A stretch of DNA of 35,887 nt from an uncultured bacterium. Lineage in GTDB: Bacteria > Patescibacteriota > Saccharimonadia > UBA4664 > SCTI01. The notes under the pieces are model-generated. The model was given only the letters and a program-made list of their open reading frames with translations, ran no database searches and was not told the DNA's origin. This document shows, piece after piece, positions 1-35,887 of this stretch. Within the stretch, counting starts at the first letter, position 1, and each line of letters begins with the position of its first letter. Both the position numbers and the translations under genes were made by a program. The DNA is taken from NCBI GenBank assembly GCA_965364395.1, contig CBDTXE010000002.1, positions 1 through 35,887 on the forward strand, in the 5' to 3' direction.

Positions 1-108
1 CTCGTGCGTCACCATAAGCACTATCACTGAGGTTCCGGCTGGCATTGCGATTAGGTTAAACCGCCACCCGAACGAAAACCGAACTTAGTAGAGGGCACAG
101 AGGAGTGG

Positions 109-939
109 TTATTTGTAGTAGGCCTTGCGCTCAATGCGCAGGTCTATGTATTCCTTGGCCGTCTTGCCGGTACGCGCCAGCTCGGTCTGCACCGCCTTTA
201 GGTCTGCCAGTTCATTGGCCGCCGGCCGGGTGGTATCAAATTTGAGTACAAACCCCTTGTCGGTGCGGACATGCACTTCGCTGGTGGTCTCGGGGACTAC
301 CATCTCCCCCACCTTGATGCCGCGCCCCGGAAGCTGGCGGGCAATCTCGGTGCAGAACTGGACAAACACGGCCGGCGCTACCCTATCCCCTGTCTTGACT
401 GGCAGGTTGCTGCTATCAGTAACCACCGGCAGCATAGTGTACTCTCCCCTGCTCTGTCCAATGACCGTGCCGTCGGAATCCAACAGATAGGTAAGGTTAT
501 TGGTCTTCCAGTTCAGGCTGGGCTGGTGTTCAGCCAGCTTGATGGCGATGCCCGTAAGCCCATCGTGGCGGACATCGGCCTGCTTGATGCCTGGCTCGGA
601 ACTCTCAAGGTAGCCCTCCAAGGCCCCAGTATTAACCATTAGGGCGTTACGGCCAAACCATTGCCGCTGCAGGCCTTCACGGGCAACCCGCTCGATATGT
701 GCCGGGTCCAGGCCCTTGGTGCCAGTGACCGTCAACTTACCCAGTTTGGTGGATTGCGCGGCCAGTAATAGCATGAGCAATACCACTGTCGCAATAACCG
801 CGCGCTTGATCCACTGCCCTGATACCTGCAGGCGCGACAGGTCTATCCGAGGGCGCTGGGGCGGCAACGGACGCCGGCCGTAGTAACCGGGCCGTACGCC
901 GGCGCGCCTAACTTGCCGCTCCGCCCGGGTGGGTCTCAT
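109..939 (-). CDS. ftsQ: Cell division protein FtsQ/DivIB-like (basic N-tail, one TM helix, POTRA-type external region)
   Basis: 276-aa ORF directly after murG; its ATG overlaps the murG stop (ATGA at 936-939). TM segment VIATVVLLMLLLAA is followed by a POTRA-like region. Position is the last gene of the dcw block. Confidence 0.75.
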   Translation of the reverse strand: MRPTRAERQVRRAGVRPGYYGRRPLPPQRPRIDLSRLQVSGQWIKRAVIATVVLLMLLLAAQSTKLGKLTVTGTKGLDPAHIERVAREGLQRQWFGRNALMVNTGALEGYLESSEPGIKQADVRHDGLTGIAIKLAEHQPSLNWKTNNLTYLLDSDGTVIGQSRGEYTMLPVVTDSSNLPVKTGDRVAPAVFVQFCTEIARQLPGRGIKVGEMVVPETTSEVHVRTDKGFVLKFDTTRPAANELADLKAVQTELARTGKTAKEYIDLRIERKAYYK

Positions 940-2108
940 CGTCCCTCCCCTACCTTGGCAACCAGCCCGGCAATCATGTCCGCGGCCTCAGCAACGTAAA
1001 TGGCCGACAGTCGCGTCGCTAGCTTGCGCTGCCCTTCCCCGTCGGCCAGCAGCTTCTCAAGCTCTTGGACCAGTGACCGGACGGTCAGGTCCTCTTCCCG
1101 GAGTACCTTGGCCGCACCGGAGCGGCGCAGGCGTTCGGCATTGACCAACTGATGGGCGGCCATGAGCCGGTTGGGTATCAGAATGGTCGGCTTGGAGGTA
1201 GCGGCAAGCTCGGCAATGGTATTGGCGCCGGCGCGGCTGAGCACAACGTCGGCCGCGGACAGCGCCAGCGCCATCTTATCGGCGTCCACAAATGGCGCGA
1301 TGACCAGACCTTTGCCCTTATCAATGCCTGCCGCCTTGGCCTTGGCGGTCACGCGCCCAAGCTCGCCCTGGCCGCAAATTAATAATATCTGGACGGCTCC
1401 TAGAAGTTCCGGTGCGGCGTCCAGCACCACATTATTAATGGTCTGGGCACCCTGGCTGCCTCCCATAACCAGCACCACCGGCCGGCGGGCGGAAAAACCA
1501 AAAGATCTGAGGGCGGCCGGCTTTGCACGGGCGGTTATCTCGGGACGGACCGGATTACCTGTAAAGATTAGTTTGTCCAACGGCAGCGACGGCTGGCTGC
1601 CCGTCTTATAGGCCTGCAGCGGAAAGCCCACCGCCACCGCCTGCGCCCACCGGGAGACAATCTTGTTACCCAAGCCGGGCACGACGTCGGACTCGTGGAT
1701 GACTACGGGAATGCCAAGCATTCTTGCCGCAGTGGCCACGGGCAGGCCAACAAAGCCGCCTTTACAGAACACCACGTCCGGCCTAAACCGACGCAGGTGC
1801 CGCAGGCTGGATGCCACGCCCGCGGTGGTGCGCCCCAGGTCCCGGGCATTTAGTGCCAGGCTGCGGACGTCGGACAGTTTTTGCACGATGGAAGCATGCG
1901 GCACGCGGCGGTATTTGCCGGCGGCGATGCCCACAAAAGGAATACCGGCGTCACGGGCCATATGGGACTCCATGCCGGTACGCTGCCCAATGTAGAGCAG
2001 TTCCAGCGGGGTGCCGGTGGCCTTAGCGTGCCGCTTTAACGCGTCGACGACCGCTAGGATTGGAGAGATATGACCGGCCGACCCCCCGCCGGTTACGACT
2101 ATCCGCAT
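936..2108 (-). CDS. murG: UDP-N-acetylglucosamine--lipid I GlcNAc transferase MurG
   Basis: Start moved to MRIVVTGGGSAGHISP (the conserved GGTGGH-type N-terminus), ATG at 2108 behind GAGGAAG. The ORF-track start at 2162 is an upstream extension. Overlaps the ftsW 3' end by 86 nt. Confidence 0.9.
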   Translation of the reverse strand: MRIVVTGGGSAGHISPILAVVDALKRHAKATGTPLELLYIGQRTGMESHMARDAGIPFVGIAAGKYRRVPHASIVQKLSDVRSLALNARDLGRTTAGVASSLRHLRRFRPDVVFCKGGFVGLPVATAARMLGIPVVIHESDVVPGLGNKIVSRWAQAVAVGFPLQAYKTGSQPSLPLDKLIFTGNPVRPEITARAKPAALRSFGFSARRPVVLVMGGSQGAQTINNVVLDAAPELLGAVQILLICGQGELGRVTAKAKAAGIDKGKGLVIAPFVDADKMALALSAADVVLSRAGANTIAELAATSKPTILIPNRLMAAHQLVNAERLRRSGAAKVLREEDLTVRSLVQELEKLLADGEGQRKLATRLSAIYVAEAADMIAGLVAKVGEGR

Positions 2109-3243
2109 GCGCTTCCTCGTGTACCGTGTACTTAGAAATATTAAATAACAAACCCATGGCAAACATCATAATAACCAAGCTGGAGCCTCCATAACTAATG
2201 AAAGGCAGTGGAATGCCGGTCAGGGGCACGATGCTGAGCATCGCGGCCACATTAATGAAAGACTGGAACATGATGATCAGTGTGATACCGGTAGCCGTCA
2301 ACCGGCCAAAGGTGTCGGGCGCGCGGCGGGCAATCTCGATGCCGCGCCAGACAATGAGGCCAAACAGTCCAATAACCAGCAGCGCCCCAATCAGCCCAAA
2401 TTCCTCACCAATAACCGCAAAGATTGAATCGTTGGAGGCTTCCGGCAGGTAGCCGTAAATTTGGATGCTCTTGCCCAGGCCCAAGCCAAACAGGCCGCCG
2501 CTACCCAGTGCGATCAGTGCCTGGCTGATGTGGTAACCGTCGCCGGTGGCGTCCTTGGTGGGGTCCAAAAAGGTGAGGAACCGCTCCATGCGGTGAGGGA
2601 AAGTCACGATTGCCAGCCAGCCCAGAGTGGCGCCCGTAGCCAATATCATCATGAGATGGCGCAAGCGGATGCCGGCGACGTAAAACATGCCGACGGCCGC
2701 CAGGGCCAGTACCATCATCGTGCCCATGTCGCGCTGGAAAACAACCACCACGATACTGCTAATACCCAGCATGACCGAGAACGGCACGACGCCGTCCCAG
2801 AAGCTTTTAATATCTTCACCACGCTTTTCAAACCAAGCAGCCAGATAAATAACCAATGAAATCTTCAGCAGCTCGGCCGGCTGGAAAGACACCGGGCCAA
2901 GGTCCAGCCAGCGAGTCGCCCCATTTTTATGGGTGTTCAGACCGGGGACCAGCAGCAACACGAGGGCAAAGATGGCCAGGATCAAAATGGGCAATGCAAA
3001 CTGCCGCCAGCGCTGGTAGAAAATGCTGGTTGCCAGCGCCCATGCCGCTAGTCCGGCGGTAATATTTACCATCTGCCCGCGGAAGTAGTAGCCGGCGTCA
3101 ACCCGGCCAAGTAGCTTCTGGCTGAGTGCCGGATTGATGTTGTACATCATAATCAGGCCAAACGCCAATAGCACAAATACCGCCAACGCCAAGATATAGT
3201 CGCCGCGGTGGCCACGTATTAAGGCCGGTTGCGTCAATGCCAT
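2023..3243 (-). CDS. ftsW: SEDS-family peptidoglycan glycosyltransferase FtsW
   Basis: 406-aa polytopic membrane ORF with SEDS-like motifs (PEASNDSIFAVIGEEFG, PLTGIPLPFISYGGSS). AAGGAGG lies upstream of the ATG at 3243. Lies between mraY and murG. Confidence 0.9.
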   Translation of the reverse strand: MALTQPALIRGHRGDYILALAVFVLLAFGLIMMYNINPALSQKLLGRVDAGYYFRGQMVNITAGLAAWALATSIFYQRWRQFALPILILAIFALVLLLVPGLNTHKNGATRWLDLGPVSFQPAELLKISLVIYLAAWFEKRGEDIKSFWDGVVPFSVMLGISSIVVVVFQRDMGTMMVLALAAVGMFYVAGIRLRHLMMILATGATLGWLAIVTFPHRMERFLTFLDPTKDATGDGYHISQALIALGSGGLFGLGLGKSIQIYGYLPEASNDSIFAVIGEEFGLIGALLVIGLFGLIVWRGIEIARRAPDTFGRLTATGITLIIMFQSFINVAAMLSIVPLTGIPLPFISYGGSSLVIMMFAMGLLFNISKYTVHEEAHADSRNRRGVGRSYLSNPSGRRRVKAAR

Positions 3244-3253
3244 CAGCCCTCCT

Positions 3254-4291
3254 TTACAGCGCTTTATTACCCAGCAGCCCGATAATCAGGCCCAGCACCC
3301 CTACCACCTGCCCAATAACCCACAGGCGCATGGTTACTTTTGTCTCGGGCCAACCAATGGCCTCCAAATGGTGGTGTACCGGCGCGGACAAGAAAATTTT
3401 GCGCTTAAGCAACTTCTTGGAGATGATTTGCAGGGCGCTGGAGCCGGCCTCAACCACAAATACGGCGCCGATGATAGGCAAAATCAGCACGGCGTTAGTC
3501 AAGACGGCCACCACCCCTAAGGTAGTCCCCAGGGCAAAAGCACCGGAATCGCCCATGAAAAACCGTGCGGGGTAAATATTAAACCAGGTGTAGGTCAGCA
3601 TGACGCCCACGATAGTGGCGCAGAAAGCCGCAATACCAAAGCTGCCTTGGAAATAGGCAATCACGCCAAACGCCGCAAAAGCGGATATAAGAAGGCCGCC
3701 GGACAGCCCGTCCAGGCCGTCAGTAATGTTTACCGCATTGGCAGTGGAAACTACCACCGCAATGAACAGTGGGATGTACAGCCAGCCAATCGAGAAATCG
3801 CCAACGGCCGGCACGTGTATCAGGTGGTAGCCAAGAACCAGGTTGAACCAAAGCGCACCAAGCAATGCGACGCCAAAAATCAGGGAAAACTTCAACTTGC
3901 TGCGCAGTCCGGCAACGCCTTTGCCGTCACCCCGGATATTGATCCAGTCGTCCAACAAGCCTACGGCTCCGGCGCCAACCAGCACGGCCAGCGGCAGCCA
4001 GGTCTGGTTGCGGTCCAGGTTCAGCGCCAGCGTGACAATGGCAACCGCGACAACGATCACCAGGCCGCCCATCGTTGGGATATTACGCTTATGCTTAGCG
4101 GCGTGGAGCTTGTGGAAAATCGGCGCTTTTTCACCGGTGGTGGCAGTGTCCCTGACCTGTTTCCACCACTTATAGTGGTAAGCCAGCGACGTATACACCG
4201 GCGTCAACAGCATTGCCAGCGTAAAGCCGGCAAAGCCCAGGAGCAAAATCCGTGACAGCGAGACTATCTCTGCGTTATTTATGAAGTCCAT
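3254..4291 (-). CDS. mraY: Phospho-N-acetylmuramoyl-pentapeptide transferase MraY
   Basis: 345-aa polytopic membrane ORF with MraY motifs (NAVNITDGLDGL, MGDSGAFALG, APVHHHLE). Confidence 0.92.
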   Translation of the reverse strand: MDFINNAEIVSLSRILLLGFAGFTLAMLLTPVYTSLAYHYKWWKQVRDTATTGEKAPIFHKLHAAKHKRNIPTMGGLVIVVAVAIVTLALNLDRNQTWLPLAVLVGAGAVGLLDDWINIRGDGKGVAGLRSKLKFSLIFGVALLGALWFNLVLGYHLIHVPAVGDFSIGWLYIPLFIAVVVSTANAVNITDGLDGLSGGLLISAFAAFGVIAYFQGSFGIAAFCATIVGVMLTYTWFNIYPARFFMGDSGAFALGTTLGVVAVLTNAVLILPIIGAVFVVEAGSSALQIISKKLLKRKIFLSAPVHHHLEAIGWPETKVTMRLWVIGQVVGVLGLIIGLLGNKAL

Positions 4292-4339
4292 ACTAGTGAT
4301 ACCTTACCATGTTTATACCTGTTAGCGTAAGTAGTTTCA

Positions 4340-6082
4340 TCAGGGCGCCGTTGGCGGCACCGCGTAATACTGCAGCAGCCAGCGAGTCAGGTTGGCAAAT
4401 ATCGGCACCGTTGTTTTTTCGGCAAACCCCTCTACCTTGGGCTTGTTCACCCGTACCATAACCACAAACTTGGCATCCTGGGCGGGCGCAAAGCCCACAA
4501 ACGTGCCGATGTTACCCAGTTTAAGGTATCCCCCCTTGGGATCGGGTATCTGGGCGGTGCCGGTTTTGCCGGCAATGTCGTAGCCGGGCGTCTTAGCCAG
4601 ATAGCCCGATCCCCTCTCAACCACAACTTTCATCATACCGGTAAGGTCGCTGGCGGCCTGCTTTGAAATGACGTCCTGCTTGACCACGAATGGCTGGGTC
4701 TTCTGAACTGTGCCATCCGGCCGCGCCTTTTCCTCAATCAGATACGGCTTATATAGCGTTCCCCCGTTGGCCACCGCCGAGACGCCCGCGGCCATCTGTA
4801 GCATCGTGACCGACAGTCCCTGTCCAAAGGTCATGTTGGCGTAGTTGGTATCGTTACTGCTCGGCGGATTAACTTTGCCGGCCGACTCTCCGCTCTGCTC
4901 TATCCCCGTCCGCTGGCCAAACTTGAAACGTTCGTGGATGTAAGCGTAGAAGGCCTTTTTGGACTGGGCGGTGATTTCCTCGGCGTTGCCGCCCAGGGAC
5001 CGCAGTATGAAGATCATGCCGGTATTCAGCGAGTCGCGCAGGGCGTTGGTCATGCTGGTATTGGGGCCTAGACGGTGCCCGGCCGCGTTGCAGGTCTTGT
5101 GCTCGTGGATTTGCACGCACCCCGTGTCGTTGTAGCGGGTATCGGGAGTGATTTTGCCGGAATCCAGACCGGCCGCCACCGTGAACACTTTGAAGCCCGA
5201 CCCGGGTTCAAAGGCATTGGTGACTACCTGGTTTTCAAAGTCCCGGTAATCCTTGACGGCAGAATAGGTATTTGGGTCATAGCTGGGATAGTTTGCCATG
5301 GCTTTGACTGCGCCCGTTTTGGGGTCCATAACTATGACGCTGCCCGAGTCCGCCCTGACGTTCTCCACGCCCTCTTTCAGGAAACGCTCGGCCTGGGCCT
5401 GGATGTTGCGGTCGAGAGTTAGCACCATGGTGGCGCCGTCTACCGGCGGCTTGCTCATGTTGTCGGACGTGGCGATGGGGACGCCGTTGGTATCCGTCTT
5501 GGCATTGAGGAGCCCCGGCGTGCCCTTGAGTTCTTTATCAACAAAGCCCTCGACGCCGTACTGGCCCACCCCGTCGTTATTAACAAAGCCGAGGACCTGG
5601 CTAGCCAGCTGCCCTTCGGGATAAGTGCGGTATGTTTGGTTGACCATGCCGATGCCGTGGAGTTTTAGCGCGCGGATCCTAGTGGCCATTTCCTCGGGTA
5701 CGCGCGTCTTGATGACGGCATATTCTTTACCCTTCTCCAGGGCGTCAAGGTACTTCCGGGCAGGCTCCCCCGTGACCTCAGCCAGCCGCCGGGCGGTTTC
5801 CGGCTTGTCGGGAACCTGGGTAGGATCGGCATACACCAGCTTGAGCGTCTGGTTCAGTGCCAACGGCACCTTAGTCTCGCCGTCGCGCAGGTATATCTGT
5901 CCGCGTGCGGATGGCACGACATATTTGCGCTGGTGCTCATTGGCCGCCATCGCCCGATAGTGGCCGTTCATAGCCACCTGTATATACGCCAAACGCGCAG
6001 CCAATATCGCGCCTAAAATTAACAATAGGCATTGAAGGCCGCGCAGACGCGCCGAACTGGATCCCCCTGCTGTAAAACGCAT
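4340..6082 (-). CDS. ftsI: Class B penicillin-binding protein / septal transpeptidase (FtsI-like)
   Basis: 580-aa ORF with an N-terminal TM anchor and SxxK (SGFK), SxN (SLN) and KTGTA motifs. AGGAAG lies upstream of the ATG. Follows the ftsL-like gene. Confidence 0.88.
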   Translation of the reverse strand: MRFTAGGSSSARLRGLQCLLLILGAILAARLAYIQVAMNGHYRAMAANEHQRKYVVPSARGQIYLRDGETKVPLALNQTLKLVYADPTQVPDKPETARRLAEVTGEPARKYLDALEKGKEYAVIKTRVPEEMATRIRALKLHGIGMVNQTYRTYPEGQLASQVLGFVNNDGVGQYGVEGFVDKELKGTPGLLNAKTDTNGVPIATSDNMSKPPVDGATMVLTLDRNIQAQAERFLKEGVENVRADSGSVIVMDPKTGAVKAMANYPSYDPNTYSAVKDYRDFENQVVTNAFEPGSGFKVFTVAAGLDSGKITPDTRYNDTGCVQIHEHKTCNAAGHRLGPNTSMTNALRDSLNTGMIFILRSLGGNAEEITAQSKKAFYAYIHERFKFGQRTGIEQSGESAGKVNPPSSNDTNYANMTFGQGLSVTMLQMAAGVSAVANGGTLYKPYLIEEKARPDGTVQKTQPFVVKQDVISKQAASDLTGMMKVVVERGSGYLAKTPGYDIAGKTGTAQIPDPKGGYLKLGNIGTFVGFAPAQDAKFVVMVRVNKPKVEGFAEKTTVPIFANLTRWLLQYYAVPPTAP

Positions 6083-6089
6083 GTGCTTC

Positions 6090-6410
6090 CTACTTAGCGT
6101 AGGTCACTTGCGTGGTTGGCACAAGCCCGCTGACGCGCTTGGAGTTCTGAATCTGCTGGATGGATGTCAGCCGGGCGGCCTCCACCTCAAGCTCCTGCTT
6201 GGCGGCTACCGCCTGGGCGCGCTTGCGCTCAAGATCCGACCTAACGTAGCCAAACTCGCTTTGCTTGGTTATTTGATTGAGGTACAACAGTGCCAACACG
6301 GCAACCACCGCTACCATGACCAAACTGGCCGATACGGGCCCTAGTTTCAGTTCAGCCTTGTTCCGATAGAGGTTCTGGTTGCGCCGCACTGCGATAGTTG
6401 CGGTGCTCAT
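6090..6410 (-). CDS. ftsL: FtsL/DivIC-like septum formation protein (TM helix plus coiled coil)
   Basis: Start moved to MSTATIAV (ATG 6410), preceded by AAGGAG. Has one TM helix (VMVAVVAVLALLYL) followed by a heptad-like region. Position is immediately upstream of ftsI. Confidence 0.65.
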   Translation of the reverse strand: MSTATIAVRRNQNLYRNKAELKLGPVSASLVMVAVVAVLALLYLNQITKQSEFGYVRSDLERKRAQAVAAKQELEVEAARLTSIQQIQNSKRVSGLVPTTQVTYAK

Positions 6411-6635
6411 ATACGCGGGTTTTCTCCTTTGTTTTGGTGTTTTTTGGTTTTTTGCTTGGACGCCTAACGTCCACGTACGGACAGCCGACCCCATCTCATC
6501 ATGGATCGTCTTTATGCCATACTCCCGACTAACGGGCCGGTGGTTGGCGGCGCTCATCTCTTTTGCCGCCGCCAACCAAAGGCTAGCGTAGTCCCCTTAC
6601 CGGATCACGCCGGCCTACCGGCCAGGTGTCCGTCG

Positions 6636-6707
6636 TTACTTAACGCGGACGTGCACCACTTTGATGCGGCGGGCGCGAATGGGTGCAACTTTGATAGCTA
6701 CGCTCAT
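6636..6707 (-). CDS. Candidate 23-codon basic micro-ORF translationally coupled to rsmH (MSVAIKVAPIRARRIKVVHVRVK)
   Basis: Hand translation. Its ATG overlaps the rsmH stop (ATGA), and AAGGAG embedded in the last rsmH codons sits 5 nt upstream. Too short for the ORF track. Confidence 0.35.
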   Translation of the reverse strand: MSVAIKVAPIRARRIKVVHVRVK

Positions 6708-7630
6708 GTCTGCTCCTTTTGGTTTTTTATTTTCACAGCGGCTCGCAGCTTGGCGCTACGTGCTCGCGGGTTAAAAGCGTCTTCAGTTCCGGCCACCGCT
6801 TTCTTTGTCAGCTTGCGTACGCTAGCCTGGTGGCTGCACGTACACACCGGCTGCGGTGGCGGACAGATACAATCGCGCGACTCACGATTGAAGAATTCCT
6901 TGACAATGCGATCTTCCAAAGAATGGAAGCTGATAACGGCCATGCGGCCGCCCGGCGTGAGCAGTTCCAGGATTTCCGGCAATGCCGTCCGTAACTGCTG
7001 CAGTTCCTGGTTGAGGTAGATCCGCAACGCCTGGAACGTCCGGGTGGCGGGATGGATATCCCCTCCCCGGCCGAGAACCCTGGTTACGGTGTTGGCCAGC
7101 TCTTCCGTCGTCTGCAGCGGTCGGCTACGCACGATGGCCTTAGCGATGGCCCTGGACCGCCGTTCCTCCCCATACTGGTAAAGGATGTCGGCCAGTTCCC
7201 GTTCAAGCATGCTATTGACCACGTCCGCTGCCGTTTGCGGCTCCGACGTGTCCATGCGCATATCCAATGGTCCGGCAGTGCGGAAGCTAAAGCCCCGCTC
7301 GCTTCTGTCAAGTTGTGGTGACGAAACCCCCAGGTCAAGCAGTGCCATGTCGACCTGCCTCCCGCGTGCGCGGAAAGCCGCGGCGGCACTGGCAAAGTCG
7401 GAATGGACTACCTCTGCCCGCTGGCCAAACTTTTCCTGCAATGCGCCAATTGCTTCGGAATCCCGGTCCACCAATATTAGGTGTCCGGAGGGCCCTACGG
7501 CTTTGGCGACGGCTGAGGCGTGGCCGCCGTAGCCGGCGGTACCATCAAAGTAGATTTCGCCCAGTTGTGGATTGAGCAGCGAAATCGTCTCCTGCAGCAG
7601 TACAGGGATGTGAGGTTGTGGGCGGGTCAT
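6704..7630 (-). CDS. rsmH: 16S rRNA (cytosine1402-N4)-methyltransferase RsmH (MraW)
   Basis: Start chosen at MTRPQPHIPVLLQE (ATG 7630) by analogy with the short N-termini of RsmH homologs. DGTAGYGGHA SAM motif present. The ORF-track start at 7723 (GTG) would read through a CA-rich repeat. Confidence 0.85.
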   Translation of the reverse strand: MTRPQPHIPVLLQETISLLNPQLGEIYFDGTAGYGGHASAVAKAVGPSGHLILVDRDSEAIGALQEKFGQRAEVVHSDFASAAAAFRARGRQVDMALLDLGVSSPQLDRSERGFSFRTAGPLDMRMDTSEPQTAADVVNSMLERELADILYQYGEERRSRAIAKAIVRSRPLQTTEELANTVTRVLGRGGDIHPATRTFQALRIYLNQELQQLRTALPEILELLTPGGRMAVISFHSLEDRIVKEFFNRESRDCICPPPQPVCTCSHQASVRKLTKKAVAGTEDAFNPRARSAKLRAAVKIKNQKEQT

Positions 7631-7698
7631 ACTACCCTGGAATGTATCACAGATTTTTGGTATCCGCATGGTGACCGCGGCGACGTGCCTGTGATACA

Positions 7699-7958
7699 GT
7701 TTTTTGTTTTGGTTCAAGGTCACCTAACCAGCAGCCAACTTTTGTTTGAAAGTTTTTGTTTTTGGTTGGCCAGCCTCTGGTGGGGCTGGAAAGAGTTGTG
7801 GTAAGGAATCGTCATGAACGCTAACGCGCTCGTGAATAATTCCTTAAAACGATTGTGTGAGGTGGAGTTTTTGCTAGAAAGAGCCAGGGTGTTACCGATC
7901 CCTAAAACGGGGATGCTGGCTGCCAGATAGGTGTTCTCGAGTTTTTGTTTTGGTTTTT
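7699..7958 (-). repeat. Three dispersed copies of a G-free CA-rich 15-16-mer (minus strand AACCAAAA(A)CAAAAA(A)CT) in the mraZ-rsmH spacer
   Basis: Plus-strand reads are GTTTTTTGTTTTGGTT at 7699-7714, GTTTTTGTTTTTGGTT at 7752-7767 and GTTTTTGTTTTGGTT at 7941-7955. Related runs occur upstream of ftsL (6431-6455) and of the beta-helix gene (35491-35515). Confidence 0.6.
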
Positions 7959-8004
7959 AAGATACAAGTGCTTACTAATGAGTTTGGTGGGGTTTTGCGG
8001 GGAT

Positions 8005-8391
8005 TTAGTCGGCAGCCTCTAGCGCCCAGTAAGAACGTCCGCCGTTGGTTTTCACCCGGAAGGCATTCACGCCTTTCTTGATGCCGGCAAAGTCCTTGAA
8101 TCGCTGCTCTACAGTGACTCTTCCCTGCTTGCTATCCATCTGCATGATGGATTGGCCCGATTGAATCTGCCGGTTGAGGCGGAAACTCTCCACGTCCGTG
8201 AAGTCCCCCTCAAGTGCAGGCTCAATTACGCTCTCCCAGTATTCTTGGGAGTACAACGCCAGGGTGTTGTCAAATCCTTTAGTGAGTACGACGTATCCGT
8301 CTTTGAACTCGGGACGGACTTCCACCGGAATTGTCAGGCGGTTTTTGTCATCCAGTTTACGTTCAAAGTTGTTCATCGTGCTCCGTTTCAA
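8005..8391 (-). CDS. mraZ: Transcriptional regulator MraZ
   Basis: 128-aa ORF with the duplicated SpoVT/AbrB-like MraZ pattern (LDDKNRLTIPVEVR ... MDSKQGRVTVEQRF). First gene of the dcw cluster. Confidence 0.9.
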   Translation of the reverse strand: MKRSTMNNFERKLDDKNRLTIPVEVRPEFKDGYVVLTKGFDNTLALYSQEYWESVIEPALEGDFTDVESFRLNRQIQSGQSIMQMDSKQGRVTVEQRFKDFAGIKKGVNAFRVKTNGGRSYWALEAAD

Positions 8392-8432
8392 CCCTCTATG
8401 AGCTGTTTGTTGGGCAACTCATTAACCTAAGC

Positions 8433-8483
8433 ATAGTACCCACACTTACCCACTGTCAACCACTTTTACCCACATAATTCCAC
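8433..8483 (-). promoter_or_regulatory. dcw promoter overlapped by 4-5 direct GTGGGTA repeats at 10-bp phasing (MraZ-box-like operator)
   Basis: Minus strand reads GTGGAAT-GTGGGTA-GTGGTTG-GTGGGTA-GTGGGTA, starting every 10 nt (plus 8477-8483, 8467-8473, 8457-8463, 8447-8453, 8437-8443). TTGACA (8459-8454) lies inside the third repeat. The -10 is either TACTAT (8438-8433) or TATGCT (8435-8430). Confidence 0.6.
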
Positions 8484-8503
8484 CCGCAGGCTCAATGTGC
8501 AGC

Positions 8504-8523
8504 AAAAAAGGCTCCGGAGAGCC
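8504..8523 (-). terminator. Intrinsic terminator after ORFan 8601-9035 (GGCTC-TCCG-GAGCC plus T6)
   Basis: 5-bp GC stem followed by TTTTTT on the minus strand. A 12-bp hairpin without a U-tract (8553-8583) lies just upstream of it. Confidence 0.55.
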
Positions 8524-8600
8524 ATTTCATATAATTCACGATAGTTGTTTGGCATTGGGGCGGGCGGTCTACCCGCCCCAATGCGCCGCAGGGATCCCTG

Positions 8601-9035
8601 CTAAGCCGATGCGGCCACCTGCTGGAGCACAACCTTGGGGCGCCGGCGGACGTGGAGCCGCACGTGGCTAGCCGTCGCCACCTCGTTGATACGCCGCGTC
8701 ACCGCCAAGGACGCCTCAAGGGCCTGTTGCAGTTCTGCGACGGATCCGCACGACAGCAGCTTGCCGGCCCGGGTGTGGAAGTTTTCCGCGGCCACCAGTA
8801 CCATGCGACGCGTTTCCGGGGCACTCGGGTTGCAGGCGGTAAAGGAGTAGACGCAGTAAGGGTCGCCATTGTCGTGCCGGCAAGACGTAATGCGCAGGCA
8901 GGCGCGGTTGGTGTCGGTCAGACTCCAATGGAGCCACAGGTCGCCGGGGCCTAGATGCACCGGGCTGGCCGGCACTTGCTCGGGACTCCCTCCAAACGAG
9001 CGGAATACCTGCTCGAGAACCTTTTGGGGCTCCAC
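8601..9035 (-). CDS. Hypothetical protein (ORFan, 144 aa)
   Basis: Start moved to GTG 9035, which has AGGAGG 6 nt upstream. The ORF-track start at 9125 is a TTG without an SD. Has its own extended -10 promoter and downstream hairpins. No family recognised. Confidence 0.5.
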   Translation of the reverse strand: MEPQKVLEQVFRSFGGSPEQVPASPVHLGPGDLWLHWSLTDTNRACLRITSCRHDNGDPYCVYSFTACNPSAPETRRMVLVAAENFHTRAGKLLSCGSVAELQQALEASLAVTRRINEVATASHVRLHVRRRPKVVLQQVAASA

Positions 9036-9079
9036 CTTTCGCCTCCTGGTTGCGGGCGCGGAATTACGCCATAAACACG

Positions 9080-9088
9080 ATTGTAACA
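9080..9088 (-). promoter_or_regulatory. Extended -10 promoter element TGtTACAAT
   Basis: Minus strand TGTTACAAT, followed after 7 nt by ATG-GCG-TAA (9072-9064) and then the SD and GTG of the 8601-9035 gene. Confidence 0.45.
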
Positions 9089-9152
9089 AAAGCGGCGCGC
9101 CGGCCGCCTTCGTGATTATTCCCAATAATTGCGCGATTTCCTGTGATCAGGA

Positions 9153-9818
9153 TCATGCCCTGGCAAGAGGAAGCCAGTCCGCCAGCTGGGAAATACGGGT
9201 CACGTGCTCCCCAACCCGCTGGCCGGCATACCGCTCCCCCGCCCTGTCCAGGTAGACCATGCGGATTGGAGTCGTCGCCGGGTCCAAGGGTTCAAATGCC
9301 CACGGGTTGTCGTCAACCAGCCAAACCCGGCGGAACAGGCCGCGGACGTGCGGCAGGCGGACGCAGATGCCGCCCTCTTGCCGATGGATCCCTCCGGCCA
9401 GCAGTATACCCTTGTTCACGGTGGTGACATGCAGCGGCAGATCGCGTAGCTCGGGGGCAAAGCCTAGCTTCCAATGCTGGTATGACTCAATATCGGCGAA
9501 AGTCATCACCACCGGCTTGATGTGGGGCGGCAGGCTTTTTAGGAAAGCGGCGGCCTCCGGAAACAAATAACTGCGGTGCGGCAGCAAATGCCGGGCATGG
9601 GCTACGGCGTGCTGCAGCCTGGGATTGGGGTCGACAAAGTGCTGCAAAACCGCCAGCTTATCGGATGGCTCGTTACCGTCGGCTGACCGCCCAGCCAGCA
9701 CGCGCTCAGTGTCGCGCACAAACTGTCCGGTATCAAACAAAGTGCGGTCAAAATCCAACACCAGCAGGTCCGTGTAATTACGTGATTCGCCGGTGACCGG
9801 CATGCGTCCGCCGTTCAT
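9153..9818 (-). CDS. HAD-superfamily-like hydrolase (DxDxT motif)
   Basis: 221-aa ORF with motif I LVLDFDRTLFD near the N-terminus and WLVDDN late in the protein. Its start overlaps the yvcK stop (TAATG). Confidence 0.5.
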   Translation of the reverse strand: MNGGRMPVTGESRNYTDLLVLDFDRTLFDTGQFVRDTERVLAGRSADGNEPSDKLAVLQHFVDPNPRLQHAVAHARHLLPHRSYLFPEAAAFLKSLPPHIKPVVMTFADIESYQHWKLGFAPELRDLPLHVTTVNKGILLAGGIHRQEGGICVRLPHVRGLFRRVWLVDDNPWAFEPLDPATTPIRMVYLDRAGERYAGQRVGEHVTRISQLADWLPLARA

Positions 9819-10822
9819 TAGCTGAAATAAATCCTCATGATGACGCGGGCCAGTGCCTCACCGTCGTGGCGCATCAAGTTGCGCTTAAGAAGCACATCGG
9901 CATCGGACTGTTCCACCCCGCCGGCCAACAGCCGCTCGCCCAGGGCGACGTACGAACGCATGGCAAGTTCATTGCCGTCCGCCGCCACGGGCGTCTCCCC
10001 TTCCCGCATATACTTTTCGGTAAGTTCGCGGCCGGGCTTGGCGGTGTTATACAGGACAAAATCAAAGACGTTGCCGCCCAAATGGCGCTCAATTTGGTCG
10101 GTGTAATCATGGACGGCCATGCCGTCGGTCTTACCGGGCTTATTGACCAGGTTTGACACATAAATGACAGTCGCCTGGGATTCCTTGAGCGCCTGGGCCA
10201 TGCCCTCCGGTAGCAACACCGGAATTAGTGACGAGTACAGGTCTCCAGGACCCACTACCACGATATCGGCCTGGCGGATCGCCTGGGCGGCCTCAGGGTT
10301 GACCTGCGGGTGCGGATCAAGGCTGAGCAGCGGCCGGTCATTGTTAAACAGGTGGTCTTGGATGTTGCGTTCCAATTTGACCTGCGTCCCGTCCGACATG
10401 GTGGCGACCAGGCGGATATCTTCCGTAGTGACGGGCAGCACCCGGCCGCGAACTTGTAAGACGTGCTCGGCCAGCTTGACGGCGTCGGCAAAGTTGCCCG
10501 ATGTCTTTTCCAGGGCGGTGATCAGGATATTGCCAAATGAGTGCCCTTTCAGCATACCCTCATCAAAACGATAGTTGAGTAGCGTCCGCATATACTCCGG
10601 CGAATCCGACAGCGCCACCAGGCACTGGCGGATATCCCCCGGCGGCAGAGTACCCAGCTCGTCGCGTAAAACGCCGGTTGATCCCCCATCGTCACTCATG
10701 TTGACGATGGCCGTCAGGTCGCTGACATAATGGCGCAGGGCGGACAGCAGCATAAAGCTACCGGTACCGCCACCGATCGTGACGACTTTAATGCCTTGGG
10801 TTGCCGTGGCGTCGTTGATCAT
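9818..10822 (-). CDS. yvcK: YvcK/CofD-family protein (UPF0052, gluconeogenesis factor-like)
   Basis: 334-aa ORF with the family signatures VVTIGGGTGS and NMSDDGGSTG. Confidence 0.85.
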   Translation of the reverse strand: MINDATATQGIKVVTIGGGTGSFMLLSALRHYVSDLTAIVNMSDDGGSTGVLRDELGTLPPGDIRQCLVALSDSPEYMRTLLNYRFDEGMLKGHSFGNILITALEKTSGNFADAVKLAEHVLQVRGRVLPVTTEDIRLVATMSDGTQVKLERNIQDHLFNNDRPLLSLDPHPQVNPEAAQAIRQADIVVVGPGDLYSSLIPVLLPEGMAQALKESQATVIYVSNLVNKPGKTDGMAVHDYTDQIERHLGGNVFDFVLYNTAKPGRELTEKYMREGETPVAADGNELAMRSYVALGERLLAGGVEQSDADVLLKRNLMRHDGEALARVIMRIYFS

Positions 10823-10830
10823 AATCGGTA

Positions 10831-10859
10831 ATTATACCACTTGTGGTTGTTTTAGTCAA
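10831..10859 (-). promoter_or_regulatory. Promoter TTGACT-17-TATAAT, 8 nt upstream of the yvcK ATG (leaderless geometry)
   Basis: Minus strand has TTGACT (10859-10854), a 17-nt spacer and TATAAT (10836-10831), then TACCGATT and the ATG at 10822. There is no SD. Confidence 0.6.
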
Positions 10860-10879
10860 TCCCGCCTACAGCCAAGCTG

Positions 10880-12283
10880 CTAGAACTTGGCGAGCTGTTC
10901 GCGGACCTTTGCCGGCAAATCGGCGATCTTCACCCGGACTTGCTCCAAGGTGTCACGATGGCGGATCGTCACCGCCTTGTCTTCCAGCGAGTCAAAGTCC
11001 ACCACGATGCACAGCGGCGTGCCAATCTCGTCCTGGCGGCGGTACCGCTTGCCAATGTTGCCGTTGTCGTCGTACATGACGGCGCCAAATTCGGATTTCA
11101 TCGCCCTGTAGACCTCTCGCGCAAGTTCAACTAGCTCCGGCTTGTTGCGCAGCAGCGGGCTGACGGCCACCTTGACCGGCGCCAGCTCGGGCTTTAGCTT
11201 CAATACGGTCCGCACGTCGCCCTCGCCGACTTCTTCAACCGTGTAGGCGGCGCTGAGAACGGACAGGACGTGGCGATCCAGGCCAAAGGTTGGCTCGATG
11301 ACGTGCGGGATAAAACGCTCGTTTGTCTGGGGGTCAAGGTAAGTCAACTCGGCTCCGCTGTGCTTTTTATGGTTACCCAAGTCAAAATCGGTACGGTATG
11401 CCAAGCCGGCAATTTCCTTGGTGCCAAAAGGAAACCGGTATTCAAAGTCCACGGTACGCTTACTGTAATGGGCGCGGTCGGCCTCCGGCACTTCCAGCTC
11501 GTGGATGTCGTCCATCGTTAGGCCGACGCGCTCAAACCACCGACGCATCTCCTGGTGCAGTTCCTGGAACTGCTGCTCCCACTCCCCTTCCCGGATAAAG
11601 TACTCAAATTCCATGATTTCCAACTCGCGTACGCGGAAAATAAAGTCCCTAGGAGTAATTTCATTACGGAAATTCTTGCCAATCTGGGCCAGGCCAAACG
11701 GCAGCTTGGGATGGAGGCTATCAAGGACGTTTTTGAAGTTCACAAACATCCCCTGGGCAGTTTCCGGCCGAAGATAGACCCTGGCCGAAGTCTCGTCCAC
11801 CGGCCCAATCTGGGTCTGGAACATCAGGTTAAAGACGCGCCCCTTGCTGAGATCGTTGCCCTCCGGGCTCTTCAGCCCCATCTCCTGGATCTTGGCGTCC
11901 ATTTGCTCCACAGTCATCTCGGCGACGTTTTCCACGCCGTTGTCTTCCAGTAAATGATCCATCCGGTAGCGCTTGTTGGTTTTGAGGTCCTCCACCAGCG
12001 GGTCGGCAAAACCGGCGCCGGTATGGCCGCTGGCCTCCCAAACGCGGGCGTTCATAAGGATGGCCGTATCCAGCCCGTACATGTCGTCTCGCTCGGTGAC
12101 AAAGTGTCTCCACCAAAGCTGCCTGATATTATTCTTCAGCTCGGTGCCGTAGGGGCCGTAGTCCCAGGTGCCGGCAAGACCCCCGTAGATTTCCGAACCT
12201 TGGTAAATAAAGCCGCGGCGCTTGGCCAGCGACACCAGGTCGTCAAGGGTATGTGATGGGTTGGATGAGGCTTTTTTGGACAT
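10880..12283 (-). CDS. glyQS: Glycine--tRNA ligase, single-chain (alpha2) type
   Basis: Start moved to MSKKASSNPSHTLDDLVSLAKRRGFIYQGSEIYGG (ATG 12283). Strong GlyQS-type similarity throughout. TATAAT (12299-12294) lies 10 nt upstream and there is no SD. Confidence 0.92.
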   Translation of the reverse strand: MSKKASSNPSHTLDDLVSLAKRRGFIYQGSEIYGGLAGTWDYGPYGTELKNNIRQLWWRHFVTERDDMYGLDTAILMNARVWEASGHTGAGFADPLVEDLKTNKRYRMDHLLEDNGVENVAEMTVEQMDAKIQEMGLKSPEGNDLSKGRVFNLMFQTQIGPVDETSARVYLRPETAQGMFVNFKNVLDSLHPKLPFGLAQIGKNFRNEITPRDFIFRVRELEIMEFEYFIREGEWEQQFQELHQEMRRWFERVGLTMDDIHELEVPEADRAHYSKRTVDFEYRFPFGTKEIAGLAYRTDFDLGNHKKHSGAELTYLDPQTNERFIPHVIEPTFGLDRHVLSVLSAAYTVEEVGEGDVRTVLKLKPELAPVKVAVSPLLRNKPELVELAREVYRAMKSEFGAVMYDDNGNIGKRYRRQDEIGTPLCIVVDFDSLEDKAVTIRHRDTLEQVRVKIADLPAKVREQLAKF

Positions 12284-12353
12284 AATGTGGCTTATTATAC
12301 GGGAAAAAGCGGCATGGGGCACGGCCGAGTGGCGGCGGCGGACATCAACCGGT

Positions 12354-13076
12354 TTACGGTAGCACTTCCGAGGAGCGGAAGCGGCGACCAAACAGGTGGT
12401 CGTAAAAGGCATCACATGCCGGCAGGGTGCCAGCCGCCAGCTGCCCGGCGCCGTCAATGCGCTGGGCCACATCGAGCGGATGGCCCAACAGCACCCGCCA
12501 GAACTTAATGCCCACCGGCACCATGGGGTGGGCGTCGGCGCCGGCGCATGACACGTGGACGATGCCGCCTAGTGACGGGCTGAACGCATACTTGGCATCA
12601 GGCTGGCTCCCCTGGCAAACCATGCAGGCTTGCAGCTGCGGCCGGTACCCAAGCACGTCCAGCAGGCGCAGCTTGAACCACAGCTCCATCAGGGCACCCG
12701 CTTCGCCAAGCTCCAGCATGAGCAAGGTGTCTTGGACAAGTTCAAACAGTCCTGGATGGTCGCCATCGCTGCCTAATTTATTGACCATCTCGGCCAGCAG
12801 ATACGCCAGACGCAAGCGGTCATAGTCCGCGGTGACGCTGACATGCCGCCTAAGCCGCGCCGATGTCACAATATCCAGGTTGCGCCCCTCGGCCAACATC
12901 AGGTCTGACTCGCAAAACAACTCCAGATGGCCGGCAAGGCGCGACTTGATCCGGCGCACCCCTTTGGCGACGGCGCGGATAACTCCCCGGTGCGGGGTTA
13001 ACAGCACCATAACGCGGTCGGCCTCACCAAAATTATGGCGGCCGATAACGATGGCGCTGGTCTGGTATGTTGGCAT
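12354..13076 (-). CDS. recO: DNA repair protein RecO
   Basis: Start moved to MPTYQTSAIVIGRHNFGEADR (ATG 13076). OB-fold N-terminus and a Cys-containing C-terminal half (CMVCQG ... HVSC) are typical of RecO. Confidence 0.85.
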   Translation of the reverse strand: MPTYQTSAIVIGRHNFGEADRVMVLLTPHRGVIRAVAKGVRRIKSRLAGHLELFCESDLMLAEGRNLDIVTSARLRRHVSVTADYDRLRLAYLLAEMVNKLGSDGDHPGLFELVQDTLLMLELGEAGALMELWFKLRLLDVLGYRPQLQACMVCQGSQPDAKYAFSPSLGGIVHVSCAGADAHPMVPVGIKFWRVLLGHPLDVAQRIDGAGQLAAGTLPACDAFYDHLFGRRFRSSEVLP

Positions 13077-13081
13077 AAGTG

Positions 13082-13090
13082 CATTGTAGC
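13082..13090 (-). promoter_or_regulatory. Extended -10 TGcTACAAT, 6 nt upstream of the recO ATG
   Basis: Minus strand TGCTACAAT-GCACTT-ATG, with no SD. Confidence 0.5.
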
Positions 13091-13110
13091 AACCACGTAT
13101 GACTCGCGTC

Positions 13111-13139
13111 ATTGACAAGTAAGCGTTAGTGTTATACAA
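13111..13139 (+). promoter_or_regulatory. Promoter TTGACA-17-TACAAT for the 13226 gene
   Basis: Perfect -35 TTGACA (13111-13116), a 17-nt spacer and TACAAT (13134-13139). Arranged back-to-back with the recO promoter. Confidence 0.65.
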
Positions 13140-13225
13140 TACTATATTCTCTGTGAGTAAGCTGGACGCCATACACGCAGTGATGACCCTATCCACGGGC
13201 TCACGCCCCTACAGAAGGAGCCGTT

Positions 13226-13690
13226 ATGGCGCACCGTCCCAACAGCAACCATGACGTCCGCACAATCGTCCTTCCGTCGGGGCGCAAAATCGAGGTCGTC
13301 TACTTCGCCGACCCCGATTCCGCAGGTGTTCCTCCGGCTACGCCTACCCGCAGGCTGGAAGACCTCCACATCTGCGTGGAGTGCCAGTCGCCCCTGGTCT
13401 ACCCCACCGAGTGGGAGGAGACGTCGTCGACGCACTGGGAGGTCGTGCTGCGTTGCCCGGAGTGCCTACTCGAGCGTACCGGCAACTTCAACCAGGAAGC
13501 CGTCGACAGCTTTGACGAGGAGCTGGACCGCGGCACCGAAGAGTTGGTGCGCTCCCTGAAGCGCGTCACCCGGGCGAACATGGAGGAAGAGGCCGACCGC
13601 CTCGCCGCCGCCCTGGAGGCCAACGCCGTCTGGCCGATGGACTTCGACGGGGCCAGGTGCTTCGGCATGACGGCCTACCGCTACAGCTAA
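13226..13690 (+). CDS. Hypothetical zinc-ribbon protein (CxxC-x23-CxxC), paralog of 13853-14455
   Basis: 154-aa ORF with GAAGGAG upstream of the ATG. Contains CVEC...CPEC. Has its own promoter and downstream hairpins. No family name recognised. Confidence 0.7.
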   Translation: MAHRPNSNHDVRTIVLPSGRKIEVVYFADPDSAGVPPATPTRRLEDLHICVECQSPLVYPTEWEETSSTHWEVVLRCPECLLERTGNFNQEAVDSFDEELDRGTEELVRSLKRVTRANMEEEADRLAAALEANAVWPMDFDGARCFGMTAYRYS

Positions 13691-13714
13691 CCGCCGCGAG
13701 GCGGCCTCACCACC

Positions 13715-13739
13715 GCGGACCCCTTTAACGGGGGTCCGC
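13715..13739 (+). terminator. GC hairpin after the 13226-13690 gene (GCGGACCCC/GGGGTCCGC), no U-tract
   Basis: 9-bp perfect stem 25 nt after the stop. A smaller CCGCC-GCGA-GGCGG hairpin lies at 13691-13704. Confidence 0.5.
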
Positions 13740-13778
13740 TAATCGCAATAATTCATCAAGCTGCCCAGATAGCAACGC

Positions 13779-13806
13779 TTGTTATTTATGAGCCATATCG
13801 TATAAT
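13779..13806 (+). promoter_or_regulatory. Promoter TTGTTA-16-TATAAT for the 13853 gene
   Basis: TTGTTA (13779-13784) and TATAAT (13801-13806). GGAAGGAG lies upstream of the ATG at 13853. Confidence 0.6.
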
Positions 13807-13852
13807 ATAGGCAGTACTTTGATTCTGACAGCCCCTAGCCGGAAGGAGCATC

Positions 13853-14455
13853 ATGTTCATGCATTACCTGCGTTTCGAGAAGCTTCTGACGGATATAGTC
13901 CTCGATGCGGCGGCAGCCATCGGCCAACTGTACCGCCTCTACCAGCGGACGCCGCTGCCTCCACGGCGCGGACCGCTGCAATGGAGGCAGCTGCAGCCAA
14001 TCGCCGACCCTGCCAGCCTGGCGGACGTCCTGGGTACCCACTGGCCAAACGCCGTCCTGTCGTACGAGCTTGGGGACCGCCGCGTTCGCACCCGCAGCAC
14101 AAGGGTGGACTACCGGCCGCACCTGCACCAAGGAGCCGGCCACGCGTACGGATCCCTGGATTCACCGCACCAGTGCGAGGTTTGTGGGTCCAAGCGCCTG
14201 CTCGTCACCCAAGAAACGGAGCTGTGGCTCACCCACGTGCTGGTGGATGTGCAATGCGAGGCATGCGATGACAACCGCCGGCTGGTCATGGACCAGGCCA
14301 CTCACCGGCGCTTCCAGCGCTGCCTGCGGGACGAGCAAGCCCGGCGCAATGAGCACGACATCGGCTCGTTCCGCCGGGAACTGGACAGCGGCCAAATCAG
14401 CCCGGGAAGCTTCAGCGCCGGAGCACCCGACGACGGCATGGAAGGCGGCATTTGA
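13853..14455 (+). CDS. Hypothetical zinc-ribbon protein (CxxC-x23-CxxC), paralog of 13226-13690
   Basis: 200-aa ORF with a strong SD. Contains CEVC...CEAC at the same 23-residue spacing, and the C-terminal segment is alignable with the upstream gene. Confidence 0.7.
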   Translation: MFMHYLRFEKLLTDIVLDAAAAIGQLYRLYQRTPLPPRRGPLQWRQLQPIADPASLADVLGTHWPNAVLSYELGDRRVRTRSTRVDYRPHLHQGAGHAYGSLDSPHQCEVCGSKRLLVTQETELWLTHVLVDVQCEACDDNRRLVMDQATHRRFQRCLRDEQARRNEHDIGSFRRELDSGQISPGSFSAGAPDDGMEGGI

Positions 14456-14466
14456 TCAAAGGGAAA

Positions 14467-14488
14467 GGCCCCGGACACGTCCGGGGCC
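14467..14488. terminator. Hairpin between convergent genes (GGCCCCGGA-CACG-TCCGGGGCC)
   Basis: 9-bp perfect GC stem between the stop at 14455 (+) and the stop at 14520 (-). Confidence 0.5.
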
Positions 14489-14519
14489 TCGCCACGTTAA
14501 TGCAATACTATGTTTCCGT

Positions 14520-14900
14520 CTAGGCGTTACTTAGCGCCTTCATTACCTTTTCCACGACTTCATCCGGAGTGTGATGTGACTTAATCAAATAATCATTCAC
14601 ACCTAGGGCACGTGCCAGCTCGGCGTTCATATCTACCTGGGCCTCGCCCAAGTTGGTCAGCAGAATGACCGGGATACTGCGCAACTCCGGCTTCTTTTTG
14701 ATTTCCTTGAGCACATGGAAGCCGTTCATTTTTGGCATCAATATATCTAACAGGATGATGTCCGGGACATAGCCGTCCAACAAATTTAGGCATTCCTGGC
14801 CGTTGGTAGCCACAACTATTTCATGCCCCTCCATTTCAAACTTGGCCTCATACATCTCTACCAAGATGGGGTCATCTTCTACCAACATGATTTTTGCCAT
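14520..14900 (-). CDS. Stand-alone response-regulator receiver (CheY-like, no output domain)
   Basis: Start moved to MAKIMLVEDD (ATG 14900), preceded by GAGGAAGGAAGAGG. Has the DD pair, the phospho-acceptor D in ILLDILMP and a conserved K near the C-terminus. The product is 126 aa. Confidence 0.88.
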   Translation of the reverse strand: MAKIMLVEDDPILVEMYEAKFEMEGHEIVVATNGQECLNLLDGYVPDIILLDILMPKMNGFHVLKEIKKKPELRSIPVILLTNLGEAQVDMNAELARALGVNDYLIKSHHTPDEVVEKVMKALSNA

Positions 14901-14934
14901 TGTGCCTCTTCCTTCCTCATCTGCAATGGTGACT

Positions 14935-14943
14935 ATTATAGCA
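14935..14943 (-). promoter_or_regulatory. Extended -10 TGcTATAAT upstream of the receiver gene
   Basis: Minus strand TGCTATAAT, about 35 nt upstream of the ATG at 14900. Confidence 0.5.
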
Positions 14944-14966
14944 AACCTTTGGCGCTGAAAGCACTG

Positions 14967-14998
14967 GCGGGACGGCAGTCTGATGACCGCCGTCCCGC
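14967..14998 (-). terminator. 10-bp GC hairpin after the 15025-15441 gene
   Basis: GCGGGACGGC / GCCGTCCCGC with a 12-nt loop, 27 nt after the stop. No clear U-tract. Confidence 0.5.
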
Positions 14999-15024
14999 TA
15001 AGGAGGCCCAACCGGTACGCCGCT

Positions 15025-15441
15025 TCACGCGGCCACGAGCTCTGGCGCGCTGTCTTTGGCGGCATCGGAGTGCACGGCCAGGTAAATGCGCCAGAAGCAG
15101 TAGAGGTACTGCCAGCCCAGCAGGCGTTTCGGGTTGAACATGAGGGGCGCAGCCTCCATTACAAGGTGGAATTGGGGGCGGCCGTAGTCCGGCATCACGT
15201 GGTCGTGGATGTATTCGGCGCAAATGCCCTTGGCTGGCCGGAGAGGAGCCTCATTGGCAAGCGTCGCCCTCATGACGTATTGGCGCACAATTTCCTGCCC
15301 GGCGGCTTCAGCCGGAGACAGGTTGGCGATCCGGTGCGCCAGCACCTCACACGCGTTTGCGAAGATCTGATTCCCATCGAGCGGGTCGGTGGGCGGCAAA
15401 TCTTCGACGGAATTCAGCTTGAATCGATTCCGTATAGTCAT
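15025..15441 (-). CDS. Hypothetical protein (138 aa) between the histidine kinase and the receiver
   Basis: ORF with its own promoter, a GAAAGG SD-like element and a terminator hairpin. No family recognised. Confidence 0.55.
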   Translation of the reverse strand: MTIRNRFKLNSVEDLPPTDPLDGNQIFANACEVLAHRIANLSPAEAAGQEIVRQYVMRATLANEAPLRPAKGICAEYIHDHVMPDYGRPQFHLVMEAAPLMFNPKRLLGWQYLYCFWRIYLAVHSDAAKDSAPELVAA

Positions 15442-15487
15442 GGCACTGCCTTTCTGGCCGGAGACCGTCGGGGTTCATGACTTACTA

Positions 15488-15515
15488 ATTATATAATGGC
15501 GCCGTCATGTTTCAA
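15488..15515 (-). promoter_or_regulatory. Promoter TTGAAA-16-TATAAT for the 15025-15441 gene
   Basis: Minus strand TTGAAA (15515-15510) and TATAAT (15493-15488). Confidence 0.55.
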
Positions 15516-15520
15516 CCCCT

Positions 15521-18500
15521 TTATGAGTGCAGTAGGGGCAGCTGCTTGGCGACAGGCATAGTGAAGCTAAACTTACTCCCCTTGCCCTCCCGGCTGGTCA
15601 CCCAAATGCGCCCGCCGTGGGATTCCACGAGGTTTTTGACGATGTAGAGGCCAAGGCCCGAACCGCCGGCTTGCATGCTCATGGGGTTATAAATCCGCCC
15701 AAACTTCTGGAACAGCCTTTCAATGTGGGCGGCGGTAATGCCCACGCCCTGGTCCTTGACGCTAGTCACCAACTCGCTCCCCTGAACCTTAAAGTCGATA
15801 ACAACTTCACTCTTGGGCAACGAATACTTAATGGCATTATCGACCAGATTGACTAGTATCTGCCGTAGGCGCGTCTCATCGGCAAGCACCAGCGGCAGCT
15901 TATGTTTGCGGTTGACTTTGAGCATGATCTGACGCTCAAAGCCCTTACTGGCAAGTTCCGTGACTACGTCGGCGATAAGCGGCTCCATGGACAGCGGTTC
16001 CACTTTAAGCTTAATTTTGCCGCTCTCGATGTAGCTGACATCCAGCAAATCCTCAACCAGGTGGATCATGCGCTGGTTGGTTTGATAAACCCGGCTGATG
16101 AAATGGAACTGACGGTCGGTCAACGTTCCAAAGTCCTTGTGTAGCAACATGGACAGGAAGCCTTTTATGGCGGTCAGCGGCGTACGTAGCTCGTGCGAGA
16201 CAATTGAGATGAAGTCGCTCTTAACGGCCTCCACCTCCCGCTCCTTCTGGACGTTGCTGACGACGGCGATACCGCTAGTAACATCGCCGTTATCGCCAAA
16301 AATCGGTGAATAGCTGATTTCCGTCCACACCGTTTGGCCGTTCTTGCCCTGCAGCAGCTGCTCACGCTTTGTCACGACGTCGCCCTCACCCAGCACGCGG
16401 CGGATTGGAGACAGTGCCGACAGGTTTACGCCTTCTGGGGAAACGGTTTTGATGACGTCGATGAACGGCTTGCCGATGACTTCATTGTTGGCAAACCCAG
16501 TCAGTTTGGAGGCGGCGGGGTTGAACCCGACAATCTTTCCGTGGCGGTCAAAGATGATAATCCCCTCTTCTGCGAACTTGAAGACCGCCTCCCAGCGCTC
16601 ACGCCGGGCGTTGACCTCGTTGTACAATTCGGCATTCTCAATCACCACGGCCAGCCGGCTGGCCACCAGGCGCATCAGCTTGCTGTCGTGCGACGTGTAT
16701 TTGACCTCGCGGTGGCTGGCGACGATAACCCCCAGTGCCTTGGAGTGGAAAGTTACCGGTACGGCTATCAAGTTGGAGACCTGGGCCGTGCGCTGCTCCT
16801 CTGGCACGGTACGGATCTGGGGATTGCGGCGGACAAAGGCCTCAACCACCAAACTATCGGCGCTGAGCTGACGCTCGGGGGAATGTTCATTGAATACCGT
16901 GGTGGTGGCCACCCGCTTGAGCTTCTGGCTGCCGGGATCGTACAAATATATGCTGACGTGCGATGAATCCACCAGCGAGCCGAGCGTGGCCAGATACTTT
17001 TTGTAAATTTGGTCAAAGCGGAAGCCCACAAAGCCGCTGAGCTCGGCTAGCGAGGATAACTCGCGCGAGTGCTTCCCGGCCAAGCGCGCCATCTCGTTGG
17101 CTTCGATGGTTTTCTGGACCAACGGCGTGACGTCGCGCATGGTGATAATAGCGCCTTCATAGACCGTGTTGCGGGTGATGGGGCTGGCGACGAGCTGCAA
17201 GTGTTGGACCTTTTCGTTGCCAAACCGGGCTTCGGCGTAAAAAGTAATTTCGCGGCCGTTCCGGACCAGATGGAGTACGTCGCCAAGGTCCATGTCAAAC
17301 AGCATGCGGTCGGCCATGTCCGGCGCCGACATGGCCTGGACGGCGTCGCGCCCCGGCAGCAGCTTGTTCAACTCTTCAAATCGCGAATTTACTGATGTGA
17401 CGACGTTGTTATTGTCGACGATGATCATGCCAATACTGTGGTTGGCCTGGATAATGCGCAGCTTCTCGCGCTCCATATAAATCTGGGTTTGGTCGCGCAG
17501 ACTGACCAATACGCCGACCACCTGGCCGTCAATGTCATAGTACGGTCCAAACAGGGCCTCAATGACCGAGTAGCTGTCGGGTCCTGAGACCTGCAACGGC
17601 AACCGTGCCTGATGGCCGGAGCGGGCCGCCCCAAGGGCTCCGGCCAGGTCGCCCTCCACCGACACCGAGCGGCCTTCCCCGCCGCCCTGCCGCAGCCCCG
17701 CCACCACCTCAACCAGCGGGTGCTCCAAGGCGTCGTCGGCCACGGGCAGCAGGCGCCGCGATGCGGCGTTTAGGTACTGCACGGCGCCATCAAGCCCCAG
17801 GATTATTAATCCGTCCTGCATGCTGTCACGGACGCGGTCGACTTCATTCTGGGTCTTGGTACTGTGGGCCAGCAGCTGCGTGTTATCCAGCGCGATCGCC
17901 GCCTGGTCAGCCAACAGTTTGACAATGCGCTTCTTGGCAAAGCTGAAGTTTTGCATCGTGCGGCTGCCGACAATCAGGATACCGCTGCGCTGGTGCTCCT
18001 GGATGATTGGAACCAGTAGCAGCGCCGAGACACCGTCATCCAAAAAAGCTTTGAGCAAGGACGATTTTTGGTTTAGGTCCAGCTCAATGGGCGCGCCGTC
18101 GCGCATAGCCGGCACGATAACTGGATCAAGCAGGGAGGCCTCCCCCGGCAGGGCGATCTTACTGCCAACCCCGTCAACGCCGACCAGTTTGACCTTATCG
18201 CCGTCATCACCGCCGGCGTAGACCGCTGCAACGTCAGCCTCCAGCAAGGCGCGGCTGTGGCGCAGCAGCTCGCGTGCAAAAGCCGTAAAATCCAGTGACG
18301 AAGTAATAGCGTGAGAAACGCTGAGCAACGTCTCAATTTCTTTGAGGTTTTGGCTGGTGGCCATTTCCAACCGCAGCGCACGGTAAGCCAGTGCCGCCTG
18401 CTTCACTACCATAAAGACATCCGGACTGGCGCAAGCGATGTCGTCAGTAAGCACGGCCACGTAACCATAGACCTCTTTGCCAGCCAGCATGGGTAGGATG

Positions 18501-18850
18501 ACGATGTTTTGCGAGCCCGGCGACGACGCCACCAGCTCGCTACTCTTAACCACGATTTGCTGGCTAACCGCCTCCTCTTCCAGGCGCTGCTTTAGTGCCT
18601 CTTTTAAGTCTCCGGCAATGCTACCGGAGGATTCGCAAAGGCTCAGCTTGCCCGTCCGATCGCTGCCATAAGCCATGACGCTATGGCCACATATGTGGTG
18701 GATGACGGCTGCCAATTTTTTTAGGACGGCATCCATTGCCGTCAGTTCCGTAAAGGCTGTTAGGTGCACCGAAAGACTATCCGCCGACACCTGGCTAGTG
18801 GTGGCGGCGGGCTTACTGGGAGACTTGGTTGTTTCGCGCGCCATCGCCAC
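15521..18850 (-). CDS. Large soluble sensor histidine kinase with multiple GAF/PAS-like modules
   Basis: 1109-aa ORF with no obvious TM helix. H-box SHELRTPLTAIKG and ATPase boxes (NLVDNAIKY, DQGVGI, GSGLGLYIV) sit at the C-terminus. The start is either GTG 18850 or ATG 18844. Confidence 0.88.
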   Translation of the reverse strand: MAMARETTKSPSKPAATTSQVSADSLSVHLTAFTELTAMDAVLKKLAAVIHHICGHSVMAYGSDRTGKLSLCESSGSIAGDLKEALKQRLEEEAVSQQIVVKSSELVASSPGSQNIVILPMLAGKEVYGYVAVLTDDIACASPDVFMVVKQAALAYRALRLEMATSQNLKEIETLLSVSHAITSSLDFTAFARELLRHSRALLEADVAAVYAGGDDGDKVKLVGVDGVGSKIALPGEASLLDPVIVPAMRDGAPIELDLNQKSSLLKAFLDDGVSALLLVPIIQEHQRSGILIVGSRTMQNFSFAKKRIVKLLADQAAIALDNTQLLAHSTKTQNEVDRVRDSMQDGLIILGLDGAVQYLNAASRRLLPVADDALEHPLVEVVAGLRQGGGEGRSVSVEGDLAGALGAARSGHQARLPLQVSGPDSYSVIEALFGPYYDIDGQVVGVLVSLRDQTQIYMEREKLRIIQANHSIGMIIVDNNNVVTSVNSRFEELNKLLPGRDAVQAMSAPDMADRMLFDMDLGDVLHLVRNGREITFYAEARFGNEKVQHLQLVASPITRNTVYEGAIITMRDVTPLVQKTIEANEMARLAGKHSRELSSLAELSGFVGFRFDQIYKKYLATLGSLVDSSHVSIYLYDPGSQKLKRVATTTVFNEHSPERQLSADSLVVEAFVRRNPQIRTVPEEQRTAQVSNLIAVPVTFHSKALGVIVASHREVKYTSHDSKLMRLVASRLAVVIENAELYNEVNARRERWEAVFKFAEEGIIIFDRHGKIVGFNPAASKLTGFANNEVIGKPFIDVIKTVSPEGVNLSALSPIRRVLGEGDVVTKREQLLQGKNGQTVWTEISYSPIFGDNGDVTSGIAVVSNVQKEREVEAVKSDFISIVSHELRTPLTAIKGFLSMLLHKDFGTLTDRQFHFISRVYQTNQRMIHLVEDLLDVSYIESGKIKLKVEPLSMEPLIADVVTELASKGFERQIMLKVNRKHKLPLVLADETRLRQILVNLVDNAIKYSLPKSEVVIDFKVQGSELVTSVKDQGVGITAAHIERLFQKFGRIYNPMSMQAGGSGLGLYIVKNLVESHGGRIWVTSREGKGSKFSFTMPVAKQLPLLHS

Positions 18851-18923
18851 CTACGTTAACTCTGTACTACGTTACCACGCGGCAATTATAACGCTCAAGC
18901 ATAAGGGGCGGCACAGTGGCTAC

Positions 18924-19610
18924 TTACGGGTTTATTTTGGCGGCTTCCACAATGGCGTTGAATTCGTTGATGTACGTCTTGTCCTCAGTGGTCAAAACGA
19001 TGGTTTTGTCTCGGACTGGAAGGACGATGACAACGCCATTGTGCCGCTGGGTATCCAGAATGCCTTCAAACTTACTTCCGGTAATACCGGATACGGTGAC
19101 GCTGCTGTTGGTCAGTTGCTTCTTCTTAACCAGCTCGGAAAAAGGCTTAACGGTCTCCTGCATGGTCTTGCGCAGCAATTGTAGCCGGAAAGCGTGCGTG
19201 TTTTGCGACGATTGCTGGGGTAGGTTGTTGACCACCACGTTGGGGTCAGCCATCAGGTCAACCTGCGTCTGGCCGTTGCTGCTGCGCGCGTAATACATGC
19301 TCCAGTTTTTGGGTACTTGCAGCTTAAATGCGCCGTCGACAACCTCGGCCGTAAACGTGCGGAACGGCTGCTGGTTGGCGATGCGGTTGGACAGTTCATC
19401 GGCTCCCTTTTGCTTGGCAGCGGCCTGCTTCTCCGCCTCGGCGATGCGCTGGGCCTGGGTGCGCTTGATATTGCTGCTCTCGGCGTATGTGTAGACGGCC
19501 ACCACGCCAAACAGCGTCATGCCGATACCTAGAAATACCGTCAGTATTAAATGGAGGTTGAGGCCGCCGTTGGGAGCCTCGGGCATGGATTGGGGCGCTG
19601 TTGGTGGCAT
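18924..19610 (-). CDS. Hypothetical membrane-anchored protein (one N-terminal TM helix)
   Basis: 228-aa ORF with TM segment LHLILTVFLGIGMTLFGVVAVY. TGgTATAAC (19629-19621) lies 10 nt upstream of the ATG and there is no SD. Confidence 0.6.
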   Translation of the reverse strand: MPPTAPQSMPEAPNGGLNLHLILTVFLGIGMTLFGVVAVYTYAESSNIKRTQAQRIAEAEKQAAAKQKGADELSNRIANQQPFRTFTAEVVDGAFKLQVPKNWSMYYARSSNGQTQVDLMADPNVVVNNLPQQSSQNTHAFRLQLLRKTMQETVKPFSELVKKKQLTNSSVTVSGITGSKFEGILDTQRHNGVVIVLPVRDKTIVLTTEDKTYINEFNAIVEAAKINP

Positions 19611-19687
19611 ACTACTTATGGTTATACCATGGCATACGCCAATTGTGCTAGACCTTCTACCGGCAAAACTGGGTGTTAAATCGAAGA

Positions 19688-20170
19688 CTAAGCCTTGGGG
19701 TATTGGTACAAGAAAGTATTACGCGTCTGCTTCACCGGCGTTTGTGGCAATGCAAAGACGTAGCTGACAACGCGGGCGGGCCGCTTAAGCTCTGTCTGCA
19801 ACTTGCGATGCAAGCGTTCCATGTACCGGTCCAACAGGAAAGTGTAGACCACGTCGGCTTCCGGAAGCGCCTCGCTCCAATAGCTCTTCAGCTTGACGGT
19901 CACTTGCCGCCGGTACCGCCAAGTGGCGGCCACGGACCAAAGCCAAAGCAGCGGGTTTATCTCGTAGCCAATGGCCTTGGCGCCCCTCCGGGCGGCGGCC
20001 GCTAGCATCCGACCGTCACCGGACCCCAGGTCTACCAGCGTCTCCCCCGCTTTCAAGCCAGCCAGGTCAAGCGCCGCCTCGGCGTCGCCGCGGCGGACCG
20101 GCAGGTACGGCGCTCCCAGCAAGGCACCCAGGCCAAAACACAGTGCCACCGCAGCTACCAGTGTGAACAT
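19688..20170 (-). CDS. Small class I SAM-dependent methyltransferase with an N-terminal hydrophobic segment
   Basis: 160-aa ORF with motif I LVDLGSGDGR. Its start overlaps the xseB stop. Confidence 0.65.
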   Translation of the reverse strand: MFTLVAAVALCFGLGALLGAPYLPVRRGDAEAALDLAGLKAGETLVDLGSGDGRMLAAAARRGAKAIGYEINPLLWLWSVAATWRYRRQVTVKLKSYWSEALPEADVVYTFLLDRYMERLHRKLQTELKRPARVVSYVFALPQTPVKQTRNTFLYQYPKA

Positions 20171-20436
20171 TAGAACAAGCTAGGCTCGTCGTCGGCATCC
20201 GCGGCCGTCCCGGCGGCCTCCTCCGCCACCCGCGACGGCGCGTCGTAGCGCTGCTTAATCACCTCGACGCGGTTTTCAATTTGCTGCAAGTCCTTCTTGA
20301 GGCCGTCGGCCAGTTCCATACCGCGCTCAAATTTGGCGAGCGCGGCGTCAAGCTCCACGTCTTCCGACTCAAACCATTCGGTAATGTCCTCAAGTTCTTT
20401 GAGGCGGGCGCCAAAATCCGGTTGCTTGTCAGTCAT
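20170..20436 (-). CDS. xseB: Exodeoxyribonuclease VII small subunit
   Basis: 88-aa helical ORF (FGARLKELEDITEWFES ... LDAALAKFERGMEL) that overlaps the 3' end of xseA. Confidence 0.85.
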   Translation of the reverse strand: MTDKQPDFGARLKELEDITEWFESEDVELDAALAKFERGMELADGLKKDLQQIENRVEVIKQRYDAPSRVAEEAAGTAADADDEPSLF

Positions 20437-21601
20437 CGTCGGTAGTAGCCTTCAGTAATCCTTTGGCCAATTGTATCATGAGCGGCTTGCCCGCCCCCAC
20501 GGCCTGCGCGTCAGCAACCACCTTGCCATCGTGCCGTACAATGGCGTATCCGCGCTTGAGCGTGGCCGTGGGGTCGTAGCTGGCCAGCAGCCGCCGCAAA
20601 GACGCCAAACGCTGCTGCTGGGCGGAAAACACGTGCCCTTGGGCGCGGCGTAAGCGGTCCTCATAGGAAACCACCCTCTGGCGCGGAAGCCGCACAAACC
20701 TTTCCAGCGCCGAAACCTGGCGCACGATGTTATGGCGGTAGGCTTCCGTGCGTTGCCGGACGGAGCGGTACATCCGGTTCTGGCGGTGGCCAATGTCGCC
20801 TGCCACCTCCCTCTTGTCCGGCACGACGATGCGCGCGGCGTCGGTGGGCGTGGCCGCCCGCCGGTCCGCGGCAAAATCGGCCAGGCTGACGTCAATTTCA
20901 TGTCCCACGCCCACTATGGTAGGCGTGCGGCTGCCGGCCACCGCCCGGGCCACCATTTCCGTGCTAGAAGCCTGGAGGTCTTCCAATCTACCGCCGCCGC
21001 GGATGACAACCAGGACGTCCGGCGGCGCCGCCAATTGGTTAAAGTATCCTATGGCGCCGACAATCTGTTCCGGCGCCGCGGCGCCCTGGACCTGAACATC
21101 GGCCAAGACGATGCTCAGTCCGCCCCAACGCTGGCCCAGGACTTTAACAAAGTCTGCATAGGCCGCCGATTGGCCGGACGTCACCAGCCCGATGGACCGC
21201 GGGAAGCGAGGCAACTGGCGCTTGCGCGCCGGATCAAACAACCCCTCCTTCTGCAGCTTGGCTTTAAGCAACTCAAAGGCGCGCTTAAGCTCCCCTTCCC
21301 CCGCCAGGGCGACGTAGCGGACGGTAAAGCTAAACTTACCCCACTGGGTTATTTTGGGCAGGCCAGTCACGCGCACTTTCATGCCGTCCTCAACTGGGAC
21401 TTTCAGCATGTAGAGCGGCATGAAGCACGGCAGCGTGGCATCCCCGTCCTTTAGGTCAAAAAACACCCATTTGCCCTGATTGACCTTGTAACCCGACACT
21501 TCGCCTTCCACCGTTACCGCCGGAAAGGCAAATGCCAGGGTTTCGTTGAGGATTCCCAAGAAGGCTTTGACGCCGATGATTTGGTCCGATGGTGGCTGCA
21601 T
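20429..21601 (-). CDS. xseA: Exodeoxyribonuclease VII large subunit
   Basis: Start moved to MQPPSDQIIGVKAFLGILNE (ATG 21601). Has an OB-fold N-terminus and the XseA catalytic core. TATACT (21617-21612) lies 10 nt upstream and there is no SD. Confidence 0.88.
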   Translation of the reverse strand: MQPPSDQIIGVKAFLGILNETLAFAFPAVTVEGEVSGYKVNQGKWVFFDLKDGDATLPCFMPLYMLKVPVEDGMKVRVTGLPKITQWGKFSFTVRYVALAGEGELKRAFELLKAKLQKEGLFDPARKRQLPRFPRSIGLVTSGQSAAYADFVKVLGQRWGGLSIVLADVQVQGAAAPEQIVGAIGYFNQLAAPPDVLVVIRGGGRLEDLQASSTEMVARAVAGSRTPTIVGVGHEIDVSLADFAADRRAATPTDAARIVVPDKREVAGDIGHRQNRMYRSVRQRTEAYRHNIVRQVSALERFVRLPRQRVVSYEDRLRRAQGHVFSAQQQRLASLRRLLASYDPTATLKRGYAIVRHDGKVVADAQAVGAGKPLMIQLAKGLLKATTDDD

Positions 21602-21636
21602 GATAATGAAAAGTATATCGCAGGTTGGCATGGCAT

Positions 21637-21667
21637 GGGGCGCCCGGACCAAATATCCGGACGCCCC
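21637..21667 (-). terminator. 12-bp hairpin (one G-U pair) after the 21677-22174 gene
   Basis: On the minus strand GGGGCGTCCGGA pairs with TCCGGGCGCCCC, 10 nt after the stop. No U-tract. Confidence 0.45.
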
Positions 21668-21676
21668 TAGGCTTGG

Positions 21677-22174
21677 CTATGCGGGCAGGCGGGCGGCTAC
21701 TGCCTGCCTGGCCGGCTGCACGCGTGGTGCCCGGCGCTTGGCGCGCTGGCGCTGGCGGCGGGAGGCCAGCGCCTGGCCGCGCAGGGTGCGGTGCATGCGG
21801 TCGCTCTCCCCCGCTACCAGCTTGGCAAAGCTATCGCAGGCCTCCTGGCTGCCACGTTCCAGAGACTGCAGGAGGTCGCCGTCCACATAGAGGCAGCCAA
21901 TGCCGGCGTGGCGGGCATGCTCCACCACTTGCTTCTGGCGGAAAAGCACATCCTGGCCGCTCCCATCCCCCTGATGGTACGCACAGGCAACCACATAGAC
22001 CTTGTGCTTGGGCAGGAACAGGTGGAAGCGGACGGACCGGCGTCGGCGGTCGGTGCGGTCACGCGGCAGCTCCATTCGCGGGACCCTGTCAATGACATCC
22101 CCGTAGCGGGGCTCTCCCTGGCCGTCGTCCTGCAGCCAGTGCTTCAGCCGTCGCGTTGCCGATGGCTTGCGCAT
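21677..22174 (-). CDS. Hypothetical protein (165 aa), second gene of the ORFan operon
   Basis: Start moved to MRKPSATRR (ATG 22174), preceded by GAAGGGA. The ORF-track start at 22378 lies inside the upstream gene. Arg-rich C-tail. No family recognised. Confidence 0.5.
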   Translation of the reverse strand: MRKPSATRRLKHWLQDDGQGEPRYGDVIDRVPRMELPRDRTDRRRRSVRFHLFLPKHKVYVVACAYHQGDGSGQDVLFRQKQVVEHARHAGIGCLYVDGDLLQSLERGSQEACDSFAKLVAGESDRMHRTLRGQALASRRQRQRAKRRAPRVQPARQAVAARLPA

Positions 22175-22215
22175 GGATGTCCCTTCTGGTTTGGGTGTGC
22201 ACGTAAGTCTTTGGG

Positions 22216-22752
22216 CTAGGCCGCCGCGGCAACCAGCTGGCGCCGCTGGAGCTTGCGACGGGTCTTGGCCGGTGGCCGGCGCTCCTCCGGCGCACCCACC
22301 AGCTGGAGCAGGCTCCATGGCGTCATGAGCTGGCCGTAAGCCTCTTCCCGCTTGAAGGCGACGGTCATGATCCAGCAATGCACCACATTGACAGCGTCGG
22401 TTTCCGGCAAATTGCGCAGCAGCGCCAGCATCTGCCGGTTGATATACAGTACCGGCCGGCGGTACCGGCCTTCAATGGCCTCCATCCTGGCCTTCTTGCC
22501 GGCCCAGACGCTGCGGGAGTTGGTTATCTCAATCTCCATCTGCCGCCCGCAAAACGTAAACTCCAGATGGATGTCAGGCTGCATGCCACGCCCTTCCGGG
22601 CGGCGGTACAGCCGTGATTCCCACTGCATCGTTACGTCGGCTATCTGGCCGACGAGCTGCGCGACCAGCGCCTCCCCGTTGTCTTCCCTTGGCCTCCTAA
22701 AAGGATCACAGACGAGCTCGGGTGAAGGCGTGTACCGCTGCTGCTGGGTCAT
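22216..22752 (-). CDS. Hypothetical protein (178 aa), first gene of the ORFan operon
   Basis: ORF behind an approximately 107-nt leader. AGGGTAGG lies upstream of the ATG at 22752. No family recognised. Confidence 0.55.
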   Translation of the reverse strand: MTQQQRYTPSPELVCDPFRRPREDNGEALVAQLVGQIADVTMQWESRLYRRPEGRGMQPDIHLEFTFCGRQMEIEITNSRSVWAGKKARMEAIEGRYRRPVLYINRQMLALLRNLPETDAVNVVHCWIMTVAFKREEAYGQLMTPWSLLQLVGAPEERRPPAKTRRKLQRRQLVAAAA

Positions 22753-22775
22753 GGATGCCTACCCTGGTCGTGATA

Positions 22776-22859
22776 TCAAAAAACCGCCAGGCGGCGGCGT
22801 GCTGAGAGGCTGACGCTGCAAGCGGCAATGGGCACGATGTTGGTATCGGCTCCCCTCAT
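22776..22859 (-). CDS. Candidate leaderless 27-codon leader ORF (MRGADTNIVPIAACSVSLSARRRLAVF)
   Basis: Hand translation. The ATG lies 6 nt after TATGAT. Codons CGC CGC CGC CTG GCG GTT TTT TGA run through the hairpin and U-tract. Confidence 0.35.
   Translation of the reverse strand: MRGADTNIVPIAACSVSLSARRRLAVF
22778..22797 (-). terminator. Attenuator-like hairpin CCGCC-GCCT-GGCGG plus T6 inside the operon leader
   Basis: 5-bp all-GC stem followed by TTTTTT on the minus strand, 25 nt upstream of the ATG at 22752. Confidence 0.4.
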
Positions 22860-22865
22860 GCCCTA

Positions 22866-22899
22866 ATCATAAAATAAGGACAAGCAGATTGTCAATCTG
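22866..22899 (-). promoter_or_regulatory. Promoter TTGACA-18-TATGAT whose -35 sits in a perfect 15-bp palindrome CAGATTGTCAATCTG
   Basis: Minus strand has TTGACA (22895-22890) and TATGAT (22871-22866). The palindrome spans 22885-22899 (7-1-7). Confidence 0.6.
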
Positions 22900-22922
22900 A
22901 TGCCTATCTGATTGTTTTATGC

Positions 22923-22951
22923 TTGCTTTTTTGAGTGTTTTGTGGTATTAT
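22923..22951 (+). promoter_or_regulatory. Promoter TTGCTT-17-TGgTATTAT (extended -10) for the 23027 gene
   Basis: TTGCTT (22923-22928), TG (22943-22944) and TATTAT (22946-22951). Confidence 0.55.
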
Positions 22952-23026
22952 TTGCGCTTCAGCACGCTTCCGGTTTAATCCGGTACCGCCCTGGAGCACC
23001 CGTCCGTTCCCACCCTGGAGGTCTGC

Positions 23027-23485
23027 ATGACCACGGCAGTGTTGGAGATGCCCACCACGACAACGGCCCGCGCCGAGGAGCCGGAGCCGTTCGTGCCCGT
23101 CGGGGACCTCGTCCGCTGTCTGGCGGACGCCGCCCTCAAGATCGTTGGCCGAGACAGCCAGGACCCCAAGAAGCTCGGCGACGCCGTCGAGATGCTGTGC
23201 CAGCAGCACGCCCTCACCATGCGTGCCGCGGAAGTTCGCCACCTGATCGTCGCCTACATCGACGCCGAACGCACGCCAGCTCCCCCGCTCTTCGGGCGGT
23301 TCGGCAAGTGGGTCACCACCCACTGCCCGGAGCCCGAGGGCTACTCCCTCGTCGTCGCGGCCGCCTGGCTGAAGGCTTCCGTCTGGAAGCATGCCTTCCC
23401 CGTCGTGGACGCCAACTGCAATGCCGCCGCCCGGAGGGCCATCCAGGCCGGCCGCCAGAGCAAGGCCATCGCCATGGCCGCCTAG
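23027..23485 (+). CDS. Hypothetical protein (152 aa), divergent from the ORFan operon
   Basis: GGAGG lies 5 nt upstream of the ATG at 23027. Has its own promoter and a downstream hairpin. Longer ORFs overlapping it on both strands lack such signals. Confidence 0.6.
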   Translation: MTTAVLEMPTTTTARAEEPEPFVPVGDLVRCLADAALKIVGRDSQDPKKLGDAVEMLCQQHALTMRAAEVRHLIVAYIDAERTPAPPLFGRFGKWVTTHCPEPEGYSLVVAAAWLKASVWKHAFPVVDANCNAAARRAIQAGRQSKAIAMAA

Positions 23486-23505
23486 TCTCCGCTCCCCCAC
23501 ATCAC

Positions 23506-23537
23506 GGCCGCCGCTCCCCTCGCTGGGGGCGGCGGCC
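23506..23537 (+). terminator. GC hairpin after the 23027-23485 gene
   Basis: GGCCGCCGC / GCGGCGGCC outer stem with an inner CCCC/GGGG stem. No U-tract. Confidence 0.45.
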
Positions 23538-23570
23538 AAACATATTAAGCAATTACGGTATGATACCGAT

Positions 23571-24698
23571 ATGGAATACATTGCCATCCTGGGCCGCCAG
23601 CCAGAGCTGGGGCTTGTAGAACTGGAATCATTGCTTGGCGCCGGCGGCGTCAAGCCGTTTGGGCGCTATGCGGCGCTATTGGCCGCAGACTATGACCTAA
23701 ACGATCTTGGCGGCGTGCAAAAAATAGGCGAAGTACTGTACCGTGGCCCCGCCCGCGACCTCAATGAAACGCCAATCCTGCCGCATGACCTACCCTTGAA
23801 GGACGGCAAGACCACCATTGGCCTGAGTTACTATGGCCTTAAAGCTACCCAACGTTTTGTGGTGGCCGCCGGCATGACTCTTAAGAAGCGGCTAAAGAGC
23901 CACGGGCCGGTCAGGATCGTGGCGCCGCAGTCCGGTACCGCGCTGACGGCCGCCCAAGTCAAATTTAACGCCCTCACCCGCGACGGCTTTGAACTGCTGG
24001 TCTGCGTTCACAAGCAGGAAATGGTCGTTGCCATCACCACCGCGTTCCAAGATATCGACTGGTACGCCACCCGCGACTACCAGCGGCCAACCCGCAGCGC
24101 CAAAGTTGGCATGCTCCCGCCCAAATTGGCCCAGATAATGGTCAACACCACAGATGGCAACCCGGTCTACGACCCGTTTTGCGGGACCGGCGTGGTGCTC
24201 CAAGAGTCGCTACTGCTTGGACGTGACGCGCTGGGGTCCGACACGGCTCAGGAAATGGTCCAGGCTACCAGGGCAAACTTGGAATGGCTGGGAAGGATGC
24301 GCTCTGGCCTCCCGGAGTGGTCGGTCAGTTGCCACGATGCCCGCACTGTCCGTATCCAAAAATCGCCACTAGCCATAGTCAGCGAGGGCTACTTGGGTCC
24401 CAACCTCGTCGCGCCGCCCGACGCCAGCCGCTATCGCGAGCTGGCATCGCCGCTCCAAGAGCTGTATGCCAGCAGCCTGCTAAATTGGGCTGGCCAAATA
24501 CCCGCTGGCACCGATGTCACTATTACGGCGCCGGTTTGGAACACCACCAAGGGGTGGCGAGGCCTGGACCTGGTTGACCAACTACCTGATATGGGCTATA
24601 CTCTGAGGAGTTTTGCGCATGCCGATAGCCGCGCACTGGTGTACCGGCGGACCGGCCAGATGGTTGGACGCCAACTATTAATCCTTAGGAAAAACTGA
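23571..24698 (+). CDS. Putative RNA methyltransferase, UPF0020/Trm11-like (SAM motif DPFCGTGVVLQE)
   Basis: Start moved to MEYIAILGRQPELG (ATG 23571). TATGAT (23559-23564) lies 6 nt upstream and there is no SD. The stop overlaps the rpmA start (TGATG). Confidence 0.6.
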   Translation: MEYIAILGRQPELGLVELESLLGAGGVKPFGRYAALLAADYDLNDLGGVQKIGEVLYRGPARDLNETPILPHDLPLKDGKTTIGLSYYGLKATQRFVVAAGMTLKKRLKSHGPVRIVAPQSGTALTAAQVKFNALTRDGFELLVCVHKQEMVVAITTAFQDIDWYATRDYQRPTRSAKVGMLPPKLAQIMVNTTDGNPVYDPFCGTGVVLQESLLLGRDALGSDTAQEMVQATRANLEWLGRMRSGLPEWSVSCHDARTVRIQKSPLAIVSEGYLGPNLVAPPDASRYRELASPLQELYASSLLNWAGQIPAGTDVTITAPVWNTTKGWRGLDLVDQLPDMGYTLRSFAHADSRALVYRRTGQMVGRQLLILRKN

Positions 24699-24970
24699 TG
24701 TCAAAGACAAAAGCAGGCGGCACAACAAAGAACGTTCATGATTCGCCGGGTAAGCGCCTGGGAGTCAAGCTGTATGGCGGCCAGATGGCCATCGCCGGCA
24801 ACATCGTCGTGCGCCAGCGCGGCAGCCGTATGGAGCCGGGTGAAGGCACCCGCATGGGCAAGGACCAGACTATCTTTGCAACCCGTAGCGGCAATGTGAA
24901 ATTTACGCTCAAGCAAATCACCAAATTTACCGGCCAGAAAGTCCGCCGGACCTTTGTGAGCATCGACTAA
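24698..24970 (+). CDS. rpmA: 50S ribosomal protein L27
   Basis: 90-aa ORF with the L27 signature (KAGGTTKN ... GKRLGVKLYGGQ ... IVVRQRG). Confidence 0.92.
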   Translation: MSKTKAGGTTKNVHDSPGKRLGVKLYGGQMAIAGNIVVRQRGSRMEPGEGTRMGKDQTIFATRSGNVKFTLKQITKFTGQKVRRTFVSID

Positions 24971-24999
24971 CGACTGGCCTTATTGCCAGTGTCAAATTC

Positions 25000-25022
25000 A
25001 GGCCCTCCGGGGCTTGTTTTTG
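25000..25022 (+). terminator. Intrinsic terminator after rpmA
   Basis: The stem is AGGCCC-TCCG-GGGCTT and includes one G-T wobble pair. It is followed by GTTTTTG. Confidence 0.55.
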
Positions 25023-25080
25023 TATCGGCTAGAGTGCTAAAACGGGATGGTCCCGTACCCCAATCGTGTGAGGCGCTTCC

Positions 25081-25521
25081 ATGAAGTTCATCGTGGCGTT
25101 TGGATTTGCTGTGACCGTTGCCGGAGTAACCCTCATGGCGCTGAGCATGCGCCCGGGCCAGCCGCCAGGGCTGGCGGTAGCCGGCGCAGCATTGGCAGCG
25201 GCTGGTATCGCGGCCACCCTGGTGTTTGGCGGCCGCTGGATGCTGGAGGACGTCCGCATGGAAAGCCCCCACGCCGACCGGCTGACCGTGGCCTTCTTTG
25301 GGCTGTTTGCGCTGCTTCTAGCGGGCGCCGGGTCCGCCATGCTGGTTGGCACCGGAGACCACCGCTTCATGGTATCTGGCATACTGGCGGCTTTGGCCTG
25401 GGCGCACATGGCGGCCACCAGGCGCATCCTGCGCCGCTATAGCGCTGCCCGGAACACACCGGTGAAGCCGGCTCGCCTGCGCCCCCGCAAAGCGCGTCCG
25501 GGCCAGAAGCGGCGGCGGTAG
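25081..25521 (+). CDS. Hypothetical membrane protein (about 4 TM helices, basic C-tail)
   Basis: 146-aa hydrophobic ORF with GAGG upstream of the ATG. Confidence 0.55.
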   Translation: MKFIVAFGFAVTVAGVTLMALSMRPGQPPGLAVAGAALAAAGIAATLVFGGRWMLEDVRMESPHADRLTVAFFGLFALLLAGAGSAMLVGTGDHRFMVSGILAALAWAHMAATRRILRRYSAARNTPVKPARLRPRKARPGQKRRR

Positions 25522-25536
25522 CTTCCGGGACAGTAA

Positions 25537-25568
25537 TTGACCGCCGGGCCAATGGCCGCGGCGGTCAA
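25537..25568. terminator. Long hairpin between the convergent genes 25081-25521 (+) and pyrG (-)
   Basis: TTGACCGCCG / CGGCGGTCAA outer stem with an inner GGCC-AAT-GGCC stem. Confidence 0.5.
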
Positions 25569-25592
25569 TCCCACTGTACTTTATCTACTTCC

Positions 25593-27221
25593 CTACTTGG
25601 CCCTGGCCGGCTGTTTGACGGCGGCGGCAACAAAGCTGGCAAACAGCGGCTGCGGACGATGCGGCCGTGACGTGAACTCGGGATGGAACTGGCTGGCAAC
25701 AAAGAACGGGTGGTCGGCCAGTTCAATGACTTCCACCAGTTTGTCATCCGGAGATGTGCCCACGATCTGCAATCCCCCCTTGGCCAGGATATCGCGGTAC
25801 TCATTGTTAAATTCATAGCGGTGGCGGTGGCGCTCATCAATCAACTCCTTGCCATAGGCGGCGGCCGCTTTTGAACCTGGCTGCAATTTGCACGGGTAAT
25901 TGCCAAGGCGCATGGTTCCGCCCTTGTTCACCACCTTTCGCTGGGTGTCCATTAAGGCGATCACAGGATGCTTGGCCTCAGCGTCGATTTCCGTAGTGTT
26001 AGCGGTCTGGTCTTTAAGCACCTCCCGGGCGACGGCGATGACCGCCACTTGCATGCCCAGACATAGCCCCAGGTAAGGGACTTTGTGCTGGCGCGCCCAA
26101 GCGGCCGCCGCAATCTTGCCCTCTACCCCGCGTGAACCAAAGCCGCCAGGAACGATAATGCTATCCAAACCCTCAAGCAATGCATCCGGGCCATCCTGCT
26201 CGATCTGCTCGGCGTTGACCCATGATATTTCCGGCTTGACGCCCGCTGCCCAAGACGCGGCTTTCACCGCCTCCGTAACGCTCATGTAGGTGTCTTCATG
26301 GTCCATGTACTTAGCCACAATCCCAACCTTCAGCTTGGGTTTGACGTCCGCAAAAATGGCTTGGTTCAGCTTATGCCACGCGGCCAGGTCGCCGGTGCGA
26401 ACTTCCAGGCCCAGGCTTCGGCAGACGTAGTCGGCGATTCCGGATTCCTCAAGCGTCAGCGGAACCTCATAGACGCTCCTGGCGGTTGGCAGTGCCACGA
26501 TGGCCGCCGGGTCAAGGTCACAAAACAGGCCGATCTTGTTGAGGATGTGGTCGCTGACCGGGCGCTCGGCGCGGGCAAAGATAATGTCCGGCTGGACACC
26601 GGCGGCCCGTAAATCGCGGACGGTATTCTGGGCGGGCTTGGTCTTGAGCTCTTTGCTGGCCTCCAAGTACGGCAGATAGACAACATGGGCGCACAGTACG
26701 TTGTCGGCACCAACGCGCCGGTAAAACTGGCGGATGGCATCCAGGAAGGCCAGGCTTTCATAGTCACCCACTGTGCCGCCAATCTCGACGATGTGGATAT
26801 CGTGGCCCTTGCCTGCGGCGATGATGTGGTCCTGGATTGTATTGGTGACGTGCGGAATGATTTGGACGGTCTTGCCCAGGTATTTGCCGGCGCGCTCGTC
26901 GCTGATGATTTGGGCATACACGCGGCCGTTCATGAGAGAGCTGGTCTGGTCTAGTTCCTCATCCAGAAACCGCTCATAATGGCCCAAGTCCAAATCCGTC
27001 TCGGCGCCGTCGGCGGTCACAAAGACCTCCCCGTGCTCCGCCGGATTGAGGGTGCCGGCGTCGGTATTCAGGTATGGGTCACATTTTTGGATGTTGACGC
27101 TATACCCTCGTGCTTTGAGAATTGCACCTAAAGAAGCGGCGGCGATGCCTTTTCCGAGTCCTGAAAGCACGCCGCCCGTTACGAATACATATTTTGTCTT
27201 GCCTGGCTCCTTCACGGCCAT
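25593..27221 (-). CDS. pyrG: CTP synthase
   Basis: 542-aa ORF with KYVFVTGGVLSGLGKG at the N-terminus and a glutamine amidotransferase C-domain (GLCLGMQ). AAAGGAG lies upstream of the ATG. Confidence 0.95.
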   Translation of the reverse strand: MAVKEPGKTKYVFVTGGVLSGLGKGIAAASLGAILKARGYSVNIQKCDPYLNTDAGTLNPAEHGEVFVTADGAETDLDLGHYERFLDEELDQTSSLMNGRVYAQIISDERAGKYLGKTVQIIPHVTNTIQDHIIAAGKGHDIHIVEIGGTVGDYESLAFLDAIRQFYRRVGADNVLCAHVVYLPYLEASKELKTKPAQNTVRDLRAAGVQPDIIFARAERPVSDHILNKIGLFCDLDPAAIVALPTARSVYEVPLTLEESGIADYVCRSLGLEVRTGDLAAWHKLNQAIFADVKPKLKVGIVAKYMDHEDTYMSVTEAVKAASWAAGVKPEISWVNAEQIEQDGPDALLEGLDSIIVPGGFGSRGVEGKIAAAAWARQHKVPYLGLCLGMQVAVIAVAREVLKDQTANTTEIDAEAKHPVIALMDTQRKVVNKGGTMRLGNYPCKLQPGSKAAAAYGKELIDERHRHRYEFNNEYRDILAKGGLQIVGTSPDDKLVEVIELADHPFFVASQFHPEFTSRPHRPQPLFASFVAAAVKQPARAK

Positions 27222-27331
27222 ACCAAAAGCTCCTTTTGTTTTACACGGTTACCCACACTGGCAGCCGCGGTTACTCACACACTACTTTGCCCAGTATCTC
27301 AAACGATCCCGCCAAGCACAAGCAGTAGTGC

Positions 27332-27769
27332 TTAGTGGGTACCGGTAGTACCAAAGCCGCCACGGTTGGCGCCTTCGAGCGAGTCAACTTCTACTAATTG
27401 GTAGTCGGCCAGACGGAAAGCCATGAACTGGCCAATGCGGGCGCCACGGGTCACCGTTACGGGCTTAGAAGTAAAGTTTAAGGCAGCCATTTTGTACTCG
27501 TCGCCATCGCCCCTGAAGTCGCCGTCAAAAATGCCGATGCCGTTGACCGGCATGATGCCAAACTTATGCGTCGAGCTGCGGGCAGCCAGCATCCCCCAGT
27601 AACCGCGCGGCAGCTCAATGGCAACATTTAGCGGCACGTAGCGGACTTCCCCTGCTGGGATAACCGTGTCTTCCCTGGCGCACAAGTCGTAAGCCACCGC
27701 GCCATCGGTCTGCCGAGCCGGAAATGGCAAATCCTTGTCGAACCGTTTGATTTTAATCTGCGCCGGCAT
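27332..27769 (-). CDS. dut: dUTP diphosphatase (trimeric dUTPase)
   Basis: 145-aa ORF with dUTPase motifs (AARSS, GIGIFDGDFRGD, RGGFGTTG). Confidence 0.88.
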   Translation of the reverse strand: MPAQIKIKRFDKDLPFPARQTDGAVAYDLCAREDTVIPAGEVRYVPLNVAIELPRGYWGMLAARSSTHKFGIMPVNGIGIFDGDFRGDGDEYKMAALNFTSKPVTVTRGARIGQFMAFRLADYQLVEVDSLEGANRGGFGTTGTH

Positions 27770-27771
27770 GC

Positions 27772-28947
27772 CTACTTGGCGGCCTCGGCCAAAGCGCGGT
27801 CAAGCTGGGGATCGCGCCCGGCGTCAAAATCCTCACGGTTCTGTTTCACTTCAATGTCGGGCTTGATGCCTTGCTTGTCGATGCCGGTGCCTTTTGGCGT
27901 AAACCAATGGGCGACGGTGACTTTCAGCTCCGCTCCCCCGCCCAGCTTGATGACTTCCTGGACACTGCCCTTCCCAAAGCTCTTCTCGCCAATGAGTTTG
28001 GCGGCGCCATGGCCCTTGAGGGCACCCGCCACAATCTCGCTGGCCGAGGCGCTCCCCTCGTTGATCAGCACTACAGTAGGCACGCCTACCAGTTTGCCGC
28101 CCCCGGTGGTGGTCAGTTTTTCTTTGGACTTGCCATCGTGGCGCTGCTCCACCACAACCTTGCCTGACGGCAGGAACTGGCTGGTAACCGCCACGGCCGC
28201 CTCAAGGTATCCGCCGGGGTTGTTGCGCATATCCAGGACGATCTTTTGGGCGCCCTGGGCCTTAAGTTCCGCAGCCGCCTGGCCAATCTTGGCCGACGTA
28301 TCCTGATGGAAGCCGTCCAATTCAATGTAACCAATACCCCCGGGCTTCATGCTCCATTTGATACTGGGGACATTAATGTCCTCACGCACGATTTTGACAT
28401 CTTTAGGGGCTTCCCCGCCGCGGACAATAGTCAGCGTCACTTCCGTTCCCTTATCGCCGCGGATCTTGCTGACTGCCTCGTCAACGCGCAGGCCACTGGC
28501 GTCCTTGCCATCAATGGCGGCAATAATGTCACCCGAGCGAATACCGGCTTTGATGGCGGGTGCCCCCTCAATTGGCGACATGACGGTCAGACGGTCGTTC
28601 TTAATAGCCAACTCGGCGCCGATGCCGGACAGTTTGCCGGCCAGTTCGTTGGTCAGCTCCTTGGCCGCTTTGGCATCCAGGTACTGCGTATAGGGATCAC
28701 CGGCCCCGGCTACCAGGCCGGCCCGCGCGCCGTCCATTATTTTGGCCTTGTCCAGGTCACCGTCAAAACGCCTCTCCAGAATGTCATAGGTGCCGCGCAG
28801 GTCGGCGAAGTTTAGCTGCTGCGAATCGCCTGGCTGCACCCAGTCGGCCGGCACCACGGTGGGCGCAACCTGCCCGCCAATAAAGGCGCCTCCCGCAATT
28901 AAAACGGTTGGTAGCACATGCTTAAAACGGGACTGGGGCTGCTCCAT
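27772..28947 (-). CDS. ctpA: Carboxy-terminal processing protease (S41) with a PDZ domain
   Basis: 391-aa ORF with an N-terminal TM/signal segment, a PDZ region (GDIIAAIDG) and an S41 core (GSASASEI, K in GEKSFGKG). AAGGAG lies upstream of the ATG. Confidence 0.88.
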   Translation of the reverse strand: MEQPQSRFKHVLPTVLIAGGAFIGGQVAPTVVPADWVQPGDSQQLNFADLRGTYDILERRFDGDLDKAKIMDGARAGLVAGAGDPYTQYLDAKAAKELTNELAGKLSGIGAELAIKNDRLTVMSPIEGAPAIKAGIRSGDIIAAIDGKDASGLRVDEAVSKIRGDKGTEVTLTIVRGGEAPKDVKIVREDINVPSIKWSMKPGGIGYIELDGFHQDTSAKIGQAAAELKAQGAQKIVLDMRNNPGGYLEAAVAVTSQFLPSGKVVVEQRHDGKSKEKLTTTGGGKLVGVPTVVLINEGSASASEIVAGALKGHGAAKLIGEKSFGKGSVQEVIKLGGGAELKVTVAHWFTPKGTGIDKQGIKPDIEVKQNREDFDAGRDPQLDRALAEAAK

Positions 28948-28967
28948 CAGACTCCTTAGGGATTATT

Positions 28968-30107
28968 TTAGTGGATATAGATTAACGAATTTGTGGGGTA
29001 ATAGCTGTGGCGGAAATGGCCGGCCACGTCGTAGTTCATCTCGCTAACCAGCACGTTGTCGCCCAGAACCTGTTCAACCACGACCACGTGGCCCCAGCGG
29101 CCTTCATTGATCACACCGACGGCATGCCGCTCGGGCGAACCATCAACGCGGAACCCGGCGGCGCGCGCCCGGTCATCCCACTCCTTGGCATTGCCCCATC
29201 CGCCCGGCACCGGCCGGCCAACTTGGGAGCGGCGCCAGGCTGCCCAAGAGACGCACTCGCGGGTATACATACCCCAGTTGTCCACCAACGCGTCCTGCGG
29301 GGCGTCGCACCACTTCATGGGATACCCGCCGTTGCCATAACCGTTGTCGCAGGCGCCGCCGCGACCGTTACTAGCCCCAGGCACGTTACCACGGACCGCG
29401 CCGCGCGAGCGAGCAGCAATGGCCGCCGCCTGCTGGGCCCGCAATTGGGCGACTTTTTCGCCGTTGGATTTGATTTGAGTCTGATATGCCGCCTCGTTAC
29501 CCTGGGTTTCCGCCAGCAGGTTAGCGGCCTCCGCCTGTTGCTGCTGCAATGCGGCCGCCAGCCCTGACTGCTGCGAGATAAGCGTACTCAGGTCCGCCTG
29601 CTGTTTCTCCAGGTCGGCCTTTAGCTTTTGGATAGCCGTTGAGGCGTCCTGGATGTGCTCTTTAATCTCGTCCTGGTACTGCTGCTTGTCTACAAAATCA
29701 CTAAAGCTGCGCACCGATACAAGCATCTCAAGGGGCGACACAGAAGCATGCTGGTAAATCTGGCGGACGCTCTCGTCCATAATTAGCTTCTTGGCTACCA
29801 ACTCCTTTTGGGCGGCCTGGATGCGCGCGGTGGTCTGGGCCTGCTTGGCGCGATTCAGCCGCAACTTGGCGTTGATTTCCGCGGACTGGGCTCCCAAAAA
29901 GCCGAGGCGGCTCTGCAGTGTATCAGATTGCGCCTTGTACTGCGCCGCCTGCTGTTGCTGCGTGGCGATAGTCGCGTTCAACGCGTCTATTTGCGCCTGG
30001 TATTGATCCGCGTAGACAGCCGATGAAAAAAATACAGCAGCCCCGATAACCGACGAAATCGCTCTGGCTGCTGACTTGGCTGTAAATACGGAGGTGACCC
30101 TACTAAT
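28968..30107 (-). CDS. Secreted coiled-coil plus C-terminal CHAP-domain peptidoglycan hydrolase (PcsB-like architecture), probable ATT start
   Basis: The ORF-track ORF (TTG at 29981) lacks a signal peptide. The same frame stays open upstream to 30125 and encodes SRVTSVFTAKSAARAISSVIGAAVFFSSAVYA/DQ. ATT at 30107 is the only start-like codon behind AAGGGGAAG and the TTGACC-17-TAAAGT promoter. CHAP Cys (RECVSWAAW) and His (GHVVVVE) are present. Confidence 0.7.
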   Translation of the reverse strand: MSRVTSVFTAKSAARAISSVIGAAVFFSSAVYADQYQAQIDALNATIATQQQQAAQYKAQSDTLQSRLGFLGAQSAEINAKLRLNRAKQAQTTARIQAAQKELVAKKLIMDESVRQIYQHASVSPLEMLVSVRSFSDFVDKQQYQDEIKEHIQDASTAIQKLKADLEKQQADLSTLISQQSGLAAALQQQQAEAANLLAETQGNEAAYQTQIKSNGEKVAQLRAQQAAAIAARSRGAVRGNVPGASNGRGGACDNGYGNGGYPMKWCDAPQDALVDNWGMYTRECVSWAAWRRSQVGRPVPGGWGNAKEWDDRARAAGFRVDGSPERHAVGVINEGRWGHVVVVEQVLGDNVLVSEMNYDVAGHFRHSYYPTNSLIYIH

Positions 30108-30130
30108 GGTACTTCCCCTTAACGCTTATG

Positions 30131-30159
30131 ACTTTATCTGAAAACGCTTATAGGGTCAA
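30131..30159 (-). promoter_or_regulatory. Promoter TTGACC-17-TAAAGT for the CHAP hydrolase gene
   Basis: Minus strand has TTGACC (30159-30154) and TAAAGT (30136-30131). The 9-bp direct repeat ATAAGCGTT (plus 30121-30129 and 30143-30151) flanks the -10. Confidence 0.55.
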
Positions 30160-30192
30160 GGTTGTTATGGTCTTGGAATGAACTATGGTATG

Positions 30193-30221
30193 TTGCATAA
30201 CAAGTATTTTCGCAATATAAT
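30193..30221 (+). promoter_or_regulatory. Promoter TTGCAT-17-TATAAT for the small gene at 30298
   Basis: TTGCAT (30193-30198), a 17-nt spacer and TATAAT (30216-30221). Confidence 0.65.
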
Positions 30222-30297
30222 GCCGCTGTAGCTTAACATCCAGCCCCACCCCAAGGAGGTGCGGAGTGACGTAGGTCCAACAACCTCGGAAGGAGGG

Positions 30298-30489
30298 GTG
30301 ATTCTCACCCTTAACTCCCCCGACGACGAGCCCGCCGGCTCCGTCCCCGACCACCGCGTCACGCGCCTGCCGTACTCGCACACCAGCGTCGTCGTTGACG
30401 GCGACTACCGCGTGCGCATGACCGTGAGCGGCTTTTTGCTGCTCGCACCGTACGTGCCGCCACTCATCGGCTTCACCGACCTCCAGTAA
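30298..30489 (+). CDS. Hypothetical small protein (about 63 aa) between the CHAP hydrolase gene and ftsX
   Basis: Bracketed by a consensus promoter and an intrinsic terminator. The start is uncertain: GTG 30298 or ATT 30301 behind GGAAGGAGG. The track start GTG 30259 abuts AAGGAG with no spacer. Confidence 0.5.
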   Translation: MILTLNSPDDEPAGSVPDHRVTRLPYSHTSVVVDGDYRVRMTVSGFLLLAPYVPPLIGFTDLQ

Positions 30490-30496
30490 GCTTCAT

Positions 30497-30537
30497 TTCC
30501 CGCCAGCCGCTAATTGTGGCTGGCGGGAAGCCCTTTT
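30497..30537 (+). terminator. Intrinsic terminator (12-bp stem TTCCCGCCAGCC/GGCTGGCGGGAA plus TTTT)
   Basis: Stem 30497-30508 / 30518-30529 with a 9-nt loop and a T-run at 30534-30537. Confidence 0.65.
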
Positions 30538-30559
30538 AGCAACCCGCAATCATTTACTA

Positions 30560-31477
30560 CTACAGCTTGAGGTAGCGCGTCAGCGCCACTACCGACGAGG
30601 CCGCGCCAATCAGCATTCCCAGCGCCAGCTCTGCAAAGGCAACCAAGAGTACATTTTCCTTGAGTAAGTTGATGATGGTGCCGGTATCGATATAGCTACC
30701 AAGTCGCGGTACGCCGCTCAGTACCACGGTGTAGATGAAGACCAGCGCGATAATGGCCGCGATGATGCCATACAGGGTCGCCTCAAAGATGAAAGGCCCG
30801 CGAATAAACCAGTTGGTGGCGCCAACCAACTTCATAATCTCAATCTCTTCGCGCCGCGTAAAAATGGCCATACGGATGGTGTTGAAAATGATCAGGGTCG
30901 AGATGACCACAAAGACGATGGACGCCACGATGCCGGTAGCCTTAAAGAAGTTGGAGGTTTGGACGATCTTGTCGATGGTCGCTTTCCGCTCGCCGCTGTA
31001 ACTAATGGGGTCGCGCTTGGCCAGCAGCGGCTTGAATTCCGCCGAGTTGACGGCATCGATAACCGGCTGGATCTCATTGGGGTCCTTGGCCTTGATTTGC
31101 AGGCTGGCCGGCAACGGGTTGTCGGTCTCGCTGACGGCTTCGAGAAGCTTGGGGTTGTCGGCGTTCTGCTTACGGTATTCGGCCAAAGCGTCGGCCTTAG
31201 TAACCTGTTTGACTGACTGGACGTTCTCCAAGCCTTCAATCTTGGCCTTCATAGCCGCAATTTGCTCGGGCTTGGCCGAGTCGTCCAGGAAGATCGACAC
31301 ATCGATTTTCTGTACAACATTTTTGATGGTGGAATTTAATGCCACGTTGGCAATATAGGAAACGGCAACCAGTGACAGAGTTACGGTCATGACCGCCGTG
31401 GCGGCGGTACTGAGCCAGGCGTTGCGGACAAAGTTGCGCAGCCCGGTCTTAGTGATGCGGGCGGTTGTGATCAACAT
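30560..31477 (-). CDS. ftsX: Cell division ABC transporter permease-like protein FtsX
   Basis: 305-aa ORF with one TM helix, a large external loop and three C-terminal TM helices. Its ATG overlaps the ftsE stop (TAATG). Confidence 0.9.
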   Translation of the reverse strand: MLITTARITKTGLRNFVRNAWLSTAATAVMTVTLSLVAVSYIANVALNSTIKNVVQKIDVSIFLDDSAKPEQIAAMKAKIEGLENVQSVKQVTKADALAEYRKQNADNPKLLEAVSETDNPLPASLQIKAKDPNEIQPVIDAVNSAEFKPLLAKRDPISYSGERKATIDKIVQTSNFFKATGIVASIVFVVISTLIIFNTIRMAIFTRREEIEIMKLVGATNWFIRGPFIFEATLYGIIAAIIALVFIYTVVLSGVPRLGSYIDTGTIINLLKENVLLVAFAELALGMLIGAASSVVALTRYLKL

Positions 31478-32157
31478 TACAGTGCGTACCTCCCCTGCTC
31501 CTCGTCCTTGATAATCCGGCCGCGCTGGATGGTGATTACCCGGCGCTTGAGGGCGTTAACGATGTCTTTGTTGTGGGTGGTCAGCAGGACCGTGGTGCCA
31601 AAGCGGTTGATTTTAAGCAGTAGCTCAATAATGTCCCATGACGTCTTGGGGTCCAAATTGCCGGTGGGCTCGTCGGCGATCAGGATTTTGGGCTGGCGGA
31701 TCAGCGCGCGGGCAATGGCGACGCGCTGGCGCTCGCCTCCGGATAATTCCCTGGGATAGTTCTTGTCCTTACCGCTAAGGCCCACCATCTGCAGCATGCG
31801 TGGAACGTTGCGCTTTATCTCGCGGTTGGGGGCTTCGGCCACCTCGAGGGCGAATGAAATGTTCTCATAAACCGTCCGGTTTGGCAGCAGCTTAAAGTCC
31901 TGAAACACCGTGCCAATACGCCGCCGCAAATGCGGGATATTTCGATACACGATGGTGTCGTAGTCCAAGCCGCCGACGATGATTTTGCCTGACGTCTGGA
32001 CTTCCTCTCGGGTCAGCAACTTAATCAGCGTTGACTTGCCCGCGCCGCTGGCTCCCACGATCGTGACAAATTCCTTGGGCTGGATATGGAGGTTCAGCCC
32101 GCTCAGCGCGATCTGTTTATTGGGATACATTTTGGTGACGCGGTCTAAGAGTATCAC
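31477..32157 (-). CDS. ftsE: Cell division ATP-binding protein FtsE
   Basis: Walker A GASGAGKST, signature LSGGERQR and Walker B ILIADEPT. Start chosen at GTG 32157 ((M)ILLDRVTKMY matches FtsE N-termini), 6 nt after TGcTACCAT. ATG 32175 is the alternative. Confidence 0.88.
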   Translation of the reverse strand: MILLDRVTKMYPNKQIALSGLNLHIQPKEFVTIVGASGAGKSTLIKLLTREEVQTSGKIIVGGLDYDTIVYRNIPHLRRRIGTVFQDFKLLPNRTVYENISFALEVAEAPNREIKRNVPRMLQMVGLSGKDKNYPRELSGGERQRVAIARALIRQPKILIADEPTGNLDPKTSWDIIELLLKINRFGTTVLLTTHNKDIVNALKRRVITIQRGRIIKDEEQGRYAL

Positions 32158-32223
32158 GTGACTATGGTAGCACATTTGACGGCTTAGCAGCCGCAAAAGC
32201 ATAAGATTATTGCAGATACGCGA

Positions 32224-32253
32224 AAGGCCCGCGGACGGTAGTCCGCGGGCCTT
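32224..32253 (-). terminator. 13-bp GC hairpin after the 32279-32641 gene
   Basis: AAGGCCCGCGGAC / GTCCGCGGGCCTT with a 4-nt loop and a weak T-tract (TTCGCG). Confidence 0.5.
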
Positions 32254-32278
32254 GTCTACACGACGCCGCAGGGGCGCC

Positions 32279-32641
32279 TCACTCACCGCAGGGCGCGTCC
32301 TTTGAAGCCCCGAGAGCTTCGACCTCGCCCTTCGTTAGCATGAGTCGCGGCCTTACCCGCTCGTCCTCAATGTCTCCCACACGGGCGAGCGACAGCGGAA
32401 ATGTCCGCACGTCTTGCAAGCCGTTTTCCCATAGTTCGACTACGTCAGCGGGGAAATCGTCGATTGTTTGCACTCCAGGCCGATACGCCCGTGATAACGA
32501 TGGGGCCACCACCCGCGCGCGGCGTGCGTCAAAGAGGTGGAGATGGCGAATAATCTGCAAGAACTGCTCTGGACTGAAAACCCGTTTGCGCGGCGGGAAG
32601 GTGCCGTGCCGGCGGCGGTTGCGATGCAGCTTGCGGCTCAT
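32279..32641 (-). CDS. Hypothetical protein (120 aa, very basic N-terminus)
   Basis: ATG at 32641 behind GGGGGA. Has its own promoter and terminator hairpin. No family recognised. Confidence 0.5.
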   Translation of the reverse strand: MSRKLHRNRRRHGTFPPRKRVFSPEQFLQIIRHLHLFDARRARVVAPSLSRAYRPGVQTIDDFPADVVELWENGLQDVRTFPLSLARVGDIEDERVRPRLMLTKGEVEALGASKDAPCGE

Positions 32642-32658
32642 TTAGTCCCCCAAACGTA

Positions 32659-32706
32659 TTGTCAATGCCTAGACTATATTATACAATGCTTGGGTACTTT
32701 TGTACA
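32659..32706. promoter_or_regulatory. Two divergent promoters with overlapping -10 boxes
   Basis: Plus strand: TTGTCA (32659-32664), 17-nt spacer, TACAAT (32682-32687). Minus strand: TGTACA (32706-32701), 17-nt spacer, TATAAT (32683-32678). Confidence 0.55.
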
Positions 32707-32742
32707 TACCGGCAACGTCCACAACCGACCTTCGGAGGTCCG

Positions 32743-33078
32743 ATGCACCGTTCAATCCCCTGTCTGGTCGCGGCCGGCTGCGCAGCGGCATTGGTCGCGT
32801 CCCCACCGCCGAACGCCCAGGCCGCGACCAAGTGCCGCGGCCTGGAAGTCAGGAACGAAAACGCCGGCGCCATCAAGACGTTCTTCGTCGACGACATTCG
32901 GGCCACCCGCATGACCTGTACGTCTGCCCGCCGCGTGATGCGCTGGTATTTCACGGCTGACGAGCTTCGCGACTATCGCTGTGTGGAGCCCCCCTCGCGG
33001 TTCTTCAAGGTCCGCTGCACCAAAGGAAGCCTCACGGTTGAGGCAAGATTCAAGCCCAAGGTCAAGTTGAAGGACTGA
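32743..33078 (+). CDS. Small secreted Cys-containing hypothetical protein (111 aa precursor)
   Basis: Start moved to MHRSIPCLVAAGCAAALVASPPPNAQA (ATG 32743), preceded by GGAGG. Signal-peptide-like N-terminus with four Cys in the mature part. Confidence 0.6.
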   Translation: MHRSIPCLVAAGCAAALVASPPPNAQAATKCRGLEVRNENAGAIKTFFVDDIRATRMTCTSARRVMRWYFTADELRDYRCVEPPSRFFKVRCTKGSLTVEARFKPKVKLKD

Positions 33079-33084
33079 CCAAAC

Positions 33085-33111
33085 GAGCCCCGGCCTCCTG
33101 CGCCGGGGCTC
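33085..33111. terminator. 10-bp GC hairpin between the convergent genes 32743-33078 (+) and the M23 peptidase gene (-)
   Basis: GAGCCCCGGC / GCCGGGGCTC with a 7-nt loop. Confidence 0.5.
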
Positions 33112-33130
33112 ACCCCTCGGAATTATTGAA

Positions 33131-34168
33131 TCAGCACCTGGGATAATCGCTGGCGCGGGCGCCCAGATGGCCGTAGATGCTGCGCAGGCCGCCGCCGTGG
33201 TCAATGATGACGTGGTCGCCAAATCCTGTCCGGTTGTACCCCGCAAAGACTACGGTGCCGCCGGAGGCCGCGTGTACTGGGGCGCCAAAGTAGGAGGTCA
33301 TGTCAATGCCGGCGTGGAAGGAGTAAGGGGCCGCCCAATTTGCTGGCCCAAAGCCTTGGGATACGCCATAGCCGGACACGGGCATGCGGAATCGGCCGGC
33401 AAAGTTGGCCGGGTTAGCTGGAGAGCCGCCCTGCTGAATCTCAAAATGCAGGTGCACGCCCGTAGAACAGCCGCTGGTTCCCATAAAGCCAATCAAGTCG
33501 CCGGGGTTGACCCACTGCCCAACCATCACCACCTGGCCGCCATAGGCCGCTAGTTTTGACTTCAACTGCTCGCGGGCGGCGTTGATGGCGGCTAGCGAGT
33601 TGGACTGCTGGGCGCGCGCAAAGGCCAGGCCGTTTTGTTGCTCGGCCAGTTTGGCATCAAGCTGGCCCAGGTCCGCGGCGCGGGCGTCAAGGGCCTTCTT
33701 GATCTTGAGGACTTCATCAACGGCGGCGGCAATCTTGCTCTGGCCGGCCTTCAGGTACTCGTCGCGCTCCACAAATTCCGACATATTTTTGGCTTTCACC
33801 AGCATCTCAAGGTCCGACTCGCGATTGCGCTGGTATTCGTGCCGGACCAGCTCGTTTAACAGAGCTTGGTTAGCGGCCATGCGGGCTTTGGCGTCGGCAA
33901 TGGCGGCGTAGGTGCGGGCTATTTCAGCCTTGGTCCCGGCAATTTGCGCCTGCACAACTGCTAGTTGAGCATCGGTATTGCCAATAGCCGCGCTAGTCTC
34001 CGCCGCGCGGCGGTTCTGGTCGTTGAGGTCACTAGTCAGCGCTTGATATTGGTTGGCGTTGACGCCCAGCGGCAGCAATGACGCAAACAGCGCGGCTGCA
34101 ATTAACAGACCGCGCCGCGTTCCTCGCCACAACTCCCCGCCCAAATAAGTGCTTATGCGTTCCCTCAC
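33131..34168 (-). CDS. Secreted coiled-coil plus M23 (LytM) metallopeptidase, EnvC-like architecture, with catalytic motifs in permuted order
   Basis: 345-aa ORF with a GTG start, a signal peptide and a long coiled coil. HLHFE (aa 239-243) precedes FHAGID (aa 284-289). Confidence 0.85.
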   Translation of the reverse strand: MRERISTYLGGELWRGTRRGLLIAAALFASLLPLGVNANQYQALTSDLNDQNRRAAETSAAIGNTDAQLAVVQAQIAGTKAEIARTYAAIADAKARMAANQALLNELVRHEYQRNRESDLEMLVKAKNMSEFVERDEYLKAGQSKIAAAVDEVLKIKKALDARAADLGQLDAKLAEQQNGLAFARAQQSNSLAAINAAREQLKSKLAAYGGQVVMVGQWVNPGDLIGFMGTSGCSTGVHLHFEIQQGGSPANPANFAGRFRMPVSGYGVSQGFGPANWAAPYSFHAGIDMTSYFGAPVHAASGGTVVFAGYNRTGFGDHVIIDHGGGLRSIYGHLGARASDYPRC

Positions 34169-34175
34169 AAGCGGT

Positions 34176-34204
34176 ATTTAAGCGGAGCGCTATATGTCTG
34201 TCAA
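34176..34204 (-). promoter_or_regulatory. Promoter TTGACA-17-TTAAAT, 7 nt upstream of the M23 GTG start
   Basis: Minus strand has TTGACA (34204-34199) and TTAAAT (34181-34176), then ACCGCTT and the GTG at 34168. There is no SD. Confidence 0.55.
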
Positions 34205-34338
34205 ACGCTGCAAATGGCTTTCCAAAGCCACTATGTTTTAAGCATGAGCATTTTCAACGCCTTGGCTAAGCCAAAAGCCCCGCCTAGACAAAATTACGGA
34301 AAATAAACCGGATTTGGCGCTAGATTTTGGAAGTTACA

Positions 34339-35490
34339 TCAAAACGTCAGCTTGGCGGCAATGTCATATCCCACCACCGCGGCACACGGGCTTCCGCTCG
34401 CCAGTCCAAAGTTGGCGGCGGAGCGGTTAACAAAACTGGGATTGCTGACCGTAACGTTACCCGAGTACGCTATTCCTCCCCCGCTCTCCGCCGGCTTGTT
34501 AATGCAGTTGTTGCGGCCAATGTTGCCGCTGCCAACGGCAGCGCCCCAATACGTATGGATGGAAAATTCGGCGGCGTTGGATAGGATATTGTTTTCAATG
34601 ATATTGCCTCGTGAAGTGGTGCCGCCGTCCGAGCCAACGATGACCGATGACCGCGGCGCGCCGTCCACCACATTGTGATGGATGCGGTTATTCTGTGCAT
34701 TTGGATATACCTGGATGCCGTAGGCGCCAACGCCCCAAATCACATTGTCGCGGACTTCCATGCCGGTCACGGTACCCATGTAAATGCCATGGGAGAACTG
34801 GACCTTGCCGCAGTTATGGATCTTATTGCGCTGCACTACCACGTTTTGGGGGTTGTTGTCCACGTACAGACATGATCCCTCGGTGCCGTTGGCTGCGACG
34901 TTATTGTTTGTGATATCGCTGTCTTCAATCGTGACATTGGAAGCTTCTATCCAAAATGTAGTCACTGGCTGGGTATCGCCATTAACGGCCACCCGGCGCA
35001 TTTTGAACCCATTGGCACTGGGCATTACGTGGACGCCGCCCCTAATGGTTGCACGTTCTCCAGGGTAACTAGCTAAAACGTAACTGCCGCGGACCAGCAG
35101 GTACTGGTTTGTCGGCACATAGCTGCCCGTGCGTAAACAGCCAGTCTGCCCTGCCGAAAGCGTATCGATAAATGCTTGGATATTCCCGCCGGCCGCCAAG
35201 GTCTTGGTACAGCTCACCGGCGGTGACGACGGGCTGGGGCTAGGTGCTGGCGAGGGACTTGCCGACGGGCTGGGCGTGGGCGCGGTCTTACCGTAGTTAC
35301 TAAGCAGAATCGACAGGTCAACCACGTCTACCCTGCCGTCCTCGTTGATATCGCCCTGCAAGGCGGCGGCCAGTACTGCAACAGGGTTTGGCGCAAACTC
35401 GTACAGACCAACGGATAAACCCGCAACCAGGGCCACAAAAGCCACGCCCGCGCGCGGGCTAGTCTTTAGTGCTTGGAGTATTGGCTTCAT
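34339..35490 (-). CDS. Secreted or anchored protein with a dockerin-like Ca-binding repeat, a Pro/Ser linker and a right-handed parallel beta-helix domain
   Basis: 383-aa ORF with an N-terminal hydrophobic segment, GDINEDGRVDVVDLSILLSNYG, the linker TPSPSASPSPAPSPSPS, and repeated NN/I-x-N beta-helix-type segments. Confidence 0.7.
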   Translation of the reverse strand: MKPILQALKTSPRAGVAFVALVAGLSVGLYEFAPNPVAVLAAALQGDINEDGRVDVVDLSILLSNYGKTAPTPSPSASPSPAPSPSPSSPPVSCTKTLAAGGNIQAFIDTLSAGQTGCLRTGSYVPTNQYLLVRGSYVLASYPGERATIRGGVHVMPSANGFKMRRVAVNGDTQPVTTFWIEASNVTIEDSDITNNNVAANGTEGSCLYVDNNPQNVVVQRNKIHNCGKVQFSHGIYMGTVTGMEVRDNVIWGVGAYGIQVYPNAQNNRIHHNVVDGAPRSSVIVGSDGGTTSRGNIIENNILSNAAEFSIHTYWGAAVGSGNIGRNNCINKPAESGGGIAYSGNVTVSNPSFVNRSAANFGLASGSPCAAVVGYDIAAKLTF

Positions 35491-35553
35491 GGTTTTGGTT
35501 TTTCGACTTTTGGGTTAAGCGTAACTATGTTGGCAAGCAATGGGAAGACTTTT

Positions 35554-35887
35554 TTAGGCGCCGATTTGGGACTGCAAGTATGCGTCGGTGAATTCATCGA
35601 TGCCGCCGTCCAGCACGGCCTGCGTATTGCTGGTCTCGTGGCCGGTACGGTGGTCCTTGACCTTAGTGTACGGATGCAAGACATAGGAGCGGATCTGGCT
35701 TCCCCACTCCACGCTCTGCGGAGCACCACGCAGCTCTCCCAGCTCAGCCTTTTGCTGCTCATGCATCATGGCGGTCAGCCGCGACTTCAGGATGGCCATC
35801 GCCTTTTCCTTGTTTTGCAGCTGCGACCGCTCATTCTGGATCGCCACGACGGTATTGGTGGGAATATGGGTGATGCGTACGGCGGAG
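35554..35887 (-). CDS. prfB: Peptide chain release factor 2, C-terminal part (truncated by the window edge)
   Basis: The frame is open to the window end (…[26 protein letters not shown]…). The C-terminus [32 protein letters not shown] matches RF2 rather than RF1. Confidence 0.85.

Follow-up and report, generated by a model that had tools for sequence, protein, structure and literature searches.

The closest described counterparts of the leader analysed here are the pyrBI (pyrL) and pyrE leaders of Escherichia coli, in which an intrinsic terminator close to the promoter precedes the structural gene, translation of a short ORF extends to or across this terminator, and a closely trailing ribosome physically blocks the hairpin (PMC5021804, PMC4824070). 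For the pyrL leader peptide, tight coupling across the leader stops the terminator from forming (PMC5021804). In E. coli, termination falls from ~90% to <10% when a stop codon is moved to a position 5 bp upstream of a terminator, uncoupled translation brings termination back, and, unless RNA polymerase pauses, the first ribosome seldom draws level with it over the first 100 nt (PMC4824070). The trp, his, leu, and pheL attenuators likewise carry a leader peptide ORF upstream of an intrinsic terminator, with a conserved regulatory codon run, mutually exclusive antiterminator and terminator hairpins, and a leader stop codon upstream of the terminator. In mycobacteria, unannotated leaderless short ORFs serve as the first cistron of operons, and whether they are translated determines in cis how the following genes are expressed; the attenuators of the poly-Cys 'ribulon' sense cysteine via a poly-Cys tract and expose a ribosome-binding site that is otherwise sequestered (Canestrari et al., bioRxiv 10.1101/834739). 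In Sinorhizobium meliloti, premature termination between a uORF and a small DUF1127 gene depends on uORF translation, and this attenuation has been proposed to monitor ribosome availability (PMC12218461).

The locus described here shares with pyrBI and pyrE the intrinsic terminator motif between promoter and structural gene and a short ORF whose frame reaches the terminator, while blocking of the hairpin by a ribosome is proposed from sequence alone. It differs as follows: their short ORF is Shine-Dalgarno (SD)-led, while the one here is leaderless (AUG at +1); the hairpin is not preceded by a U-rich tract, whereas pyrBI and pyrE possess a UTP-sensitive U-rich pause region; and the cargo, in a CPR episymbiont, belongs to no known family, whereas theirs serves pyrimidine biosynthesis. 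The element would work like pyrBI, yet it is not a member of the pyrBI type, since it has neither the U-rich pause nor the pyrimidine cargo. With the mycobacterial attenuators it shares, judged by sequence geometry, the unannotated leaderless short ORF as first cistron, and control in cis is likewise proposed; it differs in that no codon tract is conserved and the putative target is an intrinsic terminator instead of an SD-masking helix. The S. meliloti element differs in kind and polarity, with accessible C-rich codons promoting termination and an SD-led uORF, and its sequence is unrelated. Neither the conserved codon run nor the alternative hairpins of the trp, his, leu, and pheL leaders were found here, and the stop codon lies in or at the hairpin and U-tract. 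Control of this kind is already known; it has not previously been reported in Saccharibacteria.

Genomic setting of the ORF1-ORF2 cassette

The whole stretch of DNA analysed, referred to as the window, is a GC-rich (59%) contig of 35,887 nucleotides from Candidatus Saccharimonadia (CPR/TM7). The genomes of Saccharibacteria and other CPR bacteria are tiny and encode few regulators, few members have been cultured, and to our knowledge almost nothing is known about their gene regulation. Two genes, ORF1 and ORF2, are located on the minus strand between divergent, leaderless housekeeping genes encoding a UPF0020 methyltransferase and exonuclease VII (xseA); in the closest relatives, the methyltransferase gene directly adjoins xseA. 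All the minus-strand elements described in the initial annotation (promoter, uORF, hairpin, ORF1, ORF2, and end hairpin) were recovered at the same positions. Both gene families have so far been found only in Saccharimonadia, at one conserved chromosomal position wherever flanks are available, and they evolve much faster than their neighbours. A metagenome scan with XseA yielded 80 loci and no further ORF1 or ORF2 homolog, and collections of viral contigs, phages, and plasmids contained no relatives of either. An obligate pairing of the two genes was contradicted, as locus L003 carries ORF1 alone and locus L006 carries ORF2 alone, and the ORF2 of locus L002 appears to have its own promoter.

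The suggestion of a toxin-like or defence module was not borne out by searches of PADLOC, PHROG, Pfam, phage, viral, and plasmid data, all of which were without match. The 'foreign-looking codon usage' was likewise contradicted: the scores (0.20–0.29) fall within or at the top of the genome range, and a foreign origin was dropped as an explanation because the usage is native to the genome. The region is best explained as a lineage-restricted accessory gene cassette in a GC-rich Saccharimonadia bacterium. A second contig (L001) is from the same strain (99.93% identical), with 3 mismatches that are all confined to the contig end, and therefore provides no population information.

Properties of ORF1 and ORF2

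ORF1 (22216..22752, minus strand) encodes a basic protein of 178 aa (pI 9.9) and belongs to a four-member family. Its ATG at 22752 lies 23 nt past the uORF stop and is preceded by a weak SD-like GGGTAGG (22758..22764, minus strand), which corresponds to AGGAGG in L002. ORF2 (21677..22174, minus strand) begins 41 nt beyond ORF1 behind an SD-like GAAGGGA (22180..22186, minus strand) and encodes a very basic protein of 165 aa (pI 11.1, 17% Arg), with family members in the window, L006, and L002. In both, GC content varies with codon position as it does in real genes (GC3 ~0.80, GC2 ~0.45). The term 'ORFan' holds insofar as the families are tiny, yet homologs exist for both: two for ORF2 and three distant ones for ORF1 (30–39% identity), the latter all at this Saccharimonadia locus. 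Searches of Pfam, NCBIfam (E up to 10), PHROGs, and PADLOC gave no match for ORF1, ORF2, ORF3, or the family members, and a word-indexed homology search returned self matches only. Re-searching with the ORF1 profile recovered just the three known family members, and a PDB profile search of ORF1 gave no match.

The single-sequence AlphaFold model of ORF1 (pLDDT 41.8) has a predicted core order of alpha-beta-beta-beta-alpha-beta, similar to that of PD-(D/E)xK nucleases, the superfamily of Vsr, DUF559, and VRR-NUC-like small nucleases. Residues E27, E45, P59-D60, E75, and K86 are invariant in the family, which resembles these nucleases in an invariant helix Glu and a strand-starting 'PD' and has 'IE(I/V)T(D/N/E)' on the strand that follows. 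In contrast, the canonical (D/E)xK Lys is replaced by Thr or Tyr in ORF1, and the invariant K86 is positioned on the next helix. ORF1 may possibly adopt a divergent nuclease-like fold, as judged from this model; Foldseek comparison of the low-confidence model with the PDB returned meaningless matches (TM-scores ≤0.31). The more specific likeness to Vsr/DUF559 put forward earlier did not hold, with no Pfam match for any family member and hhalign probabilities of 0.4% (YcjD) and 0.2% (Vsr). The single-sequence model of ORF2 was also poor (pLDDT 53.4). Paralogy of ORF1 and ORF2 was considered and rejected as unproven: hhalign of the two families recovered the beta-beta-alpha-beta register picked out by eye, yet without significance (probability 0.5%, E 0.11). 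The products are soluble and basic (pI 9.3–11.3), and they therefore probably bind nucleic acid; their Arg contents are 12.8% and 16.9%, versus 6.5% for the genome. The two very small families defined here are candidates for lineage-specific nucleic-acid-binding functions.

Promoter and leaderless short ORF

Upstream of ORF1, a -35 hexamer TTGACA (22890..22895, minus strand; context CAGATTGACA) and a -10 hexamer TATGAT (22866..22871, minus strand) are separated by an 18-nt spacer. This sigma-70-type promoter scores 11/12 consensus positions, a score reached by only four sites in the whole 36-kb window, all of them intergenic. The TTGACA is invariant in four aligned homologous leaders and occurs in locus L016 too. 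Six nucleotides past the -10, at the predicted transcription start, ATG 22859 opens a 27-codon uORF (22776..22859, minus strand; MRGADTNIVPIAACSVSLSARRRLAVF + TGA), equivalents of which are present in L002 and L016. As the initial annotation had noted, the -10-to-ATG geometry recurs at several genes of the window that lack an SD: the methyltransferase gene at 23571 (TATGAT, 6 nt, ATG) displays it, as do two genes whose starts lie at 10822 and 34168. The same holds for xseA in six close relatives, where a TATAAT-like hexamer is followed after 6–7 nt by ATG and the N-terminus is conserved. This geometry indicates that leaderless translation is normal in this lineage, conserved housekeeping genes included.

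Codons 21–23 of the uORF read CGC CGC CGC (22799-22791), and its TGA stop (22778-22776) falls within the U-tract. The openness of the reading frame is not significant by itself (shuffling P = 0.71, 0.73, and 0.45 for the three loci), and frame +2 is likewise open in two of the three leaders. The leader peptides (24–27 codons) are unconserved across the three loci, with one Cys in the window and zero in L002 and L016.

Hairpin and U-tract in the leader

The putative attenuator hairpin, (G)CCGCC-GCCU-GGCGG(U) (22783..22798, minus strand), overlaps uORF codons 21–26 and runs into a T6 U-tract (22778..22783, minus strand) that holds the uORF stop; here the sequence GGCGGTTTTTTGATA is identical in L016. 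The window hairpin is weak (5–6 bp), the whole-leader fold has a z of ~0, and folding 43 nt that span the hairpin and an adjoining 4-bp helix gives a dG of -12.8 (z -1.87). The homologous hairpins have dG values of -21.8 in L002 (z -5.07) and -17.4 in L016 (z -2.98). A strict terminator, defined as a GC hairpin directly followed by at least 5 T, was found four times in the window versus 1.18 expected; two of these four are bona fide gene-end terminators, with a short-stem design like that of the attenuator hairpin. The chance of a strict terminator in any given 100-nt leader is ~0.002. With a loose scan there was no local enrichment (2 found versus 1.7 expected). The idea that the hairpin instead ends transcription of a gene lying upstream or converging on it was rejected, as the flanking genes are divergent and, on the plus strand, the stem is followed by a run of A rather than T. 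Only 23–25 nt separate the hairpin from ORF1; this is too short for a promoter, so ORF1 transcripts must cross the hairpin.

Comparison of homologous leaders

The leader of L002 reads TTGACA-17-GACAAT-6-ATG and contains a 24-codon ORF whose TGA occupies the loop of a hairpin with 10 bp; U5, AGGAGG, and the ORF1 homolog come next, in that order. In L016, TTGACA-17-TATAGT-7-ATG opens a 24-codon ORF that stops at a TAG in the hairpin loop, right after the 5' arm, and this leader shares 15 identical consecutive nucleotides with the window. An intrinsic-terminator motif (GC hairpin and U-tract) thus stands between promoter and structural gene in the window, L002, and L016. At all three loci the leader ORF ends in or just past a GC hairpin with U5–6, the U-tract starts 76–92 nt from the leader ATG, and an SD-led start follows 23–28 nt past the U-tract, which is ORF1 in the window and L002 and a small Arg-rich ORF before the ORF1 homolog in L016. 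This arrangement is kept although the flanking proteins are only 30–39% identical.

Across 1.55 Mb of related DNA, the combined motif and a three-locus leader profile had no matches beyond these three loci; nhmmer and regex searches of the same loci found no more copies, and the number of independent examples is three. The ORF1 homolog in L003 has a 250-nt leader with neither ATG nor terminator, and both are likewise absent from the ORF2-only locus L006. L003 is thus one homologous locus of the kind that the initial annotation would count against its reading, and the arrangement is frequent, not universal.

Folding of the leaders placed a closed 5' domain ahead of the terminator at all three loci; no conserved alternative antiterminator-versus-terminator pairing appeared among these three folds, a small sample for detecting one. 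Across the three leaders the interior is poorly conserved, the 5' domain has no conserved nucleotides beyond ATGAG, there is no covariation, and conservation does not extend to any sensor codons, pause site, or alternative antiterminator structure. RNAalifold was uninformative on the three leaders, as MAFFT misaligns their differing loop sizes. An Rfam 15 search (E up to 1) found nothing relevant in the leaders of the window, L002, L003, L006, and L016. The real support for a regulatory leader is the conservation of the whole arrangement in two other loci as read from their sequences, not the openness of the ORF.

Proposed mechanism and alternative explanations

The recurrence of a short ORF that ends in or just past a hairpin makes ribosome-dependent control of the terminator, as first suggested for this DNA, the best reading, and its layout recurs in two distant loci; the accompanying idea of arginine sensing found no support. 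We consider the chances about evenly balanced that the leader is a translation-coupled transcription attenuator with a pyrBI-like logic. Transcription should start at the A of the leader ATG. A ribosome loading on the 5' AUG and closely trailing RNA polymerase would cover the terminator arms during synthesis of the U-tract, and with the hairpin blocked, the polymerase would read into ORF1-ORF2. If loading or elongation lagged, the hairpin would form and a transcript of ~85 nt would be released. The signal conveyed would therefore be overall translation capacity or coupling rather than the supply of arginine.

As the first ribosome rarely catches up with an unpaused polymerase so early in E. 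coli, the terminator might simply be constitutive. In a rival reading, promoter, transcript, and terminator would form an independent unit, either a small structured RNA or a small-protein gene, and ORF1 would be expressed only by constitutive leak-through past a partial terminator, whose hairpin sets a low fixed level and senses nothing; we regard this as the less probable reading, at roughly one chance in five. A promoter followed after ~85–98 nt by an intrinsic terminator is how an sRNA gene is typically built, the L002 terminator is strong (dG -21.8), and in E. coli ribosomes usually miss terminators that lie within the first 100 nt (PMC4824070). In L002 and L016 the short transcript is also more stably folded than its shuffled versions (z -2.65 and -2.64), but that of the window is not unusually stable (z -0.47), and the leader interior is poorly conserved, with neither covariation nor an Rfam family. 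The lack of conservation of the peptides makes a functional small protein unlikely. This reading also leaves unexplained why the +1 ATG and the hairpin stop are kept jointly in three loci and are both absent from L003 and L006.

Alternatively, the uORF could be incidental and a factor could bind the 5' domain of the leader, either a protein, for example the ORF1 or ORF2 product in autoregulation, or a small ligand. RNA binding is plausible for such basic products, the closed 5' domain precedes the terminator in 3/3 leader folds, and autoregulatory leaders of this type are common, one example being the L10(L12)4 rplJL leader (PMC4538822). However, the 5' domain offers no conserved nucleotides beyond ATGAG, no Rfam match, and no predicted anti-terminator, and we consider factor-dependent attenuation improbable.

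Arginine sensing, in which ribosome behaviour at Arg-Arg-Arg would report Arg-tRNA supply, appears very unlikely. The three CGC codons of the window fall precisely within the stem's 5' arm, the products are rich in Arg, and the L016 peptide has 4 Arg in 24 codons. These four are scattered, with none consecutive, and the L002 peptide has a single Arg; the Arg-Arg-Arg run is thus restricted to the window leader, where it seems to be an incidental result of a GC-rich stem following a loop deletion, and CGC is the commonest Arg codon (51% of Arg codons). No alternative antiterminator structure appeared in the three leader folds, the downstream genes are not Arg-biosynthetic, and a ribosome stalled at the 5' arm would keep the hairpin from forming and yield more Arg-rich protein when Arg is scarce, which is the wrong logic. 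Chance, by which hairpin, U-run, and ATG would be non-functional features of a GC-rich intergenic region, is just as strongly disfavoured: a loose scan gives as many terminator-like sites in shuffles and open frames are expected, but a hairpin and U-tract are similarly placed and a leaderless ATG identically placed at three loci whose neighbouring proteins are 30–39% identical, with the 15-nt identity to L016 and a low rate of strict terminators per leader.

Taking translation-coupled attenuation as the preferred reading, the fuller proposition is that this is the first cis-regulatory transcription attenuator recognised in the CPR, in which a leaderless, sequence-indifferent mini-ORF ending in an intrinsic terminator gates a fast-evolving, locus-fixed, basic nuclease-fold ORF1 together with the basic ORF2 by ribosome-polymerase coupling; we put this forward as a tentative possibility that is more probably wrong than right. 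If true, a function that targets DNA or RNA and could do harm would be made dependent on the translational state of the episymbiont, and a concrete, testable regulatory element would be at hand for Saccharibacteria and the CPR. Leaderless translation would then serve cis-regulation besides ordinary genes in CPR bacteria, and the pyrBI-type principle of a ribosome masking a terminator would extend to leaderless mRNAs.

Downstream end of the cassette

The hairpin reported past ORF2 (21637..21667, minus strand) was confirmed, its 12-bp arms folding as 13 bp with one closing pair. It has a dG of -29.2 (z -3.67) and no U-tract, and separates ORF2 from xseA's own promoter. Strong hairpins likewise close the cassettes in L002, L003, and L006.

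Organization of the leader and the two-gene cassette

Reading of the minus strand across 21500-23100 confirmed every element listed in the initial annotation. The leader promoter consists of the -35 hexamer TTGACA (22895-22890) and, after 18 nt, the -10 hexamer TATGAT (22871-22866), and matches the consensus at 11 of 12 positions; only four such sites occur in the 36-kb window, all intergenic and upstream of genes. Six nt past the -10 hexamer, ATG 22859 opens a short ORF of 27 codons, MRGADTNIVPIAACSVSLSARRRLAVF, with its stop codon at 22778-22776. The 3' end of this ORF reads CGC CGC CGC CTG GCG GTT TTT TGA and contains the leader hairpin (G)CCGCC-GCCU-GGCGG(U) (22798-22783), followed by T6, with the stop codon falling inside the T-run. 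ORF1 (178 aa, 22216-22752) begins 23 nt past the short ORF and ORF2 (165 aa, 21677-22174) begins 41 nt past ORF1, both on the minus strand and both with codon-position GC like that of real genes of this genome (GC3 ~0.80, GC2 ~0.45). The terminal hairpin (21667-21637, minus strand; dG -29.2, z -3.67) adds one closing pair to the 12-bp arms noted initially, giving 13 bp as folded. The cassette-end hairpins of the window (21637-21667) and of the related loci L002 (1464-1505) and L006 (4201-4239) are very strong (dG -29 to -35) and lack a U-tract, unlike the leader hairpin, which is weak yet has a perfect U6; the termination signals in the leader and at the gene ends seem to differ in build.

A loose terminator scan of the window revealed no enrichment, and we therefore counted strict terminators, defined as a GC hairpin followed immediately by at least 5 T, of which 4 were observed versus 1.18 ± 1.0 in dinucleotide shuffles. 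Two of these plainly end genes, the site at 24999-25016 that follows the L27 gene and the site at 8523-8510, and both have the short stem, tetraloop and T5-6 design of the leader hairpin. Another strict site (27532-27552, minus strand, 7-bp stem and T5) lies within a coding region (ORF 27335-27769). The folding of the whole window leader is not unusual (z ~0), and stop codons are so scarce in the leader sequence that an open frame of 27 codons would be expected by chance (P ~0.7). Taken from the window alone, without the other loci, the case would be weak.

Conservation of the leader in related loci

Across 1.55 Mb of related sequence, the promoter-plus-ATGAG pattern and an nhmmer leader profile match only the window, L002 and L016, the last encoding an XseA just 55% identical to that of the window. 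The L002 leader consists of TTGACA, 17 nt, GACAAT, 6 nt and the ATG of a 24-codon ORF, MSGTGVILGPGVAPAIARLHVNAA, whose TGA stop lies within the loop of a 10-bp hairpin (41-nt segment, dG -21.8, z -5.07) with U5 after the stem; AGGAGG and the ORF1 homolog follow downstream. The L016 leader consists of TTGACA, 17 nt, TATAGT, 7 nt and the ATG of another 24-codon ORF, MRYAATSRDVFRPIDVKLPARTTA, with its TAG stop directly 3' of the arm ACCGCCU, followed by a 13-nt loop, AGGCGGU and U6. The distance from ATG to the start of the U-tract is 76 nt in the window, 85 nt in L002 and 92 nt in L016, and that from the U-tract to the next SD-led start is 23-28 nt in all three. A 15-mer, GGCGGTTTTTTGATA, is identical in L016 and the window. 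In the window, the reading frame seems to have been displaced by a deletion in the loop, and the ORF consequently continues across the stem and stops at a UGA within the U-tract. L003 and L006 keep the promoter followed by a different leader (TAGGGTGAGC...) that has neither the ATG at +1 nor the terminator; thus these two elements are present or absent together. Judged from these comparisons, the leader is the conserved and interesting part of the region, and it is highly improbable that chance alone produced the arrangement.

A second leader type is common to three units, the ORF1-only L003 (1668-1720), the ORF2-only L006 (3571-3620) and ORF2 of L002 (1530-1665; diverged, GTAGGGATGC). In these units a TTGACA-type promoter, embedded in CAGATTGACA in L003 and L006, precedes (G/A)TAGGGTGAGC; promoter and 5' end seem to be shared among the cassettes. 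In L006, a U7 run is able to pair with the purine-rich ribosome-binding site. At L016, the leader is followed by an SD-led 51-codon ORF (4095-4250, plus strand) that is extremely rich in Arg, Lys and Pro (MFNPVSRRSSRKPTQLPQRRGRK...); the ORF1 homolog begins 5-8 nt past its stop in another frame, and the 51-codon ORF may represent either an additional small gene or an N-terminus displaced by a frameshift.

Proposed mechanism of translation-coupled attenuation

Conserved genes of the lineage clearly use leaderless initiation: the conserved N-termini of XseA and the methyltransferase start 6-7 nt past a -10 hexamer, and xseA is leaderless in the six closest relatives (TATAAT-like hexamer, 6-7 nt, ATG). 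The corresponding starts in the window lie at 23560-23573 (methyltransferase gene) and 21601-21625 (xseA, with 10 nt between the -10 hexamer and ATG). The 6-7-nt geometry also recurs at two further genes of the window, which start at 10822 and 34168. The AUG at +1 of the leader transcript is therefore very probably translated. With 23-25 nt separating the U-tract from ORF1, there is no room for a promoter, so every ORF1 transcript must traverse the hairpin. When a stop codon was placed 5 bp upstream of a terminator in E. coli, termination fell from ~90% to <10% and returned when translation was uncoupled (PMC4824070), and the pyrL leader acts by exactly such ribosome masking of a terminator (PMC5021804). 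Because the AUG is probably translated, the hairpin is unavoidable and masking is a published mechanism, translation-coupled attenuation is the best model for the leader. A ribosome close behind the polymerase would permit read-through into ORF1, and otherwise transcription would terminate after ~85 nt. Ribosomes seldom reach the polymerase within 100 nt unless it pauses (PMC4824070); the default state of the leader may be mostly 'off', and, speculatively, its structured, unconserved 5' domain could act as a pause element.

Alternatively, the ~85-nt unit could be an independent gene for a small RNA or a small protein whose terminator leaks, a reading that we regard as rather unlikely. Attenuation that depends on a protein or ligand, e.g. 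if the basic products regulate their own expression, is less likely still. The initial annotation had proposed attenuation with possible sensing of Arg-tRNA. Its terminator masking is upheld by the layout kept in L002 and L016; Arg sensing is very doubtful, since the Arg run is confined to the window and the three leader peptides are dissimilar. Under translation-coupled attenuation, the signal sensed would most simply be general translation capacity.

The leader resembles the pyrBI/pyrE attenuators in its mode of working, but is not a member of that group because it has neither a UTP-sensitive pause tract nor pyrimidine-biosynthesis cargo. A leaderless short ORF as first cistron is also the design of the mycobacterial poly-Cys elements (bioRxiv 10.1101/834739); these have a codon tract and target a masked ribosome-binding site, whereas the present leader would target a terminator and has no such tract. 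A uORF attenuator of S. meliloti that has been described as a monitor of ribosome availability (PMC12218461) is alike in spirit. Our literature search yielded no report of leaderless translation or attenuation in Saccharibacteria. The leaders (n=3) would represent a known type of regulation in an unstudied phylum, upstream of two very small families of basic proteins that evolve fast.

Features of the ORF1 and ORF2 families

Neither ORF1 nor ORF2 matched a family in Pfam, NCBIfam, PHROG or PADLOC. A complete HMMER search of 1.84 billion representative sequences recovered two ORF1 relatives, P0003 (39% identity) and P0004 (36%), and a local profile search added a fourth family member in L016; the methyltransferase gene adjoins the ORF1-family gene in all four. 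The family is basic (pI 9.3-10.1), conserves E27, E45, G54, P59-D60, I74-E75, K86, E94, P100 and I104, and evolves much faster than its neighbors (36% identity between the window and L003, versus 67% for XseA). Homologs of ORF2, whose family has a pI of ~11.2, occur in L006 (E 2.4e-11) and, as a weaker match, in L002. L003 carries ORF1 without ORF2, L006 carries ORF2 without ORF1, and L002 ORF2 has a strong hairpin upstream and, by eye, an apparent promoter of its own; the genes are therefore separable rather than an obligate pair, and an obligate conflict module is not supported.

AlphaFold, run on the single ORF1 sequence, gave a poor model (pLDDT 42) whose alpha-beta-beta-beta-alpha-beta order would fit a PD-(D/E)xK core. 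No meaningful match came from Foldseek, from a profile search of the PDB or from hhalign comparisons with YcjD (DUF559) and Vsr of E. coli, so the Vsr/DUF559 resemblance suggested initially was not borne out. Where the canonical motif has Lys, the family has Thr or Tyr; a nuclease function would be a lead only. Searches of phages, viral contigs and plasmids yielded no ORF1 or ORF2 relatives, and the codon usage, previously described as foreign, is native (scores of 0.20-0.29 versus a genome range of -0.01 to 0.27).

Genomic context of the cassette

The window encodes an XseA with 66-74% identity to the XseA proteins of MAGs labelled Candidatus Saccharimonadales or Saccharimonadia, which indicates that it comes from a GC-rich member of Saccharibacteria (CPR/TM7). 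A GC content as high as its 59% is unusual in this group; most related loci have 40-52%, and other GC-rich ones are L006 (58%), L015 (59%), L014 (57%), and L039 and L073 (56% each). L001, a second contig, is from the same strain and adds no information. The order L27-UPF0020 methyltransferase (leftward) and xseA-xseB (rightward) is kept in >60 Saccharibacteria loci. The gap between the methyltransferase gene and xseA holds a conserved gene for a ~330-aa membrane protein in distant relatives (L012-L083, ~60 loci), which is lost from the closest relatives of the window, and the gap is therefore a site of recurrent gene gain and loss. ORF1-like or ORF2-like genes occupy it only in the window, L002, L003, L006 and L016, and the two flanking genes are directly adjacent in the six closest relatives. 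Their start codons stand back to back, as little as ~35 nt apart, in L004, L005 and L009, and farther apart in L007, L008 and L010 (L004-L010 region, ~position 6000); such back-to-back leaderless genes imply overlapping divergent promoters.

Between the leader promoter and the methyltransferase gene, this strain alone carries ORF3 (23027-23485, plus strand, 152 aa), which is preceded by GGAGG, is transcribed in the direction opposite to the leader, has a GC3 of 0.91, the top value of the window, and lacks a homolog in all 163 related loci. The small ORFs 13226-13690, 13853-14455 and 15028-15441 within 13187-15474 also have raised GC3 (0.77-0.83), and the first two have the top native codon-usage scores among the scored genes, near those of ORF2 and ORF3; this stretch may be another run of lineage-specific genes.
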